This document shows, in pieces, positions 1 to 64,000 of a stretch of DNA of 64,000 nt. A program made the translations under genes and the position numbers. Position 1 is the stretch's first letter. Every line of letters begins with the position of its first letter. The notes beneath the pieces are model-generated. The model made no database searches and was not told the DNA's origin. It worked only from the letters and a program-made list of their open reading frames with translations. The DNA comes from Pelobium sp. (GTDB lineage Bacteria; Bacteroidota; Bacteroidia; Sphingobacteriales; Sphingobacteriaceae). The stretch is taken from NCBI GenBank assembly GCA_037968815.1, contig JBBKWF010000012.1, positions 20,384 through 84,383 on the forward strand, in the 5' to 3' direction.

Positions 1-1
1 A

Positions 2-193
2 TTAGGTCGGTTTAAAACCAATTTAACAGACTTTAATGTGATATTAAATAAAGTACCTTCAGAAATATCAAATACAGCTATCGCGACTTCAGAAGGTCTG
101 TTTGATAAAGGAGATAACTTACATTTTAATACAGCAGGAGCTAATACTTTAGGTGAACGCTATGCAGCGCAAATGTTAGAGTTACAGAAGTAG
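2..193 (+). CDS. 3' end of a probable sialate O-acetylesterase / CE6-type SGNH esterase (partial, runs off window start)
   Basis: Frame 2 is open from the window edge: ...EGLFDKGDNLHFNTAGANTLGERYAAQMLELQK* (TAG 191-193). D-x-x-HF...G...LG-x-RYA resembles the SASA/CE6 C-terminus. Not in the ORF track. Confidence 0.6.
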   Translation, partial: LGRFKTNLTDFNVILNKVPSEISNTAIATSEGLFDKGDNLHFNTAGANTLGERYAAQMLELQK

Positions 194-217
194 TAATTTT
201 TAGAAAACTTGTTAAGT

Positions 218-260
218 AAAAAGCATGAATTGATTTAACTAAATCAATTCATGCTTTTTT
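218..260. terminator. Bidirectional intrinsic terminator
   Basis: Long inverted repeat aaaaagcatgaattgattta-ac-taaatcaattcatgcttttt between convergent genes. Confidence 0.85.
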
Positions 261-367
261 ATTTTTAATTATTTAAGAGTAATTAAAGATTTATGCAGGA
301 TGCGCAAACTCTAGATTGTTGTTGTTTAAAAGATTTAAGTAATAAACATAAAACAATACTTAATAGC

Positions 368-919
368 TTATAGTTTTTTGATCACCTTAGCAGGGTTGCC
401 AACTGCCATTGAATTATCTGGAACATCCTTTGTTACAACAGAACCTGCACCAATTACGCAGTTGTTACCTATGGTTATGCCGGGCAAAATAATACTTCCT
501 CCACCAACCCAAACATCATTGCCAATAGTAATTGGCTTCCCAAACTCATCTGTTTTTCGCAAGTCTTTATCAATAGGGTGGGCGGCAGTGTAAAGCTGAA
601 CACCGGGAGCAAACATTACATCGTTACCAATAGTAACCTTTGCCACATCTAGTACCACACAATTAACATTAAAGTAAACACGTTCGCCACAACTAATATT
701 GTAGCCGTAATCGCAATGGAAAGGTGGTTCAATATATAAGCCTTTAGAAGCATTTGGAATAAGGTCCCTAATAACCTGTTTTGCGGTTTTTGTAACTAGG
801 TATTCAGTTATATTTAGCTGTCTTAGCATACGCTTAGCACTTCTTCGGTCTTTAACCAGTTGCTCGTCGTTGGCGTTATAAAGCTCGCCGGCTATCATTT
901 TCTCTTTTTCTGTTTTCAT
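368..919 (-). CDS. maa: Sugar (maltose/galactoside) O-acetyltransferase
   Basis: N-terminal 'TEKEKMIAGELY' Mac domain, 'IEPPFHCDYGYNI', hexapeptide repeats, C-terminal 'GNPAKVIK'. Confidence 0.9.
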   Translation of the reverse strand: MKTEKEKMIAGELYNANDEQLVKDRRSAKRMLRQLNITEYLVTKTAKQVIRDLIPNASKGLYIEPPFHCDYGYNISCGERVYFNVNCVVLDVAKVTIGNDVMFAPGVQLYTAAHPIDKDLRKTDEFGKPITIGNDVWVGGGSIILPGITIGNNCVIGAGSVVTKDVPDNSMAVGNPAKVIKKL

Positions 920-933
920 TATTTTATACTTAT

Positions 934-969
934 AAAAAAAACGGAAACAGCTTAGCCATTTCCGTTTTT
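934..969 (-). terminator. Intrinsic terminator after the MlaD-family gene
   Basis: Minus strand aaaacggaaatggc-taa-gctgtttccg followed by a T run. Confidence 0.7.
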
Positions 970-991
970 CTAAATCAGGCTAGAGCCTTTT

Positions 992-1936
992 TTAATCTTT
1001 TCTTCCGCCAAAAACTGAAAAACTTACGTAACGCTTAGGGTTTGCCTTAACATCAATCATTAAGTTATCTAAATTTTTTGCTGAGTTATTCAAATTATCA
1101 TATAGCTTACTATCGTTTAATAAAAGAGAGATAGAGCCCGTACCATCGTTTATTTTATTTACTGCAATTTGCAATTCGGTAACGGCTTTATTAGCATTTT
1201 CAATAGTAGTTTGAATTTGTGTTTTAGCTAACTGATTAGAAAACGAATCCATATTGTTCATAATGGAAGTAATCCGTTGATTATTGTTTTTTAAATTTGT
1301 AGAAATTGACTCAGCATTAGCTAATATCACATCAATTCTTCTTGATTGTATGCTTACTGTACCATCAACGGTTTTAGATGTTGACTCTAAAGTTTCCAGC
1401 GTTCTTGCAATACTTGCAAAGCTTCTGTTGATGTTTTTTTGAAATTCTGGATTAAGTATAGTGTTAACAGAAGTTAATAAGGAGTCTAGTTTGGCAATAA
1501 TTACCTGTGCTTTCTTTTGTACGGGCTCTACTTTTTCTAAAAGGTTAGCCTGCACATTTGCGTTCAATGTATCACCATCTATAGCATACTTTAAACTGTT
1601 TCCTAAATCAAAAATCACAGCCTTACTTCCCAGCAAATCAGTGCTTTCTAAGCGGGCAATGGTGTTTTTTGGGATTGCATATTGTGGGTCAATTTTAAAT
1701 TGAACTAAAATTTGTCCATTTTCTTGTAGAGTAAGTGCAGAAACACGCCCCACTTGATAGCCGTTTACCAATACCGGTTTTGATACTGCTAATCCATCTA
1801 CCTTATCGTATTGTGCATAAAACTCATTTTCGCTTGAAAAGATATCGTTTCCTTTCAAAAAATTGTAGCCAACAATAAATATTGCTATTGCTAGGGCGGC
1901 TAAAATACCGACTTTGGTTTCGTTAGAGATTTTCAA
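992..1936 (-). CDS. MlaD/MCE-family protein
   Basis: N-terminal TM helix, MCE motif 'GLAVSKPVLVNGYQVGRV', long helical C-terminus, 'NPKRYV' end. TTG start. Confidence 0.88.
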   Translation of the reverse strand: MKISNETKVGILAALAIAIFIVGYNFLKGNDIFSSENEFYAQYDKVDGLAVSKPVLVNGYQVGRVSALTLQENGQILVQFKIDPQYAIPKNTIARLESTDLLGSKAVIFDLGNSLKYAIDGDTLNANVQANLLEKVEPVQKKAQVIIAKLDSLLTSVNTILNPEFQKNINRSFASIARTLETLESTSKTVDGTVSIQSRRIDVILANAESISTNLKNNNQRITSIMNNMDSFSNQLAKTQIQTTIENANKAVTELQIAVNKINDGTGSISLLLNDSKLYDNLNNSAKNLDNLMIDVKANPKRYVSFSVFGGRKD

Positions 1937-1971
1937 ATGGAATTAATTTAGTTATACTTTTATTTAAAATA

Positions 1972-2832
1972 TTAATTTTCTACAAGCTTTTTGTACCTGG
2001 TAATTGCAGTTAAAATATTGTTTACAATTTCAGCCTGCCCTGCTTCAGAGTTCATGTATTTTTCTTCTGCTGGATTGCTAATAAAGCCTATTTCTGTTAG
2101 AATTGCTGGCATACCGGCTCTTTGCAAAACAGCTAATCCTTGTTCTTTAACACCTCTGTCAACTCTGCCCGACTTTGTGTATTCTTCCTGCAGTAATGAT
2201 GCCAATTTTATACTCTGGTCTCTAAAAGCGTTTTTCATCAAAGAAAAAATAATATAACTTTCTGGGTCGTTAGGGTCAAAGCCGTCATAATTGCTTTTGT
2301 AATCTTTCTCTAAAAGTATGGATGCATTCTCTCTAATAGCTACATCCTGTTCACCCAATCGGTTAAAACCGGCCACAAAGGTTTCGGTACCTCTAGTGTC
2401 TGGATTTGGGATGCTTTTATATACAGCTTTACCGTTTACAATAAAACGTCGCCTAACCAACGGCATAGAGTTACAGTGTATAGATATAAAAATATCGGCT
2501 TTTTCCTTGTTTGCTAGCTTTATACGTTCGTAAAGTTGCGGATATGAATCATCTGTACGGGTGTAAAAAACTTTTACATCAGGTAAGTTTTTCTCAATTG
2601 CTTTACCTAGCTTTAGGGATACTTCAAGAGCAACTGCTTTTTCGGTAGAGAATGCACCACGGGTTGTACCGTCTTTGCCACCATGTCCAGCGTCAATTAC
2701 AATAATTTTAATTTTCGAACCTGTGGATAAATAATTTTTTCCATCATGGGATTTAAGGGAACTAAATAGTAAGAAACTAAAAGTTGTTAGTATTAAACAT
2801 TTAATAAACCTTCTTGATGTTGTAATTTTCAT
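1972..2832 (-). CDS. N-acetylmuramoyl-L-alanine amidase (Amidase_3)
   Basis: 'IVIDAGHGGKD', 'EK', 'FISIHCNS', 'MPAILTEIGFISN' zinc-amidase motifs. Confidence 0.93.
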   Translation of the reverse strand: MKITTSRRFIKCLILTTFSFLLFSSLKSHDGKNYLSTGSKIKIIVIDAGHGGKDGTTRGAFSTEKAVALEVSLKLGKAIEKNLPDVKVFYTRTDDSYPQLYERIKLANKEKADIFISIHCNSMPLVRRRFIVNGKAVYKSIPNPDTRGTETFVAGFNRLGEQDVAIRENASILLEKDYKSNYDGFDPNDPESYIIFSLMKNAFRDQSIKLASLLQEEYTKSGRVDRGVKEQGLAVLQRAGMPAILTEIGFISNPAEEKYMNSEAGQAEIVNNILTAITRYKKLVEN

Positions 2833-2883
2833 TAATTTTGGGCGTTTTTTGATAACCGTTGCTTACAAAAATATTATTCTTAT

Positions 2884-5535
2884 TTGATTTTGAAATTTAA
2901 CTATATATTTTTTACATGTGCCTTACTATTTGTAAACATTAGTACAAAAGCCAATGCTTTTTTTCAGCAAGATACACTAAAAAATATAGCAGTAGTAGCT
3001 GATAGTACTACTCTTATTAAAACGGATAGCGTTGAAAAAAAGTCTAAAAAGGGAGAAATTACTGATGTTATAAAAGCAGTAGCTTCCGATTCGTCTTTTT
3101 ACGATGTCAAAGATAACGTAATGTACCTTTTTGGGAATGCAAGAATTACCTATGGTGACGCTCAGGTTGATGCGGGTTACATAAAAGTTAATTATAAGGA
3201 CAATACTATTTTTGCAAAAGGCACAACAGATTCTTTAGGCCGTTTTTCTGGCCTACCAATTTTCAAAGATCCATCACAAGGTGCTTTAACCGCCGATTCG
3301 GTGTTTTATAATTTTAAGACTGCAAAAGGAAAGATTTTTCAGGTTTATACCGACCAAGATGGTGGTTATATTACTGGTGGAAAAATAAAAAAGCAAGAAA
3401 ATGATGAAGTACACATGAAAAATGTGATTTACTCCACTTGTGATTTACCTTCGCCACACCAACATTTTGGTATTGTGATAACAAAAGGGATAGCTACAAA
3501 AAATCAGATTGTAACTGGTCCCGCCTATATGGTAATTGAAGATGTTCCGTTGCCCTTTATTCTGCCTTTCGGGTTTTTTCCAAAACCTAATAAAAGAGCG
3601 TCTGGTATTATGTTGCCTACAGTTGGTGAGGATGCTACTTTAGGCTTCTTTTTACGTGATTTTGGTTACTATATTGGTTTAAATGATTATTGGGATTTAA
3701 CTTTAAAAGGAGGGGTTTACTCAAAAGGTTCTTACGAAGCTAATGCCGCCAGTCGGTACACTAAACGCTATAAATACAGTGGTAACTTATATTTATCTTA
3801 CTCTTCGCGTAAATATGGTGTTGAAGGTACTGAAGAGTTTGAAAACCCCACAAAAGATTTTACCATCAGATGGTCGCATCAACAAAATGCAAATGCCCGT
3901 CCGGGAACTAATTTTGGTGCGTCTGTTAACGCAAGTACTAGAGGAGCATACAGAAATGTGCCGGGCTACAGCTATCAACAAATTGTACAAAACCAATTAA
4001 GCTCCAGTGTATCCTACAGTAAAAACTGGGCAAACACGCCTTTTAGTTTAACCACAGCATTAACGCATAGTCAAGATTTATCAACGGGTACAGTTTCTCT
4101 TAGCTTACCAAGTTTGAATTTTAGCATGAGTACTTTAAATCCTTTTGATACAAAGGAACGTGTTGGAGAACAAAAATGGTATCAGCGAATTGCGGTAGGT
4201 TACTCTATGCAGGCAGATAACCAATTAAGTACTTTCGACTCATTGTTGTTTAAAAGCGAAAGTTTAAGAAGACTACGTAGCGGTGTTCAGCATAATATTC
4301 CGGTTTCCATGTCGTCTAAGGTTTTAAAATACTTTCAGTTTAGCCAAAGTGTCAATTATAGCGAAAAATGGTATTTCCAAACTATCAGAAAGCAATACAT
4401 CGCCAGACCAACCTCTACCGGAACAATAGATTCAACCGCAATTGATACCATTCCAGGTTTTAGAAGAGCATCAGAGTACAGTGTGGGCGGAAGTTTAAGT
4501 ACGAAAATTTACGGGATGGTCAACTTTAAAAAAGGGAAAGTGATGGCCGTTAGGCATGTGCTTACCCCAAATGTTGGTTTTTCTTATCGTCCAGATTTTG
4601 GGCAAGAGAAATTTGGCTATTACGATAGCTTACAGGTTAATCAATACGGAGATATGCGAGCTTACTCAATCTTTGAAAATAGTTTGTATGGAGGGCCTGG
4701 GAACGGTAAAAGTGCAGCGATAAACTTCGGGTTGGATAATAATATTGAGGTGAAAGTGCGGAGTTCAAAGGATACAACTAACAACGGTGTTAAAAAGATT
4801 CCAATTTTGCAGGGTTTATCCATCAACGGGTCGTACAATTTTGTTGCTGATAGTATGAAACTTTCGCAATTGAGCTTTGGCGGAAGGACGTTTTTTACTG
4901 AAAAATTGGGTGTTAGTTTTTCTGGATCTTTAAATCCGTATGTTTTTTATAAAGAAACCGTAAGTGGTAGGGTAGAAGGTAGAGATATCAATAGATATAC
5001 ATGGGAGGACGGAAAACTACCTCGTTTAACCAATTTTAATTTTTCTTTTGATTATAGCTTAAACTCTAGCTCGCTTGGTAAAAATAACAAGGCTAATAAT
5101 CCGCCACCACAGGGCAGTAATAACGATTTGTTTAATAAAGTTAATGCACAACAGGCAGAACAGTTACAGCAAATCAGCAGAAATGCCAATGCCTTTGTTG
5201 ACTTTAATGTGCCTTGGAACCTAAGCTTTTACTATAATTTTAATTACTCAAACAGTGGCCTAACAAAACAGTTGGTACAAACTTTAAACGCTAATGGCGA
5301 TTTTAATTTAACGCCAAAATGGAAGGTGCAGTTTAATACCGGTTACGATTTTAATAACAACGCCATCAGTTTAACTTCTTTCTCTATCTACAGAGATTTA
5401 CATTGCTGGGATATGTCTGTTAGGTGGATTCCTTTCGGTCCTTACCAGAGTTATAGTGTGGATTTAAGGGTTAAATCGTCTATTTTACAGGATTTAAAAC
5501 TGAGTAAACGAAGAGAATACTATAATCAATTTTAA
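2884..5535 (+). CDS. lptD: Putative LPS-assembly protein LptD (Bacteroidota type)
   Basis: Signal peptide, OstA-like N-domain ('MYLFGNARITYGD'), 'STCDL..PH', beta-barrel C-terminus with 'RDLHCW'. Confidence 0.85.
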   Translation: MILKFNYIFFTCALLFVNISTKANAFFQQDTLKNIAVVADSTTLIKTDSVEKKSKKGEITDVIKAVASDSSFYDVKDNVMYLFGNARITYGDAQVDAGYIKVNYKDNTIFAKGTTDSLGRFSGLPIFKDPSQGALTADSVFYNFKTAKGKIFQVYTDQDGGYITGGKIKKQENDEVHMKNVIYSTCDLPSPHQHFGIVITKGIATKNQIVTGPAYMVIEDVPLPFILPFGFFPKPNKRASGIMLPTVGEDATLGFFLRDFGYYIGLNDYWDLTLKGGVYSKGSYEANAASRYTKRYKYSGNLYLSYSSRKYGVEGTEEFENPTKDFTIRWSHQQNANARPGTNFGASVNASTRGAYRNVPGYSYQQIVQNQLSSSVSYSKNWANTPFSLTTALTHSQDLSTGTVSLSLPSLNFSMSTLNPFDTKERVGEQKWYQRIAVGYSMQADNQLSTFDSLLFKSESLRRLRSGVQHNIPVSMSSKVLKYFQFSQSVNYSEKWYFQTIRKQYIARPTSTGTIDSTAIDTIPGFRRASEYSVGGSLSTKIYGMVNFKKGKVMAVRHVLTPNVGFSYRPDFGQEKFGYYDSLQVNQYGDMRAYSIFENSLYGGPGNGKSAAINFGLDNNIEVKVRSSKDTTNNGVKKIPILQGLSINGSYNFVADSMKLSQLSFGGRTFFTEKLGVSFSGSLNPYVFYKETVSGRVEGRDINRYTWEDGKLPRLTNFNFSFDYSLNSSSLGKNNKANNPPPQGSNNDLFNKVNAQQAEQLQQISRNANAFVDFNVPWNLSFYYNFNYSNSGLTKQLVQTLNANGDFNLTPKWKVQFNTGYDFNNNAISLTSFSIYRDLHCWDMSVRWIPFGPYQSYSVDLRVKSSILQDLKLSKRREYYNQF

Positions 5536-5538
5536 TTT

Positions 5539-6786
5539 ATGCATGCAGAGCTAATTACCATAGGTGATGAAATTTTAATCGGGCAAATTGTTGATACCAA
5601 CTCTGCTTGGATGGCAACTGAGCTCAATAAAATTGGCATAAAAATAAAGCAGATTAGCTCTGTTTCTGATGATGTTGAACATATTTTAGAAGCTTTGGCT
5701 GAAGCGGAGAGTCGGGCAGACTTAATTTTGATTACGGGAGGTTTAGGTCCGACAAAAGACGATATTACCAAAAAAACTTTAGCAAAATATTTTAATTCCG
5801 ATGATTATGTGTTACATGAGCCTACTTTGCAAATAGTAGAGCACTTATTTGCAAAATATAACCGTCCATTGTTAGAGGTAAATAAACAGCAAGCAATGGT
5901 TCCGTCAATTTGCGAAGTAATATTAAACGAGCAAGGGACTGCACCAGCAATGCTTTTTAGAAAAGGGCAGAAGATGTTTATTTCAATGCCCGGAGTACCT
6001 TATGAGATGAAAAATATCATGTGTAGCTCGGTAATTCCATTGATTCAGAAAACTTATAACTTACCAGCGGTATATCATCAAACGATTTTAACTGCCGGTG
6101 TTGGCGAATCTTTTTTAGCGGAAATTTTAGAACCTATTGAAGATAGCTTGCCAAGTGATATTAAGCTAGCTTATTTACCAAAGTTGGGTTCGGTAAGGTT
6201 ACGTTTAAGTACTACTGAACATGCTTCAGAAACCTTGATGAAAGAAGTTGATTCTTTTGTAGATAAGATTACGGATGCAGTTCCGGATTACTGGATTGCA
6301 AAAGAAGACTTGCCCATAGAAAAAGTGATTTTAAACCTGATGCAAGAAAAGTCACTGACTTTATCTGTTGCGGAAAGTTGCACTGGTGGCGAAATTTCAA
6401 AAACTATTACGCAACACGCTGGCTGTTCATCGGTTTTTGTAGGTGGTGGCATTACTTATTCAAATAAATTGAAATCCAAAGTGCTGGGTGTTAATACCGA
6501 AACATTGGAAGCTTTTGGTGCCGTAAGTGAGGAAACCGTAAAGGAAATGGCAAAAGGTGCAATTATAAACTTTGAATCTGATTACAGCGTAGCCGTAAGT
6601 GGTGTAGCAGGCCCCGACGGAGGAACAGAAGAAAAGCCGGTAGGCACAGTTTGGATTGCAGTTGCAAATAAAAATAAGGTGATTGCTAAGAGGTTTACAT
6701 TCGGCAATAAACGGATTCAAAATATTGAAAGAGCCACTATGGCCGCTTTTACGCTTTTGTTTAGCCTATTAAAAGCTGAAGGTTAA
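5539..6786 (+). CDS. cinA: Competence/damage-inducible CinA (MoCF domain + NMN amidohydrolase)
   Basis: 'IGDEILIGQIVDTN', 'TGGLGPTKDDIT', 'MPGVPYEM', C-terminal 'AESCTGG' and 'SGVAGPDGG'. Confidence 0.93.
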   Translation: MHAELITIGDEILIGQIVDTNSAWMATELNKIGIKIKQISSVSDDVEHILEALAEAESRADLILITGGLGPTKDDITKKTLAKYFNSDDYVLHEPTLQIVEHLFAKYNRPLLEVNKQQAMVPSICEVILNEQGTAPAMLFRKGQKMFISMPGVPYEMKNIMCSSVIPLIQKTYNLPAVYHQTILTAGVGESFLAEILEPIEDSLPSDIKLAYLPKLGSVRLRLSTTEHASETLMKEVDSFVDKITDAVPDYWIAKEDLPIEKVILNLMQEKSLTLSVAESCTGGEISKTITQHAGCSSVFVGGGITYSNKLKSKVLGVNTETLEAFGAVSEETVKEMAKGAIINFESDYSVAVSGVAGPDGGTEEKPVGTVWIAVANKNKVIAKRFTFGNKRIQNIERATMAAFTLLFSLLKAEG

Positions 6787-6904
6787 ACTTGTTCTGTTTT
6801 AAATACTTTATAATCAGGTATTACAAATACTAACTTCAAGCTCTTTTAAATGGTTTTATCCAAAAAACTATTGTTTATTTTTAGGCTAAAAGGCATTATA
6901 TTAT

Positions 6905-6912
6905 TAATTTTG
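6905..6912 (+). promoter_or_regulatory. Candidate Bacteroidota -7 promoter element (TAATTTTG)
   Basis: Matches TAnnTTTG 22 nt upstream of the E2 start; no clear -33 element. Confidence 0.4.
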
Positions 6913-6934
6913 ATTTTAAACTTATATAAAATCC

Positions 6935-8296
6935 ATGGCTCAATTTGAACTTTTATTACCCAAAATGGGGGAAAGCGTTGCAGAAGCAACGGTTATTAAA
7001 TGGGCTAAACAACCTGGAGACCAAATAGATGTTGATGATGTTGTTTTGGAAATTGCCACTGATAAGGTAGATTCTGAAGTTCCTTCGCCTGTTAAAGGTA
7101 AATTAGTGGAACAACGTTTTCAAGAAAATGATGTTGCACAGGTTGGTGATGTTATAGCAATTATAGATGTTGAAGGTGATTCAAACACAAACAATGTTGT
7201 AAAAGAAGAAATAAACTCAAGCCCACAAGCGGAGGAAGTTAAAGTAGATGATATTCCTTATTTGCCAGAAACAGGTGTCGAGGAAACTGAAGAAATAGAA
7301 CATGACTTTTCAAAATCAGATAAGTTCTATTCGCCACTTGTGAAAAGTATTGCACAAGAAGAAAACATTAGCGTTGCAGAATTAGACAAGGTAGAAGGCA
7401 CTGGGAATGAAGGTAGAGTAACAAAAGATGATTTATTAAATTATATCAAGAGCCAAGGGACTCAAAACCCACAGGCCGATACCACTGCTACGCCAATAGA
7501 GACTAAGTCAGAAAAAGTAACTGAAGAACCTGCGGTAATAGTGCCAAAAGCTCAAGTTGCGCCTCAGGTTACTTCAAGCAAACCAATGACTGATGAGATC
7601 ATTGAGATGGACCGGATGCGTAAGGTAATTGCAGAACACATGATTAGCAGTAAAGAAACTGCGGCTCATGTAACTTCTTTTGTTGAAGCTGATGTAACCA
7701 ATTTAGTTTTATGGAGAGAGCGAGTTAAAGGCGCTTTTGAAAAACGAGAGGGTGAAAAAATAACATTTACGCCAATTTTTGTCGAGGCTGTTGCTAAGGC
7801 AATTAAAGATATGCCAATGATAAATATCTCGTTAAATGGCAATCAAATCATTAAGAAAAAAGATATTAATATTGGAATGGCTGCAGCCTTACCCAGTGGG
7901 AACTTAATTGTTCCGGTTATAAAAAATGCAGATCAATTAAACTTAGTGGGTTTAACTAAAGCGGTAAATGACTTAGCAAAAAGAGCTAGAGGTAATAAAT
8001 TACAGCCAGATGAAATAAAAGGAGGGACTTTTACCTTAACCAATATTGGTGGTTTTGGTAATATTATGGGTACGCCTATTATTAATCAGCCACAAGTTGC
8101 AATTCTTGCTGTTGGAGCCATAAAAAAGAAACCTGCAGTTTTAGAAACGGAGTATGGCGATGTAATTGCAATTAGACACATGATGTACCTTTCTCTTTCT
8201 TATGATCATAGAATTGTAGATGGTTCTTTAGGAGGTAGTTTTGTGAAACGAGTTGCCGATTACTTAGAACAGTGGGATGCCAATAGAGAGGTGTAA
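6935..8296 (+). CDS. 2-oxoacid dehydrogenase E2 (dihydrolipoamide acyltransferase, probably branched-chain type)
   Basis: Lipoyl domain 'DKVDSEV', E3-binding 'GTGNEGRVTKDD', catalytic 'YDHRIVDG'. Confidence 0.92.
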   Translation: MAQFELLLPKMGESVAEATVIKWAKQPGDQIDVDDVVLEIATDKVDSEVPSPVKGKLVEQRFQENDVAQVGDVIAIIDVEGDSNTNNVVKEEINSSPQAEEVKVDDIPYLPETGVEETEEIEHDFSKSDKFYSPLVKSIAQEENISVAELDKVEGTGNEGRVTKDDLLNYIKSQGTQNPQADTTATPIETKSEKVTEEPAVIVPKAQVAPQVTSSKPMTDEIIEMDRMRKVIAEHMISSKETAAHVTSFVEADVTNLVLWRERVKGAFEKREGEKITFTPIFVEAVAKAIKDMPMINISLNGNQIIKKKDINIGMAAALPSGNLIVPVIKNADQLNLVGLTKAVNDLAKRARGNKLQPDEIKGGTFTLTNIGGFGNIMGTPIINQPQVAILAVGAIKKKPAVLETEYGDVIAIRHMMYLSLSYDHRIVDGSLGGSFVKRVADYLEQWDANREV

Positions 8297-8349
8297 ATTG
8301 CTGAAAGGATAAAACACCAAACTTAAATCCAAAATTTATATAAATAAAA

Positions 8350-8382
8350 AACGGGCTATTTCTGATGAAGAAATAGCCCGTT
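8350..8382. terminator. Bidirectional terminator
   Basis: aacgggctatttc-tgatgaa-gaaatagcccgtt between convergent genes. Confidence 0.8.
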
Positions 8383-8402
8383 CCTTTTAAGAAAACAGAA
8401 AA

Positions 8403-8762
8403 TTAATTCTCTGTTTTTGCTGCTTTAGCAGCTGCAGCTTGTGCTTTTAATTCTTTAGCTTTAGCTTTTTGCTCATCATTTAAAGTAGCTTTTACAACAT
8501 CGTTGTACTTTTTGTTAACAACTTTCATTTCGTCTGCATCTGGCTTGTTACCTTCACCCGCAGCTTGTTTTAAAGCGTCAACAGCTTTGTTCTTTTCAAC
8601 CATTGCATTATAAATGGTTGCTTTTTGCTCTGCAGAAAGTGAAAGATTTGCTTCCATTACTTCTGTAGCTTTTGCTGCTCTTTGTTCAGCAGTTTTCTTT
8701 TGTGCAAAACCAGCAGTGCTTAGTGCAACAAAAAGAACAATTGATAAAATGTATTTTTTCAT
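8403..8762 (-). CDS. Small secreted helical protein (Spy/CpxP/LTXXQ-like)
   Basis: Signal peptide ending AGFA-Q; 'LSLSAEQKA' and 'LNDEQKAK' motifs; Ala/Lys-rich. Confidence 0.65.
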   Translation of the reverse strand: MKKYILSIVLFVALSTAGFAQKKTAEQRAAKATEVMEANLSLSAEQKATIYNAMVEKNKAVDALKQAAGEGNKPDADEMKVVNKKYNDVVKATLNDEQKAKAKELKAQAAAAKAAKTEN

Positions 8763-8823
8763 TTTTTATAAAGATTTATTTCCTTATGAGTTGTAAAAAT
8801 GAAAAAGGTTTAACGCGTTTAAA

Positions 8824-9600
8824 TTAATTTTTTTCTTGCTGTAATTGGCTAATTGAACGTTGCATTTGCGACATCATACTGGTTAAACTTTCCATAGTTG
8901 GTTCTGGTGTTGGCTGTGGCATTTCTGTAGAGATATAGCCCTTTGCTCTCCATATTTCCATGATTTCATTCGCAGTTATATAATAAGGATCATAGACCTG
9001 ATTGTCAGAAACTAATTTTAAACCTTTATCAGCTTTTATTTTAGAACCGATTCTTTTATATACTACTCCCTCGGTACTACTGATAATTACAGCGGTATCA
9101 CCAACTTTTAAATCATTCCAGTTTTCAACATACTCAGAAATAATGATTGAGCCTGACGGAAGAGGTAGCATAGAGTCTCCATTAATTTCAAACGCTCTAT
9201 AAGTACCTTGCTTAAAAATAGGTAAAGAGAACTTTGGCAATGCTGCTACATATTCAGGGTCACTATAGCCGTTTAAATATCCTGCGCTTGCTTTAACGGG
9301 CACTAATTCAATATTCTCGTTATCATCCTTATCAACCGTAATACTTAGTATACGGACGTTAGAACCATCGCCTTTTGGCTTGGGTTTCCATGTTGCATCA
9401 ATTTTTTCATTGATTAACTCGTCAATACTTAGTTCAAAAAAATCTGCAAACTTTTTTAGCAACTCATATTTTGGGTCGGCTCTTTCTTCTTCATAGGCAC
9501 CAACTAAAGACCGTTTAATGTCCATAGTGTCTGCAAACTGCTGTTGTGTTAGTCCTTTTTTCTTTCTAAGGAACTTAATGTTTTCTGATATTTTTCCCAT
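8824..9600 (-). CDS. XRE-HTH + S24 peptidase repressor (CI-like, non-canonical LexA)
   Basis: N-terminal HTH_3 ('LTQQQFADTMDIKRSLVGAYEE'), Ala-Gly cleavage site 'KASAGY', catalytic Ser 'GDSMLP' and Lys 'VVYKRI'. Confidence 0.88.
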   Translation of the reverse strand: MGKISENIKFLRKKKGLTQQQFADTMDIKRSLVGAYEEERADPKYELLKKFADFFELSIDELINEKIDATWKPKPKGDGSNVRILSITVDKDDNENIELVPVKASAGYLNGYSDPEYVAALPKFSLPIFKQGTYRAFEINGDSMLPLPSGSIIISEYVENWNDLKVGDTAVIISSTEGVVYKRIGSKIKADKGLKLVSDNQVYDPYYITANEIMEIWRAKGYISTEMPQPTPEPTMESLTSMMSQMQRSISQLQQEKN

Positions 9601-9620
9601 TTCAAAAAAATATTTGTTTT

Positions 9621-9660
9621 TACTAAAAATGTTAGTATTTTTATGCCAATAAAATTAGTA
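9621..9660. promoter_or_regulatory. Two palindromic operator sites (CTAA-N5-TTAG type)
   Basis: Perfect TACTAA-AAATG-TTAGTA at 9621-9637 and one-mismatch CCAA-TAAAA-TTAGTA at 9646-9660, in the divergent promoter of the S24 repressor. Confidence 0.7.
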
Positions 9661-9713
9661 ATTATTTTTGATTTAAGAAGAGGAATTTTAAATCATTTTT
9701 TAAACCGTATAAT

Positions 9714-10094
9714 ATGAGCACTTTAATAAGTAGAAAAAGAAACAATCCCAATACTAAAAAGTACGTGTTTATTGTAACTGACCGAAACAGAAACAATTTG
9801 CATATAGGTTTAAGTGCAGATATTTTAAAAACGATGGATTTTTACAAAAAAATGCCAAGCTTAATGTTTGATGCAAGTCAGCAGTTAACTCGTTTGGTTT
9901 ATTTTGAAGAGTTGAATGATGAGGTGTCTGCAACTACTAGGTTTAACCTGCTTAATAAATATACTCGCTTACAAAAAGAAAGAATGATTAGATCCGTGAA
10001 TAGTGACTGGTTAGATTTAACGACTGCATTAAAACACGAAAATTTAATAAACCCTGTTCGTTTACCTCAACATATTTTGAGTTTTGCTTCTTAG
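9714..10094 (+). CDS. Degenerate GIY-YIG nuclease-family protein
   Basis: 'YVFIVTD..RNNLHIGLS', 'LVYFEE', 'SVNSDWLDL' follow the small GIY-YIG family layout, but canonical residues are altered. Confidence 0.7.
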   Translation: MSTLISRKRNNPNTKKYVFIVTDRNRNNLHIGLSADILKTMDFYKKMPSLMFDASQQLTRLVYFEELNDEVSATTRFNLLNKYTRLQKERMIRSVNSDWLDLTTALKHENLINPVRLPQHILSFAS

Positions 10095-10251
10095 GTGTTT
10101 TAAGCCAATTCGCTTATAGTTTATAAGCTTATTCTGTTTGCTTTATGATAAATTATATCGGATGAAAAAAATATTCTAATTATCAATAGCTAAAAATCTT
10201 GATATTTATTACTTTGCGTAATTATATTAATGATGTTTAACAAAATTTACA

Positions 10252-13200
10252 ATGCAGCCTTTTTATAAACTAGCAATTTTATTTATAGGCTTCTTAATAA
10301 CTTTTCAAAAAGTTGCTGCTCAAAATGTTTCTAACGAAGGGGTAGAGTTTTGGGTATGTTTTCCGGACCATGTGCCTTCGGAAGATAAACTGGCAACCAT
10401 GTCCTTATTTATCACTTCAAAAAATAACTCTAGCGGAGTGGTTTCATGTGGTACTTACTTAGTGCCATTTACCATAACTGCCAATACAGTTAAAGAAATA
10501 CTTATTCCTCGAAATGAGTCTTTTATAGGGTCTGGAAGTGGAATTTCTAAAAATAAAGGTATACGTGTAAAAGTTGATCAAGGGCAGGCAAAAGTAGTAG
10601 TTTATGCCCACGTATTTGCAGGTTTTAGGTCTGCAGCCACCTTAGTTCTTCCGTATGAAGCATTAGGTGGGAAACACTTTGCAATGGCTTACGACCAAGA
10701 ACCAGCTAAAAACCCTCTTTATAACTCACAGATAAACGTTATCGCCGTAGAGCCAAATACCACCATTAATATTAAACCAGTGATAAATGGTGTTCCACAG
10801 CCAGCATTCTCGCAAACCTTAACAGATGTAGGGGATGTGTACCAATATCAGAATGTTGATGATATTACCGGTACATTAATAGAGGTTGATTCAGTTGCTT
10901 CGGGCTGTAAACGAATTGCTGTTTTTTCGGGAAGCTCGGGTATTGGGATTAGTACGCCCACTTGTGATATTTTTGAGTTAAAACACGCTTCTTTAGACCC
11001 TCTTTTACAGCAACTTTATCCTATCGATAGTTGGGGGAAAACTTTCCCTTTGGTGCCGTTTTACAATAGAAATGCAGGGAGTATATATCGTGTAATTGCA
11101 TCAGAAGACAAGACTACTGTAACGGTTAACGGAGTTACAACCAAACTTAATGCAGGCGCATTTTACTCTTCGCCACCCATTACTTCCGTTTCATTAATAC
11201 AGGCAGATAAGCCTATTTCAGTTGCTCAGTTTGCTATTAGTCAGTTCTGTTCTGATAGTAGAAATGAATTTGCCAATGTTATTGTTGGCGATCCGGATAT
11301 GGTCATTCTTAATCCGTTAGAGTACAGCATAGATAAGATAACGTTATATTCTTCTTCAAAATTGGCTATTACAGAGCAATACTTAAACGTGGTTATTCCT
11401 AGTTCCAAGGTTTCAACTTTTACCATTAACAATAAAAGTTATTCGGCTAATTTTTCTTCGATACCAAATGCAACAAGCTATTCTTATGCACAAATTAGTT
11501 TAACAGGACTTGGCTCTAACTTTAGTTTAGCTGCTGATACCGGTTTTAATGCAATGGCTTATGGCTTTGGTCCGGTAGAGTCTTACGCCTATTCTGCCGG
11601 TACAAGTTTAGCAGCAACAACAATTGTTAACGCGGTAAAATACGAGACAAATGAAGTGGTAGATATTGCCTGTGTTAACGAGCCCTATGATTTTAAGTTG
11701 CTATTACCTTATATCCCAACAAAGCTAATTTGGCAATTAGATGATAGTTCTCTGCCTATTGTGCAAGAGAACCCAACATCTACACAGGTTGCCGTTAATA
11801 ATAAATTACTTTATCAGTTTAAGTTACCTGCCAATAAAGCTTTTACCACAAGCGGGATTAAAAATATTATTGTTACTTCAAGCTTACCTGTTGGGTCAAA
11901 TGTATGTTCAACAGTAGATGAGGAAAAGATAAATTACACTTTTGAGGTAAGTGATTTACCAGTTGCCGAATTTAGCGCACCAGCTAAGGTTTGTATTACT
12001 AAGCCTGCACAGTTTACTTACGTAGATAAAAAAATAGGTGAGCCAGTGACTTCATGGCTGTGGGATTTTGGTGATGGTAAAACTTCTACAGAACAAAATC
12101 CATCCCATACTTATGCCTCTATAGGGAGCTATAAAGTTAAACTAACGCTAATCAGTAATGCAGGTTGTAACTCCTTTGTGTTTGAAAAAAACATTGATAT
12201 AATTAAGCCTTTAATCAACAATTTCGAGATTGTTAGCCCTTTATGTACAAATACTAGTATTTCTTTTATTGACCAAAGTACTTCAACAGATGGTGGAGTT
12301 ACAAACTGGTTATGGGATTTTGGGGATGGCACAACGGCTAGTGATAAAAATCCATTTCATGTTTTTTCTAAAAGTGGCACTTATAAAGTAACACTTACCA
12401 CAACTTCGCAAGTTGGCTGTACAGAAACAATAGAAAAAATGGTTAAAATAGCAGATCCAGCAGAGATTGATTTTATGGATCCAGGCTCTTGTATTAATGA
12501 TTTGGTCGCTTTTGACGGAATAATTAAAAGTGGAAATGTAAGCTCGTGGTTTTGGGACTTTGGCGATGGGTCTATTGATGCAGCTGAACAAACAAAACAA
12601 AATGCAAAGCATAAATATTTAAGTACAGGAACTTTTAATGTAACCTTAAAAGCGACTTCTACAGAAGGTTGTATAACCACTTTAACAAAAACGATTACCA
12701 TAAGTGGCTCAAACCCGAAGGTAAGTTTTGAGGTTTTGGATAAGGATAATTTATGTAGTAATACTGAAGTTAATTTTAAAAATACAACTACTATTGTGTT
12801 TGGTAATATTGTTAAGTTAGAGATTATTTACGAAAATAAAACCGGTGGAAATTCTGTGATTTATACAGATAACGCACCCGAGTTCGATAAAATTTATACT
12901 CATAAATATCCTAGTTCTCCGATAGATCAAAATTACCAAGTGATTTTTAGAGCATATTCTGGTCAAGCTTGTTATCAAGAATCTTTACCTGTAACCGTAA
13001 CTGTATATGGTAGTCCAGTAGTTGTATTTGATAACGTAGATCCTTTATGTTTGAATGTTCCTAAGATCTTACTGTCTGCGGCAAAAGAAACAGCCGGTGT
13101 AAATGGCACAGCAAAATTAGAAGGTAAGGGTGTAGTGGGCAACTATTTTGATCCCGCTGTTGCAGGCGTAGGTGATCATGAGGTTACCTATACTTTTACT

Positions 13201-13752
13201 TCAAGTAAGGGGTGTAAAGAGGTTGTTAAAAGAACTATTAAAGTGGTAGATGTACCTGTAATAGATGTAGGTGAAGACTTAGATATTTTATTAGCGGGAG
13301 AGAAACAGATTAAATCGAAAGTGACGGGCAACGGGCTTAAGTATAAGTGGACGCCTTCTTTAGGTTTAAGCAATGATAGTATCCCAGACCCAGTAGCTTC
13401 GCCAACTGAATCAACAAAATATACTTTGGTGGTTACTTCTAAAGATGGCTGTATGGTAGCAGATGAAGTAAATGTAACCGTACATATTGACCCGATGATT
13501 CCGAATGTGTTTTCTCCAAACTATGATGGTATTAATGATACTTGGTCAATAAAATATCTAGAAACCTTTGTTAAGGCGAGTATTCGTATTTTTAGTAGAT
13601 CAGGTTTGCAAGTGTTTTACTCTGACCAGTATACTACACCTTGGGATGGTAAATACAAGAATGAAGAAGCTCCTGTTGGGGTGTATTATTATATTATTGA
13701 GCCTAATAATGGTCGTAACAGATACACTGGCTCTGTAACTTTGCTTAGATAA
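10252..13752 (+). CDS. T9SS type-B substrate: IgGFc-binding-like N-domain, three PKD repeats, gliding-motility-associated CTD
   Basis: Signal peptide; 'NEGVEFWVCF'; three 'W(L/F)WDFGDG' PKD motifs; C-terminal 'IPNVFSPNYDGINDTW...YTGSVTLLR'. Confidence 0.88.
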   Translation: MQPFYKLAILFIGFLITFQKVAAQNVSNEGVEFWVCFPDHVPSEDKLATMSLFITSKNNSSGVVSCGTYLVPFTITANTVKEILIPRNESFIGSGSGISKNKGIRVKVDQGQAKVVVYAHVFAGFRSAATLVLPYEALGGKHFAMAYDQEPAKNPLYNSQINVIAVEPNTTINIKPVINGVPQPAFSQTLTDVGDVYQYQNVDDITGTLIEVDSVASGCKRIAVFSGSSGIGISTPTCDIFELKHASLDPLLQQLYPIDSWGKTFPLVPFYNRNAGSIYRVIASEDKTTVTVNGVTTKLNAGAFYSSPPITSVSLIQADKPISVAQFAISQFCSDSRNEFANVIVGDPDMVILNPLEYSIDKITLYSSSKLAITEQYLNVVIPSSKVSTFTINNKSYSANFSSIPNATSYSYAQISLTGLGSNFSLAADTGFNAMAYGFGPVESYAYSAGTSLAATTIVNAVKYETNEVVDIACVNEPYDFKLLLPYIPTKLIWQLDDSSLPIVQENPTSTQVAVNNKLLYQFKLPANKAFTTSGIKNIIVTSSLPVGSNVCSTVDEEKINYTFEVSDLPVAEFSAPAKVCITKPAQFTYVDKKIGEPVTSWLWDFGDGKTSTEQNPSHTYASIGSYKVKLTLISNAGCNSFVFEKNIDIIKPLINNFEIVSPLCTNTSISFIDQSTSTDGGVTNWLWDFGDGTTASDKNPFHVFSKSGTYKVTLTTTSQVGCTETIEKMVKIADPAEIDFMDPGSCINDLVAFDGIIKSGNVSSWFWDFGDGSIDAAEQTKQNAKHKYLSTGTFNVTLKATSTEGCITTLTKTITISGSNPKVSFEVLDKDNLCSNTEVNFKNTTTIVFGNIVKLEIIYENKTGGNSVIYTDNAPEFDKIYTHKYPSSPIDQNYQVIFRAYSGQACYQESLPVTVTVYGSPVVVFDNVDPLCLNVPKILLSAAKETAGVNGTAKLEGKGVVGNYFDPAVAGVGDHEVTYTFTSSKGCKEVVKRTIKVVDVPVIDVGEDLDILLAGEKQIKSKVTGNGLKYKWTPSLGLSNDSIPDPVASPTESTKYTLVVTSKDGCMVADEVNVTVHIDPMIPNVFSPNYDGINDTWSIKYLETFVKASIRIFSRSGLQVFYSDQYTTPWDGKYKNEEAPVGVYYYIIEPNNGRNRYTGSVTLLR

Positions 13753-13754
13753 AG

Positions 13755-14714
13755 ATGAAGAAACTTACGCTACTTTTTCTTTTGATAACAAGCATTGCTT
13801 TTGGCCAACAAAGGCCATACTATACGCAGTATCTGCAAAATATGGAAATCATTAATCCTGCTTTAACCGGAATGTACAAAGGGATAAATGCAAAACTAGG
13901 TTTCCGGAACCAATGGGTAGGAATTAAGGATGCGCCTAAAACCAGTTACCTTACTTTAAGTACACCTTTAAATATTGATGGAAGTATTTTAACGGCGGGT
14001 TCTGCTGATTTCGGGATTGAAGAACCTTACACTCGGTCTGATAAGGATTCTTATTATTCTTCTGATAATCACCATGGTGTAGGGGTTAGTTTTATAAATG
14101 ATGAAACCGGCCCTATTAATCGTACTACGGCTAATTTAACCTATGCTTACCACTTAATGATGGGAGATATTGCAAATCTATCTTTTGGCGTAGGAGCAGG
14201 AATCAGTCGTATTGGTTTAAATACCTCTGACTTGATTTTTGAAGACCCTAATGACCCTGTGGTTACTAGCGGTGAGGTTCTCAACTGGACGCCCGATGTT
14301 AACCTAGGTTTTTATTTTTATGGTTCTCACTTTTTCTTTGGGGGTTCTATGCAACAGGTAATCAAACAGAAACTGTCTTTTAACAATATCTCTGATAAAA
14401 GTGCCGAGGTGTCTCACTACTTTTTGACAGGTGGTTACCGCTTTTTTGTTGGCGAAGATATTTCTTTCACCCCATCAGTCATGGCTAAGTACGTAGCGCC
14501 TTTCCCTACTTCTTATGATTTAAATTTGAAGGTAACTTTCCGAAATAACTTCTGGCTAGGCGGTTCATTCAGGAAAAACGATTCGTTTTCTGTATTGTCA
14601 GGATTTACTATTAATAAAATGATGGAGTTTGGTTACTCTTACGATAGTAATATATCAACTATAAAAACCATTAACTCTGGCTCGCATGAGTTTGTGTTAG
14701 GTTTAAGGTTTTAA
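13755..14714 (+). CDS. PorP/SprF-family T9SS outer-membrane protein
   Basis: 'QQRPYYTQY', 'INPALTG', 'RNQWVG..APKT', terminal 'GSHEFVLGLRF'; 2 nt downstream of the type-B CTD gene. Confidence 0.92.
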   Translation: MKKLTLLFLLITSIAFGQQRPYYTQYLQNMEIINPALTGMYKGINAKLGFRNQWVGIKDAPKTSYLTLSTPLNIDGSILTAGSADFGIEEPYTRSDKDSYYSSDNHHGVGVSFINDETGPINRTTANLTYAYHLMMGDIANLSFGVGAGISRIGLNTSDLIFEDPNDPVVTSGEVLNWTPDVNLGFYFYGSHFFFGGSMQQVIKQKLSFNNISDKSAEVSHYFLTGGYRFFVGEDISFTPSVMAKYVAPFPTSYDLNLKVTFRNNFWLGGSFRKNDSFSVLSGFTINKMMEFGYSYDSNISTIKTINSGSHEFVLGLRF

Positions 14715-14782
14715 CGAATTTTTATTGGCTTTTAAAGTCCTGATGAAAATTAGCATTATAGCGTTAAGACAGATCGGTAAAC

Positions 14783-15469
14783 TTACCTTATCTGAAAACC
14801 GAACTTTATACCAGCTTGAAACGTGAAGCCTGTATAATTAAAGCCGTAAGTTGGTCTTTCGTAGTCTCTATTAGTTTCTAAAAGCTCATTCTTTGTACTT
14901 GTTTTGTAGCCAAATCCTAAATAGGTGTCTAATAACATTGTTGTAGTCCACACCTTATGATATCCCAAATTGCCGAAAATTAATAATGAATTCACAGGAT
15001 ATTTTGTATCTACTTCGCCAAAGGTGAAATACTCAATACCATCTTCTTGGTAAGCATAGTAGTCTTCCCCTGTTAAAGTGATTTTCATAGTTCGAAAGGT
15101 AATACCTGGTGAAAAATAAAAGCTGGTTAGCTTTTCTGTTGGGTCTAACTTTAATTTATATGCTAAACTAACTCCCGCACCAGAAACATAATCCTCACTT
15201 GCGTCAAACTCGTCATAATTGTACAGAAATTTCGCCTTGCCGTTTATGACCTCTAAAGCTCCTACAAAAGCCGAAGCTTTTTCCTTTTGTTGCATTTCAA
15301 CATCAAACCTTATGGTGTTGTTTAATAAGTAAATAGGCTGAAAACTGATACTTAATGGAAAATTGCTTTTTGCAACTGCATCGTTAGAAGAAACCTTTTT
15401 CATCTGTGCAAATAAACCTGCCTGATTAAGAAACAGAGCAACAAAAAAGCTTAAAACTGTCTTTTTCAT
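14783..15469 (-). CDS. Hypothetical outer-membrane beta-barrel-like protein
   Basis: Signal peptide, amphipathic strands, C-terminal 'QAGIKFGFQIR'. Confidence 0.6.
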   Translation of the reverse strand: MKKTVLSFFVALFLNQAGLFAQMKKVSSNDAVAKSNFPLSISFQPIYLLNNTIRFDVEMQQKEKASAFVGALEVINGKAKFLYNYDEFDASEDYVSGAGVSLAYKLKLDPTEKLTSFYFSPGITFRTMKITLTGEDYYAYQEDGIEYFTFGEVDTKYPVNSLLIFGNLGYHKVWTTTMLLDTYLGFGYKTSTKNELLETNRDYERPTYGFNYTGFTFQAGIKFGFQIR

Positions 15470-16218
15470 TATTTAGCCCCGATTTGAATATTACTTAAAA
15501 AAACTGCTTCTTGACCACTGAAATCATATTGCGATAAGCCCTTTTCTCCAATTAACATCAATGTTTTACCAATGGTAATTGCATCATTTGCTTTAACATC
15601 AATAACTCCTTTTTGTACTAGGTTCACATTGTCAGTTGCATCAAACCATTTTACTTTATCGTCACACACAAAAAGGTCGTTTCCGCTTAATGCCAAACCC
15701 TTAGGATTGTTCATTGGGTAAGTCTTTACAACTTGAGGTTGCTTTTTATCTTTGATATCAATCACTTCTAATTGTGTAAGTCCTCTTGAGCATCTAATTG
15801 CTCCGGTGCTTAAAGTAATATATGCATAGTTGTCATTAGCTACCACAGGATCGCAACTTAAAATATGGCGATACTGACTTATTGCTTTTGGAGACAAAGG
15901 AGAGCTAATGTCATAGATGTACATCCCAGTTTCGCTACCTAAGAATAAAGTATTTCCTAAAGGAAAGATAGTTTCTATTCCAAAACCAATAGGTTGGTCT
16001 ACTTTGTAAGTTGGGTTGCTAGCTGTTGTTATGTCAAATATTTTAATATTATTTTGGGTTACGGTATAAAGGTTTTCTCCCACAATGGCAAATCTAGCTA
16101 AAGAGCCTGCTTTACCAGGAGTACTATAATCAGAACTAGAGAATTCGCCACCACCATCTTTACTACAAGAAGCTAAAAAGGCTAGGGATAATATGCAGAG
16201 TAAATGTTTAGTTTTCAT
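15469..16218 (-). CDS. LVIVD-repeat lipoprotein
   Basis: Start reassigned to ATG at 16218 (MKTKHLL...LASC lipobox); 'GSLARFAIVGENLY', 'ETIFP', 'SCDPVV', 'LEVIDI'. Confidence 0.75.
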   Translation of the reverse strand: MKTKHLLCILSLAFLASCSKDGGGEFSSSDYSTPGKAGSLARFAIVGENLYTVTQNNIKIFDITTASNPTYKVDQPIGFGIETIFPLGNTLFLGSETGMYIYDISSPLSPKAISQYRHILSCDPVVANDNYAYITLSTGAIRCSRGLTQLEVIDIKDKKQPQVVKTYPMNNPKGLALSGNDLFVCDDKVKWFDATDNVNLVQKGVIDVKANDAITIGKTLMLIGEKGLSQYDFSGQEAVFLSNIQIGAK

Positions 16219-16219
16219 A

Positions 16220-16729
16220 TTATTTAAGTTTCCAGTTAACAATGATGCTGTTTTTTGGTCTGTTCTCAATACTGAACTTCGACGGAATTATGCCACCATC
16301 TGGCGGAGTAACCTCAGGGAAAACGTTTTCAATCCTTTTCACAACTGCCAGATTTCCTTTTTCGGCTTCATTTAAGTCAATAGCAACTAAATCTACAGCA
16401 TTGTCAACGTAAAGGATATTATCTTTTATAGCCATATCAACACAGCCAGGTATGGAGATATAACCTTTGTTAACTGGCGCTTTAGGATTTCTATTATAAA
16501 TAATATGAACGCCTTTATAACGCTCGCTAATGAATATATAATCGTCTTTATAATAAATTTTTGCGGCGTCAGCAATGGTGGTAGTTGGCTTTAAACTTAA
16601 AGATTGGTTTAAACTACTTCGTTCCATTAATATTGGAACATAATCTGTGTAAACAATAGGTTGGGTTTCAACAGGAGTGCAACCGGAAAGAAGTGCCAAA
16701 ATTAATACGGGTAGATATAATTTTTTCAT
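16220..16729 (-). CDS. Hypothetical lipoprotein (LVIVD-like partner)
   Basis: Start reassigned to ATG at 16729 (MKKLYL...LSGC lipobox); 'GVHII.N..P..P', 'IPGCVDMAIKDNILYVDN..DLVAID'. Confidence 0.7.
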   Translation of the reverse strand: MKKLYLPVLILALLSGCTPVETQPIVYTDYVPILMERSSLNQSLSLKPTTTIADAAKIYYKDDYIFISERYKGVHIIYNRNPKAPVNKGYISIPGCVDMAIKDNILYVDNAVDLVAIDLNEAEKGNLAVVKRIENVFPEVTPPDGGIIPSKFSIENRPKNSIIVNWKLK

Positions 16730-16936
16730 AAGGTTTTTTATATAGGTACGTATTTTGGAAAATAACTGATACAAATTAAATTAAAAATACGATAAGTTGA
16801 TGTTTCTCAAATAAAATAAATTTTATCTAACATTGTTGATTATCAGTATTTTAATGTGATGATGGTCTAATGATGAGCGGTGTGTTTATAAAGAATTTGA
16901 AAAGGTTATTAGAGTGGAGTTAGGTGGGAAGAAACT

Positions 16937-16963
16937 CAGAGTCTCCTGGAAATTGAGACTCTG
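16937..16963. repeat. Hairpin CAGAGTCTC-N9-GAGACTCTG (terminator or REP-like); similar to 51130-51157
   Basis: Perfect 9-bp stem seen directly. Confidence 0.6.
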
Positions 16964-17073
16964 TTTGGAAGTAAATCAGTCAACAAACGAAGTGAGTACA
17001 TAGTTGAAGTATCCTTGTATAGATTGCTTTAATACTGCATTATAGAGTAGTTTAAAGTTGTTTGATTTAGAGT

Positions 17074-18069
17074 CTAGCCCTTATAAACAGTCTTAAAGTC
17101 ATTTCTTAGAATATTTAAAACCCGATGCTCATCAATAAACTGATCAGCCAAAACTTTCATTTCGGCTTTAATATCTTCTGGAGTGATTTTTATATTAGGC
17201 AGTAATTTTTTTGCTTCCTTCTGTATGTCTGATTCTGGCAAAAAGTTCAATTCTTTCAAACTTTCTTCTACACAAATTAACTTTAAACCTTCGTCTTTTA
17301 AGTCGCCACTCTTGGCAATCATCCAACTTAAAGCATAAAACGCAGATTGGGATACATTGATAGTCGCTGATAACCCTTCAGGAGAAGGCATGATATTAAA
17401 CTTGCTCTCAAGAACCTCTTTTGTTAAATAAGTGCTTAGTTTTTTCGATAAATCATCTGGTTTTAACTGAATTAAACCGTCTAGTGCTTGTGCGTAAATG
17501 CTTATCCATCGTATTTGTCGTCTAAATTCATGAACACCAGCTTCTAAATCTTTAAAGTTTAATTCCTCAGATTTATAATCTTTTTTAATGTTTTTAATCT
17601 CTTTAGCAATTGCTTTAGCTATAGCTTTTCGTTCATCATTAGGTTTTAACCAGTCGGCATTTTTCAACCCTTTACTTATCTCTGTAAGTTTATCGCTTAG
17701 CCATCTGTTTACCACTAAAATGTTCCCAAGCTTTTGTAGTTCTTTCTGGTAATTGCTTTGTAAATGATTAGTGATTTTTTCAGGAAAATGAGGCAAACCG
17801 GCTAATTCTTTCTGATATGCTTCATAATAATCAACTTTTCCGAGTTGATCTTCCAAACTTTTAAAGTCGTTTTTAAGTTCTTTAAAAAGGTCTTTGTTAT
17901 GAATATTCTTGTATAAGAGCGTTAAGGCTTCTAAATAAAAAAGGACTTGCCTAGCGTTTGAATTGTAAAAAGTGAGTGCGGGGTTTTGTGAGTTTTTAGC
18001 GGTTAACAACAAATCTTTTAATTTGTTAAGCTGATTATCAAACCTTTTAAAGCCAATATTACTTTCCAT
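17074..18069 (-). CDS. Hypothetical protein, CHAD-like
   Basis: All-helical; 'FKSLEDQLGKVD' and 'VHEFRRQIRWISIY' resemble CHAD K-x-L-Q-D-x-L-G and H-x-x-R-x-x-x-R motifs. Confidence 0.5.
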   Translation of the reverse strand: MESNIGFKRFDNQLNKLKDLLLTAKNSQNPALTFYNSNARQVLFYLEALTLLYKNIHNKDLFKELKNDFKSLEDQLGKVDYYEAYQKELAGLPHFPEKITNHLQSNYQKELQKLGNILVVNRWLSDKLTEISKGLKNADWLKPNDERKAIAKAIAKEIKNIKKDYKSEELNFKDLEAGVHEFRRQIRWISIYAQALDGLIQLKPDDLSKKLSTYLTKEVLESKFNIMPSPEGLSATINVSQSAFYALSWMIAKSGDLKDEGLKLICVEESLKELNFLPESDIQKEAKKLLPNIKITPEDIKAEMKVLADQFIDEHRVLNILRNDFKTVYKG

Positions 18070-18180
18070 GCTGTGTTATATTTAGAACTGAAATCTCTAA
18101 AAATAAGCAATTATTTAATATTGTTTTGGAAGAATGGTTGCACTTATAAATTATTAGAACTGCTAGAGTTTTAAAAAATA

Positions 18181-19584
18181 CTACAACTCAAAACAAACTC
18201 CTTTTTCGGGAATTGTAACCTCTAATTTATTAAGTTCCATATTTACTTTAAGCGCTTTCATACTTTCTGGTTCGCCGTGTACTAAGAAAACTTTTTTTAG
18301 AGTACGGTTTGGGATTTTTGAAACATACTCCATAATATCTGCATGGTCGCCATGGCCACTTAATAAATCTGTTTTTCTAATGGTAGCCATTACTGATAGC
18401 TCTTTTCCTTTGATGTTAACAAAAGAATCTCCACGCAGTAACTTATGACCTAAAGTTCCTTTAGCGCAAAAACCAATAAAAAATAAAGTAGCGTAAAAGT
18501 TTTCTATGTTTTTAAACAGATGATCTTGAATTCTGCCACCTTCCAGCATTCCGGCCGATGAAATAATAATACAAGGCTCAAAATGGTTAGATATTTCTTT
18601 GCTCTCTTTAAGCTCTTTTACATAGTTTAGGTTCTCAAACTCGTATTCGTTACCATGTTGCTTGTAAAAAGCTTTGGCTTCGTTACTTACAAATTTGTGG
18701 TGCTTTCGGTAAATATCAGTAGCCATGGTAGCCATTGGGCTATCCACAAATACGGGAATCGGCGGAAGCAAGCCAGTAGAAAATATATTATTGAGCGAAA
18801 ACACTAAAGATTGAGTTCTGCCAACACTAAATGCAGGAATAATTAACCTGCCCGGTTGGTCAATGCAAGCTTCTGTGATTACATCAATTAAAGTTTGCTG
18901 TAAAGTAGCTGTTGTGGTATGGAAACGACCACCGTAAGTAGACTCACAAACTAAAAATTCAGTTTCTGGCAAAAACTCAGGATCGTTTAAAACCGGGTAA
19001 TTTTTACGACCAATATCGCCGGTAAAGGCAATTGTTTTTTCTACACCACTTTCATTGACAGTAAAATGGGCAGCAACGGCACCTAATAAATGACCTGTTG
19101 GTACAAGTCTTAAGGTAATGTCTTTATTAATTTTAAAAGGTTTGTTAATTGCGATAGCTACAGTTTTATCGGCAGTATCGTTAACGTGTTTTTGTAAGTA
19201 TAAAGGTTGTTTATTGTTGATAAACTTGTTTTTCTTAAACTTTCCACGACTTCGTTTTTTATCCTGTTGCTTACGCATAAAGATGTTTACCGAATCAGAA
19301 AGCAACAACTGCATCAAATCTGCAGTAGGGTAGGTGCATAAAACCTGACCTTCAAAACCGTTTTTTATAAGCGTAGGTATGTTTCCGCTATGGTCAATGT
19401 GGGCGTGAGTTAAAACCACCACATCAATATCAGCTGGCGAAAATGGGAAATTTTCGTTTTCTGCTAAGTCAATACCGCCTTCGTAATTTAAACCGCAGTC
19501 AATTAAAATGCGAATACCGTTTACTTCTAGCAGGTGCATACTACCGGTAACTTGCTCGGCCGCACCCCAAATAGTTAACTTCAT
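18181..19584 (-). CDS. MBL-fold beta-CASP ribonuclease
   Basis: 'LTHAHIDHSG', 'GHLLGA', 'FTGDIG', 'CESTYG', 'IPAFSVGRTQ', 'SGHGD', 'LVHGE'. Confidence 0.9.
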   Translation of the reverse strand: MKLTIWGAAEQVTGSMHLLEVNGIRILIDCGLNYEGGIDLAENENFPFSPADIDVVVLTHAHIDHSGNIPTLIKNGFEGQVLCTYPTADLMQLLLSDSVNIFMRKQQDKKRSRGKFKKNKFINNKQPLYLQKHVNDTADKTVAIAINKPFKINKDITLRLVPTGHLLGAVAAHFTVNESGVEKTIAFTGDIGRKNYPVLNDPEFLPETEFLVCESTYGGRFHTTTATLQQTLIDVITEACIDQPGRLIIPAFSVGRTQSLVFSLNNIFSTGLLPPIPVFVDSPMATMATDIYRKHHKFVSNEAKAFYKQHGNEYEFENLNYVKELKESKEISNHFEPCIIISSAGMLEGGRIQDHLFKNIENFYATLFFIGFCAKGTLGHKLLRGDSFVNIKGKELSVMATIRKTDLLSGHGDHADIMEYVSKIPNRTLKKVFLVHGEPESMKALKVNMELNKLEVTIPEKGVCFEL

Positions 19585-19593
19585 TTATTGTTA

Positions 19594-21423
19594 CTATGAA
19601 GAATATTCAAATTGCAATGTGCTCAAACGCTTGTATAAGCCATCTTCTAGTTGCGATAGTTCTTTGTGAGTTCCACTTTCAACAATCTGTCCATGGTCTA
19701 AAACAATAATTTTATCTGCTTCTCTAATGGTTGATAATCGGTGAGCAATAATTATTGATGTTCTACCTTTCATCAAAAGCTCTAAAGCTTCCTGTACTAA
19801 TTTTTCTGATTCAGAATCTAAAGAAGAAGTTGCTTCATCCAAAATTAAAATAGCCGGATCTTTTAATAAAGCTCTTGCAATGGCAATACGCTGTCTTTGC
19901 CCACCTGATAATTTAACACCACGCTCACCAACTACGGTGTCGTAACCTTCTGGGAAACCCGAAACAAACTGATGTGCGTTGGCTTTTCTGGCAGCTTCCA
20001 TAATTTCTTCATCGCTTGCGCTGAGTTTGCCGTAAGCTATGTTTTCTTTAATGGTTCCTCCAAACAAAATAACATCCTGTGGTACAATAGCCACTTGGTT
20101 TCTAATATCTGTTAAAGCAAGGTCTTTAATGGATTGTCCGTCAAATAAAATGGAACCTGTTTGTAGGTTATAAAACCTAAGAATTAAACTAGCGATAGTT
20201 GACTTTCCAGCTCCGGATGGACCTACAATTGCTACTTTTTCACCTGCATTCGCGTCAAAAGAAACGCCGTTTAGCACTTTTATATCCGGACGAGAAGGAT
20301 AGTTGAAAAAAGCATTCTGAAAGCTGATATTTCCTTTTAAAATCTGTTTAATCTGATTGTTTTTTGGGTCAATAGAGATTGGCTCATTTTCTTCATCTAA
20401 TATTTCTAACACTCTTTCAGATGCTCCAATTGCCTTTTGTACATTAGCGTATAGCTCTGGAAAACTGCCCATACTTGCACCTACAAAGAAGGAATATAAA
20501 AGATAAGCAACAATATCACCCACAGACAAACTGCCAGCTTGAACTAAAAGAGCTCCGTACCAAAGAACGCCCATAATTGCCCCAAACAAACAGAAAACAA
20601 TAAAGGAAGCGAAAACGCCACGATAGTTTGCGCCTTTCAAAGCAATTTGAACTACTTTTTGTAAGCTTTTTTCATAACGATTGGCTTCATAAGCCTCATT
20701 TACAAATGCTTTAACATTTGATATACCTTGTAATGTTTCTTCAACAATAGTGTTAGACTCTGCTAACTTATCTTGTGCACTTTTTGAGATTTTACGTAAA
20801 GCTTTACCGAAGAAAACACCAGCAACTACAATCACTGGGAAAATACATAAAAGAAAAAAGGTAAGCTTTCCAGATACATAAATCAATATTCCAATACCAC
20901 CTACAAAAAGAATGATTTGTCTAAGCATTTCTGCTAAAGTGGTAGTCAAAGTATCCTGAACTTGAGATAAATCAGCTGATATTCTACTGTTTAACTCTCC
21001 AACTCTTCGGTTTGCGAAAAAGTTCATTGGAAGGGTAATCATCTTGAAATAAGTGTCTCTTCTAATGTCAGCTAGTGCTTTTTCCGCAACTTCAACAAAT
21101 AACCTAATTCTAAAAAATGAAACAAAAGCTTGTACAAATAATATAGCAAATGCAATGTAGCCTATTTGGTTAATGGAGTTTGGCAATCCATATTTTGGAG
21201 CTTTATCTGTTGCTACATCAATCATCACTTGAATTATAGCGGGAAATACTAAAGCACCTCCACTTGAAAGCAAAAGAAAAACAGTTCCAATAATATATTT
21301 TGTTTTATAAGGCTTTAGGTAACTAATTAAAGCACTTATTTTCTTGATGTTTTCTTTATTGATTTTTGATTTTGTGAACTCCTGAGCAGGAGTGGAGCTA
21401 CTATTTAATCCGTTTCTGGCCAT
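19594..21423 (-). CDS. ABC exporter, fused permease/ATPase (MsbA-like)
   Basis: TM domain; Walker A 'GPSGAGKST'; 'LSGGQRQR'; 'LDEATSSLD'; 'AHRLST'. Confidence 0.93.
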   Translation of the reverse strand: MARNGLNSSSTPAQEFTKSKINKENIKKISALISYLKPYKTKYIIGTVFLLLSSGGALVFPAIIQVMIDVATDKAPKYGLPNSINQIGYIAFAILFVQAFVSFFRIRLFVEVAEKALADIRRDTYFKMITLPMNFFANRRVGELNSRISADLSQVQDTLTTTLAEMLRQIILFVGGIGILIYVSGKLTFFLLCIFPVIVVAGVFFGKALRKISKSAQDKLAESNTIVEETLQGISNVKAFVNEAYEANRYEKSLQKVVQIALKGANYRGVFASFIVFCLFGAIMGVLWYGALLVQAGSLSVGDIVAYLLYSFFVGASMGSFPELYANVQKAIGASERVLEILDEENEPISIDPKNNQIKQILKGNISFQNAFFNYPSRPDIKVLNGVSFDANAGEKVAIVGPSGAGKSTIASLILRFYNLQTGSILFDGQSIKDLALTDIRNQVAIVPQDVILFGGTIKENIAYGKLSASDEEIMEAARKANAHQFVSGFPEGYDTVVGERGVKLSGGQRQRIAIARALLKDPAILILDEATSSLDSESEKLVQEALELLMKGRTSIIIAHRLSTIREADKIIVLDHGQIVESGTHKELSQLEDGLYKRLSTLQFEYSS

Positions 21424-21475
21424 TTAAAGGGTGTTATATGCGTCTGGAAATGATTTTATCCGTTGACAATGGGCG

Positions 21476-21483
21476 CAAAACTA
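21476..21483 (-). promoter_or_regulatory. Candidate -7 element TAGTTTTG
   Basis: TAnnTTTG match on the minus strand 52 nt upstream of the ABC gene. Confidence 0.45.
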
Positions 21484-21505
21484 AGATATATTTTAGTTAA
21501 TGCCT

Positions 21506-22015
21506 CTATTTAGATGAAATTTTACGGAACACAAACAGTGCGAAACTAATGATTGCCAAAGCCAAGGCAAAAGATACCAATTGGTAAAACTTTTTACTGT
21601 TTTTAACTTCTTGTAACTCTTTGCTTAACTTTTCATTTTGCGTATCTAGCTTGTTAATAGTACGCATATAGCCCATGTTTCTGCTTTCAGATTCTTTAGA
21701 TTCTGATGCTACTTTTTCTTGCTGATAAGTTTTAAAGTCTAGTAAGGTTTTGGTTTCTTTTAAAATTGAATTATCGGTTTCAATAATCTGCTTTAAAATG
21801 TCCATGCTTTTCTGCATGTCTTTTTTTGTTTTAAAGCCAAAGATGCCAGTTTTTTTGTCTAAACTTTCGGTAAACTGTCCAAATTTGCTTACTCTGGAAT
21901 CAAGCATTTCATTGATTTTGTTTCGCTGTAATTGATAAGCCAAACTATCTGTATTTTGAAAGCAAAATACAGGATAACTAACAGTCAGTAATAAAATGAT
22001 AATCAAAAACCTCAT
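21506..22015 (-). CDS. Hypothetical coiled-coil protein with signal peptide and C-terminal TM helix
   Basis: Hydrophobic N- and C-termini flanking a helical core. Confidence 0.65.
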   Translation of the reverse strand: MRFLIIILLLTVSYPVFCFQNTDSLAYQLQRNKINEMLDSRVSKFGQFTESLDKKTGIFGFKTKKDMQKSMDILKQIIETDNSILKETKTLLDFKTYQQEKVASESKESESRNMGYMRTINKLDTQNEKLSKELQEVKNSKKFYQLVSFALALAIISFALFVFRKISSK

Positions 22016-22017
22016 AA

Positions 22018-22794
22018 TTATATAAATTCAATTAAAACAGAGTCATTAGGTTTTAAACCTAATAAACCGCTTGCGTTCCCTTTATTAATAGCAATTTCTA
22101 AATGGTTTGATATGCCAAATAAGCATAAAATTTCTCCTGGAGGCACCTCGTCATAATGCCAAGATAGCTGACTAATTGTTTCTCCTTTTTTTAAGTGGAG
22201 CTTAAACTTTCGTCCCGATTGTACTTTGTTAAATAAATCTTTGGTGATGTTGGTAATTACGTTTTCAAAAGAATCAATAAAAATAATTTTCCCGCTGATG
22301 CTATTGCTTTCAATTACGGGGTGAAAATTCATTTTTTCTTCGATTTCAAAAGTGGGCACTCCAATTCCTTTTAAATCTCCATCAGAAGCTAAGTGGCAGG
22401 CGGCTTTTACAAAAATATCTGCTAAGGGGAAGTGTAAAAACTTTAAATCCTGCAGTATATTAAGTTCAACAACTTCTTGCGGAGCTTCCTCAAAAATTAA
22501 GGAAAATATGCCATTATCAGACCCAACGAAAAAATGATCGCGGTATTTTACCGCTAAATATTTATTTGAAGCACTATAAACGGTGTCAATCCCAATTAAA
22601 TGAACAGTACTTTTTGGGAAATAATGGAAGCAATTTTTTAAAAGAAAGGCGGCCTTTGAAATATTAAACGCCTCAATTTCATGGGTAATATCAACAATAT
22701 TAACAGAAGGCAAGGTACTCAAGATACTGCCTTTCAACGCTGCCTGATAAAAATCTTTATAACCTAAATCTGTGGTTAAAGTAATAATTGCCAT
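22018..22794 (-). CDS. SAM hydrolase / halogenase-family protein (DUF62)
   Basis: 'IITLTTDLG', 'IVDITHEI', 'FVGSDNGIF', 'IDSFENVITN', 'LEIAINKGNAS..LGL'. Confidence 0.88.
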   Translation of the reverse strand: MAIITLTTDLGYKDFYQAALKGSILSTLPSVNIVDITHEIEAFNISKAAFLLKNCFHYFPKSTVHLIGIDTVYSASNKYLAVKYRDHFFVGSDNGIFSLIFEEAPQEVVELNILQDLKFLHFPLADIFVKAACHLASDGDLKGIGVPTFEIEEKMNFHPVIESNSISGKIIFIDSFENVITNITKDLFNKVQSGRKFKLHLKKGETISQLSWHYDEVPPGEILCLFGISNHLEIAINKGNASGLLGLKPNDSVLIEFI

Positions 22795-22895
22795 TAATAT
22801 TATGAATATTTATTCTTAATCTTGTATCACAAGATTAATGCTACAAATATTAAATTTTTAATTCACATTCATACCAGAAACATAAAATCTATACA

Positions 22896-23870
22896 TTGAA
22901 CGAGCTGAAAATTACTTTAGAAGCAGTGAGTCCCGCAGTACTTTGGGGACCAAATAACGAGTATTTTGAGTTAATAAAACGTTCTTTTCCAAAACTTAAA
23001 GTAGTTGCCCGTGGTGATGAGGTGAAAGTTTTGGGCGACGAGCAAGAAATAATTCAATTTAATACAAAGCTTACTGCAATTATTGATCATTTAGATAAAT
23101 ATCAGAATTTATCTACCAATGATATTGAATCTATTTTAGGCGAAAAGGCTAAGCCAGCTCTTAAATCAGAAAAAGCAGAAGGAGAACCAGCAAATACAGC
23201 GGCTTCTTCTGCAGAAGTAATTGTTTTTGGCCCTAACGGTATTATGGTGAAAGCCAGAACCGATAACCAGCGTCGTATGGTAACTAGTATCGTTAAAAAC
23301 GATGTGATTTTTGCCATTGGCCCTGCCGGTACGGGTAAAACTTATACCGCGGTTGCTTTGGCAGTGAGGGCTTTAAAAAACAAAGAAATAAAGCGTATTA
23401 TTTTAACACGTCCGGCGGTAGAAGCAGGGGAGAACCTAGGTTTTTTACCAGGCGATATGAAGGAAAAAATTGATCCTTATTTGCGTCCTTTATATGATGC
23501 TTTGGATGATATGCTTCCGCCAGATAAACTGAGGCTATATCTTGAAAATAGAACAATTGAAATTGCGCCTTTAGCATTTATGCGTGGCCGTACTTTAGAC
23601 AACTGTTTTGTAATTTTAGATGAAGCACAGAATGCCACTGATATGCAGTTGAAAATGTTTTTAACTCGTATGGGGCCATCTGCAAAGTTTATTGTAACCG
23701 GTGATGTTACTCAAGTAGATTTACCTAAAAAGCAAATGTCTGGTTTGTTTAATGGACTACGTATTTTAGAGGGCATTAAAGGAATTGACATTATTTATTT
23801 AAGTGGTAAAGACGTAGTACGCCATAAATTGGTGGTTAAAATATTAGAAGCTTACGGTGATATTCAATAA
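22896..23870 (+). CDS. phoH: PhoH-family ATPase
   Basis: 'GPAGTGKT', 'LTRPAVEAGE.LGFLPG', 'FMRGRT', 'DEAQN', 'GDVTQVDL'. TTG start. Confidence 0.93.
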   Translation: MNELKITLEAVSPAVLWGPNNEYFELIKRSFPKLKVVARGDEVKVLGDEQEIIQFNTKLTAIIDHLDKYQNLSTNDIESILGEKAKPALKSEKAEGEPANTAASSAEVIVFGPNGIMVKARTDNQRRMVTSIVKNDVIFAIGPAGTGKTYTAVALAVRALKNKEIKRIILTRPAVEAGENLGFLPGDMKEKIDPYLRPLYDALDDMLPPDKLRLYLENRTIEIAPLAFMRGRTLDNCFVILDEAQNATDMQLKMFLTRMGPSAKFIVTGDVTQVDLPKKQMSGLFNGLRILEGIKGIDIIYLSGKDVVRHKLVVKILEAYGDIQ

Positions 23871-23901
23871 GTTAAAAGTTTAAAGTATAAATCGAGATTT
23901 A

Positions 23902-23960
23902 GAGGTTGAAAGTTAAGAGTGTAAATGGCTTTTACCTTTCAACTTTTACCTTTCAACTCC
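23902..23960. repeat. Paired short-tandem-repeat hairpin (CTTTTACCTTTCAA x2 with complementary left arm)
   Basis: Exact 14-mer direct repeat at 23929-23942 and 23943-23956; left arm gaggttgaaagttaagag is its near reverse complement. Confidence 0.65.
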
Positions 23961-23967
23961 ATTAAAA

Positions 23968-24912
23968 ATGCAAGCAATAAAAGAAACAAATTTCGAACTC
24001 CCTAAGCAAACAGGGTTTTATAAAGGTAAAGTAAGAGACGTTTATACGATTGACAATCAATACTTAGTAATGGTAGTTAGTGATAGAATATCTGCGTTTG
24101 ATGTGGTTTTGCCAGAAGCTATTCCTTATAAAGGCCAAGTGTTGAACCAAATTGCTGCTATTTTTTTAGAAGCTACTAAAGATATAGTTCCAAATTGGGT
24201 AATAACCGTACCAGATCCAAGTGTAACAATCGGCAAAATTTGTGAGCCATTTAAGGTTGAAATGGTGATTAGAGGTTATTTAGCTGGTCATGCTGCCCGC
24301 GAATATGCTTTAGGCAAAAGAGAAATTTGTGGGGTTAAATTACCAGAAGGTTTAAAAGAGAACGATAAACTACCTCAACCAATTATTACACCAACAACTA
24401 AGGCTTCTGTTGGACATGATGAGGATATTTCTAGAGAAGATATTTTAGCAAAAGGTATTGTTAGTGAAGAAGACTATGTGAAATTAGAAAACTATACCCG
24501 AGCGTTATATCAGAGAGGGACAGAAATTGCAGGAGAAAGAGATTTAATATTGGTAGATACTAAATATGAATTTGGGAAAGTAGATGGGGTGATTTATTTG
24601 ATCGATGAAATTCACACACCAGACTCCTCAAGATACTTTTATAAGGATAGCTATCAAGAATTGCAAGACAAAAGCCAGCCTCAAAAACAACTTTCTAAAG
24701 AATTTGTACGTCAGTGGTTAATTGAAAATGGTTTTCAAGGTAAAGATGGGCAAAAAGTACCTGTGATGGATGAAGATAAAGTAGCTTCTATATCAGCTAG
24801 GTACATAGAGCTTTACGAGAAAATAACGGGCAAAGAGTTTGTTAAAGAAAATGCAGATAATGTTTATAGTAGAGTAGAAAATAATATTTTATCAGCTATT
24901 AAGACCATCTAA
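23968..24912 (+). CDS. purC: SAICAR synthetase
   Basis: 'YKGKVRDVY', 'DRISAFD', 'KGQVLN', 'LVDTKYEFG', '[10 protein letters not shown]'. Confidence 0.95.
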
Positions 24913-24965
24913 ATATTATTTTTTTTTAAAAGAAAAAAAACTAACTTAGACAAATAAGTTACTAT

Positions 24966-25343
24966 ATGAAATTTACAGTAGATAAACACGAAAAATACAT
25001 TTTACTTAAACTAGACGAAAGCAAGCTTAATTCGCTGATTTCGCCTAAATTAAAATCAGAATTAATCTTAACTAATACCGAAGGACAGCGTAATATAATT
25101 TTAGATATGTCTGAAGTTAAGTATGCTGATTCTAGCGGTTTAAGTAGTCTTTTAGTAGGTCATCGTTTGTGTAAAAATGCCGAAGGCGTATTTATATTGA
25201 CAGGGATAAACGATGCTGTTTCAAGGTTAATTACCATATCTCAATTAGATAATGTAATTACTATCGTACCAAGTGTTGAAGAAGCTATCGATCTTATTTT
25301 TATGGAAGAGATTGAAAAAGAATTAAAAAAGGAGAGCAAATAG
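24966..25343 (+). CDS. STAS-domain anti-sigma-factor antagonist
   Basis: 'IILDMSEVKYADSSGLSSL' STAS phospho-serine motif. Confidence 0.88.
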   Translation: MKFTVDKHEKYILLKLDESKLNSLISPKLKSELILTNTEGQRNIILDMSEVKYADSSGLSSLLVGHRLCKNAEGVFILTGINDAVSRLITISQLDNVITIVPSVEEAIDLIFMEEIEKELKKESK

Positions 25344-25382
25344 AGCCTGAAAGCCCTATCTCCAATAAACAGACCCGGACAG

Positions 25383-26294
25383 ATGAAATTTGAGGTAACG
25401 ATTTTGGGCAGTAGTTCGGCAACCCCTATATTTCATAGAAACCCTACTTCTCAGATACTAAACATAAACGAAAAACTAATGATGATTGATTGCGGTGAAG
25501 GCACTCAACAGCAAATGATTCGTTATGGAATAAAGTATCATAAAATTGACCATATTTTTATTAGCCACCTACATGGTGACCATTTTTTTGGGTTAATCGG
25601 ACTTATTTCTTCCATGCATTTAAATGGAAGAACCAAGCCATTATATCTTTACGCTCCGCCACAAATTCAAGAAATTCTAGAACTTCAGTTTAAACATTCA
25701 GGTACTATTATTAAATTTCCAATTGAATACCGGTTTACGCAAGCTGATAAAAGAGAACTTATTTTAGAAACTAACGATTTAACGGTGGAAACGTTTGTCT
25801 TAAACCACCGTATTCCGTGTACAGGTTTTATCTTTAGAGAAAAGCTAAGACAACGAAAAATAGATAAGGTTAAAGCCGAAGAACTTAATATTCCGCAACA
25901 ATATTATGCACTCCTAAAAAAAGGGATTGATTTTATTGATGAGAAAGGAGTGAAGCACCAAGCTAAAGATTTAACCCTAGATCCTGATGAACCAAAAGCA
26001 TACGCTTACTGTTCTGATACGGTTGCAGATGGTTCTTACAATGCCGAATTAGAGAATATCGACACCCTTTATCACGAATCAACATTTATGCATGATATGG
26101 TAGATAGAGCAAAAGAAACTTTCCATACCACTTCTTACGAGGTTGCTAACCTTGCTAAAGACAAGGCTGTTAAAAAGCTGTTAATTGGACATTTTTCTGC
26201 TCGTTACCGAGATTTAACACCTATGCTATTAGAGGCTAAAGAAGTATTTGCTAATACTTACCTTGCCCAAGAAGGCGAAACTTTTATGATATAA
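25383..26294 (+). CDS. rnz: Ribonuclease Z
   Basis: 'ILGSSSATP', 'DCGEGTQ', 'SHLHGDH', 'YCSDT', 'HESTF', 'GHFSARY'. Confidence 0.95.
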   Translation: MKFEVTILGSSSATPIFHRNPTSQILNINEKLMMIDCGEGTQQQMIRYGIKYHKIDHIFISHLHGDHFFGLIGLISSMHLNGRTKPLYLYAPPQIQEILELQFKHSGTIIKFPIEYRFTQADKRELILETNDLTVETFVLNHRIPCTGFIFREKLRQRKIDKVKAEELNIPQQYYALLKKGIDFIDEKGVKHQAKDLTLDPDEPKAYAYCSDTVADGSYNAELENIDTLYHESTFMHDMVDRAKETFHTTSYEVANLAKDKAVKKLLIGHFSARYRDLTPMLLEAKEVFANTYLAQEGETFMI

Positions 26295-26500
26295 GTTTAT
26301 CTTAAAAATAAGTTTTCTTGTTAAAAATCAACTCATTTAAGCGGAAACGTTTTATATAAAAGCAGCAAATCTTCTTTTTGCTTCATAAACGACATTTAAA
26401 TAATATTATTAGCTTTTCATTCTCAATTTTATAAAGCTTTTAGCTATTTTAGCCCGCGTTTAAAAACAATGTAAAAATTAAGGTTTATCATATTTAAATA

Positions 26501-27814
26501 ATGAAAGTTTTAAAATTTGGAGGGACTTCTGTAGGTAGTCCAGAGCGGATGAAGAAATTGTTGGATATTATAGATCCAACAGAAAAACAGATAGTGGTTT
26601 TGTCAGCTGTTTCTGGCACAACCAATAATTTAGTTGAAATTTCTCAAGCATTTTTAGCCACAGATAAACAGCTAGCTAATGAGCTAATTAAAACACTAAA
26701 AGATAAGTATGAAATCTTTATTAAAGAGCTATTAGCTAAGCCAGAATATTTAGCTCAAGCTAAAGAAGTTATTGATTATCATTTTGATATACTTTATGCT
26801 TTTTCTAACGATTTGTTTACTTCTGCCGAAGAAAAAATTGTTTTAGCACAAGGTGAATTGCTGTCAACAACGCTTTATCACATTTATTTAAAAGAAATTG
26901 GTGTACCGTCGGTACTATTACCTGCATTGGATTTCATGAGAACCGATGACGATAATGAACCAATTGTTGATCATATCACAGAGCATTTACAACCATTGCT
27001 GGACCAAGCTCAGGATGTTAATCTTTTTATTACCCAAGGTTTTATTTGTAGAAACTCATTTGGCGAAATTGATAACCTTAGAAGAGGAGGAAGCGATTAT
27101 ACAGCATCATTAATTGGATCGGGTATAAAAGCAGAAGAGGTGCAAATTTGGACAGATATTGACGGAATGCATAATAACGATCCTCGTATTGTTAAAGGTA
27201 CCAAACCTATTGCTCGTTTATCTTTTGATGAAGCGGCCGAGTTAGCTTATTTTGGAGCTAAAATTTTGCATCCACAATCTGTTTTTCCTGCACAGAAATA
27301 TAAAATTCCGGTTAGGCTGTTAAATACAATGGAGCCTCAAGCTTTTGGAACATTGATTTCTGCTGATAGCGAAAAAGGTAAAATTAAATCGATTGCAGCT
27401 AAAGATGGTATAACCGCTATTAGGATACAAAGTAGCCGTATGTTGTTAGCTTATGGGTTTTTACGTCGCGTTTTCGAAGTATTTGAGCGTTACAAAACTC
27501 CAATTGATATGATTACTACTTCTGAAGTTGCGGTTTCGTTAACCATTGACGATACTCGTTATTTAGGAGAAATTACCAAAGATTTAAGTGATTTTGGTGT
27601 TGTAGAGGTGGATGTAAACCAATCTATTATTTGTGTAGTTGGTGATTTAGGTGCAAAATCTCATGGTTTTGCTTCTCGTGTTTTCGAATCTCTGAAACAT
27701 ATTCCTTTAAGAATGATTTCATACGGTGGTAGTAACTGTAATATTTCTTTTTTGGTAAAAACTGAAGATAAAGTAGAAACTTTAAGAAGCTTGCACAACC
27801 GTTTATTTGAATAA
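26501..27814 (+). CDS. lysC: Aspartate kinase
   Basis: 'KFGGTSVG', 'RGGSDYTA', 'WTDIDG', 'YFGAKILHP', ACT domains; upstream of lysA. Confidence 0.92.
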   Translation: MKVLKFGGTSVGSPERMKKLLDIIDPTEKQIVVLSAVSGTTNNLVEISQAFLATDKQLANELIKTLKDKYEIFIKELLAKPEYLAQAKEVIDYHFDILYAFSNDLFTSAEEKIVLAQGELLSTTLYHIYLKEIGVPSVLLPALDFMRTDDDNEPIVDHITEHLQPLLDQAQDVNLFITQGFICRNSFGEIDNLRRGGSDYTASLIGSGIKAEEVQIWTDIDGMHNNDPRIVKGTKPIARLSFDEAAELAYFGAKILHPQSVFPAQKYKIPVRLLNTMEPQAFGTLISADSEKGKIKSIAAKDGITAIRIQSSRMLLAYGFLRRVFEVFERYKTPIDMITTSEVAVSLTIDDTRYLGEITKDLSDFGVVEVDVNQSIICVVGDLGAKSHGFASRVFESLKHIPLRMISYGGSNCNISFLVKTEDKVETLRSLHNRLFE

Positions 27815-27816
27815 GA

Positions 27817-28986
27817 ATGATAAAAATGTTTGATCAAAAAGTTGTTGATACTTTTCAAAATCAAGAAACTCCATTTTATTATTATGATTTGAGTTTGCTT
27901 AAGCGCACTTTAAAAGAATGTGCCGAAGCTGCAAACCAATATAACTATCATGTGCATTTTGCGTTGAAAGCTAATTTTAACGATAAAGTTTTATCTACTA
28001 TAAAAGCGCAAGGTTTTGGTGCTGATTGTGTTTCTGGTGGCGAAGTAAAAAAAGCTGTAGAAACTGGGTTTACACCACAACAAATAGTTTTTGCAGGTGT
28101 AGGTAAGTCTGATAGAGAAATTAACTACGCTTTGGATCAGGATATTTTCGCTTTCAACGTGGAATCTATTCAGGAGTTAGAGGTAATTAATGAATTGGCG
28201 ACAGCTAAAGGTAAAATAGCTAAAGTAGCTATCAGAATTAACCCTAATGTTGATGCACATACCCATCACTATATTACAACTGGTCTTGATGAGAATAAAT
28301 TTGGAATAAACTCTTGGGATTTACCCACAGTTGCCGAAACGCTTAAAAATTGTGAAAATTTAAGTTTTTTAGGGATTCATTTTCATGTGGGTTCACAAAT
28401 TTTAGACATGAACGTTTTTAAAAGTTTATGTGTAAAAGTGAACGAAATGCAAGCTTGGTTTGAGGAACGTGGAATGCCTGTTAAAGTACTAAACGTGGGC
28501 GGTGGTTTAGGTGTTGACTATCAACATCCGGACGAAAATCCTGTTTCAGACTTTAAAGCTTACTTTAAAATTTTCGATGATTTTTTAACCGTAAAACCTC
28601 ACCAAGAAGTTCATTTTGAGTTAGGTAGAGCTTTAGTTGCTCAATGTAGTAGTTTGATATCTAGTGTTCTATATATTAAGAACGGAATCAAAAAGAATTT
28701 TGCTGTTTTAGATGCAGGGATGACGGAATTGATGCGTCCCGCTCTATATCAAGCCTATCATAAAATTGAAAACATCAGCAAATTAGATAGTGAAGAAGCA
28801 GTAGTTACTTACGATGTTGTCGGTCCAATTTGTGAATCTTCAGATTGTTTTGGTAAGGATGTTAATATGCCAGATACCAAACGTGGCGATTTAATAGCTT
28901 TAAGAACTGCAGGTGCTTATGGCGAAGTTATGGCATCAGCCTATAACCTTCGTCCGGATATTAGACACGTATTCTCTGGAGAATAA
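27817..28986 (+). CDS. lysA: Diaminopimelate decarboxylase
   Basis: PLP Lys 'ALKAN', 'ENKFG', 'HFHVGSQI', 'VGGGLG', 'GPICESSD', 'AGAYG'. The true start may be 27826. Confidence 0.95.
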   Translation: MIKMFDQKVVDTFQNQETPFYYYDLSLLKRTLKECAEAANQYNYHVHFALKANFNDKVLSTIKAQGFGADCVSGGEVKKAVETGFTPQQIVFAGVGKSDREINYALDQDIFAFNVESIQELEVINELATAKGKIAKVAIRINPNVDAHTHHYITTGLDENKFGINSWDLPTVAETLKNCENLSFLGIHFHVGSQILDMNVFKSLCVKVNEMQAWFEERGMPVKVLNVGGGLGVDYQHPDENPVSDFKAYFKIFDDFLTVKPHQEVHFELGRALVAQCSSLISSVLYIKNGIKKNFAVLDAGMTELMRPALYQAYHKIENISKLDSEEAVVTYDVVGPICESSDCFGKDVNMPDTKRGDLIALRTAGAYGEVMASAYNLRPDIRHVFSGE

Positions 28987-29005
28987 ATAGAGATAAGAAC
29001 AAAAT

Positions 29006-29039
29006 AAAGCCCCAATTAAACTATTTTAATTGGGGCTTT
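29006..29039. terminator. Bidirectional terminator
   Basis: aaagccccaattaaa-ctat-tttaattggggcttt. Confidence 0.85.
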
Positions 29040-29061
29040 TATATTTATGAATTAGGATATG

Positions 29062-29553
29062 CTATTTAATTAAATGCAATATTTCACCTAAAGGTTGGTC
29101 AATCTCAATTTTAATTCCAGTCATTCCGGCTGCTTCAGCTGCTTCCACATCGGTGTGTTTGTCTCCAATAAAGTAACATAAAGAAGGTTCTAAATCAAAG
29201 TCCTTAACTCCGTTCAACAGCATCCCTGGTTTAGGTTTACGGCAATCACATTCGCCAGTAAAGTTAGGGTGGTGGGGGCAATAGTAGAAGTGCGAAATGA
29301 TAATGCCATGCTTTAAATAGTCGGCTTCAACATGGTCATGCATCTGTTTTAAAATGGCCTCAGTGTACCAACCTTTTGCCAAACCACCTTGGTTTGTAGC
29401 TACCAATATTAAATAACCCCTACTTTGTAATTCATTTAAAGCATCGTAATTATGTGTTAATATTTCAAAGTCTTCAAACTTGCAAACATAGTCGCCAAGT
29501 TCTTTGTTAATTACACCGTCTCTATCTAAAAATATTGCTTTCTTTTTTTCCAT
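29062..29553 (-). CDS. gmhB: HAD-IIIA phosphatase (heptose-1,7-bisphosphate phosphatase-like)
   Basis: 'FLDRDGVIN', 'TNQGG', 'CPHHP', 'CRKPKPGM', 'IGDK.TD'. Confidence 0.85.
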   Translation of the reverse strand: MEKKKAIFLDRDGVINKELGDYVCKFEDFEILTHNYDALNELQSRGYLILVATNQGGLAKGWYTEAILKQMHDHVEADYLKHGIIISHFYYCPHHPNFTGECDCRKPKPGMLLNGVKDFDLEPSLCYFIGDKHTDVEAAEAAGMTGIKIEIDQPLGEILHLIK

Positions 29554-29916
29554 TCCTGTCTTTTAAGCAGGCGAATTTACCTAAAATTTACCATATTGAT
29601 TTTTTTGAAATGGATTATTAAAACAAGCTTAGCTAGGATATTGAGCTAAAAAACCATACTTATTTGATGAAAAAACGACGTTTTAAGGTGCTTTTTGCTT
29701 TAAAAACGCTACTTTTTTTAATTCTGAAAAGGTAAATAAAGATGATTTTCATTGCTGTTTTTTCAAAATATTAATATTTTATTTGCGTTTTTGTTAATAT
29801 TTAAACCTTTTCTATGTCTTTTTCTTGTGTATTTCATAAAAAAAAAGATGAGTAATTATATCCAAAAATTTATTCATATTTTGAACTCCCAAACCCAAAC
29901 TTTAAAATAGAATTGA

Positions 29917-32900
29917 ATGAATCAACCAGATCAAACTCAACAAGGATTATACGACCCCAAGTTTGAACACGATGCATGTGGTACAGGATTTATCACAAAC
30001 ATTAATGGAAAAAAGTCACATCAAACCATAGTTGACGCCCTTACTATGCTCGAAAATATGGAGCATAGAGGAGCCTGTGGTTGCGACCCAGATAGTGGAG
30101 ATGGTGCAGGTATTATGATACAAATACCTCACGAATTTTTCCTCGAAGAGTGTACAGCACAAGCGATAGCGTTAAGAGAGCCAGGAAACTATGGAGTAGG
30201 TATGATGTTTTTACCTAAAAACGGCCATGACAGAAAAGCATTAAGAAAAATTGTTGAAGCCTGTGCGGCGCAAATGGGCTTGCCCGTTTTAGGTTATAGA
30301 AAAGTTCCTGTAAACTCTGATGTAGTTGGTGAGACAGCTAGATCTGTAGAGCCTTTAGTTAGACAGATTTTTATAGGTAAGCCAGATCATATTGTTGATA
30401 ATGACGATTTTGAACGTAAACTTTACGTTTTAAGAAGACTGATTAGCAAAACACTTACTGACAAAGTAGGAGCGGCTGAAGGTGAGTTTTACTTCACTTC
30501 ATTATCATCAAGAGTAATTGTATATAAAGGTCAGTTAACTACTTATCAAGTACGTCAATATTATAAAGACTTACAAGATGAGCGTGTAGTTTCTGCTTTT
30601 GGTATGATACACTCTCGTTTTTCAACCAATACTTTCCCTTCTTGGAAATTAGCACAGCCTTTTAGATATATGTCTCACAACGGTGAGATTAATACTTTAA
30701 CAGGAAATTTAAACTGGTTTTATGCTGGTGTAAGGTCTTATATTTCTCCATACTTCACACCAGAAGAAATGGAAATATTACTGCCAGTTATTGATAATAA
30801 CCAGTCAGATTCAGCTTGTTTAGATAATATTGTTGAAGTTTTAATGCATTCTGGACGTTCATTACCTCACGTAATGATGATGTTAGTGCCAGAAGCTTGG
30901 GACGGAAACGAAGCAATGGACCCGTTGAAGAAAGCATTTTACGAATTCCATGCTACCATTATGGAGCCATGGGATGGTCCCGCAGCTTTAACTTTTACAG
31001 ATGGTAAATTAATAGGTTCTATTTTAGATAGAAACGGTTTACGTCCTTTAAGATATGTAATCACAAATGATGATAGGGTTATTGTAGCGTCAGAAGCAGG
31101 TGTACTTAAAATTGATGAAAGTACAGTGATTCGTAAAGGTCGTTTACAGCCAGGTAAGATGTTTTTGATTGATATCGAAAATGGAAAGATTATCACTGAC
31201 GAAGAAATAAAACATCAAATAGCGGGACGTCAACCTTATGGTGACTGGATAGATAATTATAAAATTAGAATTGAAGAGTTGCCGGAGCCAAGAGTTTCGT
31301 TTACTCAAATGTCTAAAGAATCCGTTTATCGCTACCAAAAAGTATTCGGTTTCTCTCGTGAAGATATAGATACGATCATTAAGCCAATGGCTTTGGACGG
31401 TAAAGAACCAATTGGTTCTATGGGAACTGATGTTCCTCTAGCAGTTCTTTCAGATCGTCCCCAACATCTTTCAAGTTACTTTAAACAGTTTTTTGCTCAA
31501 GTAACCAACCCACCGATAGATCCTATTCGTGAACGTTTGGTAATGAGTTTGGCAACGTTTATCGGTAATAACGGTAATATCCTTGATGAGGATAAAATGC
31601 ATTGCCATTGCGTTACTTTAAAGCAACCTGTATTAAATGATAAAGAGCTAGAAAAGCTTAGAAGTATTGATACAGGCTTATTTAATGCTAAAACCCTACA
31701 AACGTATTTCAAAGCAGATGGCTTAGAAGGTTCTTTAGAAAGAGGAATTGATAGACTTTGCCGTTATGCGGAAGATGCAGTAAATGATGGTTTTGAAGTA
31801 TTAATCTTATCAGATAGAGCAATTGACTCTGAACATGCTCCAATCCCTTCTTTATTAGCTGTTTCAGCTGTTCACCATTTCTTGATCAAAAAAGGATTAA
31901 GAGGAGCTGTTGGTTTGGTAGTAGAAGCTGGGGATGTTTGGGAAGTTCACCATTTTGCTTGTTTATTAGCTTTTGGTGCTACTGCAATCAATCCTTATTT
32001 AGCATTGGCATCTATTTATGCTATCAAGAATGATGAAAGATATGATACGCCACTAGATGAGAATATTCTTGTAAAGAACTATGTTAAAGCTGTTTGCGAT
32101 GGTTTATTAAAGATTTTCTCTAAAATGGGGATTTCTACTTTACAATCATACCACGGTTCTCAAATTTTCGAAATCTTAGGAATAAGCAAAGAGGTGGTAA
32201 ATCAACACTTCTGTGGAGGTGTTAGTAGAATTGGTGGTTTAGGTTTAGATGAAATTGCTCGCGAAGCATTATCTAAACATGTATCTGGCTTTAAAGATGA
32301 TGCAGAGCAATTATTACCAGAAGGTGGAATTTATCAGTGGAAACGTAGAGGAGAGTCTCATTTATTTAATCCAACTACTGTTCACTTGTTGCAACATTCA
32401 ACAAAAACTGGTGACTACGAAACATACAAAAAGTACTCTCATGCGGTAAACAACCAAAAAGAAAAAATGTACACTTTACGTGGACTTTTGGATTTTGCAA
32501 AACACCGTGAGTCTATTTCAATAGATGAGGTTGAACCGGCAGAAAACATCATGAAGCGTTTCGCTACAGGTGCAATGTCTTTCGGGTCTATTTCTCACGA
32601 AGCACACAGTACCTTAGCTATTGCCATGAACAGAATTGGCGGTAAAAGTAATACAGGTGAAGGTGGTGAGGATGAAATGCGCTTTAAAACTATGGAGAAT
32701 GGAGATTCCATGCGTTCTGCAATTAAGCAGGTTGCATCCGGTAGATTTGGCGTAACCATCAATTACTTAACCAATGCTGATGAGCTTCAGATAAAAATGG
32801 CTCAAGGTGCAAAACCTGGAGAAGGTGGTCAATTACCTGGACATAAAGTTGATGATTGGATTGCAAGAACTCGTCACTCAACGCCAGGTGTAGGATTAAT

Positions 32901-34437
32901 TTCTCCTCCTCCGCATCACGATATTTACTCTATTGAAGATTTAGCTCAGCTAATTTTTGATTTAAAAAATGCAAACCGAGCTGCCAGAATTAACGTTAAG
33001 TTAGTTTCTAAAGCAGGGGTAGGTACTATTGCAGCGGGTGTTGCCAAAGCACACGCTGATGTGATTTTAATTGCAGGTTATGATGGTGGAACTGGAGCTT
33101 CTCCATTAAGTTCTATCAAACACGCTGGTTTACCTTGGGAACTTGGTTTAGCAGAAGCGCATCAAACCTTAGTTAAAAATAAATTAAGAAGCCGTGTAGT
33201 TTTACAAACTGATGGCCAATTAAAAACAGGTAGAGATTTAGCAATTGCTGCATTATTAGGAGCCGAAGAATGGGGCGTAGCAACTGCTGCACTTGTTGTT
33301 GGTGGTTGTATTATGATGCGTAAATGTCATTTAAATACTTGCCCAGTAGGTGTTGCTACTCAGGATCCAGAATTGCGTAAATTATTTACAGGTAAGCCAG
33401 AACACGTGGTTAACTTGTTTAAGTTTATGGCAGAGGAGATGAGAGAGATTATGGCAGAACTTGGATTTAGAACCATTAATGAAATGGTAGGTAAAGTTCA
33501 ATTCTTAAAAGTTCGTCCTGATATTACACATTGGAAAGCTAAAAAACTAGATTTTTCTGCATTGCTACATCCAATGGTTTATCCTAAAGACTTAACCTTA
33601 TATAATAGTGAAAGTCAAGACCATGGAATGGACAATATTATTGATTGGAAACTTTTAGAAGCCGCGAAAGTAGCGTTAGAAAGTAAAACTCCAGTATTTG
33701 GTGAGTTTACATTGAAAAATACTGACAGAACGGTTGGTACAGTGCTCTCCAACGAAATTGCAAAAATTTACGGTTCAGCAGGTTTACCAGATAATACTAT
33801 AAACTATAAGTTTACAGGTTCTGCAGGTCAAAGTTTTGGAGCCTTCGCCGCCAAAGGAATTTCTTTTGAGTTAGAGGGAGAAGCAAATGATTACGTAGGT
33901 AAAGGCTTGTCTGGTGCGCAATTAGCAGTATATCCTCCAAAAGGAGCTACTTTTACACCAGCAGACAATATGATTGTTGGTAACGTAGTGCTTTACGGAG
34001 CAACTTCTGGAGAGCTATTTATTTGTGGTCAAGCAGGTGAGCGTTTTGCGGTAAGAAATTCAGGAGCAACTGCAGTTGTTGAAGGAGTTGGAGATCACGG
34101 TTGTGAGTATATGACAGGTGGTACTGCATTGATTATTGGTAAAGCAGGAAGAAATTTTGCTGCCGGTATGAGTGGTGGTGTTGCTTTAATTTACGATATC
34201 GACGGAGAATTTGCTGATAACTGCAATATGGAGATGGTAGATTTAGATCCACTAAGTCCACAAGATGAAGAATTAATTATTAAGCTTTTACGCAAGCATA
34301 ACCAGTTAACTGGAAGTACTGTTGCTAAAAAATTAGTTGAAAATTGGAAAGATGAATCTTCAAAATTCATCAAAGTATTTCCGAAAGAATTTAAACGAGT
34401 TTTAGCAGAGAAGAAGCAATTAGAATCAACATATTAA
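29917..34437 (+). CDS. gltB: Glutamate synthase large subunit
   Basis: 'HDACG' Ntn Cys, 'HNGEINT', 'QGAKPGEGGQLPG', 'CIMMRKCHLNTCPVG', GXGXG C-domain. Confidence 0.98.
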   Translation: MNQPDQTQQGLYDPKFEHDACGTGFITNINGKKSHQTIVDALTMLENMEHRGACGCDPDSGDGAGIMIQIPHEFFLEECTAQAIALREPGNYGVGMMFLPKNGHDRKALRKIVEACAAQMGLPVLGYRKVPVNSDVVGETARSVEPLVRQIFIGKPDHIVDNDDFERKLYVLRRLISKTLTDKVGAAEGEFYFTSLSSRVIVYKGQLTTYQVRQYYKDLQDERVVSAFGMIHSRFSTNTFPSWKLAQPFRYMSHNGEINTLTGNLNWFYAGVRSYISPYFTPEEMEILLPVIDNNQSDSACLDNIVEVLMHSGRSLPHVMMMLVPEAWDGNEAMDPLKKAFYEFHATIMEPWDGPAALTFTDGKLIGSILDRNGLRPLRYVITNDDRVIVASEAGVLKIDESTVIRKGRLQPGKMFLIDIENGKIITDEEIKHQIAGRQPYGDWIDNYKIRIEELPEPRVSFTQMSKESVYRYQKVFGFSREDIDTIIKPMALDGKEPIGSMGTDVPLAVLSDRPQHLSSYFKQFFAQVTNPPIDPIRERLVMSLATFIGNNGNILDEDKMHCHCVTLKQPVLNDKELEKLRSIDTGLFNAKTLQTYFKADGLEGSLERGIDRLCRYAEDAVNDGFEVLILSDRAIDSEHAPIPSLLAVSAVHHFLIKKGLRGAVGLVVEAGDVWEVHHFACLLAFGATAINPYLALASIYAIKNDERYDTPLDENILVKNYVKAVCDGLLKIFSKMGISTLQSYHGSQIFEILGISKEVVNQHFCGGVSRIGGLGLDEIAREALSKHVSGFKDDAEQLLPEGGIYQWKRRGESHLFNPTTVHLLQHSTKTGDYETYKKYSHAVNNQKEKMYTLRGLLDFAKHRESISIDEVEPAENIMKRFATGAMSFGSISHEAHSTLAIAMNRIGGKSNTGEGGEDEMRFKTMENGDSMRSAIKQVASGRFGVTINYLTNADELQIKMAQGAKPGEGGQLPGHKVDDWIARTRHSTPGVGLISPPPHHDIYSIEDLAQLIFDLKNANRAARINVKLVSKAGVGTIAAGVAKAHADVILIAGYDGGTGASPLSSIKHAGLPWELGLAEAHQTLVKNKLRSRVVLQTDGQLKTGRDLAIAALLGAEEWGVATAALVVGGCIMMRKCHLNTCPVGVATQDPELRKLFTGKPEHVVNLFKFMAEEMREIMAELGFRTINEMVGKVQFLKVRPDITHWKAKKLDFSALLHPMVYPKDLTLYNSESQDHGMDNIIDWKLLEAAKVALESKTPVFGEFTLKNTDRTVGTVLSNEIAKIYGSAGLPDNTINYKFTGSAGQSFGAFAAKGISFELEGEANDYVGKGLSGAQLAVYPPKGATFTPADNMIVGNVVLYGATSGELFICGQAGERFAVRNSGATAVVEGVGDHGCEYMTGGTALIIGKAGRNFAAGMSGGVALIYDIDGEFADNCNMEMVDLDPLSPQDEELIIKLLRKHNQLTGSTVAKKLVENWKDESSKFIKVFPKEFKRVLAEKKQLESTY

Positions 34438-34438
34438 G

Positions 34439-35917
34439 ATGGGAAAAATTACAGGATTTATGGAGTTCGGGAGAGAACTACCAGAAAAAGTACCTGCAAA
34501 AGATAGGGTAAAAAATTATAAAGAGTTTGTAGGCATGTATTCAGATGAAAAACTGAATGAGCAGTCTGCAAGATGTATGAATTGTGGCGTTCCGTTTTGT
34601 CATAACGGTTGCCCACTAGGCAATGTTATTCCTGAGTTTAATGATGCTGTTTACAAAGAAAACTGGAAAGAAGCGTATAAAATTTTAACGTCTACAAATA
34701 ATTTTCCAGAGTTTACAGGAAGAATTTGTCCGGCACCTTGCGAGTCTGCATGTGTTTTGGGAATCAACAAACCAGCAGTTGCAATTGAAGAGATAGAGAA
34801 ACACATTATTGAAATTGCTTACGATAAAGGTTTTGTAAAACCATACAAACCAATTTTAAGAACGGGTAAAACTGTAGCAGTTGTAGGTTCTGGTCCTGCC
34901 GGAATGGCTACTGCAGCACAGCTTAATAAAGCTGGACATGAGGTTACCGTTTATGAAAGAGATGATTACGCAGGTGGTCTTTTAAGATACGGTATTCCGG
35001 ATTTTAAATTGGACAAAGCAGTTGTGGAGCGTAGAGTGAGTGTGATGAAAGAAAGCGGTATCAATTTTAAGTTTAATACTGAAGTTGGTAAAGACGTTTC
35101 TGCAAATGAACTAGTTGATAATTTTGATGCTGTTGTTTTAGCAGGAGGTTCAACCATTCCTCGTGATTTACCAATTCCAGGTCGTGAGTTTAAAGGAGTA
35201 TACTTTGCCATGCAGTTTTTAAAACAATCAAATAAAAACGTTGCGGGTATAAAAGTTGAAGAAGAAGTAATTTCTGCTAAAGGTAAAAATGTAGTAGTAA
35301 TTGGTGGTGGTGATACAGGGTCTGATTGTGTGGGTACATCAAACAGACAGGGTGCAAAATCTGTTACTCAGTTTGAATTGATGTTTCAACCACCAAAAGA
35401 AAGAACCATCAATATGCCTTGGCCTCAATACCCAATGTTATTGAAAACAACCAGCTCTCACGAAGAAGGTTGCGAGCGTTTTTGGGCTATTAATACTCAA
35501 GAATTTATTGGTGATGCAGACGGTAACTTAACTGGCTTAAAAATCAGTGAAGTAGAGTGGGAAAAAGACTTTATGGGTCGCCCTACAAAATTCACTGGTA
35601 TCGAAGGTACAGAGAAAATTATTCCTTGCGAACGTGTTTTCTTAGCAATGGGTTTCTTAAACCCTCAATATGAAGGAATGATAGAGCAATTAGGGGTAAA
35701 ACTTGATGGACGTAAAAATGTAGATGCTGTTGAAGGTAAATACAAAACAAGCGTTGAAAAAGTTTTTGCTGCTGGTGATATGCGCAGAGGACAATCTTTG
35801 GTTGTTTGGGCAATATCAGAAGGTAGAGAAGCTGCTCGTAGAGTTGATGAATTCTTGATGGGACATTCTTCTTTAGAAAGTAAAGATGCCATCAATTTAT
35901 TTGAAGACGCAGTTTAG
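34439..35917 (+). CDS. gltD: Glutamate synthase small subunit
   Basis: 'RCMNCG.PFC', 'GRICPAPCE', 'GSGPAG', 'GGGDTGSDC', 'AGDMRRGQSLVVWAI'. Confidence 0.97.
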   Translation: MGKITGFMEFGRELPEKVPAKDRVKNYKEFVGMYSDEKLNEQSARCMNCGVPFCHNGCPLGNVIPEFNDAVYKENWKEAYKILTSTNNFPEFTGRICPAPCESACVLGINKPAVAIEEIEKHIIEIAYDKGFVKPYKPILRTGKTVAVVGSGPAGMATAAQLNKAGHEVTVYERDDYAGGLLRYGIPDFKLDKAVVERRVSVMKESGINFKFNTEVGKDVSANELVDNFDAVVLAGGSTIPRDLPIPGREFKGVYFAMQFLKQSNKNVAGIKVEEEVISAKGKNVVVIGGGDTGSDCVGTSNRQGAKSVTQFELMFQPPKERTINMPWPQYPMLLKTTSSHEEGCERFWAINTQEFIGDADGNLTGLKISEVEWEKDFMGRPTKFTGIEGTEKIIPCERVFLAMGFLNPQYEGMIEQLGVKLDGRKNVDAVEGKYKTSVEKVFAAGDMRRGQSLVVWAISEGREAARRVDEFLMGHSSLESKDAINLFEDAV

Positions 35918-35930
35918 TTTTTTGAAATAT

Positions 35931-35968
35931 AAAAAGCCGTTAACAAGTTTTGTTAACGGCTTTTTTTT
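35931..35968 (+). terminator. Intrinsic terminator of gltBD
   Basis: aaaaagccgttaacaa-gtt-ttgttaacggc followed by 8 T. Confidence 0.9.
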
Positions 35969-35986
35969 GTGCCCTAAATTTCTGAA

Positions 35987-36169
35987 TTAGCCTTTATCCA
36001 CTAAAACATGATAGCTAATGGTTAATGCTGTTGATCCAGAAATATAAACAGTATAAACCTTTCCAGCTTGTTTCCATTGGCAGTAGTTAAACACAACTGT
36101 TTCCTGTGTAAGCTACTGCATTTGAAGTTAGCTTGGGTACTGTCTAAATAATTTGAGGATTTTTTTCAT
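35987..36169 (-). pseudogene. Possible gene remnant with two in-frame stops
   Basis: Single frame reads MKKILKLFRQYPS*LQMQ*LTQETVVFNYCQWKQAGKVYTVYISGSTALTISYHVLVDKG*. Confidence 0.3.
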
Positions 36170-36366
36170 GGTTGAATGTTTTACAAACCTTATGCCAACG
36201 GAAAATCCATTGCTTGGAAGCTATTAAATATATTTCTTTGAAGCAACTAAACACTTTCCTGACATCATATTTAAAATTTAAAAAAATCATATATGTGTAT
36301 GTTTACTTATATTGATAAGCAATCCATGATTAGGGATCCAATTTATCCGTCAAAATCTTAACCTAT

Positions 36367-37515
36367 ATGTTTAAAGCTGATTCCAAATATTTACTCGCTA
36401 TTGATGAATCCACTCGTGTTAAAGTCGTTAAACAATTTGCATCTCTCAGTTTAAAATATAACCAACAATTAAATCATATCGTATCTACAGCTACTAAAGT
36501 ATTTAAAACCCCTATAGCATTTATCACCTTAATTGATGATGAAACTCAATAGATTAAAATAAGTAAAGGCTTAGATATAGAACAAACTCCTCGCAGCTTA
36601 TCTTTTTGTACCCATACTGTTAAACATAAAAGTATACTTGTTGTAAGCGACACACTTTCTGACCCTAGGTTTTCCCAACATCCTTTCGTTACAAATAGTA
36701 CTAAAATCAGATTCTACGCAGGCATTTCCATAATTACTCAAACCGGACACTGTATAGGAACACTATGTGTTATGGACAAAAAACCTCGTAATCCCACTAC
36801 AGAGCAAAAAATGATGTTAAAAGCTTTATCGCAAAGTGTTGCGAATGTAATGGAGCTAAAGTTAACTACGGGTCAGTTAAATAATAGGTTAACAGACTTA
36901 AAATTAGTTCAAAAAAATAAATCTCAAAATGAAGTAAAACTTCGAGCCATGTTTGAAAGCTTGACGGATGCTTATTTTTTGCTAGGCAAGCATGGCGAAA
37001 TTATTGATTTTAATCAGGTTGCTTATCAATCAATTAAAAAAAAATATGGCACTAGGCTTTCCTCTGGACGAACAATGAGTGGCTTCTTAAATCCAGATTC
37101 TCGAGAGACTTTTTTATTCCATTTTCAAAATGCATTAAAAGGTAAGTCAATGAGTTTAGAAAAACTTAAAGGATTTATTAATGATGAGAAAATATGGTGG
37201 GATTGTCGCTTTGTGCCTGTTATTAATGAAGAGGGGGAGACTATAGGAGTTTCTTATACTGCTAGAGACATCAATGAAAGAAAGTTGCATGAATTAAAGA
37301 TAATGGAACAAAAACAATCATTAATGAGAATAGCAGAAATCCAATCACATGATTACAGAGGTCCTGTTGCTACTATTTTAGGATTAATGAGTTTAATTGA
37401 AAGTGATAATTACGTCGCTTCAAAAGAATACTTACTCATGCTTCATAATACCACAAAAAAACTAGACGAAAAAATTCACGAAGTGGTTAATTTGGTGAAT
37501 AGTACTCCTTTATAA
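36367..37515 (+). pseudogene. GAF-PAS-HisKA sensor gene interrupted by one in-frame amber stop
   Basis: ORFs 36367-36552 and 36772-37515 share a frame. After TAG (36550-36552) the GAF continues stop-free (IKISKG...SFCTH...DPRF..HPFV...IRFYAG...IGTLCVMD). TAG sits where GAF domains of this type usually have Trp (Q-W-x-K). Confidence 0.85.
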
Positions 37516-37631
37516 CTGATTGATCTGGTTTTAGTTAAATATATCTGTTTCGTTAAAGGTGAGTTTCGATAATTAAACAATATATTGTATGAAAGTCCCT
37601 TCCATAAATAATATCTAATCTTAATTAAATA

Positions 37632-40600
37632 ATGAAACCGAAAGAACCACATTATATTATTGCAATAGGTGCTTCTGCAGGTGGCATGGACGAAATTAAT
37701 TCTTTTTTCGATCACACCCCTTTAGATGGTGTAGCATATATTATCATTCAACATTTATCGGCCGATTTTAAAAGCAGAATGGTAGAGTTATTAGCTCGCC
37801 ATAGCAAACTAGAGATTAAAGAAGCACAAAATACTGAAGAGGTATATACCAATCATGTGTATTTAATCCCAAACGATAAATACATGACCATTAAAGATGG
37901 TAGATTATTACTAACAGATAAAAAGCTGAAAGGACCTCACCTTACCATCAATAATTTCTTTAATTCACTCGCAGTAGACTGTGGGCCAAAAGCTATTGGT
38001 GTGATTCTTTCTGGTTTGGGATCTGATGGTACAGAAGGCATAAAGGCTATCAAGAAAGTAGGAGGAATGATTATAGCAAGAAATCCTGAAACCTCTCAGT
38101 ACGCAAGTATGCCTTTGCAAGCTATCAATACGGGTATGGTTGATTTTATTTTAGAACCCGAATTGATGCCCATGGCTATTGAAGATTATGTAAAAAATAA
38201 AACTAAAATATTAACTGAAAGTGATGATGAAAAGTCATTAGCTGCTATTGTTGAGCTCATCAAACAAAAGACACCACTTGACTTTTCGGAATACAAGCAC
38301 TCTACCATTCTTAGAAGAACAAAAAGAAGAGCTACGCATAGTAATTTTAGCAACCTCGGAGCTTACTTAGAATATTTGAAAGATACACCAAAAGAAATTA
38401 GTGAACTCTCTAAAGAGTTCCTGATCAGTGTTACTTCTTTTTTTAGAGACCCGGAAGCCTTTGAGACTATTAAAGAAAATATTCTTCCAGCTTTGTTAAA
38501 CAAACTTCTTCCAGAGGAAGAGCTGAAAATTTGGGTAGCGGGTTGTGCCACCGGAGAAGAGGTTTATACCTTCGCTATTTTAATTGCCGAGCAACTAAAA
38601 GGTAATCGTAAAGATAATGTAGTTAAAATATTTGCAACAGATATTGATACGCTAGCAATGGATCACGCTAGTAAAGGGGTTTATTCGGCCACAACAACAA
38701 AAAATATACCTTCAGTATTATTGGATAAGTACTTTCTTAAGGAAGGCGATCATTATAAGGTTAAACCCATTATCAGAAAGATGGTGATATTTGCCCATCA
38801 CGATTTGTCGAAAAATCCTCCTTATTGCAACATGCACTTAATTAGTTGCAGAAATATGTTGATCTACCTTACACCACTGCTACAAAAGAAAATATTTTCT
38901 ATGCTGCTCTTCGGTCTCCGTAAAGATGGCTACTTGTTTTTGGGTTCTAGCGAGAACCCAATGCCTATTATCTCTGATTTAGAAGTTGTAAATAAAAAAT
39001 GGAAGATATATAAAAATATAAAAGCGAAAACAACATCCAGTTTCGCTTCTTTCACCATGCCTGAACTGCTTGAAGTGAAACAGCTCCCTCATTCTTACCT
39101 AAGTAATGAACCTGCAAAAATTATGGGACATACTTTGGCTGAAATGATGAATTTACAATTGGCCAAAGAGTTGAACTATTTGACCATTTGCGTAGATGAA
39201 AATAACCAGGTAATTAAATCTTATGGTGATACCAAAAGATATTTACTTCAAGAAAATTTCAATTCAAATTTATCTGAATTATTACCAGGCTCAATCGCTA
39301 TTGCATTTAATAACCTGAGTACTAGCGCCCGTAAATCCAACAAGAAAGAGAGTGTAGGCGGAATTATGGTTAAGGATGGAGATAAGGTGTTAAATGTAAA
39401 AATGAGCGTTGTTCCCTTGATAGATAAAAAAGGGATGTCTAAAATATTAATGGTGATTTTTACATCAGATCATGAAATAGCAACTGAAGACAAGGCTCTT
39501 CTTTTTGACGAAAATGTATTTCATGATAAATATACAGAGAATTTAGAGGAAGAATTAAAGGATATCAGAGAAAAACTGCAGGTCACTTATGAGCAGTTAG
39601 ACGCTTCCAACGAAAACATGCAATCCTTTAATGAAGAATTGATTTCTGCCAATGAGGAAATGCAGAGCACTAATGAAGAAATGCAATCTGTTAATGAAGA
39701 GTTACATACCATCAATGCAGATTATCAGATCAAAAATAAAGAGTTGCTGGAAATTAATGACGACCTGAATAATTATTTCAGAAGCAATATTAACGGGCAA
39801 TTATTTATCAATAAGGATCTGAAATTAATGAAGTTCTCACCTGGGGCAGTTCAGCAGATCAACCTGATGGAATCTGACATTGGCAGACCTATTAGCCATA
39901 TCTCCACCAATATTAAATTCGAAAGCATTATTGACGATGTTAAAGAAGTGCTTAAAAAGGGTAGTTTGATTTCAAAAGAGATTGAAACCCACAATGGTAA
40001 ATGGTATCAGATGATGATTATGCCTTACCTCAAACAAGCCGACGATAAAATAAATGGTGCAATAATTACTTTTAACGATGTTAGCGCATTAAAACAGGCA
40101 CAAACAGAGCTCGATTCAAAAAACAAAAGTCTGATCAGAATCAATAAAGATTTAGACCATTTTATCCATGCCGCGTCTCATGATCTTTTAGCGCCCTTAG
40201 GTAATATAGAGACCAGTATCAATGTGATGAATCATATTGCCTTGTCGGATGAAAAACTGATTGACATTCTCAACATCATCAATAACTCTATTAAAAACTT
40301 CCGCTTATTGATTACCGATATCTCTGTTATCTCTAAAATAGAAGGAGAAATGGTGAAGATGGAGTTGGTTGATATAAATGAGCTACTGGATAACGTTGAA
40401 TGGAGTTTGAAAGACAAGATTGAACTTTCCGGAACGGTCATCAAACGGGAAATTGAGATTGAGAAAATCTGGTTCTCAAAAAAGAATTTAAGAAGTATCT
40501 TATTCAACCTTATATCAAATGCCATTAAATTTAAGGGAGAAAATAACCCTGAAATTATCATTCAGACACTCACAAGTAGTGGTGAAACCATTTTATCAGT

Positions 40601-40808
40601 ACAAGATAATGGGAAGGGAATGGAAAAAGATGGAATGAAGAAGATTTTTGATATGTACGGAAGGTTGCACCAAGATGTTGAAGGTAGCGGTATAGGCTTG
40701 TATCTTGCCAAAAAAATTGTTGATGCTGCCGGTGGTGACATTGAAGTGGAAAGTACATTAGGACAAGGAAGCAAGTTTACCATTCTATTTAAGACCCCAC
40801 ACTCCTAA
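37632..40808 (+). CDS. CheB methylesterase-CheR methyltransferase-PAS-histidine kinase hybrid
   Basis: CheB 'IGASAGG', 'IQH', 'LSGLGSDG'; CheR 'TSFFRD', 'GCATGEEVY', 'ATDID', 'CRNMLIY'; PAS; H-box 'ASHDL'; 'NLISNAIKF', 'DNGKG', 'GSGIGL'. Confidence 0.92.
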   Translation: MKPKEPHYIIAIGASAGGMDEINSFFDHTPLDGVAYIIIQHLSADFKSRMVELLARHSKLEIKEAQNTEEVYTNHVYLIPNDKYMTIKDGRLLLTDKKLKGPHLTINNFFNSLAVDCGPKAIGVILSGLGSDGTEGIKAIKKVGGMIIARNPETSQYASMPLQAINTGMVDFILEPELMPMAIEDYVKNKTKILTESDDEKSLAAIVELIKQKTPLDFSEYKHSTILRRTKRRATHSNFSNLGAYLEYLKDTPKEISELSKEFLISVTSFFRDPEAFETIKENILPALLNKLLPEEELKIWVAGCATGEEVYTFAILIAEQLKGNRKDNVVKIFATDIDTLAMDHASKGVYSATTTKNIPSVLLDKYFLKEGDHYKVKPIIRKMVIFAHHDLSKNPPYCNMHLISCRNMLIYLTPLLQKKIFSMLLFGLRKDGYLFLGSSENPMPIISDLEVVNKKWKIYKNIKAKTTSSFASFTMPELLEVKQLPHSYLSNEPAKIMGHTLAEMMNLQLAKELNYLTICVDENNQVIKSYGDTKRYLLQENFNSNLSELLPGSIAIAFNNLSTSARKSNKKESVGGIMVKDGDKVLNVKMSVVPLIDKKGMSKILMVIFTSDHEIATEDKALLFDENVFHDKYTENLEEELKDIREKLQVTYEQLDASNENMQSFNEELISANEEMQSTNEEMQSVNEELHTINADYQIKNKELLEINDDLNNYFRSNINGQLFINKDLKLMKFSPGAVQQINLMESDIGRPISHISTNIKFESIIDDVKEVLKKGSLISKEIETHNGKWYQMMIMPYLKQADDKINGAIITFNDVSALKQAQTELDSKNKSLIRINKDLDHFIHAASHDLLAPLGNIETSINVMNHIALSDEKLIDILNIINNSIKNFRLLITDISVISKIEGEMVKMELVDINELLDNVEWSLKDKIELSGTVIKREIEIEKIWFSKKNLRSILFNLISNAIKFKGENNPEIIIQTLTSSGETILSVQDNGKGMEKDGMKKIFDMYGRLHQDVEGSGIGLYLAKKIVDAAGGDIEVESTLGQGSKFTILFKTPHS
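39603..39707 (+). repeat. Five coding heptad repeats S-x-N-E-(E/N)-(M/L)-x in the linker coiled coil
   Basis: ASNENMQ SFNEELI SANEEMQ STNEEMQ SVNEELH, with 21-nt periodicity in the DNA. Confidence 0.8.
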
Positions 40809-40938
40809 TTGATAATTTAATTTTTTGTTTTTTATTATTCATTCGAATAATTGTACTTATGTAGCGAATGAAACGGAAAGGAAATACAAAAAGGTAATAT
40901 AAATTAAAAGATAGTTTATAAGGATCCGATATTCTGTT

Positions 40939-41847
40939 TTAGCTCTCAATAGGAATGTTAAATTCCCAAATTTTTACAAACTTATCATCGCCAACAGATA
41001 ATAAGTACTTACCATCATTACTCCATGAAATATCATTCACTGATAATATATGACCTTCTTTTGCTTTATCGATACTCAATACTTTAAATAAAGAACAATC
41101 TCCTTCTCTCCAGATTTTTATAGATTTATCTCTACTTGCAGTAGCAAAAAAGGGAAGGGTCGGATGAAAAACTATCTCATAGATAGCAAAAAGGTGTGCA
41201 GGGAATTTTTGTAAAAGCGACCAATCATAAGTATTATAGCTATTTAAATGTGCATCTCTTCCTCCAGTAATCAATTTAGAACCATCAGGTGAAAAACTCG
41301 CAGACCCAACGCCATTTGGATGAGCTTGAAACTCTTGGATTAAGGTGAAGTCGTCTAGGTTATAGATTCGGACTTTTTCATCGTTTGAAACACTTCCCAG
41401 CAGATTTGATTTTTCGTGGGTTGCAACGGAGCGTACTTTAGCGTTGCCAGACTGAAATTGATGAACGAGTTGATTATCTGTAGTAGAAAGAATAAAAATT
41501 AACCCTTTTTCTGTAGTGCAAATTAACTCTTCCTTGCTTGGAATATATTTCAAACAGAATATTGCAGATCCTAAACTAAGTGTTGTTTTTACAGCAGTAG
41601 TTTCTAAATCAAAAATTAATAGATTTCCGTCATTACAGCCTGCATATAATAGGTTAAGCTCTGGTGCAATTTCTAATGTATAAACAGTACGTTGAACATT
41701 TTTAAATACCCTATTATGTGATTTTGTAGCTAAATCCCATTCTACAATTCCTTTATCATTACCGGCGGTGTAAAACACTGCTTCGGTTGGGTGACTAATT
41801 ACAGCATAAATAGGGTTACTGTGTCCAGATAGGGTAGTAGCTTTCAT
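40939..41847 (-). CDS. WD40-repeat protein
   Basis: Repeated 'TAGNDKGIVEWD', 'TGGRDAHLNSY', 'TASRDKSIKIW', 'SVGDDKFVKIWE'. Confidence 0.9.
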   Translation of the reverse strand: MKATTLSGHSNPIYAVISHPTEAVFYTAGNDKGIVEWDLATKSHNRVFKNVQRTVYTLEIAPELNLLYAGCNDGNLLIFDLETTAVKTTLSLGSAIFCLKYIPSKEELICTTEKGLIFILSTTDNQLVHQFQSGNAKVRSVATHEKSNLLGSVSNDEKVRIYNLDDFTLIQEFQAHPNGVGSASFSPDGSKLITGGRDAHLNSYNTYDWSLLQKFPAHLFAIYEIVFHPTLPFFATASRDKSIKIWREGDCSLFKVLSIDKAKEGHILSVNDISWSNDGKYLLSVGDDKFVKIWEFNIPIES

Positions 41848-41920
41848 TGTCGAATGTTTTTTGCTTCTGAAAGGTGCTGGGTTGTAATATTAAGCCCGCT
41901 CGGCAACTCAAGTAAAATAA

Positions 41921-42508
41921 TTATTTATGACGAGACTCTAAGTTTTTAGCGATATCACTTAAAGACAAACCTTTTTCTTTAAGTAAAACTAAAAGGTGGA
42001 ATACCAAATCAGAAGACTCACCTATCAAGTCAGCTTCAGTTTCTGCCAAAGCGGCTATAACCGTTTCAACACCTTCTTCACCAACTTTTTGGGCAATTTT
42101 ATTTAGTCCTTTTTCTCTTAAGCTGTTTACATAAGATTTAGCCGTTGGATTTTCATATCGGTCAGTGATGATATTCTCCAACTCAAAAATAAAGTTTTGA
42201 TTATAACTAGTGTTGAAACAGCTACGAGTACCTTTGTGACAAGTTGGGCCCACAGGTTTAGCTTTAATCAGTAGGGTGTCGTTATCACAGTCTAAGCTAA
42301 TGGATTTTACATGAAGAAAATTACCACTTTCTTCGCCCTTGGTCCACAAACGATTTTTTGTGCGAGAGAAAAAGGTTACTTTTTGCTCTAGCTCTGTTTT
42401 TTGGTAGGCTTCTTCGTTCATGTAGCCCAACATCAAAACTTCTAAGGTTTGTTCATCCTGAATGATTACGGGTACTAATCCGTTACTTTTTGTAAAATCT
42501 ATATTCAC
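41921..42508 (-). CDS. hisIE: Bifunctional PR-AMP cyclohydrolase / PR-ATP pyrophosphatase
   Basis: 'GLVPVIIQD', 'WTKGEESGN', 'DCDNDTL', 'GPTCH', 'KVGEEGVE', 'DLVFH'. GTG start. Confidence 0.96.
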   Translation of the reverse strand: MNIDFTKSNGLVPVIIQDEQTLEVLMLGYMNEEAYQKTELEQKVTFFSRTKNRLWTKGEESGNFLHVKSISLDCDNDTLLIKAKPVGPTCHKGTRSCFNTSYNQNFIFELENIITDRYENPTAKSYVNSLREKGLNKIAQKVGEEGVETVIAALAETEADLIGESSDLVFHLLVLLKEKGLSLSDIAKNLESRHK

Positions 42509-42510
42509 TA

Positions 42511-42810
42511 TTATTCGAATTTTAATTTATTAGGGTTTTGGCGTGTATCAAAAACCCTTAATATGTAAACTGTGTCAGCTGTATGAGAATATATCATACT
42601 ATTTTGTTTAGAAATAACACACTTCCTAACCTTTTGCTTTTTATAAATGATGGGATATAATTTGGGCGTTTTAGAAACTATGTTAACATGGTATTCAGTA
42701 TCTTTCAAGAATTTACTAGCGATTTCTAAACTCCATTCTGAAATTAGATAATTGATAATCATCGATAAATCGTTTTCAGATTCCGGTGACCATACAATAT
42801 TCCTAACCAT
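42511..42810 (-). CDS. RelE/ParE-family toxin
   Basis: 'IVWSPESENDL..I..YL..EW', 'P..YP', 'VRKCVI', 'YILRVFDTRQNP'. Confidence 0.85.
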   Translation of the reverse strand: MVRNIVWSPESENDLSMIINYLISEWSLEIASKFLKDTEYHVNIVSKTPKLYPIIYKKQKVRKCVISKQNSMIYSHTADTVYILRVFDTRQNPNKLKFE

Positions 42811-43036
42811 TTAGCAACTTATTCATTTTTAATATAACTTCTGAATGTGGGATACCTTTCCCAGCATTAATCGAATCAATCGCATCAAGAATCCCATCCC
42901 TCTGCGTTTCTGTGAGTCTATCCCATTCTTCTTCATCCGAAGAGGTATTAGAAATAGAAATTAGATTTAAGTCTGCCAAGTTTTGCAATAACTTTTTAGC
43001 TTTTGGATTAATGATTTCTATTGTTAACGATTCCAT
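42803..43036 (-). CDS. Putative antitoxin (addiction-module component)
   Basis: 77 aa with acidic middle, 'W..LTETQRDGI', 'GKGIPHSEV'; upstream of the toxin and overlapping it by 8 nt. Confidence 0.78.
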   Translation of the reverse strand: MESLTIEIINPKAKKLLQNLADLNLISISNTSSDEEEWDRLTETQRDGILDAIDSINAGKGIPHSEVILKMNKLLNG

Positions 43037-43053
43037 AAATTAAAGGTAAACAA

Positions 43054-44199
43054 TTAAAGCCTTATTTCTATTTGCTGATTTTTTAATATTTGCTTCAATT
43101 CTGGGATTAATATCTCTCCATAATGGAATACAGAAGCTGCTAATGCTGCGTCTACATCCGTTTTTTGGAAAACGTCTATAAAGTCCTCACAACAACCAGC
43201 ACCACCAGAAGCGATAACAGGAATAGTAACCATATCGTTAATCTGTTTTAACAATATATTATCAAACCCTGATTTTGTACCGTCTTTATCCATTGAAGTC
43301 AATAGTATTTCCCCTGCACCACGTTCTTCCGCTTCTTTTATCCAGTGCTGTGTTTGCAGTTCTGTTGCTATTCTTCCGCCGTTAAGGTGTACAAAATCCC
43401 CATGAGGTAAATTCTTGGTATCAACAGCTAAAACCACAAACTGAACGCCAAATGCTTTAGCTAAGTCATCAATTAGTTTTGGGTTTCTCACTGCTGCAGA
43501 GTTGATGGAGATTTTATCCGCACCTGCATTTAGCAGAGCTTCTGCGTCTTTAAGTTCGCTAATTCCACCACCAATTGTAAAGGGAATATTGATTTGCCTT
43601 GCAACAGACTTTACCATTTCAATGGTGGTTTTCCGCTTTTCGTGAGTAGCAGTAATGTCTAAAAACACCAACTCATCTGCGCCTTGGTTTGAGTACTGCC
43701 AAGCTAATTCAACAGGGTCACCTGCATCACGTAAATCAACAAAATTGACTCCTTTTACAGTTCTACCATCTTTAACATCTAAACAAGGAATAATACGTTT
43801 TGCAAGGTGGCTTCCCCTAAATCCCCCAAGGGGGACTTCCATGTTTGACTTAATTGTATTTAACACTTTTTCTATATTTTGAAAGACATCTTTGTTTGCA
43901 AATCTTAGCACTTTTATGCCGAGATTTTCTAGATTCAATTGCCTTGTTCTGTCGTTTTTAAATACTTCTTGAAGCAGATGTATGCTTCCGTCTAATTCAA
44001 TTACTAACTTATGTTGATGGCAATAAAAATCAGCCACGTAATTTGAAATAGGATGTTGTCTTCTAAATCGACAACCTAACTGCTTTCCACTTAAATATCC
44101 CCATAATAATTTTTCTGCATCCGTTTCTCTAACTCTTAGTTCTTTTGCGTTCTTGAAAATTATCCCGTTAGCCCCAAAAAACATATTAGGTTTTTCCAT
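43054..44199 (-). CDS. hisF: DUF559 (Vsr-like nuclease)-HisF in-frame fusion; IGP synthase cyclase subunit
   Basis: Residues ~1-119 DUF559 ('FRRQHPI..YVADFYC...[10 protein letters not shown]', 'GIKVLRF.N'); linker [12 protein letters not shown]; then [19 protein letters not shown], a full HisF lacking Met1. Confidence 0.9.
43814..43838 (+). repeat. REP-like repeat B: CCCCTAAATCCCCCAAGGGGGACTT
   Basis: C-run plus TCCCCC-AA-GGGGGA palindrome; encodes the fusion linker on the minus strand. Confidence 0.8.
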
Positions 44200-44220
44200 T
44201 TTCTTTTGATTCAGGCGACA

Positions 44221-44240
44221 CCCCTTTAGGGGACCGGGGG
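44221..44240 (-). repeat. REP-like repeat A: CCCCCGGTCCCCTAAAGGGG
   Basis: C-run plus CCCC-TAAA-GGGG hairpin directly after the hisA stop; inverted relative to repeat B. Confidence 0.75.
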
Positions 44241-44990
44241 TTAAATTGTAGAAAGTCTGTGTAAGTTCCAGTTTTTGATTTCTTCAATAGAAATTCTTTT
44301 CTCATAGATGGCCTTACCAACTACACACGACTCTATTTTATGATTGTTTAACTCTTCAATATCTGCCATTGAGCTTACACCACCAGAAGCAATTAACTTG
44401 ATGAAAGGGGAGTGGCTTAACAGTTTTTCGTATAATTCAACACCTGCACCACCTAGCTTTCCATCTTTATTAATATCTGTACATAAAAAACGGAAAAAAC
44501 CTAAAGCAAGACATTTATCAACGTAATCCATCAGTTTGATTGGTGAGCTTTCCATCCAACCAGAGTATTTAATTACTTCGTCTAAAACATCAATTGCTAC
44601 AACAACTTGGTCAGAGCATTTGGTTTTATTACACATTTCTTTGCTAAGTTCTTCTAAGAAAGTAGGGTTAGTAATTGCTTGCGTACCTACAATAACGCGG
44701 TAAATACCCACGTCAATTAACTCTTTTACTTTGTCAATACTTCTTACTCCACCGCCATATTGTACTTTCATGTCGGTTTTTTTGATAATATCTGCAAGGT
44801 ATTTTTGGTTGCTGAAATCACCTTTTGCACCATTCAAATCTATGATATGAACAATTTCGGTACCGTTTGACTGGTACATTTCAATCTGTTCTTCTAATGA
44901 TACTTCGTAACGTGTTACTTGATTGTAATCGCCTTCAACTAAGCGGACAATTTTTTGGTCTAATACGTCAACAGCAGGGATAATATACAT
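44241..44990 (-). CDS. hisA: ProFAR isomerase
   Basis: 'IIPAVD', 'VRLVEG', 'HIIDLNGA', 'QYGGGVR', 'TDINKDG', 'ASGGV', 'GKAIY'. Confidence 0.95.
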
Positions 44991-44999
44991 TTCTTGATT

Positions 45000-45590
45000 T
45001 TATAAGTTAGCGAAATTTTTAAGGAGTATTTCACCAGCTTCACCAGATTTTTCGGGGTGAAACTGTACGCCGTAAAAGTTGTCTTTCTGAATTGCAGCGG
45101 CAAATTTAATTCCGTAGTTGCAGAAAGCAATGGTAAAATTAGAATTAAATTCTATAAAATAGGAGTGAACGAAATAAAAATACGAATCGTTTGACAATCC
45201 TTTGAACAGTGAGTTTTCTGTCTGCGGAGAAACTTGGTTCCATCCCATATGTGGAACTTTCTTTGATTCAGCTTCTTTAAATCTTAAAGTGTGCACCGGT
45301 ATAATTCCGAGTAAATTCGAATTTCCCTCTTCAGATGATTCAGTTATCAATTGCATCCCCACACATATTCCCAAAACAGGCTTTGTTAAGCTCTTAATTT
45401 TTGGAACAAGGCCTGTATCAACTAGTTTTTGCATTGCAGTACCTGCATGCCCAACTCCTGGGATAATTATTTTATCGTATAAATCAAACTCAGCTTCGGC
45501 ATTAATCATCCCGTAACTTAAGTTTAACCTATCTAAAGCGGCGGTTAATGAGAAAATATTCCCAGCGCCGTAATTTACTATACCTATCAT
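45000..45590 (-). CDS. hisH: IGP synthase glutaminase subunit
   Basis: 'PGVG', 'GICVGMQ', 'PHMGWN', 'YFVHSY', 'QFHPEKS'. Confidence 0.96.
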   Translation of the reverse strand: MIGIVNYGAGNIFSLTAALDRLNLSYGMINAEAEFDLYDKIIIPGVGHAGTAMQKLVDTGLVPKIKSLTKPVLGICVGMQLITESSEEGNSNLLGIIPVHTLRFKEAESKKVPHMGWNQVSPQTENSLFKGLSNDSYFYFVHSYFIEFNSNFTIAFCNYGIKFAAAIQKDNFYGVQFHPEKSGEAGEILLKNFANL

Positions 45591-45596
45591 TTATTA

Positions 45597-45708
45597 AGTA
45601 TTGAGTAGTAAGTGTTAAGTATCAAGATGATTTGCAGTCGCAAAACTCTTATTAAAGTCAGTTCCCATAATATATAGTCTTGATACCTGATACTAAAAGC
45701 TTGCTACT
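45597..45708. repeat. Paired AGTATCA-type heptamer-repeat hairpin between hisB and hisH
   Basis: Left arm ...gttaagtatcaaga (to 45627); right arm tcttgatacctgatacta...cttgctact (from 45678); complementary arms around a ~50-nt spacer. Confidence 0.7.
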
Positions 45709-46844
45709 TATAATAATCCTTTTGTACTTGGTAACCTCATATTGTTTATATCGCGTTTAACCGACATTTTAATTGCTTTTGCAAAGGCTTTAAATATAGC
45801 TTCAATTTTATGGTGTTCGTTATCGCCTTCAACTTTAATGTTCAAGTTTGATTTTGAAGCATCTGAAAAAGACTTAAAAAAATGATAGAACATTTCAGTA
45901 GGCATATCGCCGACTTTTTCACGTTTGAACTCTGCCTCCCAAACAATCCAGCTTCTTCCACCAAAATCAATGGCTACTTGTGACAAACAATCATCCATAG
46001 GTAAGCAAAAACCATATCGTTCAATCCCTTTTTTATCTGCTAAAGCCAAAGAAAAGGCTTCTCCTAAAGCAATTCCAGTGTCTTCAATGGTGTGGTGCTC
46101 ATCAATATGTAAATCCCCCTTGGTATGCACTTTCAAATCAATTCCGCCGTGACGAGCAATTTGATCTAACATATGATCAAAGAAGTTTAACCCGGTAGAA
46201 ATATCTGCATTTCCTTTACCGTCTAAATTTATCTCGATTTTTACTTCAGTTTCATTGGTTTTTCTGATGTGCTCAATTTTACGGTCACCCACCTTTAAGA
46301 AACGATAAATATCATCCCAGTCAGAAGTTTGAATGGCTAAAACATCATCTAAGTTTTCAATTTTATTTTGAGCCTCGGTAGCACCTAAATCAGGGTTGTT
46401 ATTTAGCCAAATAGCTTTTGCACCTAAGTTTTTAGCTAAAACTACATCATTTAGTCTATCGCCAATTACAAAAGAGTTTGCCAAATCGTATTTTTCTGTA
46501 TCAAAAAAATGATTTAACAAGGCAGTTCCCGGCTTACGAGTTGGTGCATTGTCTTTTGCGAAGGTTTTATCAATAATGATTTCGCTAAAGCTGATGCCTT
46601 CATTTTTTAAAGTTTGAACAATAAAGTTTTGTACTGGCCAAAAGTTTTCTTCAGGATGAGATGAAGTTCCTAAACCATCTTGGTTGGTAACCATTACCAG
46701 CTCGAAATCAGTCTCTTTGGCAATTTTAGCTAGATTACTGATTGCATTTGGGTAAAAAACCAATTTCTCAAATGAGTCTATCTGCTCGTCCGCTGGTTCT
46801 AAAATCAGCGTTCCGTCTCTATCTATAAAAAGTAATTTAGTCAT
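45708..46844 (-). CDS. hisB: Bifunctional histidinol-phosphatase / IGP dehydratase
   Basis: HAD 'FIDRDGTL', 'RKPGT'; IGPD 'FFDHML', 'DEHHTIED', '[12 protein letters not shown]'. Confidence 0.96.
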
Positions 46845-47889
46845 CTTTTAATTTTTTTAAGCTATTAATGATAGCTTGATTTTCTTCATTTGTACCAACA
46901 GTAATGCGTAAACAACCTTCACATAGTTCTACTTTGTTACGGTTACGCACAATAATTCCTTCTTCAGTTAAGTATTTGTATATACCATCAGCATCTGCTG
47001 TTTTTACCAAGATAAAATTAGCGTCAGATGGGTAAATATCCACTACAAAATCAAAATTCTTTAAAGCTAAAACTAAAGCGTCACGCTCTTTTAAAATTTC
47101 TTTAATCCACCCATTTACTTGGTCAATATTCTCTAAAGCCTCTAAAGCTAAAGTTTGCGATGCTTCATTAATATTATAAGGTGGTTTCACTCGATTAAAA
47201 ACTTCGATAATTTCTTCACTTGCGAAAGCCATACCTACTCTTAAAGCTGCCAATCCCCAAGCTTTTGATAGGGTTTGTAGCACTACTAAATTGGAGTACT
47301 CTGTAAGCTCTTGAATAAAAGTTTTTTGACGAGAGAAATTAATATAAGCTTCATCAACCACTACAATTCCTTCAAAATTCGCCAAAAGCGTTTCAATATC
47401 GTCTCGATTAATCGAATTCCCAGTTGGATTATTTGGTGAACAGATAAAGATCAGTTTGGTGTTTTTGTCAATGGCTTCAGCAATTCCTTCCAAATTAAGT
47501 TGGAACTCTTCGGTAAGGTTTACACGTTTAATGGCAACATCGTTAATGTTTGCAGAAACCTCGTACATCCCGTAAGTAGGAGGGACAATAATTACATTGT
47601 CAACCCCAGGGTTACAGAAACTTCTGAATAATATATCAATAGCTTCATCACTTCCGTTGCCAAGAAAAATATTTCTTGCCGGAACTCCTTTTATAGCACT
47701 TAAACGCATTTTAACCGCATATTGCATTGGGTCTGGATAGCGATGATAAGCCTGTGAAAGGGGAGAGCCAAACGCATTTTCGTTGGCATCTAAATAAACA
47801 GATGCTTCACCTTTAAACTCATCCCTTGCTGAAGAGTAAGGTTTTAAGGTTTTTATATTTGGTCGGATGATTTTGTTGATATCAAACAT
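46837..47889 (-). CDS. hisC: Histidinol-phosphate aminotransferase
   Basis: 'LDANEN', 'GNGSDEAI', 'SPNNPTG', 'DEAY', '[13 protein letters not shown]'. Confidence 0.96.
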
Positions 47890-47941
47890 TAGTTTTCTAA
47901 TTTATCAATTAAAGAATTCGATGATTTACCTCATATAATAA

Positions 47942-48553
47942 TTAACGAGCTCTGAAGTTTATTGTATATTCTACTACAGCTAAAGTATCTAATGCGCCCA
48001 ACTCGGCGGTAATATTGTCGTTTACTTCATTGTAAATTATACCGGATTTTCTTGAATATCTTGTTACCAATAGATAACTTAAGGCTGAAAAATCTAATTC
48101 CCGAAAAGAACCATGTGCCACTTGAACCATTTTAGGAAGATGATCATACTGATTTAGGGGAGAAACAGGAATATTTTTAGAAGTATATTTTAAAATATCA
48201 GGAATAAAATCAGATGAACCAAAGCTAAAGGTTGGTGCATAGAACAGAAATAGATTTTTATTTTTTAAAACAGAATATCGATAAGAGTCCCCGAAAAGGG
48301 CAGTATCCTGAGATAAGAAAGTTATTTTTTCATTAGCAAATTTTTGCTTTTCAATAGTAAAGAAATACGGATCTGTTTTAAATTTATTTATGATAGCTTG
48401 ATTTGTAATTTCACTTCCCTTAGTGTAGAGTTTAAATTGTGATTTAACATTTAATTTATTAAAATAAAGTTCTTGAGGGAAGCTTATGTTTTTGTCTTTT
48501 TTACAAGAAAAAAACAACACACAAATAATTAAAATTAAATTTATGTTTTTCAT
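47942..48553 (-). CDS. Orphan AT-rich lipoprotein within the his operon
   Basis: Lipobox 'VLFFSC-KKD'; no recognised domain; starts 2 nt after the hisD stop. Confidence 0.7.
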   Translation of the reverse strand: MKNINLILIICVLFFSCKKDKNISFPQELYFNKLNVKSQFKLYTKGSEITNQAIINKFKTDPYFFTIEKQKFANEKITFLSQDTALFGDSYRYSVLKNKNLFLFYAPTFSFGSSDFIPDILKYTSKNIPVSPLNQYDHLPKMVQVAHGSFRELDFSALSYLLVTRYSRKSGIIYNEVNDNITAELGALDTLAVVEYTINFRAR

Positions 48554-48555
48554 TG

Positions 48556-49848
48556 TTATTGAATTTTTTTAAGTCTCACGCTCACTGCATTTTTATGCGC
48601 TTGCAACCCTTCAATTTCCGCTAAAATTTCAATAGTTGGTCCTAAATTTTTTATACCGCTTTCGCTGATGTGTTGAAAGGTTATTTTTTTAACAAAAGAA
48701 TCTAAAGATACTCCAGAATAAGAACGAGCATAAGCGCTTGTTGGTAAAGTATGGTTTGTACCACTCGCGTAATCTCCTGCACTTTCTGGTGTTAAGTTTC
48801 CTGCAAAAACAGAACCTGCATTTACAATTTTATCGGAGATTTGCATCCAATTATTTGTCGCTAGTATCAAATGTTCAGGTGCATATTCATTACTAAAACT
48901 CATTGCTTCGTCTAAATCCTTTACTAAGATAGCGTAAGAATTTGCAATAGCTTTTGCGGCAATCTCTTTTCGAGGTAAAGAATTTAGTTGATTTTCTACT
49001 TCAATTAAAGTTTCTTTAGTTATTGATTCAGAAGTGCTTAATAAAACCGCTTGACTATCTACACCATGTTCGCATTGCGCTAATAAATCGGCCGCTACAA
49101 AAATTGGGTTAGCGGTTTCATCTGCAATTACCAAAACTTCTGACGGGCCAGCTGGCATATCAATAGCAGTATTTGTAGTAGACTGTACCAAGGTTTTAGC
49201 CATGGTCACATATTGGTTTCCCGGACCAAAAATTTTATCCACCTTAGGAATGTTTTCTGTACCGTAAGCCATTGCAGCAACCGCTTGTGCGCCACCAACT
49301 AAATAAACCTTATCAATCCCTAAAAGTTGCGCTACGTAAGCGATGTAACCATTGATACTTCCGTTTTTTTGGGGAGGTGAACAAACTACAATTTCTTTAC
49401 AACCTGCAATTTTTGCAGGCACACCTAACATTAAAAAAGTACTAGGTAAAACCGCCGTTCCCCCTGGGATGTATAAGCCTACGCTTTCAATTGCTCTAAC
49501 TTCTCGCCAGCAAGTTACACCAGCAGTAGTCTCAACTTTTTCTTCTTTTGAAACTTGCGTTTCGTGGAATTTTTTGATGTTGTTGTATGCCGTCTGTATG
49601 GCTTGCTTTACTTCTTCTTCAATTCCGTTTGCTAAGCGATTAATTTCTTCTGCTCCGATAAATAGAGAATCCAACTCAACTTTGTCAAATTGCAAAGCGT
49701 AGCTTTTTAATGCACTATCGCCATTAGTTTTTACTTCGGCAATAATATGCTCAACTGTAGTTCTAATTTCGTTTCCTGAATCTGCATTACGCGAAATCAG
49801 TTCTTGAATATCAGCTTTGCTTAAGTCTTTGAAATTATATGTCTTCAT
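48556..49848 (-). CDS. hisD: Histidinol dehydrogenase
   Basis: 'GLYIPGG', 'GGAQAVAA', 'GPGNQYV', 'DMPAGPSEV', 'QCEH', 'APEHL', 'GTNHTLPT'. Confidence 0.97.
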   Translation of the reverse strand: MKTYNFKDLSKADIQELISRNADSGNEIRTTVEHIIAEVKTNGDSALKSYALQFDKVELDSLFIGAEEINRLANGIEEEVKQAIQTAYNNIKKFHETQVSKEEKVETTAGVTCWREVRAIESVGLYIPGGTAVLPSTFLMLGVPAKIAGCKEIVVCSPPQKNGSINGYIAYVAQLLGIDKVYLVGGAQAVAAMAYGTENIPKVDKIFGPGNQYVTMAKTLVQSTTNTAIDMPAGPSEVLVIADETANPIFVAADLLAQCEHGVDSQAVLLSTSESITKETLIEVENQLNSLPRKEIAAKAIANSYAILVKDLDEAMSFSNEYAPEHLILATNNWMQISDKIVNAGSVFAGNLTPESAGDYASGTNHTLPTSAYARSYSGVSLDSFVKKITFQHISESGIKNLGPTIEILAEIEGLQAHKNAVSVRLKKIQ

Positions 49849-49854
49849 CGTTTT

Positions 49855-49952
49855 TTTGTTAGGTTTTGGTTTGTTAGTTTGTTAGATTATTTACTGCTTC
49901 TAGTAAAGTATGCAACCCTAACTACCTAACCAACCAACCATCTAACTACCTA
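49855..49952. repeat. Paired octamer-repeat hairpin between hisG and hisD
   Basis: Left arm ttgttagt/ttgttaga units; right arm ctaactac/ctaaccaa units; loosely complementary. Confidence 0.6.
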
Positions 49953-50801
49953 TAATATAATTTTTTCTATAGGCATCACCACTATCCCTTGTGCGCCAGC
50001 AGTTTTTAACTCGTTAATGTGATTCCAAAAATCTATTTCCGGAATTACAGTGTGCACAGCAACCCAACCTTCTTCTGCTAGTGGCAAAACAGACGGGCTT
50101 TTAACTCCTGGAAGTAAAGCTAAAACTTTATCTAAATTGGCTTTCTCTACATTTAGAACTACATATTTAGTTTCTTTTGCTCGCATTACTGATTGTATGC
50201 GCTGTACTAGTTCTGCTACTAAAGCATCAGTTTCAACACCTTTACGGCCTATTAAAACTGCTTCTGAAGACATTACATCTGCAAAAGGTTTTAATCCGTT
50301 ACTACGTAAAGTACCACCGGTTGATACGATATCAAAAATAGCATCGGATAAACCTAAACCTGGTGAAATTTCTACTGATCCAGAGATCATTTTAATCTCT
50401 GACTTTATACCTTGTTTAGCTAAAAACTTTTCTAAAATAACAGGGTAGGAGGTTGCAATAGACTTTCCGTCTAAATCAGCAACAGTTTCTATTTTACTAT
50501 CGTTTGGAACGGCTAATTTTAATTTGCATTTTCCAAAACCTAAACGCTGTAGGTAAGTTACGTCAACATCAGTTTCGGCAATGCCGTTTTCGCCCACGAT
50601 ACCAATGTCCGCAATACCGTCTTGTACGTATTCTGGAATATCATCATCTCTTAAAAAAAGAATTTCAAGAGGGAAGTTTGATACTTGGGTAATTAACGAG
50701 CTTTTATAGTTTTCGAAAGAAAGTCCACAATTTTTTAACAGTTCTACAGATTTGTCATTTAATCTGCCAGATTTCTGGATAGCAATTTTTAAAGTTTTCA
50801 A
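49950..50801 (-). CDS. hisG: ATP phosphoribosyltransferase (long form)
   Basis: 'IAIQKSGRL', 'RDDDIP', 'DIGIVG', 'IATSYP', 'GSVEI', 'DIVSTG.TL', C-terminal regulatory domain. TTG start. Confidence 0.97.
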   Translation of the reverse strand: MKTLKIAIQKSGRLNDKSVELLKNCGLSFENYKSSLITQVSNFPLEILFLRDDDIPEYVQDGIADIGIVGENGIAETDVDVTYLQRLGFGKCKLKLAVPNDSKIETVADLDGKSIATSYPVILEKFLAKQGIKSEIKMISGSVEISPGLGLSDAIFDIVSTGGTLRSNGLKPFADVMSSEAVLIGRKGVETDALVAELVQRIQSVMRAKETKYVVLNVEKANLDKVLALLPGVKSPSVLPLAEEGWVAVHTVIPEIDFWNHINELKTAGAQGIVVMPIEKIIL

Positions 50802-50882
50802 GATTTTTATGTATTAATAAAAGACTAAAGAATGAGAATGGAAAAGTTTTGACGTACAAAACATACAATATATAACACCGCC

Positions 50883-50927
50883 TTAGCGATGATGTAAATG
50901 ATGTGTTGGTTTCAAAATTAATTTCAT
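50883..50927 (-). CDS. His-operon leader peptide MKLILKPTHHLHHR
   Basis: atg aaa tta att ttg aaa cca aca cat cat tta cat cat cgc taa; 4 His in the last 6 codons; ends 81 nt upstream of hisG. Confidence 0.85.
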   Translation of the reverse strand: MKLILKPTHHLHHR

Positions 50928-50970
50928 GTCTTTTTTAATATTTCTAAGGAGAGATATTATATATGTATCA

Positions 50971-51000
50971 CAAATATAAGAAGCTTGTGGGGATAATCAA
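50971..51000 (-). promoter_or_regulatory. his operon promoter (TTG-N19-TATATTTG)
   Basis: -7 TATATTTG at 50978-50971 and TTG at 51000-50998 on the minus strand fit Bacteroidota primary-sigma spacing. Confidence 0.65.
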
Positions 51001-51129
51001 GTTTTTAAGAGGATAAAAACAATGATATTTATCAGAAAATGGTAGAAAGCTCGATTTAACAAAAAAACATACTATGGGAGTAAATAGAAATGTAGTTTGG
51101 TGTTTTATTGGAGGTTTATAAAATAAACC

Positions 51130-51157
51130 GCAGAGTCCCTGAAAAAGGAGACTCTGC
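51130..51157. repeat. Hairpin GCAGAGTC-N12-GACTCTGC, similar to 16937-16963
   Basis: 8-bp stem with the same arm sequence as the other copy. Confidence 0.55.
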
Positions 51158-51190
51158 TTGGACTTTAAGGCAACACTTCTTTTTAATAAA

Positions 51191-51223
51191 AAACCCAAAA
51201 TCTATTTTCAAGATTTTGGGTTT
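51191..51223 (-). terminator. Intrinsic terminator after the anti-sigma gene
   Basis: aaacccaaaatct-N7-agattttgggttt, with a T run on the minus strand. Confidence 0.8.
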
Positions 51224-51245
51224 ATATGCTTTATAATGGATGAAT

Positions 51246-52088
51246 TTAAATATTTCCTATCACCATTAGTTTTTCTAAAGTCGGGTTAACACTTCCGCCT
51301 CTTGGCTCAAGTGTTACTGCGAATGTTTGTGCAGTGCCTATTGATTTCATGTTTTTAAGTCCAATTTCTCCATCAGCCATATCAAATACACCAAGGTCTA
51401 CAGGTTTCCCATCTACCAAAGCCCAAAGTTGATATTGATGTTGCTCATCATTTTTAGGCATATTCATGCTGGTGAAATCAAGCATTACCTTTTGTTCTTT
51501 GGCATTAAAAGCCACCATAATGTTTGAACTTGGAGAATTGTCTGTTCCTTTTAGCGCAACCATTTTCACATCAGGGTTTGTTAAAACCTTAATAGACTCG
51601 TTGCTAGTGTTTACTTTTTGGTCTAAATAATTTACCTGATTAGCAAATGTTTGATTGCTACTTTGTAGTTGAGCAATTTGCTGTCTGCTGTCTTTTAAAC
51701 TGCCAGATAAGTTAATAATAGCAACAATACTAAGTACTAACAAAGCCAAACTGGCTGCAAAAGAATACTTGTAAAAATTTAATTTGTTAGTATTTAAAGG
51801 AACAACTTTAGCTTCGTTAACAGAAGGAGTAGCTAATGGTGCAGTAAGTTCTTCTTCGTCTGCAAATTTTATTTGACTAAAAAAGTTCTCTTTAACTTTT
51901 GCAGATGGTTCCACCTCAAAATCTAACGACACATCCATCATCACTTTCTCAATCTCCTCCAATTCGGCTTTTACCTCTGGATGGAGCTTAGACATCGCCT
52001 CAACTGCTGTTCTTTCTTCAGCACTAAGGTCTCCTAAAACATAAAGTTCTAAAATGCCCGATTCGATATATGTTCTAATGTTTTCCAC
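51246..52088 (-). CDS. RskA-like anti-sigma factor
   Basis: 'YIESGILELYVLG.LS.EE', central TM helix, C-terminal 'YQLWA...GKPVDLG', 'FAVTLEP.GGS..PT'. Confidence 0.88.
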   Translation of the reverse strand: MENIRTYIESGILELYVLGDLSAEERTAVEAMSKLHPEVKAELEEIEKVMMDVSLDFEVEPSAKVKENFFSQIKFADEEELTAPLATPSVNEAKVVPLNTNKLNFYKYSFAASLALLVLSIVAIINLSGSLKDSRQQIAQLQSSNQTFANQVNYLDQKVNTSNESIKVLTNPDVKMVALKGTDNSPSSNIMVAFNAKEQKVMLDFTSMNMPKNDEQHQYQLWALVDGKPVDLGVFDMADGEIGLKNMKSIGTAQTFAVTLEPRGGSVNPTLEKLMVIGNI

Positions 52089-52640
52089 CTATTTAAAATA
52101 TTTTCTCAGTTCTATAATACCCATTCTTAACCTTGTTTTAACAGTACCTAATGGCATTGCTAATTCTTCTGCGACTTCTACATGCGTGTATCCTTGAAAA
52201 TAAATCATCTCAACAATGATTTTTTGTTCAGGTTTTAGCTTTTGTAAAAGATCTTTAACACCTACTAACTCTGGCTTGTATTCTGAGTTTCGTTGAATGT
52301 CAATTGAATTTACGTGGTTTTCTAAGTCTTGGTTTTTAGAATGATTTCTATAATCCTTAGATCTAACTTTATCAATAGATAAATTACGTACAACGTTTAC
52401 CATCCAGGTGAAAAGGCGTCCTTTAGAGGGGGCGTATTGCTGAATAGAGTTCCAAATTTTAACCAGACCTTCTTGTAATACATCTTCAGCAATTTCTCTA
52501 TCGGCAATTACTCTTTGTATAATGCCCATCAATGAGCCTGAATACATACTGTAAAGAGCTTCGGCACCGATTTTTTTTTGCTGCTTTAAGGCAATAACCA
52601 ATTCAGGCTCTTCTAGAAATACTTTGTTGTTTTTTATCAC
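52089..52640 (-). CDS. ECF RNA polymerase sigma factor
   Basis: 'AEDVLQE', 'LFTWM..VVRNLSID..R', 'YTHVEVAEELAMPLGTVKTR'; abuts the anti-sigma gene. Confidence 0.93.
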   Translation of the reverse strand: MIKNNKVFLEEPELVIALKQQKKIGAEALYSMYSGSLMGIIQRVIADREIAEDVLQEGLVKIWNSIQQYAPSKGRLFTWMVNVVRNLSIDKVRSKDYRNHSKNQDLENHVNSIDIQRNSEYKPELVGVKDLLQKLKPEQKIIVEMIYFQGYTHVEVAEELAMPLGTVKTRLRMGIIELRKYFK

Positions 52641-52663
52641 AATTGGTGTAAGATAAATAGGAT

Positions 52664-53545
52664 TTACTGAAAATCAAATAAGTGTTTCTCAGCATGATAC
52701 GAAGACCGTACCAAAGGGCCACTTTCTACGTATTTAAATCCCATTTCTCTGCCTTTTTCTTTATAAAAGGCAAATTGGTCTGGATGAATCCAGTCTATAA
52801 CCGGGTGATGGTTCTTTGTTGGTTGTAAATATTGACCTATTGTTAGTACATGAACGCCTGCAGTTTTTAAATCTTGCATAGTTTCTAATACGTCAGCCTC
52901 TGTTTCGCCTAAGCCTAACATAATTCCTGATTTTGTACGTAAACCAAACTCAGAGATACGTTGTAAACATTCCATGCTACGGTCGTACTTTGCCTGTACC
53001 CTTACTTCTTTTGTAAGTCGGCGTACTGTTTCAATGTTATGCGAAACCACTTCTGGTCTTTCTTCACAAACTCGGTATAAATTATCCCAAACTCCTTTAA
53101 AGTCAGGAATTAATGTTTCCATTGTTGTCTGTGGACTTTCTCTGCGGATAGCGCTAATGGTTTCTGCCCATATAATTGAACCACCATCTTTTAAATCATC
53201 ACGATCTACGGAAGTGATTACGGCGTGTTTAACCGTCATTAACTTAATTGAATTTGCTACACGGTTTGGCTCATCTAAATCTACAGCTAATGGTCTGCCT
53301 GTTGTAACTGCACAAAAAGAACATGAACGAGTGCAAATATTACCTAAAATCATGAAAGTAGCAGTTCCAGCACCCCAACACTCGCCCATATTAGGGCAGT
53401 TACCGCTTTCGCAGATGGTGTGGAGTTTATGCTCATCCACTATCTCTCTTACCTGGGCATATTCTTTACCTATGGGTAATCTTACTCTTAACCAATCGGG
53501 TTTGCGTTGTGCTTGATTTGCCGGAATTACAGGAAGTTCAATCAT
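52664..53545 (-). CDS. lipA: Lipoyl synthase
   Basis: 'RKPDWLR', '[13 protein letters not shown]', 'CTRSCSFC', 'RSSYHA'. Start reassigned to ATG at 53545 (MIELPV) because the longer start overlaps a promoter motif. Confidence 0.96.
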
Positions 53546-53549
53546 AAAG

Positions 53550-53557
53550 CAAAAGTA
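53550..53557 (-). promoter_or_regulatory. -7 element TACTTTTG immediately upstream of lipA
   Basis: Perfect TAnnTTTG 4 nt before the ATG; TTG at 53578-53576. Confidence 0.6.
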
Positions 53558-53702
53558 CATATTGTTTAAAATAAACAATGTGTGTTTTATCATTTATTTA
53601 GACAAACACTGAGGTTTTTTAGCTTTTTAGCCGTGAATTTTACAGTAGATACAGAAAATAGAGAAAAGGCTTGGAAAGCCTTAAATTTTTAAAACTTAAG
53701 GC

Positions 53703-54392
53703 TTATACTGTTTCAAACTTATAACCAACGCCTTTAACGGTGGTTACATAATCGTTTCCTAGTTTTTCGCGTAATTTTCTGATGTGGACATCAATGGTTC
53801 TGTGGGTAACAACAACAGAGTCTTCCCAAATACTGCTTAAAATTGCTTCGCGAGTATAAACTTTTCCTGGTTTTGATGCTAAAAGGTGTAGTAATTCGAA
53901 CTCTTTTTTGGCTAAAACTACTTTGTTCCCGTTCTGGAAAACCAAAAAAGCATCTCTATCAATTACTAAATCAGCTATTTCTAGTTTTTCTTCGGTAATA
54001 TCTTCGGGTTGTAGGTTGCGTCTTAAAATGGCGTTTATTCTGCTTAATAAAGCTCTAGGTTTAATTGGTTTTGCGATGTAATCATCAGCACCAACGTTAA
54101 AACCAGCAATTTCAGAGTATTCTTCGCTACGGGCAGTTAAAAAAACCACGAAAGTATTCTTAAACTCGGGCATTGTTCTTAATACCCTGCAGGTTTCAAT
54201 GCCATCCATTTTCGGCATCATTACGTCTAATATGATTAAATCAGGGGAGCATTTTTTTGCTTCCTCTACTGCTTCCTTTCCGTTTTTTGCAGTATAAACT
54301 ATATAGCCATCTTTTTTCAAAGTATACTCTATCAGTTCTAGGATGTCTGGCTCGTCATCAACAACTAAAATTTTTTGCTTGTTAGTACTCAT
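53703..54392 (-). CDS. OmpR-family response regulator
   Basis: 'LVVDDE', 'LDVMMP', 'FLTA', 'KPI', wHTH 'KEFELL', 'RTIDVHIRKLREKL'. Start reassigned to ATG at 54392; TAAATTTG -7 element at 54415-54408. Confidence 0.93.
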   Translation of the reverse strand: MSTNKQKILVVDDEPDILELIEYTLKKDGYIVYTAKNGKEAVEEAKKCSPDLIILDVMMPKMDGIETCRVLRTMPEFKNTFVVFLTARSEEYSEIAGFNVGADDYIAKPIKPRALLSRINAILRRNLQPEDITEEKLEIADLVIDRDAFLVFQNGNKVVLAKKEFELLHLLASKPGKVYTREAILSSIWEDSVVVTHRTIDVHIRKLREKLGNDYVTTVKGVGYKFETV

Positions 54393-54501
54393 AAAATCTA
54401 TTTGGCTCAAATTTACAAGCTTTATTATTGATATTGTTAAGCTAGTGTTAACAGACTGTTAAAGTATTGTACAGTTGATTTTAAAGTTACATTTTTTTAA
54501 C

Positions 54502-55623
54502 TTACAATGTTTTCTCTAAAAACTGATTAAGTTGTTCTCCTCTTAAATTTTTAGCAATAATTTTGCCAGTAGGGTCAATTAAGAAAGAAGCTGGAATTGC
54601 ACTTACATTGTATGATAAAGCAGTAGGAGAGTCCCATTGTCTTAACTCCGAAACTTGTGCCCAATCTAATTTATCGGTAACAATTGCTTTTTTCCAAGCA
54701 TCCTCGCTATCATCTAAAGAGAAACCTAAAACAGTAAAGTTTTTGTCTTTAAAGCGATGGTAACTAGCTACTAAGTTTGGGTTTTCTTGACGACATGGTG
54801 CACACCATGATGCCCAAAAATCAATCAATACATATTTACCTTTGAAATCAGAGAGTTTAATGATTTTTCCTTCCGGACTTAATGCTGAGATAGTTGGAGC
54901 CTGACTGCCAATTGCCGTTTTTTGGTTGGCTTCCATTTGTAAAGCGAAAGATTTTATTGCCGAATTATTTGGGAAAGTTTCTTTTGCTTCTTTACTATAT
55001 GCAATTAATTTGCCTTCGTAATCGTCATGAGGCATTCCCATCATAATGTTAGCTGCAAAAAACGCAGTCATTGATTTTTTGTTTTTATCGATAAATGCCA
55101 TCGACTGCTCTAAAAAAGGTTTTGCTATTACCTGAGACTTCATGTTGTACTCTGCAATAATCTCATTTTTTTTATCCTGATTGGCAGTAATCATTTTACT
55201 ATACCGTTCTGCTAGTTGACCGTTTTTTTGGCTGTAATCAGCAGTTATTTTGTTGTATTCAGTAATTTTATCAGCTTCATCAGAACCTTTTATTTCGTAG
55301 CTTCCGGTTGGGTGGCTTAAATCTGCTTTAAGTTCAATCTTATCACCATTTTCTGCAATCACAAAAAATGCTCTTTGGCCTACAGCTACTTGGTAAAACT
55401 CTGGGCTTGCATTTTTTGATTTTAAAGTGAATTCTTTGTCTTCATTTAAAAAAGTGGAGTCAATAGGTACCATCTGTCCAAAAGTATCCAACTCTAGTAA
55501 ATAAACCTTTTTTGCTTCGCCTATGTTTGTAAATGAACCTTTAATATTGAATTCATCTTTATTTGAACATGAAACTGCAAACAGCGCTACTCCAAATAAT
55601 CCTACAATTAAATGCCTTTTCAT
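54502..55623 (-). CDS. TlpA/ResA-type disulfide reductase lipoprotein (DUF4369-like N-domain)
   Basis: Lipobox 'FAVSC'; 'DFWASWCAPCRQENP'; 'IPASFLID..G'. Confidence 0.9.
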   Translation of the reverse strand: MKRHLIVGLFGVALFAVSCSNKDEFNIKGSFTNIGEAKKVYLLELDTFGQMVPIDSTFLNEDKEFTLKSKNASPEFYQVAVGQRAFFVIAENGDKIELKADLSHPTGSYEIKGSDEADKITEYNKITADYSQKNGQLAERYSKMITANQDKKNEIIAEYNMKSQVIAKPFLEQSMAFIDKNKKSMTAFFAANIMMGMPHDDYEGKLIAYSKEAKETFPNNSAIKSFALQMEANQKTAIGSQAPTISALSPEGKIIKLSDFKGKYVLIDFWASWCAPCRQENPNLVASYHRFKDKNFTVLGFSLDDSEDAWKKAIVTDKLDWAQVSELRQWDSPTALSYNVSAIPASFLIDPTGKIIAKNLRGEQLNQFLEKTL

Positions 55624-57089
55624 TTTGTACTTTCTAATTTTTCAATAATTAACTGATTTGCTTGTTTAGGGTCTAATTTTCCATGAGATAATTTCATCAC
55701 CTCACCCATAAACAATCCTATAACTCCTTTTTTACCGTTATGGTATTCCTTTACCTTATCGGGAAACTTTTCTAACGCTGCCGTGATAAAACCATCTAGT
55801 TCGTTATCACATTTTTTATGGACTAAGTTCAACTCTTCCATTAAATCTGCAACTTTAGCATCCGGACGTAAAGCAAGTGCTGCAAATAATTTGTTTTTTG
55901 CTTGACTGTTGTTAATTTCTTTGAGCTCAATAAGGTTAATAATCGCTGCGATTTCTTTGGCAGGGATGTCTAAGTCGCTGAAATTTTGCTGTTTATCGTT
56001 TAAATATGATTTAAGCGTACCCATTATCCAATTGGATGCCATTTTGTGGTTTTTGGTATGCTTAGTAAGCTCTAAAAAATAATCTGCCATTGATTTTTCT
56101 GCAGTAAGCACCAAAGCATCATAAGCAGGTAAGCCCATCTCTTTAGTGAACTTCTGGTACAACTCTTCAGGTAAAGCAGGCATATTTGCTTTGATGGCTT
56201 CTAAAAACTCATCAGAAATTACCATTGGTAATAAATCTGGCTCTGGGAAATAACGGTAATCATTTGCCATTTCTTTGGAGCGTAAAGGAGTAGTTTTTCC
56301 AGTTACGGCATCAAAGTTTAAGGTGTTTTGATCAATAGTTTCACCTTTGTTAATCAGCTTAATTTGGCGATCAATTTCATGCTCAATTGCTCTTTGAACA
56401 TTTTTTATTGAATTTAGATTTTTAACCTCGCAACGGTTACCTAATTTAGTTTCGCCTTTTAAACGTACAGAAACGTTGGCATCGCAACGCATGGAGCCTT
56501 CCTCCATATTACCGTCGCAAATATTAAGGTAACGTACTAATTTTCTTAACTCACCTAGATAAGCGGCTGCTTCTTCGCCAGAACTAAGCATTGGCTCGGT
56601 AACAACTTCTAATAGCGCTACGCCAGCTCGGTTTAAATCTATGTAAGAATAATCCTTATGCATGTCATGGATGCTTTTTCCGGCATCTTCTTCCATGTGG
56701 ATTCTGTTTAAAATAATATCTTTTTCTTCGCCGTTTTCTAAGCGGATTTTAAGCTTTCCACCTAAACAAATAGGCTCGTTATCTTGCGTAATTTGGTATC
56801 CCTTAGGTAAATCTGCGTAGAAATAGTTTTTACGATCGAAAAAATTGTAACGATTAATTTCACTATCAATAGCCACACCTAATTTAACAGCATATTCAAC
56901 TGTTTTTTCATTAGTTAAAGGCAATGCACCTGGCAAACCTAAGGATACCGAACTGATATTTTGATTGGGTAAATTGCCAAAACTGGCTGAATCTGAACAA
57001 AATGCTTTTGATGCGGTAGATAGTTGAACGTGTACTTCTAAACCGATAACGGCTTCAAATTGTTCGAAATTGTTTATAATTTGATTCAT
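55620..57089 (-). CDS. gatB: Asp/Glu-tRNA amidotransferase subunit B
   Basis: 'GLEVHVQL', 'RKNYFYADLPKGYQITQ', 'EEDAGKS', 'NRAG..LLE', 'MRCDANVS', 'YRYFPEPDL'. Confidence 0.96.
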   Translation of the reverse strand: MNQIINNFEQFEAVIGLEVHVQLSTASKAFCSDSASFGNLPNQNISSVSLGLPGALPLTNEKTVEYAVKLGVAIDSEINRYNFFDRKNYFYADLPKGYQITQDNEPICLGGKLKIRLENGEEKDIILNRIHMEEDAGKSIHDMHKDYSYIDLNRAGVALLEVVTEPMLSSGEEAAAYLGELRKLVRYLNICDGNMEEGSMRCDANVSVRLKGETKLGNRCEVKNLNSIKNVQRAIEHEIDRQIKLINKGETIDQNTLNFDAVTGKTTPLRSKEMANDYRYFPEPDLLPMVISDEFLEAIKANMPALPEELYQKFTKEMGLPAYDALVLTAEKSMADYFLELTKHTKNHKMASNWIMGTLKSYLNDKQQNFSDLDIPAKEIAAIINLIELKEINNSQAKNKLFAALALRPDAKVADLMEELNLVHKKCDNELDGFITAALEKFPDKVKEYHNGKKGVIGLFMGEVMKLSHGKLDPKQANQLIIEKLESTK

Positions 57090-57245
57090 TCTGTATTAAA
57101 AATTTACCAAAAGGCCTATTTTATTGTAATTTTCAAATATAATTTAATTACTTACAATTGGCGAAGAAAAAAACAATATTAAATACAATGAGTTTTTTAT
57201 CAAATAGCTTATTGTATTCATTTTTCAAGAAAATAAACCAATGTT

Positions 57246-57599
57246 ATGGAAACCAAAGTTTTAACTATAGAAGATTATATTAATCAGTTTCCGGCCGAAA
57301 CGCAAAACGCATTAAGTATTATAAGAAAAGCAATCAGGAGAGTAGTACCAAAGGCTAAGGAAGAAGTGAATTATGGTATTCCCACCTTTAAACTTAGTAG
57401 TAATTTAGTACACTATGCGGCTTATAAAAAGCATATAGGCTTTTACCCAGGGACCACCGCAATACTTCATTTCGAAAATGAAATTAAGAATTACAAATAT
57501 TCTAAAGGTGCTGTTCAGTTTCCGCTTGATAAAGATTTACCCATTGACTTAATAGAACGAATCACTCTTTTTTGCGTTAAAGAAATAGAAAAATGCTAA
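57246..57599 (+). CDS. DUF1801 / YdhG-like protein
   Basis: 'IEDYI', 'YGIPTF', 'HIGFYP', 'KGAVQFP', 'P.DLI'. Confidence 0.82.
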   Translation: METKVLTIEDYINQFPAETQNALSIIRKAIRRVVPKAKEEVNYGIPTFKLSSNLVHYAAYKKHIGFYPGTTAILHFENEIKNYKYSKGAVQFPLDKDLPIDLIERITLFCVKEIEKC

Positions 57600-57614
57600 A
57601 CCACTGTTTTATGA

Positions 57615-58628
57615 TTACGGTGCTTTAGGTTGTGTTTTTTGGAAACTATAAATTAAGTAAAACAGCGCAGGTAATATAAAAACACTCCCTATTAATAAAG
57701 CCCAAGCTAACGTTTCAATTGTTTTTTCGGTTCCTTGCTCTTCTAATAAAGAAAGAGCATCTCCACTTTTTAACAAAATAATATTAGGGTAGTGATTCCA
57801 TGTTGTAATAAAAAGAATCATGGTGACTTGAAAGCCAGCCAAAAAACGCATTAAATTGGTGCGTTCCGTATTCCAGATTGACCATAAGATGACTACAGAA
57901 ATTGTTGCTAATGTAAAAGCTAAAATACCCGGCCAGCTACCAAATACCCAAGTAGTTAATGGGATGTTTTGAATTTGAGATACTATAAAAACAATAGCAC
58001 CGGCTACCACTGCGAAAATATTAAAAGCTTTAGCTTTCTTTATAAATCTTGCTTTTTCTGTTGCTTCTGGCGTTTGACCAATAATAAAAACCGCAGCTAG
58101 AAAGCCACATATTGCAACGGTAAATAAACCTACGGCAAATGAGAACCCGTTTACCCAGCTAAAAATATAAGCGTCTATAAAGTTTGTAGCATTTGGGTCT
58201 ATTGCTCCCGTTACGGTGCTACCCGCAATAACTCCTAAAAAAAAAGGAGTGATAAAACTAGAGTACACAAAAATTCTATTGTAAACATGTTGCATTTCGT
58301 CTTTAACAGCATCATAATGCCGAAAAGTGAAAGCGGTACCTCTAGCAATAATGCCCAATAGCATTAAAACCAAAGGAATATGCATATAGGTTGACATGGT
58401 GGTGTAGATTTTAGGAAAACCTACAAACAAAATAACAATGGTGATAATTAACCACATATGATTGGCTTCCCAAATAGGTCCTATTGCCCGGTACATGGTT
58501 TTCCGGGTTTTACTTTTATTTCTATCGGATGTAAACAGTTCTAAAATACCCGCACCAAAATCTGCACCTCCTAAAATTAGGTAAAGCAAAATGGCTGTCC
58601 AAAGGAAAATGATGACTACGTAAATCAT
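57615..58628 (-). CDS. cydB: Cytochrome bd ubiquinol oxidase subunit II
   Basis: 'GADFGAG', 'IGPIWEANHMWLI', multiple TM helices. Confidence 0.93.
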   Translation of the reverse strand: MIYVVIIFLWTAILLYLILGGADFGAGILELFTSDRNKSKTRKTMYRAIGPIWEANHMWLIITIVILFVGFPKIYTTMSTYMHIPLVLMLLGIIARGTAFTFRHYDAVKDEMQHVYNRIFVYSSFITPFFLGVIAGSTVTGAIDPNATNFIDAYIFSWVNGFSFAVGLFTVAICGFLAAVFIIGQTPEATEKARFIKKAKAFNIFAVVAGAIVFIVSQIQNIPLTTWVFGSWPGILAFTLATISVVILWSIWNTERTNLMRFLAGFQVTMILFITTWNHYPNIILLKSGDALSLLEEQGTEKTIETLAWALLIGSVFILPALFYLIYSFQKTQPKAP

Positions 58629-59953
58629 GTTTTATCGTTAGTTTTAGGTGAATCATACAGTTGAGGGACCATTTTTATCTGTCGATACAACATGTAAACC
58701 ACAATAATGGATAGGGAAATGTAAACTGCTGTAAACATATAGAAAGAATAAACTATGCCCGGCATCGGGGTAACAGCATCAACCGTACGCATTACGTCTT
58801 TGATGATCCAAGGCTGTCGGCCTACTTCGGTAACTGTCCAGCCAGCTTCAACCGCTATAAATCCTAATGGCGTCGAAATAACAAACAGTTTTAATAACCA
58901 TTTGGTTTGGAGCCAAGCTTTCTTTCTCCATAAGGCTAAGAAATAAATAAAGCTAATAGCCATTAATAACATCCCGATACCTATCATGATCTGAAACGCA
59001 TAATGAGTAATTGCAATAGGCGGTTGGTTTTCTTTTGGGATTTGGTCTAAGCCGATGACTTCTGCATTGAAATCGCCATGTGCCATAAAGCTTAATACTC
59101 CAGGGATTCTCAGAGCATAATCTACTTGTTGGGTTTCGGTGTTTGGGATGCCGCCGATAATTAACGGGGCATTTTTTTCGGTGTGGAAGTGAGCTTCCAT
59201 GGCCGCTAGTTTTGCTGGCTGATTTTTAGCGACAAACTTTGCAGAAATATCACCACTAATGGGTTGTATAACCGCTGCAATGGTTCCAAAAATGGCTGCG
59301 ATTTTAAATGCCTTGGTATGAAAATCTATACTTTCTTTTTTTAGAATCATTAATGCGTGAACTCCTGCTACAGCAAAACCTGTAGCCACAAAAGCCGCAA
59401 TACTCATGTGTAAAGCCTGAGAAAACCAAGCATCGTTAAACATAGCGGCAATAGGGTCAATGTTTAAATACTCGCCATCTATATAGTCAAAACCTGCAGG
59501 ACTGTTCATCCAAGCATTGGCAGCCACCACTAAAATACCTGAAGCCAATCCGCTAACGCCAACTACAACACCGGTAAACCAGTGAAACCACTTGTTAAAC
59601 CTGTCCCAGCCGTATAAGTAAAAACCTAAAGCAATTGCCTCTATAAAAAAGGCGGTTCCTTCTAAAGAAAAAGGCATCCCGAAAATTGGTCCGGCATGCT
59701 CCATAAACTTAGGCCAAAGTAAGCCTAGTTCAAAAGATAAAACGGTACCAGACACAGCTCCAGTGGCAAAAAAGATAGCAACACCTTTGGTCCATGCTTG
59801 GGTAATGTTTCTGTAGGTGATATTATTGGTTTTTAAATAGAGGTAATGCGAAACTGCCATGAAAAATGGCATCACCATACCTATACAGGAAAATATAATG
59901 TGAAACCCCAAGGATAGCGCCATTTGGGAGCGGGCGGCTAAAAAATCATCCAT
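58625..59953 (-). CDS. cydA: Cytochrome bd ubiquinol oxidase subunit I
   Basis: 'FHIIF', 'GAVSGT', 'FFIEA', 'QPAKLAAME', 'GWTVTEVGRQPW'; 4-nt overlap with cydB; TATGTTTG -7 element at 59981-59974. Confidence 0.95.
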   Translation of the reverse strand: MDDFLAARSQMALSLGFHIIFSCIGMVMPFFMAVSHYLYLKTNNITYRNITQAWTKGVAIFFATGAVSGTVLSFELGLLWPKFMEHAGPIFGMPFSLEGTAFFIEAIALGFYLYGWDRFNKWFHWFTGVVVGVSGLASGILVVAANAWMNSPAGFDYIDGEYLNIDPIAAMFNDAWFSQALHMSIAAFVATGFAVAGVHALMILKKESIDFHTKAFKIAAIFGTIAAVIQPISGDISAKFVAKNQPAKLAAMEAHFHTEKNAPLIIGGIPNTETQQVDYALRIPGVLSFMAHGDFNAEVIGLDQIPKENQPPIAITHYAFQIMIGIGMLLMAISFIYFLALWRKKAWLQTKWLLKLFVISTPLGFIAVEAGWTVTEVGRQPWIIKDVMRTVDAVTPMPGIVYSFYMFTAVYISLSIIVVYMLYRQIKMVPQLYDSPKTNDKT

Positions 59954-60088
59954 TTAGTTGAAATTATGTAGTGCAAACATAAATATAAACAAGTGTTTTA
60001 GTGATAAGCTATTGTGTTTTGATTAATTTGTAGCGATTCTAATTTAAATAATTGTTTGTTTAATTGAAAAATAGCCGAACTAAATTTA

Positions 60089-60466
60089 ATGAGTGCAAAA
60101 AAGAGTAATTTTTCTGTAAATCAAAGGTTTAAAAGTTTTAAATATGCTTTTGAAGGTTTTAAAGTGCTGTTAAAATCAGAACATAATGCCAGAGTGCATC
60201 TGTTTTTTACTGTCTTGGCGGTAATATTAGGTTTAATACTTAAAATTAGTAATGTTGAATGGGCTTTAATTGTTTTTGCAATTGGTTTTGTGTTTGTAGC
60301 CGAGGTATTCAATACCTGTATTGAAGAGGTTTGTGATTTTATTTGTGCAGAACAAGATTTTAAGATTAAAAAAATTAAAGATTTAGCTGCTTTAGCAGTT
60401 TTATTGAGTGCTATTAGTGCATTTGTAATTGGTCTTCTTGTATTTTTGCCTAAGATTATTTGTTAA
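60089..60466 (+). CDS. DgkA-family diacylglycerol/undecaprenol kinase
   Basis: 'SFKYAFEG', 'EHNARVH', 'EVFNTCIE..CD', 'KDLAA.AV'. Confidence 0.88.
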   Translation: MSAKKSNFSVNQRFKSFKYAFEGFKVLLKSEHNARVHLFFTVLAVILGLILKISNVEWALIVFAIGFVFVAEVFNTCIEEVCDFICAEQDFKIKKIKDLAALAVLLSAISAFVIGLLVFLPKIIC

Positions 60467-60664
60467 AAAAATGAAATTAGGTGTTAAATAGGCTACGACA
60501 ACCTCTTTTTATCTAAAAAAACTAATTTATCTCTTGGTTTTTTATGGTGATTTATTTTTGTTTCTGATGTGTAGATTAAGTTTATCCTATTTATATGTTA
60601 AAAAATGAAGTTCTTGTTTGATTTTGCGAAAATCTTTTTAACCTTTAGCCATAATTAATTTTGC

Positions 60665-61897
60665 ATGGCATTAAATTACGTTTGGGTCGCTTTTTTCATT
60701 GTTTCTTTTGCAGTTGCTTTGGTAAGGTTGATTTTTTTTCAGGATTATCAGATTTTTCAGACCATTGTTAACAGCACCTTTGATATGTCGAAGACCGGTG
60801 CCGAGATTTCTCTGGGCTTAATTGGTTTAATGACCTTCTGGTTGGGGATTATGAAGATTGGTGAAAAAGGAGGGATGATCAAAATTTTCGCAAAGATTGT
60901 TGGTCCTTTTTTTAGCAAAATTTTCCCCGAAATACCTAAAAACCATCCGGCAATGGGTTCTATCTTAATGAATTTTTCTGCCAATATGTTGGGTTTAGAT
61001 AATGCTGCAACGCCTTTGGGTTTAAAGGCAATGAAAGAACTGCAAGAAATTAACCCCGATAAAGAAACGGCATCTAATGCGCAGATTATGTTTTTGGTAC
61101 TTAATGCCTCTAGTTTGGTGTTAATCCCGACGAGCATTATGGCTTTTCGTAAAGCAGCGGGTGCAGCAGATCCTTCGGATGTGTTTGTTCCTTGTTTATT
61201 GGCAACTTTTTTCTCCACTTTAGTGGGCTTAATAGTCACCGCGACTTATCAAAAAATCAATCTTTTTCAAAAAACTATCCTTATCTATTTAGGAACAGCC
61301 GCCACAATTATTGGTGGAACCTTGTATTATTTTACTACGCTTTCGCAAGATCAAATCGGGATTGTTTCTAGCGTGGTGGGTAATGTTTTACTGTTCAGTA
61401 TCATCTTATCATTTATATGTTTGGCACTTTTTCGAAAGATTAACGTTTTCGAAACTTTTATTGAAGGTGCAAAAGAAGGTTTTGAGATCGCTGTAAAAAT
61501 TATCCCTTATTTGGTAGCTATTTTAGTTGCTGTTGGAGTTTTTAGAGGGTCGGGAGCTTTAGACTTTTTAGTAAGTGGTATTGAACATTTAGTGGCTTTT
61601 GCCGGATTAGATACTGGATTTGTACCTGCCTTACCTGTGGCTTTTATGAAGCCTTTAAGTGGGAGTGGAGCAAGAGGATTAATGGTGGAATTGATGAACA
61701 CCAGCGGTGCTGATAGTTTTGCATCACGGGTGGCTTGTGTAATCCAAGGTTCTACCGAAACAACATTTTATGTTTTGGCAATTTATTTTGGTTCGGTTTC
61801 TATTAAAAACACGAGACATGCTCTACCTGCTGCACTTATGGCGGAGTTAGCAGGGATTTTAGCAGCAATATTTATCGCTTATATATTTTTTGGATAA
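60665..61897 (+). CDS. Nucleoside-recognition (Gate) domain membrane protein, SpmA/SpmB fusion
   Basis: 'ANMLGLDNAATP.G.KAM', 'FLVLNAS', 'KPLSGSG', 'STETTFYV..YFG'. Confidence 0.88.
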   Translation: MALNYVWVAFFIVSFAVALVRLIFFQDYQIFQTIVNSTFDMSKTGAEISLGLIGLMTFWLGIMKIGEKGGMIKIFAKIVGPFFSKIFPEIPKNHPAMGSILMNFSANMLGLDNAATPLGLKAMKELQEINPDKETASNAQIMFLVLNASSLVLIPTSIMAFRKAAGAADPSDVFVPCLLATFFSTLVGLIVTATYQKINLFQKTILIYLGTAATIIGGTLYYFTTLSQDQIGIVSSVVGNVLLFSIILSFICLALFRKINVFETFIEGAKEGFEIAVKIIPYLVAILVAVGVFRGSGALDFLVSGIEHLVAFAGLDTGFVPALPVAFMKPLSGSGARGLMVELMNTSGADSFASRVACVIQGSTETTFYVLAIYFGSVSIKNTRHALPAALMAELAGILAAIFIAYIFFG

Positions 61898-61972
61898 TGA
61901 AACCATCATGGTTTGGCCACAGTATAGTGGGGGCATGACTGCTTCATTACCGTTAAAAAACAATAAATACAA

Positions 61973-62344
61973 ATGAAAAAGAGAATTGCATTAATAGCCC
62001 ATGATGGCAAGAAAGCGGAGATGGTTGGTTTTGTAAAAGATCATTGGGATATTTTATCTCGCATGGATTTAACAGCGACTGGCACAACCGGTGGTTATGT
62101 AGAGCAAACCGGTTTAGAAGTTAATAAGAAATTAAGTGGCCCAAAAGGTGGCGATGCTCAGATTGCCGCTATGGCTGCAGAGGATTTGTTAGATGGGATT
62201 TTGTTTTTTAGAGACCCACTTGGGAAGCACCCTCATGAACCAGATGTTCAAATGTTAATGCGTATTTGCGATGTGCATAATGTGCCAATTGCCACTAATC
62301 CAGCAACAGCGAGGTTGATTTTGGAAGCTTTGGCTGATGATTAA
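61973..62344 (+). CDS. mgsA: Methylglyoxal synthase
   Basis: 'IALIAHDGKK', 'ATGTTG', 'SGPKGGDAQI', 'FFRDPL..HPHEPDV', 'ATNPATA'. Confidence 0.96.
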   Translation: MKKRIALIAHDGKKAEMVGFVKDHWDILSRMDLTATGTTGGYVEQTGLEVNKKLSGPKGGDAQIAAMAAEDLLDGILFFRDPLGKHPHEPDVQMLMRICDVHNVPIATNPATARLILEALADD

Positions 62345-62368
62345 AATCTTTCCGCTTCATTGTAAGTA

Positions 62369-62931
62369 GTCATTGCGAGTCCCTTTTCGGGACGAAGCAA
62401 TCTCTAACGAACGAAGGTCGAACCTCTTTTTTAAAGCACAGACCTAATTTGTTCAAGCAGGGTTTTTCTTTTCGAGAACCCTGCGTTTTTTAAGATTTCT
62501 CTTTTCAATAAAAGTCTTTTAAAGTAGAAATTATCTCTATAAAAGTGATTTTCCCGGCTCATTGCCGCCGGAGGGCTATTACTTTTGCTTCAGCTCAAAA
62601 GTAACAAAACGCCGCCGCTGCGCCGGTTGCTACAATGTTTGTGCTTTTTGTTCTTCATCAGTACCGTAACCGCCAAGGCGGAATTTATCGGTTACGGAAG
62701 GGTTGTGGTTTTAGCTTTGCTTGGTGGGCGCTCTTTCTTTTCCCCGTCATTGCGAGGCGGTCATTGGGAGTCCCTTTTCGGGACGAAGCAATCTACAAGC
62801 CGGGGCAATCCCCAACCCACAAAGGTTGCACCCCTTTCTTAAAGCACAGACCGTAAACCCAGACCATGCAGAGAAAACCAAAGAGGTTGCCACAGCGCAC
62901 CACTTTCCTCCAACCTTTCGCTTCGCAATGC
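62369..62931. repeat. Composite REP/BIME-like cluster (GTCATTGCGAG...GAAGCAATCT units plus other palindromes)
   Basis: Copies at 62369-62403 and 62760-62794 (35 nt, one mismatch), a partial at 62746-62756, a diverged inverted copy at 62931-62883, shared tails aaagcacagacc, and the hairpin TTACTTTTG-N8-CAAAAGTAA at 62579-62604. Confidence 0.8.
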
Positions 62932-62985
62932 AAAGGAAACCTGAGCTTAGGGGGTTTTAAGCTATTAAGGTTTATTCTTTCTGTG

Positions 62986-63855
62986 TTAAACAAAAATTCT
63001 TTTCCCTGATAAGTTCTCTCTGAATTCTTTTGGTGTACAGCCCTTTTTCTTTTTAAAAATCCGATTAAAGTTGGAGATATTATTAAATCCACAGTTGTAA
63101 GCAATCTCAGCAACTGCATCAGTAGAGTCAATTAATTTTCTTGAGGCATGACCTAATCTTATCTCAATTAAGCTATCCATAAAGCTAATTCCAGTTCGGC
63201 TTTTAAAAAACCTGCTGAAAGAAACCTCTGTCATATTGGCGATTTTAGCAGCTTCGTTTAAAGTTACTTGTTTATCGAAATTGAAATTAATGTACTCCAT
63301 CACTTTTTCAACCCTTCTGCTGTTATATGATAGTTCAACATTGCTAAACGATGCATCGGATAAAATTTTCATGTTTCTAGAAGTAGAGAGGTCATGTAGA
63401 ATAGACATTAACTCGAGAACAGAATCAAAGCCCTGTTTTTTGTTTAGTTTAATTAACCTTGGGCCAATAAGTGAAGCAGTTTCATTTGAAAATAAGATGC
63501 CACATTTTGACTTTTCAAACATCTCTCTTATTACACGTAATTGATTGCGACGTAAAAATTTATTGTCAAATAGGCTTTTATGAAACTGAATGGTCACCTC
63601 ATGTATTTCTTTATTTCCCAAATTATGATTTTCCCAAACGTGAGGTAAATTAGAACCAATCAACACTAACTCTAAGTCTCCAATCTTCTCAATATGATCA
63701 CCTACTAAACGTCTGGCACCACTTGCGTTTGAGATAAAATTGAGCTCCATCTCATCATGATAATGCAAGGGGAAATCGAATTCATACTTTTTTCGTTCGA
63801 AAATCGTGAAACAATCACTATCGGTAAGGGGGGTTATTTCTTTTATAGGTTTCAT
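62986..63855 (-). CDS. AraC-family transcriptional regulator
   Basis: Cupin-like N-domain 'FPLHYHDE.EL', 'VGDH', 'NLPHVW'; C-terminal 'FSRFFK', 'IAYNCGFNNISNFNRIFKK.KG.TP..FR'. Confidence 0.93.
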   Translation of the reverse strand: MKPIKEITPLTDSDCFTIFERKKYEFDFPLHYHDEMELNFISNASGARRLVGDHIEKIGDLELVLIGSNLPHVWENHNLGNKEIHEVTIQFHKSLFDNKFLRRNQLRVIREMFEKSKCGILFSNETASLIGPRLIKLNKKQGFDSVLELMSILHDLSTSRNMKILSDASFSNVELSYNSRRVEKVMEYINFNFDKQVTLNEAAKIANMTEVSFSRFFKSRTGISFMDSLIEIRLGHASRKLIDSTDAVAEIAYNCGFNNISNFNRIFKKKKGCTPKEFRENLSGKRIFV

Positions 63856-64000
63856 TTATTCAAAAATATAAAATTATATCAACATTAATGATAATATAAT
63901 ACCATCTTTTGATGGCTATCAAATCGTGTTTAATAATGTTTAAATAGCGATATATTGTTCTTTTATTAACTAATTCACCATTAGTAATTAATTTAATAGA

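Follow-up and report, generated by a model that had tools for sequence, protein, structure and literature searches.

The window, i.e., the whole 64,000-nucleotide stretch of DNA analyzed here, harbors on its forward (+) strand at 37632..40808 a MAC1-type gene (P0001), the 1058-residue open reading frame of which combines CheB, CheR, PAS, coiled-coil, PAS_10 and histidine-kinase elements in a single polypeptide. The protein starts with the catalytic domain of a CheB methylesterase (residues 10−182, 37659..38177; Pfam CheB_methylest), which is devoid of a receiver domain; a Pfam search of the protein returned no Response_reg match. The next element is a SAM-dependent methyltransferase of the CheR_N plus CheR type (residues 203−442, 38238..38957; Pfam matches CheR_N 203−251 and CheR 267−442), followed by a tether of ~54 residues (443−496, 38958..39119), which is poorly conserved (0.25) and modeled at low confidence (pLDDT <50 at 472−498). 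A PAS-like fold (residues 497−612, 39120..39467), recognized in the structure model and lacking a Pfam match, is joined through a single helix of 92 residues (627−718, 39510..39785; pLDDT >90 in the model) to a second PAS fold, the PAS_10 domain (residues 712−817, 39765..40082; Pfam and structure model). The C-terminal part is composed of a DHp/HisKA region (residues 842−905, 40155..40346) and a HATPase_c catalytic domain (residues 951−1055, 40482..40796; Pfam), all of these segments being encoded on the same strand. In the structure model the two PAS folds flank the helix and the tether is disordered, and the best structural matches to residues 497−612 are tandem-PAS proteins. The full-length AlphaFold model is poor (pLDDT 65, pTM 0.30), and secondary structure alone was taken from it.

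The CheB residues Ser15, His41 and Asp132 align to the E. coli triad S164/H190/D286, and the CheR domain retains equivalents of all six key E. coli residues compared (R53, R56, R98, E129, D154 and Y235). The original prediction of intact CheB and CheR motifs is thus borne out, and both domains look catalytically competent, with the substrate-recognition residues kept. Its description of the kinase as complete also holds: the Pfam match to HisKA is weak (17.2 bits), residues 832−1051 nevertheless align to HK853-type structures, and the H box (phospho-acceptor His850 in ASHDLLAPL) as well as the N, G1 and G2 boxes are conserved (N959/N963, D992−G996 and G1018−G1022). The gene product is best explained as a cytoplasmic sensor histidine kinase.

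Upstream of the MAC1 gene, at 36367..37515 (+), is a GAF-PAS-DHp-like gene with an in-frame TAG at 36550−36552, a codon that corresponds to Trp in a same-genus orthologue. This gene was considered as a conserved partner and rejected: its adjacency to MAC1 is confined to this genome and the closest relative, while in other genera the homologues are found on other contigs or far from MAC1. A scan for promoters and terminators gave nothing above the shuffled expectation. The window had been described as free of response regulators, which is incorrect, as an OmpR-type regulator (REC and Trans_reg_C) is encoded at 53703..54410 (−); it lies ~13 kb from the MAC1 gene and is adjoined by no kinase.

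The most conserved part of the protein is found within the 92-residue model helix, where residues 653−694 (39588..39713) form six consecutive heptads (YEQLDAS NENMQSF NEELISA NEEMQST NEEMQSV NEELHTI). Five heptads, four with Glu-Glu pairs, had been noted at 39603−39707; that count is right in the frame then used, the complete array comprising six units. The heptads had also been placed between CheR and PAS, where they are indeed located, together with the tether and the PAS-like fold at 497−612, which had been overlooked. Four Glu-Glu pairs are invariant (668/669, 675/676, 682/683 and 689/690) and represent the candidate methyl-accepting sites; in this clade of Sphingobacteriaceae heptads 1 and 2 have diverged to EQ and EN instead of EE, which leaves four canonical pairs. 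Among 120 representatives that are at most 50% identical to one another, the N/E/E/L/Q/S residues of heptads 3−6 are invariant in 116−120, and this holds for the solvent-exposed positions (b, c, e and f) as well. Because this invariance at the protein level is accompanied by only a 62% match to a 21-bp period at the DNA level, the array reflects neither chance nor a recent repeat. Among 102 diverse relatives the mean frequency of the most common residue is 0.85 in the heptads, 0.61 in CheB, 0.55 in CheR and 0.25 in the tether; residues 675−695 make up the best-conserved 21-residue window anywhere in the protein, and the active-site windows rank next below those of the heptads. As an argument against self-methylation, the invariance of surface residues could stem from contacts with the PAS domains or with a different partner. 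In a six-frame scan of the genome the MAC1 protein was the sole one with at least three such heptads in succession, under a small-residue rule that missed the looser Glu-rich coil of a second kinase (see below).

Comparison with the E. coli chemoreceptor Tar, a methyl-accepting chemotaxis protein (MCP), reveals a common register. The Tar sites Q295, E302 and Q309 sit in the heptads TEQQASA, LEETAAS and MEQLTAT, which share with the MAC1 heptads the pattern a-E-[EQ]-x-x-[AS]-[ST], i.e., in successive heptads the Glu pairs occupy matching positions and precede small residues. The CheR and CheB families and their key residues are also common to MCP adaptation and MAC1. In contrast, MAC1 is without MCPsignal, CheA, CheW and sequence similarity to Tar. 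Furthermore, the MCP heptad core is hydrophobic, while the core position in MAC1 is Asn; the CheB of MCP systems has a receiver domain that the MAC1 CheB lacks; and MCPs dock the enzymes through a pentapeptide, where MAC1 has a covalent tether. The MCP substrate is a hairpin bundle, whereas that predicted for MAC1 from the model is one continuous helix. CheR and CheB normally act on a four-helix bundle, and the putative MAC1 substrate would have only two strands, in a parallel coiled coil, a point that was counted against self-methylation. Homology of the helix to chemoreceptors was not detectable: it gave no BLASTP alignment to Tar and no MCPsignal match in Pfam, and the motif register alone is common. 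Chemoreceptor methylation sites typically show Glu-to-Gln encoding. Such a signature of CheB deamidation sites found no support in MAC1, where Gln is rare at pair positions (8 of the 120 representatives at heptad 1); in close relatives residue 655 is Gln in 22/40 and Arg or Lys in 17/40.

Neither MCPsignal (PF00015) nor CheW was found by domain search in the window or in the whole genome (4.0 Mb, 99.94% complete), and with no CheW-like domain anywhere in the genome, the CheA and CheW partners are absent as well. The claimed absence of MCP, CheA and CheW from the window therefore extends to the entire genome, and the genome-wide search for MCPs, which had been proposed as a check, returned none. 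This situation is common: no MCPsignal match was found in 33/36 (family level) and 29/39 (phylum level) of the genomes that carry the module.

[quoted passage not shown] In these sources, MAC1 proteins are described as incorporating CheB and CheR, while MAC2 proteins associate with both (bioRxiv 10.1101/2022.05.07.491037; PMC6943060). The present protein was assigned to the family through homology along its full length to proteins annotated as CheB/CheR fusion protein, the database name being [quoted passage not shown] (K13924). The name “two-component system CheB/CheR fusion protein” is borne by more than 3348 close homologues, and homologues at E ≤ 1e-3 fall into 10379 representative clusters. 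The architecture (receiver-less CheB, CheR, Glu-pair coiled coil, PAS_10 and kinase output) is that of the family, with no essential difference, and the nearest relatives are 60−82% identical over the middle region, with identical heptads. The gene is thus an ordinary member of a very large catalogued family and adds no principle beyond that expressed in the family name; the idea of self-methylation is not new but is the published hypothesis behind that name. One difference concerns genomic context: the present genome is devoid of all other chemotaxis genes, a situation that is the norm among the genomes sampled, as compared to only ~20% of MAC-bearing species in the figure of Wuichet and Zhulin, as quoted in the preprint (bioRxiv 10.1101/2022.05.07.491037). 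The 2022 preprint refers to the MAC1 family as experimentally uncharacterised (bioRxiv 10.1101/2022.05.07.491037). A literature search, which also covered other names for the fusion, found no functional study of a CheB/CheR fusion, and the literature retrieved reports methylation for no member of the MAC1 family.

Taken together, the conservation of the heptads, their Tar-like register, the competent-looking enzymes and the frequent presence of the module in MCP-free genomes point to methylation and demethylation by the protein of its own coiled coil, which is plausible and the best-supported reading of these sequence data. We consider it somewhat probable that the protein is a MAC1-family sensor kinase in which the tethered CheR methylates, and CheB demethylates, the protein's own Glu-pair helix, thereby tuning the coupling between PAS and kinase. 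Methylation of a kinase's signaling helix by a CheR-type enzyme has an experimental precedent in B. cereus RsbM and RsbK (PMC4574943; see below). The protein would dimerize through the long helix, with Asn at heptad position a and Leu or Met at d. The tethered CheR would then methylate, on its own subunit or on that of the partner, Glu residues at the exposed b and c positions of four to six heptads, and the CheB domain would remove these methyl groups, the covalent tether standing in for the pentapeptide docking site of chemoreceptors. Charge neutralization of such a coiled coil, which would be only marginally stable owing to its Asn core, may shift its register or stability and thereby alter the coupling of the upstream PAS-like sensor to PAS_10 and the kinase, which itself would be an orphan. 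As CheB lacks a receiver domain, feedback could operate only through preference of the enzymes for the helix in one conformation.

A first alternative is that the two fused enzymes mostly modify other proteins in trans, with a second kinase of this genome or enzyme-less, helix-bearing kinases of relatives as candidates, and that the protein's own helix is chiefly a signaling coiled coil; we regard this as unlikely. It draws on a second cluster, on contig 22, which encodes an RsbK-type hybrid kinase, REC, CheR, CheB and REC. The kinase is a CHASE3-HAMP-GAF hybrid with a Glu-rich coiled coil (TEELQSQ...SEEELRVQQEELLQS) that offers a possible substrate. Moreover, the standalone CheB of this cluster, which is intact in four of four same-genus genomes, is split by a frameshift in the present assembly, and the MAC1 CheB domain is therefore the only intact esterase of the genome. 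A precedent for action in trans is found in B. cereus, where the CheR-type RsbM methylates the signaling helix of the CHASE3-HAMP-GAF hybrid kinase RsbK as a static repressor setting with no paired esterase (PMC4574943). This system, which is MAC2-like, shares with MAC1 the combination of a CheR-family enzyme and a helix that immediately precedes the kinase core, as well as its independence of chemotaxis. It differs in that the enzyme is separate and lacks an esterase partner, while both enzymes are fused in cis in MAC1; and RsbK carries CHASE3, HAMP, GAF and REC, while the MAC1 helix stands between two PAS folds. At the contig-22 locus, and not at the MAC1 gene, a CHASE3-HAMP-GAF hybrid kinase is accompanied by a separate gene for CheR, i.e., the true counterpart of RsbK/RsbM in this genome is the contig-22 cluster. 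In addition, enzyme-less paralogues with intact heptads are found in relatives: in one same-genus genome (G098) the paralogue is located directly upstream of a full MAC1 gene, and another is found in G039. However, CheR and the helix reside in the same polypeptide in 124 of the 150 representatives bearing the helix module, and the helix is conserved above the enzymes, which would be unnecessary for a simple linker. Two same-genus genomes, furthermore, keep the standalone CheB, and probably the RsbK-type cluster, with no match to the MAC1 helix module; the two systems are therefore separable. Because action in trans on paralogues fits a role of the helix as substrate, this alternative largely overlaps with self-methylation.

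A second alternative, which we hold to be still less likely, accepts the helix as methylated but assumes no adapting memory, i.e., the receiver-less CheB would be constitutive, no feedback would run from kinase to enzymes, and the methylation level would simply set the kinase gain and might reflect the supply of methyl donor as the SAM/SAH ratio. This alternative bears on the original prediction of a memory device: memory requires a feedback step, which is not visible in the sequence because CheB lacks a receiver domain. Chemoreceptor adaptation relies partly on conformation-dependent substrate choice, which does not require a receiver domain, and this possibility, together with the retention in thousands of lineages of a single protein with two enzymes of opposite action, which argues for dynamic turnover, speaks against mere gain setting. 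In its favor are the start of CheB at residue 10 with no REC domain, the absence of CheA, CheW or an adjacent regulator that would phosphorylate CheB, and the static character of RsbK/RsbM, the sole tested analogue (PMC4574943).

That CheB and CheR are catalytically inactive and serve as scaffolds or bind ligands, the heptads being structural, e.g., a polar Asn ladder or a partner-binding surface, is highly improbable: few coiled coils have Asn at each a position, which might suggest a structural or ion-binding role, and the literature reports no methylation for the family (bioRxiv 10.1101/2022.05.07.491037), but diverse members share all of the catalytic and SAM-binding residues that were checked, and the active-site windows are surpassed in conservation only by the heptads.

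To return to self-methylation, a more far-reaching version, which we consider doubtful, would make the protein a full one-polypeptide adaptation circuit that operates with no CheA, CheW or array, with the tether for docking and with feedback only from conformation-dependent access to the Asn-cored, marginally stable coiled coil, and that may in addition act on the contig-22 kinase of the RsbK type, thereby coupling both methylation systems. The earlier label “self-contained” is itself questionable in view of the enzyme-less paralogues in relatives and the second CheR/CheB cluster.

The genome provides a clean test bed, as it is free of MCP, CheA and CheW and carries a single MAC1 gene, the product of which has four invariant Glu pairs, in addition to one RsbK-type cluster, the own esterase of which is broken in this assembly. 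MAC1 proteins span thousands of lineages, and if the helix is the substrate, methylation-based tuning of signals would exist outside chemotaxis, in a one-protein form.

The MAC1 gene (37632..40808, + strand), one of a methyl-accepting coiled-coil family described as "CheB/CheR fusion protein", encodes 1058 residues in which Pfam recognizes CheB_methylest (residues 10-182), CheR_N (203-251), CheR (267-442), PAS_10 (712-817), HisKA as a weak match (842-905) and HATPase_c (951-1055). The region between CheR and the kinase was modeled separately (residues 455-830, 65-sequence alignment, mean pLDDT 81.7). Here, a segment predicted to be disordered (pLDDT below 50 for residues 472-498) is followed by a PAS-like fold (497-612) that is blank in Pfam, a continuous 92-residue helix (627-718, pLDDT above 90) and the PAS_10 fold. 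The best structural matches of this region are tandem-PAS sensors such as WalK, DosP, FixL and LOV-PAS kinases. The full-length model is poor (pTM 0.30) and uninformative on inter-domain docking.

The long helix carries a heptad array at residues 653-694 (YEQLDAS, NENMQSF, NEELISA, NEEMQST, NEEMQSV, NEELHTI). The five heptads originally described between CheR and PAS are real and correspond to this array in a different heptad frame. A search with residues 455-711 against 1.84 billion representative proteins matched 10379 clusters at E<=1e-3, of which 3468 also pass E<=1e-10. In a set of 120 representatives, placed in register by the downstream motif, heptads 3-6 read N-E-E-L-Q-S in 116-120, including positions b, c, e and f, which face the solvent in a coiled coil. 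The mean top-residue frequency across 102 full-length representatives is 0.85 for the heptads, 0.61 for CheB, 0.55 for CheR, 0.35 for the PAS-like fold and 0.25 for the tether, and no other 21-residue window of the protein, active-site windows included, is as conserved in these representatives as residues 675-695. Because these exposed residues are better conserved than the catalytic centers, the comparison would mean that something reads the heptad surface. At the DNA level the repeat is old and retains only 62% matches.

In E. coli Tar, the known methylation sites Q295, E302 and Q309, whose residues were confirmed in the sequence, fall within three successive heptads, TEQQASA, LEETAAS and MEQLTAT. 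Their register, i.e., a core residue, Glu, Glu/Gln, two residues and two small residues, is that of N-E-E-L-Q-S-T in MAC1. However, the core position in MAC1 is Asn and not hydrophobic, and Gln-encoded sites are rare in the MAC1 heptads. Pfam yields no MCPsignal match in the MAC1 protein and BLASTP no alignment with Tar, and the likeness ends at the shared register.

The original prediction that MCP and CheW are missing from the window extends to the entire genome (22 contigs, 99.94% complete), where the search for MCPs that it had proposed found no MCPsignal domain, and where CheW-like domains are also absent. The helix module is present in 36 of 101 genomes of the family, any MCP in 3, and 33 of the 36 lack an MCP; in the phylum (201 genomes) 29 of 39 module-bearing genomes lack an MCPsignal match. 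The MAC1 enzymes therefore cannot depend on chemoreceptors. The observations underlying the prediction are sound, except that the window was said to hold no response regulator: one of the 49 receiver domains of the genome belongs to an OmpR-type regulator (REC + Trans_reg_C; 53703..54410, - strand), flanked by lipoyl synthase and thioredoxin-like genes and with no adjoining kinase. This regulator may be the partner of an orphan kinase; nothing was found that links it to the MAC1 kinase.

The MAC1 gene is flanked upstream by glutamate synthase and downstream by a WD40 gene in convergent orientation as well as the his operon. The immediate upstream gene (36367-37515, + strand) is GAF-PAS-DHp-like, without an ATPase domain, and is split into frames of 61 and 247 aa by an in-frame TAG (36550-36552) where a 382-aa same-genus orthologue has Trp; the adjacency to MAC1 did not extend to other genera. 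Within the his operon, a DUF559 endonuclease-like domain (15-119, E 4e-31) and a complete HisF (134-362) share a single 381-aa frame (43054-44199, - strand), which reflects either an unusual fusion or a wrongly assigned start codon, and a ParE-type toxin gene (42511-42810, - strand) lies between hisIE and hisF.

In the mechanism that we favor, with somewhat better than even confidence in the whole, the long helix would pair the protein into a parallel dimer, in which the tethered CheR and CheB would put on and take off methyl groups at the b/c Glu pairs. Neutralized charge beside the Asn core would shift the stability of the coiled coil and thereby alter the coupling of PAS sensor and kinase; feedback, if any, would stem from a conformation-dependent accessibility of the helix. 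Among experimental precedents the nearest is Bacillus cereus RsbM, which in vitro, with labeled SAM, methylates the signaling helix of RsbK, a hybrid kinase, and thereby represses sigma-B (PMC4574943). The counterpart of that pair here is a locus on contig 22 rather than the MAC1 gene.

That MAC1 CheR and CheB have their targets chiefly in trans is unlikely; CheR and the helix module share one polypeptide in 124 of 150 representatives, and many of the remainder are fragments. Trans action beside cis action is plausible, given genuine enzyme-less relatives and the contig-22 locus. A same-genus genome encodes a 600-aa paralogue (L019:6157-7959, + strand) with PAS-like fold, identical Glu-pair heptads, PAS_10 and kinase, immediately followed on that strand by a complete CheB-CheR kinase of 1080 aa (L019:8041-11283, +), and another genus has an enzyme-less form of 547 aa. 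The contig-22 locus (L008:10493-17663, - strand) forms another methylation cluster, which belongs to the RsbK/MAC2 type and consists, in order, of a REC-kinase, a CHASE3-HAMP-GAF hybrid kinase whose DHp is preceded by a Glu-rich coiled coil, REC, CheR, CheB and REC. Its CheB falls into two frames at a poly-A stretch near L008:11040-11070; the counterpart is intact (193-210 aa) in 4/4 same-genus genomes.

It is quite unlikely that methylation is a non-adapting gain or SAM-supply setting. That the CheB and CheR domains are idle is highly improbable: upon alignment with their E. coli counterparts (K-12 record), the CheB triad S164/H190/D286 is kept in the esterase domain, which bears no receiver domain, and CheR R53 (with a role in methylation-helix recognition), R56, R98, E129, D154 and Y235 are kept in MAC1 and ten diverse family members. 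Pfam, these alignments and solved structures of CheR, CheB and HK853-type kinases, which align over the same stretches as the Pfam domains, agree with the predicted intact motifs and full kinase.

Close homologues carry the name "two-component system CheB/CheR fusion protein". The MAC families are described in a 2022 preprint (bioRxiv 10.1101/2022.05.07.491037) and in MiST3 (PMC6943060), and literature searches found no experiment on any MAC1 protein. The self-methylation reading is reasonable and repeats an already published hypothesis; the value of the Pelobium sp. MAC1 gene is that of a clean experimental system.

What the first reader, a model, noticed from the sequence alone, without database searches (positions are those of the whole stretch)
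43054..44240. REP-flanked DUF559 nuclease cassette that has captured the start of hisF (nuclease-HisF fusion)
Seen: (i) a ~120-aa DUF559/Vsr-like domain with intact-looking D-F...E-x-D-G-x-x-H residues; (ii) two related GC-rich repeats (C-run + CCCC-loop-GGGG hairpin) in inverted orientation, one starting at the base after the hisA stop; (iii) no stop after the nuclease, with the inner repeat translated as linker EVPLGGFRG; (iv) HisF Met1 replaced by CAC (43809-43807), so HisF must be made as the 381-aa fusion or from ATG 43842 at the repeat edge. Knowledge: RAYT/REPtron loci have a nuclease between inverted REPs, but use HUH enzymes. Inference: an analogous transposase-free element built on a PD-(D/E)xK-type nuclease, which spreads its hairpin repeat and survives in operons by in-frame fusion to housekeeping genes. 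Best candidate here for an undescribed system.
Basis: partly seen in the sequence, partly recalled or inferred. Interest (0 to 1): 0.85.

Follow-up and report, generated by a model that had tools for sequence, protein, structure and literature searches.

The report
Nuclease cassette supplying hisF's start codon
A 434-base selfish-looking DNA cassette that encodes a small DNA-cutting enzyme sits between two histidine-synthesis genes of this Pedobacter, has replaced the start of the downstream gene hisF, and seems to supply that gene's new start codon; the same arrangement occurs patchily in many related soil bacteria and I found no description of it in print.

Summary
ORF 43054-44199(-) is an intact DUF559 nuclease domain joined in frame to HisF. 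It is bounded by inverted C-run/hairpin ends, the outer one starting at the base after the hisA stop. CAC stands where HisF Met1 should be.

Comparison shows a discrete 434-bp cassette. Three other Pedobacter species have it at the same site and 24 relatives have an empty junction with a normal start codon. The four carriers are not a clade on the hisA+hisF tree. Cassette and flanks give conflicting trees. The nuclease evolves under purifying selection (dN/dS 0.10-0.17).

In about 7 of 49 carriers in the family the nuclease is broken by stops or frameshifts while hisF stays intact. The nearest relatives also sit in front of hisF, or of hisH, in Mucilaginibacter and other Sphingobacteriaceae.

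A start-capable GTG/TTG is conserved in the cassette's tail in 27 of 28 loci. HisF is therefore probably made from GTG 43866 and/or ATG 43842, and the 381-aa fusion is not required.

The nuclease resembles the homing endonuclease I-Bth0305I. A homing-type selfish cassette that captured the hisF start is the best reading. Nuclease-driven mobility and spread of the repeats remain untested.

The parts
44241..44990 (-). hisA; its stop TAA (44243-44241) abuts the cassette
   Evidence: ORF list. tblastn and alignment with relatives.
44221..44240 (-). Outer (left) cassette end, CCCCC-GGT-CCCC-TAAA-GGGG: a C-run followed by a hairpin
   Evidence: The same architecture directly follows the upstream gene's stop in 24 of 29 his-linked cassettes.
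43807..44240 (-). Whole cassette, 434 bp, missing as a block from 24 related genomes
   Evidence: Alignments A1 and A3. The right boundary is approximate: AAGCCAC at 43813-43807 may be remnant spacer.
43843..44199 (-). DUF559 (Vsr / I-Bth0305I-like) nuclease reading frame, ATG 44199 to the codon before ATG 43842; catalytic signature intact
   Evidence: Pfam. PDB 3HRL and 3R3P. AF2 model with Foldseek. dN/dS 0.10-0.17.
43864..43866 (-). In-frame GTG (the V of EKVL): candidate HisF start conserved across the lineage; would give a 270-aa HisF
   Evidence: GTG or TTG stands at this codon pair in 27 of 28 his-linked cassettes against 29 of 78 other DUF559 loci. The hisF frame stays open to here in broken carriers.
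43840..43842 (-). In-frame ATG at the edge of the inner end: second candidate HisF start, found only in the Pedobacter-type cassettes (the four species, Pedobacter sp. R20-19 and G410); would give a 262-aa HisF
   Evidence: Conserved in the four Pedobacter carriers, including P. cryophilus whose nuclease carries a TAA. An 8-bp RNA hairpin begins at +4.
43814..43834 (-). Inner (right) cassette end, CCCCC-TT-GGGGG-ATTTA-GGGG: a hairpin followed by a G-run, translated as PLGGFRG
43807..43809 (-). CAC at the position of the lost HisF start codon
   Evidence: Alignment with 24 empty sites that carry ATG, GTG or TTG there.
43054..43806 (-). hisF body from Leu2 to the stop; 92-94% identical in protein to close relatives
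   Evidence: TIGR00735 model positions 2-254.

Best explanation
Window 44240-43807 is a 434-bp selfish cassette. It carries one gene, a DUF559 nuclease of the Vsr / I-Bth0305I (EDxHD-like) fold. It ends in inverted 'C-run + GC hairpin' repeats of the BoxC/PIT intrastrand-triplex type.

It belongs to a lineage that lives in the intercistronic junction just 5' of his-operon genes in Sphingobacteriaceae. There it fills the spacer after the hisA stop and has removed hisF's own start codon.

hisF is now translated from start codons inside the cassette's 3' tail. These are the lineage-wide GTG/TTG (GTG 43866 here) and, in Pedobacter, also ATG 43842. This gives HisF an extension of roughly 11-20 residues. 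The 381-aa read-through fusion is possible but not required.

Because the host gene's start lies inside it, simple deletion of the cassette would leave hisF without any start codon. That helps the cassette persist.

Its evolutionary behaviour fits the homing-endonuclease life cycle of invasion, purifying selection while spreading, decay, then loss or replacement by an empty allele.

Shown: the anatomy, empty sites, patchy non-monophyletic distribution, discordant trees, purifying selection, decayed copies with intact hisF, and the conserved internal start codon.

Inferred: that the nuclease cuts empty junctions or the structured ends and so drives spread, and which start codon is used.
For: Anatomy and insertion:
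- Anatomy.
- Same insert in G013, G022 and G033, and 24 empty junctions with no trace of the repeats.

Distribution and history:
- The carriers are not one clade on the hisA+hisF tree (AU p 2e-42).
- Cassette data reject the flank tree and the reverse (p 1e-4 and 9e-12).
- Well-supported cassette clades are rejected by the flanks (p 6e-5 and 0.009).
- 49 of 401 family genomes in 8 of 37 genera carry it, always as a single copy. About 40 of them have open frames of about 378-431 aa.
- 523 protein clusters in public data match its nuclease part; the 120 best listed are nearly all DUF559+HisF fusions, and the NCBI-named ones are annotated plainly as HisF.

Selection and decay:
- dN/dS 0.10-0.17 with dS 0.6-1.7.
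- Stops or frameshifts in the nuclease, with hisF intact, in G013, G264, G192, G241, G112, G410 and G403.
- A 140-nt internal-deletion remnant at the hisF site in L068.

Other sites:
- Related copies sit at the hisB/hisH junction, nested within the hisF-type clade.
- A free-standing copy lies 3 nt before another gene's ATG.

Internal start:
- GTG/TTG present in 27 of 28 loci. TTG is 22 of 26 Leu codons at that site against 13% elsewhere in the same ORFs. GTG and TTA covary.

Nuclease family:
- Profile match to I-Bth0305I, PDB 3R3P, E 5.6e-5.
- Foldseek TM 0.76, probability 1.0.
- That enzyme is a proven homing endonuclease (PMC3239194).
Against: - No recent movement is seen. The four Pedobacter copies differ by 17-26% in nucleotides, as much as their flanks.
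- The two copies in one Mucilaginibacter operon are only 76% alike. Multi-copy genomes hold old copies.
- No target-site duplication and no clear co-conversion tract. Mosaic divergence also occurs between empty alleles, so ordinary recombination could explain gain and loss.
- The 119-aa protein lacks the extra DNA-binding region that I-Bth0305I has.
- The conserved structured ends are not needed by classical homing.
- A stable hairpin starts 4 nt after ATG 43842.
- The statistics on start codons and polarity treat related loci as independent.
- There are no RNA, protein or activity data.
Confidence: 0.62

Rival explanations
1. Obligatory fusion enzyme. HisF in this organism is made only as the 381-aa DUF559-HisF protein from ATG 44199. 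The nuclease domain is a fixed, perhaps functional, N-terminal part of the enzyme.
For: - There is no stop between the domains, and the frame is kept through indels in multiples of three in all four Pedobacter carriers.
- Most Mucilaginibacter copies have no internal ATG and remain in frame.
- Gene callers and NCBI annotate the fused ORF as HisF.
- A hairpin just after ATG 43842 should hinder initiation there.
Against: - hisF stays intact where the nuclease frame is broken by TAA or TGA (G013, G264, G192), by frameshifts (G112, G410, G241), or by a 290-nt deletion that leaves a TGA in the hisF frame (L068).
- In all of these the hisF frame reopens upstream of the conserved GTG/TTG.
- Native hisF in this genus commonly starts at GTG or TTG.
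Confidence: 0.12
2. Repeat-partner model (RAYT-like). The C-run/hairpin repeats are a genome-wide repeat family. DUF559 is their domesticated maintenance enzyme that happens to sit inside one repeat doublet. It is not a cassette that moves as a unit.
For: - Two nuclease-free doublets with the same ends exist in this genome, at C2:46.6 kb and C11:585.5 kb.
- Relatives hold 90-180 motif matches against 0-2 for the control pattern.
- In some genomes the gene is flanked by whole doublets, or by ends of the opposite polarity.
- Hairpin stems at the rpsB-tsf doublet were replaced in concert.
- The motif class is known and has no known protein partner (PMC4666352).
Against: - Empty hisA-hisF sites lack the repeats as well as the gene.
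- Polarity is nearly fixed in the his lineage: 24 of 24 upstream ends and 25 of 25 downstream ends.
- Repeat number does not follow gene presence. G032 has 29 matches and no DUF559. G004 has 180 and only a fragment. G000 has one gene and three loci.
- L068 shows a doublet-like remnant arising from a full cassette by internal deletion.
Confidence: 0.16
3. Passive relic. One ancient insertion in an ancestor of Sphingobacteriaceae, inherited vertically and lost many times through recombination with empty alleles. It is retained where present only because hisF now depends on its start codon, and the nuclease has no role in spread.
For: - Cassette divergence is as deep as flank divergence.
- Genus-level clades of the cassette match host genera.
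- Recombination mosaics are common at the locus.
- No recent copies were found.
Against: - Purifying selection on the nuclease with all catalytic residues kept is unexpected for a passenger.
- At least 6-7 independent precise losses, each restoring a start codon, would be needed within Pedobacter alone.
- Cassette and flank trees conflict.
- Related copies occupy other sites: hisH, a GH65-like gene, argB.
Confidence: 0.1

Closest known systems
EDxHD / Vsr-like homing endonucleases (I-Bth0305I, phage Hef; PMC3239194)
   Same: - Same nuclease fold. A profile of these cassettes matches PDB 3R3P at E 5.6e-5, and Foldseek gives TM 0.76.
- Presence/absence polymorphism at one conserved site next to a highly conserved coding motif ([12 protein letters not shown]).
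- Patchy distribution, discordant phylogeny and decaying copies.
   Different: - Not inside an intron or intein.
- Only about 119 aa, without the NUMOD/HTH DNA-binding region.
- Carries conserved structured inverted ends.
- Read in frame with the host gene and supplies its start codon.
- Cleavage of the empty site is untested.
BoxC / PIT / TM(ECO) intrastrand-triplex repeats (Holder et al. 2015, PMC4666352)
   Same: The ends have the same block order of C-block, loop, G-block, spacer, G-block. They also occur as inverted pairs.
   Different: - Blocks here are 4-5 nt, against about 8-10 nt in TMECO.
- TMECO is described as always intergenic, with no link to mobile elements and no protein partner named. 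The paper does not mention DUF559 or any endonuclease.
- Here the ends bracket a nuclease gene and one of them is translated.
REP / RAYT systems (REPtrons, REPINs)
   Same: A single-copy nuclease-type gene lies between inverted copies of a short GC-rich hairpin repeat. Nuclease-free doublets occur elsewhere in the genome.
   Different: - The enzyme is PD-(D/E)xK (DUF559), not a HUH Y1 transposase.
- This genome has only three repeat loci.
- The unit is an insertion polymorphism inside an operon and is fused to a gene.
- The genome's eight Y1_Tnp genes lie elsewhere.
Rickettsia palindromic elements and other MITEs read in frame; free-standing phage homing endonuclease genes (own knowledge)
   Same: Small selfish DNA that is tolerated inside or between essential genes. 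It persists because it does not destroy the host gene's function.
   Different: RPEs encode no enzyme. Phage free-standing homing endonuclease genes keep their own stop codon and do not replace the neighbour's start codon.

Membership tests
DUF559 (PF04480) | Match to the family HMM above the gathering score | tested here: met
   107.6 bits against a cut-off of 20.6, aa 16-120.
Vsr / EDxHD-type PD-(D/E)xK nucleases | Vsr-like fold | tested here: met
   AF2 model, pLDDT 88. Foldseek: 3HRL TM 0.83, 3R3P TM 0.76 with probability 1.0, 1VSR probability 0.91.
Vsr / EDxHD-type PD-(D/E)xK nucleases | Conserved acidic and histidine catalytic residues | tested here: met
   E29, D57, E68, D70, H74 and D83 are invariant in 19 relatives and present here. 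Their mapping onto the I-Bth0305I residues is by alignment only.
Homing endonuclease genes (functional class) | Gene present or absent at one defined site in otherwise collinear genomes | tested here: met
   4 filled and 24 empty hisA-hisF junctions.
Homing endonuclease genes (functional class) | Sporadic distribution and a phylogeny discordant with the host locus | tested here: met
   AU p 2e-42; p 1e-4 and 9e-12. Recombination at the locus is a confounder.
Homing endonuclease genes (functional class) | The enzyme cleaves the empty allele and is copied in by repair | not testable with these tools
   Needs a cleavage assay and a homing cross.
REP/RAYT (REPtron) | HUH Y1 transposase (PF01797) between the inverted repeats | tested here: not met
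   The gene between the repeats is DUF559. The Y1_Tnp genes of the genome lie elsewhere.
REP/RAYT (REPtron) | Repeat present in tens to hundreds of copies in the same genome | tested here: not met
   Three loci in G000. Some relatives have 90-180 pattern matches.
BoxC/PIT/TM intrastrand-triplex motif | Three consecutive triplex-forming blocks (C-block, G-block, G-block, or the complement) | tested here: inconclusive
   The block order is met at both ends, but blocks are only 4-5 nt against about 8-10 nt in TMECO.
BoxC/PIT/TM intrastrand-triplex motif | Forms an intrastrand triplex | not testable with these tools
   Needs CD or NMR spectroscopy or footprinting.
MITE / transposon with TIRs | Terminal inverted repeats plus target-site duplication | tested here: not met
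   The inverted ends are present. No duplication was found at the cassette or at the two doublets.
Intein / intron-borne element | Hint/splicing domain or intron RNA around the nuclease | tested here: not met
   Pfam finds only DUF559 and HisF-type domains. The cassette lies N-terminal, not internal. Rfam was not searched.
HisF (TIGR00735) | Equivalog model above its cut-off | tested here: met
   345.7 bits against a cut-off of 294.55, model positions 2-254.

The most novel reading that the evidence does not exclude
DUF559 cassettes are an undescribed class of bacterial mobile element.
- A minimal Vsr-fold nuclease recognises its own triplex/hairpin ends, the orphan BoxC/PIT/TM repeats.
- It inserts at or inside essential genes.
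- Its C/G-run ends encode Pro/Gly linkers in any reading frame.
- In the his lineage it makes itself hard to delete by carrying the host gene's only start codon ('start-codon capture').
- The nuclease would then also be the long-missing partner that multiplies and homogenises these repeats.
Probability: 0.22. Interest if true: 0.85.

Novelty: new variant of a known kind. Interest (0 to 1): 0.68.

Why it matters
**What it offers.** If the reading holds, this is a compact and testable example of a selfish nuclease gene that survives inside a biosynthetic operon. It does so without splicing itself out. Instead it becomes the translation start of the next gene.

**Why the system is tractable.**
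- Filled, decayed, deleted and empty states all exist among close relatives.
- Function can be read out by simple histidine prototrophy.

**Open questions it touches.**
- DUF559 is a very large protein family with no demonstrated function.
- The BoxC/PIT triplex repeats have had no protein partner since the 1990s.

**Practical point.** More than a hundred database entries annotated simply as 'HisF' of about 380 aa probably carry a mis-assigned start and a hidden nuclease gene.

Tried and rejected
- **Assembly error.** Rejected. Three other species share the structure and a Logan contig is identical.
- **Chance repeats.** Rejected.
- **Single ancestral gain with the carriers as one clade.** Rejected by the tree.
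- **Recent transfer among the four Pedobacter carriers.** Rejected. Their cassettes are as diverged as the flanks.
- **Recent bursts in multi-copy genomes.** Not found. The one 94%-identical pair extends into the flank, so it is probably a duplicated host gene or MAG redundancy.
- **Co-conversion tracts next to the junction.** Inconclusive. There is a modest rise for G033/G006, but similar peaks occur between empty alleles.
- **Target-site duplications.** None found.
- **Link between the rpsB-tsf doublet and DUF559 presence.** Not significant: 7 of 8 against 4 of 7 genomes.
- **Second DUF559 in this genome.** It is a canonical Vsr.
- **Alignment query for the search for related loci.** The single protein was used instead.
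- **RNA evidence.** No RNA runs hold this stretch.
- **hisA dN/dS.** Computed out of frame and discarded.
- **AAGCC at 43813-43809 as the old spacer (compare G034 AAAGCC-GTG).** This would place the insertion point differently from G033. It rests on a 5-nt match and was left as a weak observation.
Full report
**1. Observation**

The window is contig C12:20384-84383 of a 4.0-Mb, 35% G+C genome. Close relatives are Pedobacter.

On the minus strand the his operon reads hisH, hisA, then a 381-aa ORF (43054-44199), two small ORFs, then hisIE.

- The 381-aa ORF is DUF559 (PF04480, aa 16-120, E 4e-31) followed by HisF.
- The HisF model TIGR00735 gives 345.7 bits and matches model positions 2-254, so only Met1 is missing.
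- The hisA stop is at 44243-44241.
- The next base begins CCCCC-GGT-CCCC-TAAA-GGGG (44240-44221).
- At the other side of the nuclease lies CCCCC-TT-GGGGG-ATTTA-GGGG (43834-43814). It is the inverted counterpart and is read as PLGGFRG.
- CAC (43809-43807) stands where HisF Met1 belongs.
- A Logan contig from a sediment-metagenome run is identical over 43600-44400 at depth 188.

**2. It is a discrete insert**

Three other species of the genus have the same nuclease between hisA and hisF, in frame with hisF:

| Genome | Identity to this nuclease |
|---|---|
| G013 = P. cryophilus | 82% |
| G033 = P. psychrophilus | 72-74% |
| G022 | 69-70% |

Sources.

Twenty-four other genomes of the genus and family have an empty junction. 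It reads stop codon, 0-20 nt, then ATG/GTG/TTG-TTA-AGT-AAA-CGT, with no trace of either repeat. So the nuclease and both ends come and go as one block of about 434 bp.

This genome has no other DUF559. The second weak hit is a canonical Vsr.

It does have two nuclease-free doublets with the same ends:
- C2:46597-46710, between rpsB and tsf;
- C11:585463-585567.

**3. History**

*Distribution on the host tree.* On a hisA+hisF tree the four carriers are not a clade (AU p 2e-42).
- G033 is sister to the empty G006 (100/100).
- G000 sits among four empty species (99/99).

*Age.*
- The cassettes are as diverged as the flanks: nucleotide p-distance 0.17-0.26 against 0.17-0.23.
- Cassette dS is 0.6-1.7 against 1.1-2.6 for hisF.
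- Nothing moved recently among these four.

*Selection.* dN/dS of the nuclease is 0.10-0.17, so it is under purifying selection.

*Tree conflict across 22 hisF-site loci.*
- Cassette data reject the flank topology (p-AU 1e-4).
- Flank data reject the cassette topology (p-AU 9e-12).
- The well-supported cassette clades L084+L098+L088+L087 and G000+G013 are rejected by the flanks (p 6e-5 and 0.009). These groups were named after seeing the trees.

*Caveat.* Divergence along the locus is mosaic even between empty alleles. Ordinary recombination contributes, and active homing cannot be separated from allele exchange on these data.

**4. The lineage**

The nearest relatives in one genome per GTDB species (57-66% identity) are about 22 Mucilaginibacter and allied genomes plus Pedobacter sp. 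R20-19. In these the cassette again lies between the hisA stop and hisF codon 2, in frame.

- The left end follows the stop codon within 0-8 nt.
- The right end reads SSPFRG(R/S/P)GG-L-(A/S/T)-KRII.

*Other insertion sites.*
- Three genomes have the cassette at the hisB/hisH junction, fused to hisH. These copies nest inside the Mucilaginibacter hisF-type clade.
- M. phenanthrenivorans has both a hisH copy and a hisF copy, 76% identical in nucleotides.
- Its relative L068 keeps only a 140-nt internal-deletion remnant at hisF.
- L072 has a native ATG there.
- In G315 a 58%-identical cassette is free-standing. Its ORF ends at the TAG in the right hairpin loop, 3 nt before the ATG of a GH65-like gene.

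*Prevalence.*
- In an even sample of 401 family genomes, 49 (8 of 37 genera) carry a close relative.
- It is always a single copy.
- About 40 of the 49 have open frames of about 378-431 aa.
- Public protein collections hold 523 clusters (90% identity) whose DUF559 part matches this one. The 120 best listed are nearly all DUF559+HisF fusions of 373-432 aa, and the NCBI-named ones are annotated plainly as HisF.

*More distant relatives* sit in frame in argB, rimM, leuS, valS, metH, prmA and restriction-modification genes. Their flanks translate as Pro/Gly-rich strings. Within Pedobacter many species carry one inside leuS.

**5. How hisF is expressed**

The nuclease is broken while hisF stays intact in several carriers:

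| Genome | Defect in the nuclease |
|---|---|
| G013 | TAA |
| G264 | TGA |
| G192 | two TAA |
| G112, G410, G241, G403 | frameshifts (some may be homopolymer errors) |
| L068 | deletion, with a TGA in the hisF frame just upstream of the tail |

So HisF does not need translation through the nuclease.

In every case the hisF frame reopens upstream of the codon pair for the conserved Val-Leu of the last nuclease helix. That pair is GTG-TTA or GTH-TTG:
- in 27 of 28 his-linked loci, against 29 of 78 other DUF559 loci (Fisher p 1.7e-8);
- TTG is 22 of 26 Leu codons there, against 13% elsewhere in the same ORFs;
- whenever the second codon is not TTG, the first is GTG (5 of 5).

The loci are related, so these p-values overstate independence. 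However, synonymous sites are saturated and neighbouring Leu codons vary freely.

Native hisF in this genus usually starts at GTG or TTG.

I therefore propose that the cassette tail carries the hisF start:
- here GTG 43866-43864, giving a 270-aa HisF;
- the Pedobacter clade added ATG 43842-43840, giving 262 aa. That ATG is followed at +4 by an 8-bp hairpin.

The 381-aa fusion may also be made.

**6. The nuclease**

- By sequence, only PDB 3HRL (a structural-genomics 'endonuclease-like protein') matches directly.
- A profile of 19 cassettes also hits 3R3P, the catalytic domain of the homing endonuclease I-Bth0305I, at E 5.6e-5.
- A confident AF2 model (pLDDT 88) is closest to 3HRL (TM 0.83), then 3R3P (TM 0.76), then Vsr.
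- I-Bth0305I cuts the intron-less recA allele and has an additional N-terminal DNA-binding region (PMC3239194). This 119-aa protein lacks that region.

**7. The ends**

*Enrichment of the strict motif C4-N-C4-N-G4*:

| Loci | Within 130 nt of the DUF559 domain | 600 nt or more away |
|---|---|---|
| All 108 loci | 3.25 per kb | 0.11 per kb |
| Non-his loci | 2.2 per kb | 0.06 per kb |

*Polarity*.
- All 108 loci: upstream C-C-G in 41 of 45, downstream C-G-G in 37 of 41.
- his lineage: nearly absolute.
- Other loci: weaker. Some genes lie between whole doublets or between ends of reversed polarity.

*Copy number.* It ranges from 0 to about 180 pattern matches per genome in the genus, against 0-2 for the control pattern. 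It does not track DUF559 presence. G032 has 29 matches and no gene. G004 has 180 and only a fragment.

*Age of the doublets.* The rpsB-tsf doublet is orthologous in 8 of 15 species. Its hairpin stems have been swapped in concert for other palindromes.

*Relation to known repeats.* The block order matches the BoxC/PIT/TM intrastrand-triplex repeats. Holder et al. name no protein partner for them and do not mention DUF559 or any endonuclease (PMC4666352). The blocks here are shorter.

**8. Verdict**

- The best reading (confidence about 0.6) is a homing-type, nuclease-bearing cassette that captured the hisF start.
- Its discreteness, age, patchiness, selection, decay series and internal start codon are shown.
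- Nuclease-driven mobility and any role in spreading the repeats are inferred.
- It is not a REPtron. Its enzyme relates to a known homing-endonuclease family, but the in-frame, start-supplying lifestyle with structured ends is not described in the literature I could search.

Earlier notes of this scan report the same kind of cassette in other genes. I treated them as leads and re-derived the points used here.

Noticed in passing
window 42511-43036 (-): A ParE-family toxin gene (99 aa, PF05016, E 5.8e-6) and an overlapping 77-aa partner ORF sit between hisF and hisIE. They are present in G000, G022 and G033 and absent in P. cryophilus, where hisF and hisIE abut. This is a second selfish insert in the same operon.
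   Followed up: partly
G000 C2:46597-46710 and C11:585463-585567 (outside the window): Two nuclease-free doublets, about 105-115 bp each, carry the same C-run/hairpin ends as the cassette. One fills the rpsB-tsf spacer.
   Followed up: partly
L158-L171 (rpsB-tsf spacer in 14 Pedobacter genomes): The spacer exists in two exclusive forms. One is the doublet. The other is a long inverted repeat, GTGGGTTGTTAGC...GCTAACAACCCAT. In the doublet form the hairpin stems were replaced by other palindromes, at both ends in G023 and at the right end in G006 and G033, which hints at conversion from other copies.
   Followed up: no
L069 and L068 (Mucilaginibacter phenanthrenivorans and a relative): One operon carries two cassettes, one in front of hisH and one in front of hisF, 76% identical. 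The relative keeps only a 140-nt internal-deletion remnant at hisF, showing how a doublet-like element can arise from a full cassette.
   Followed up: yes
L175 (G315:C1:86100-87520): A close relative of the cassette is free-standing. Its ORF ends at the TAG in the right hairpin loop, 3 nt before the ATG of a GH65-like gene. A one-base frame difference separates the 'own stop' state from the 'fusion' state.
   Followed up: partly
L011-L013, L016-L018 and others (same genus): Many Pedobacter species carry a different DUF559 cassette in frame inside leuS, flanked by translated repeats (PPQPPEGG / PPSGAGG), sometimes several units in tandem. In G010 the leuS frame is interrupted just after the cassette.
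   Followed up: partly
L072 (hisA-hisF spacer): An unrelated insert of about 190 bp with terminal inverted repeats CGTCATTGCGAGG...CCTCGCAATGACG occupies the same spacer. A native ATG-CTA-AGT hisF start is retained.
   Followed up: no
G000 C22:212360-212863 (L002): A canonical 167-aa Vsr mismatch endonuclease gene is the only other Vsr-fold gene in the genome.
   Followed up: yes
L074 (Mucilaginibacter sp. SP1R1) and L096: Frameshifts in A- and G-homopolymers of the cassette put hisF out of frame with any start codon. They may be sequencing errors, or real length variation of the G-run.
   Followed up: no
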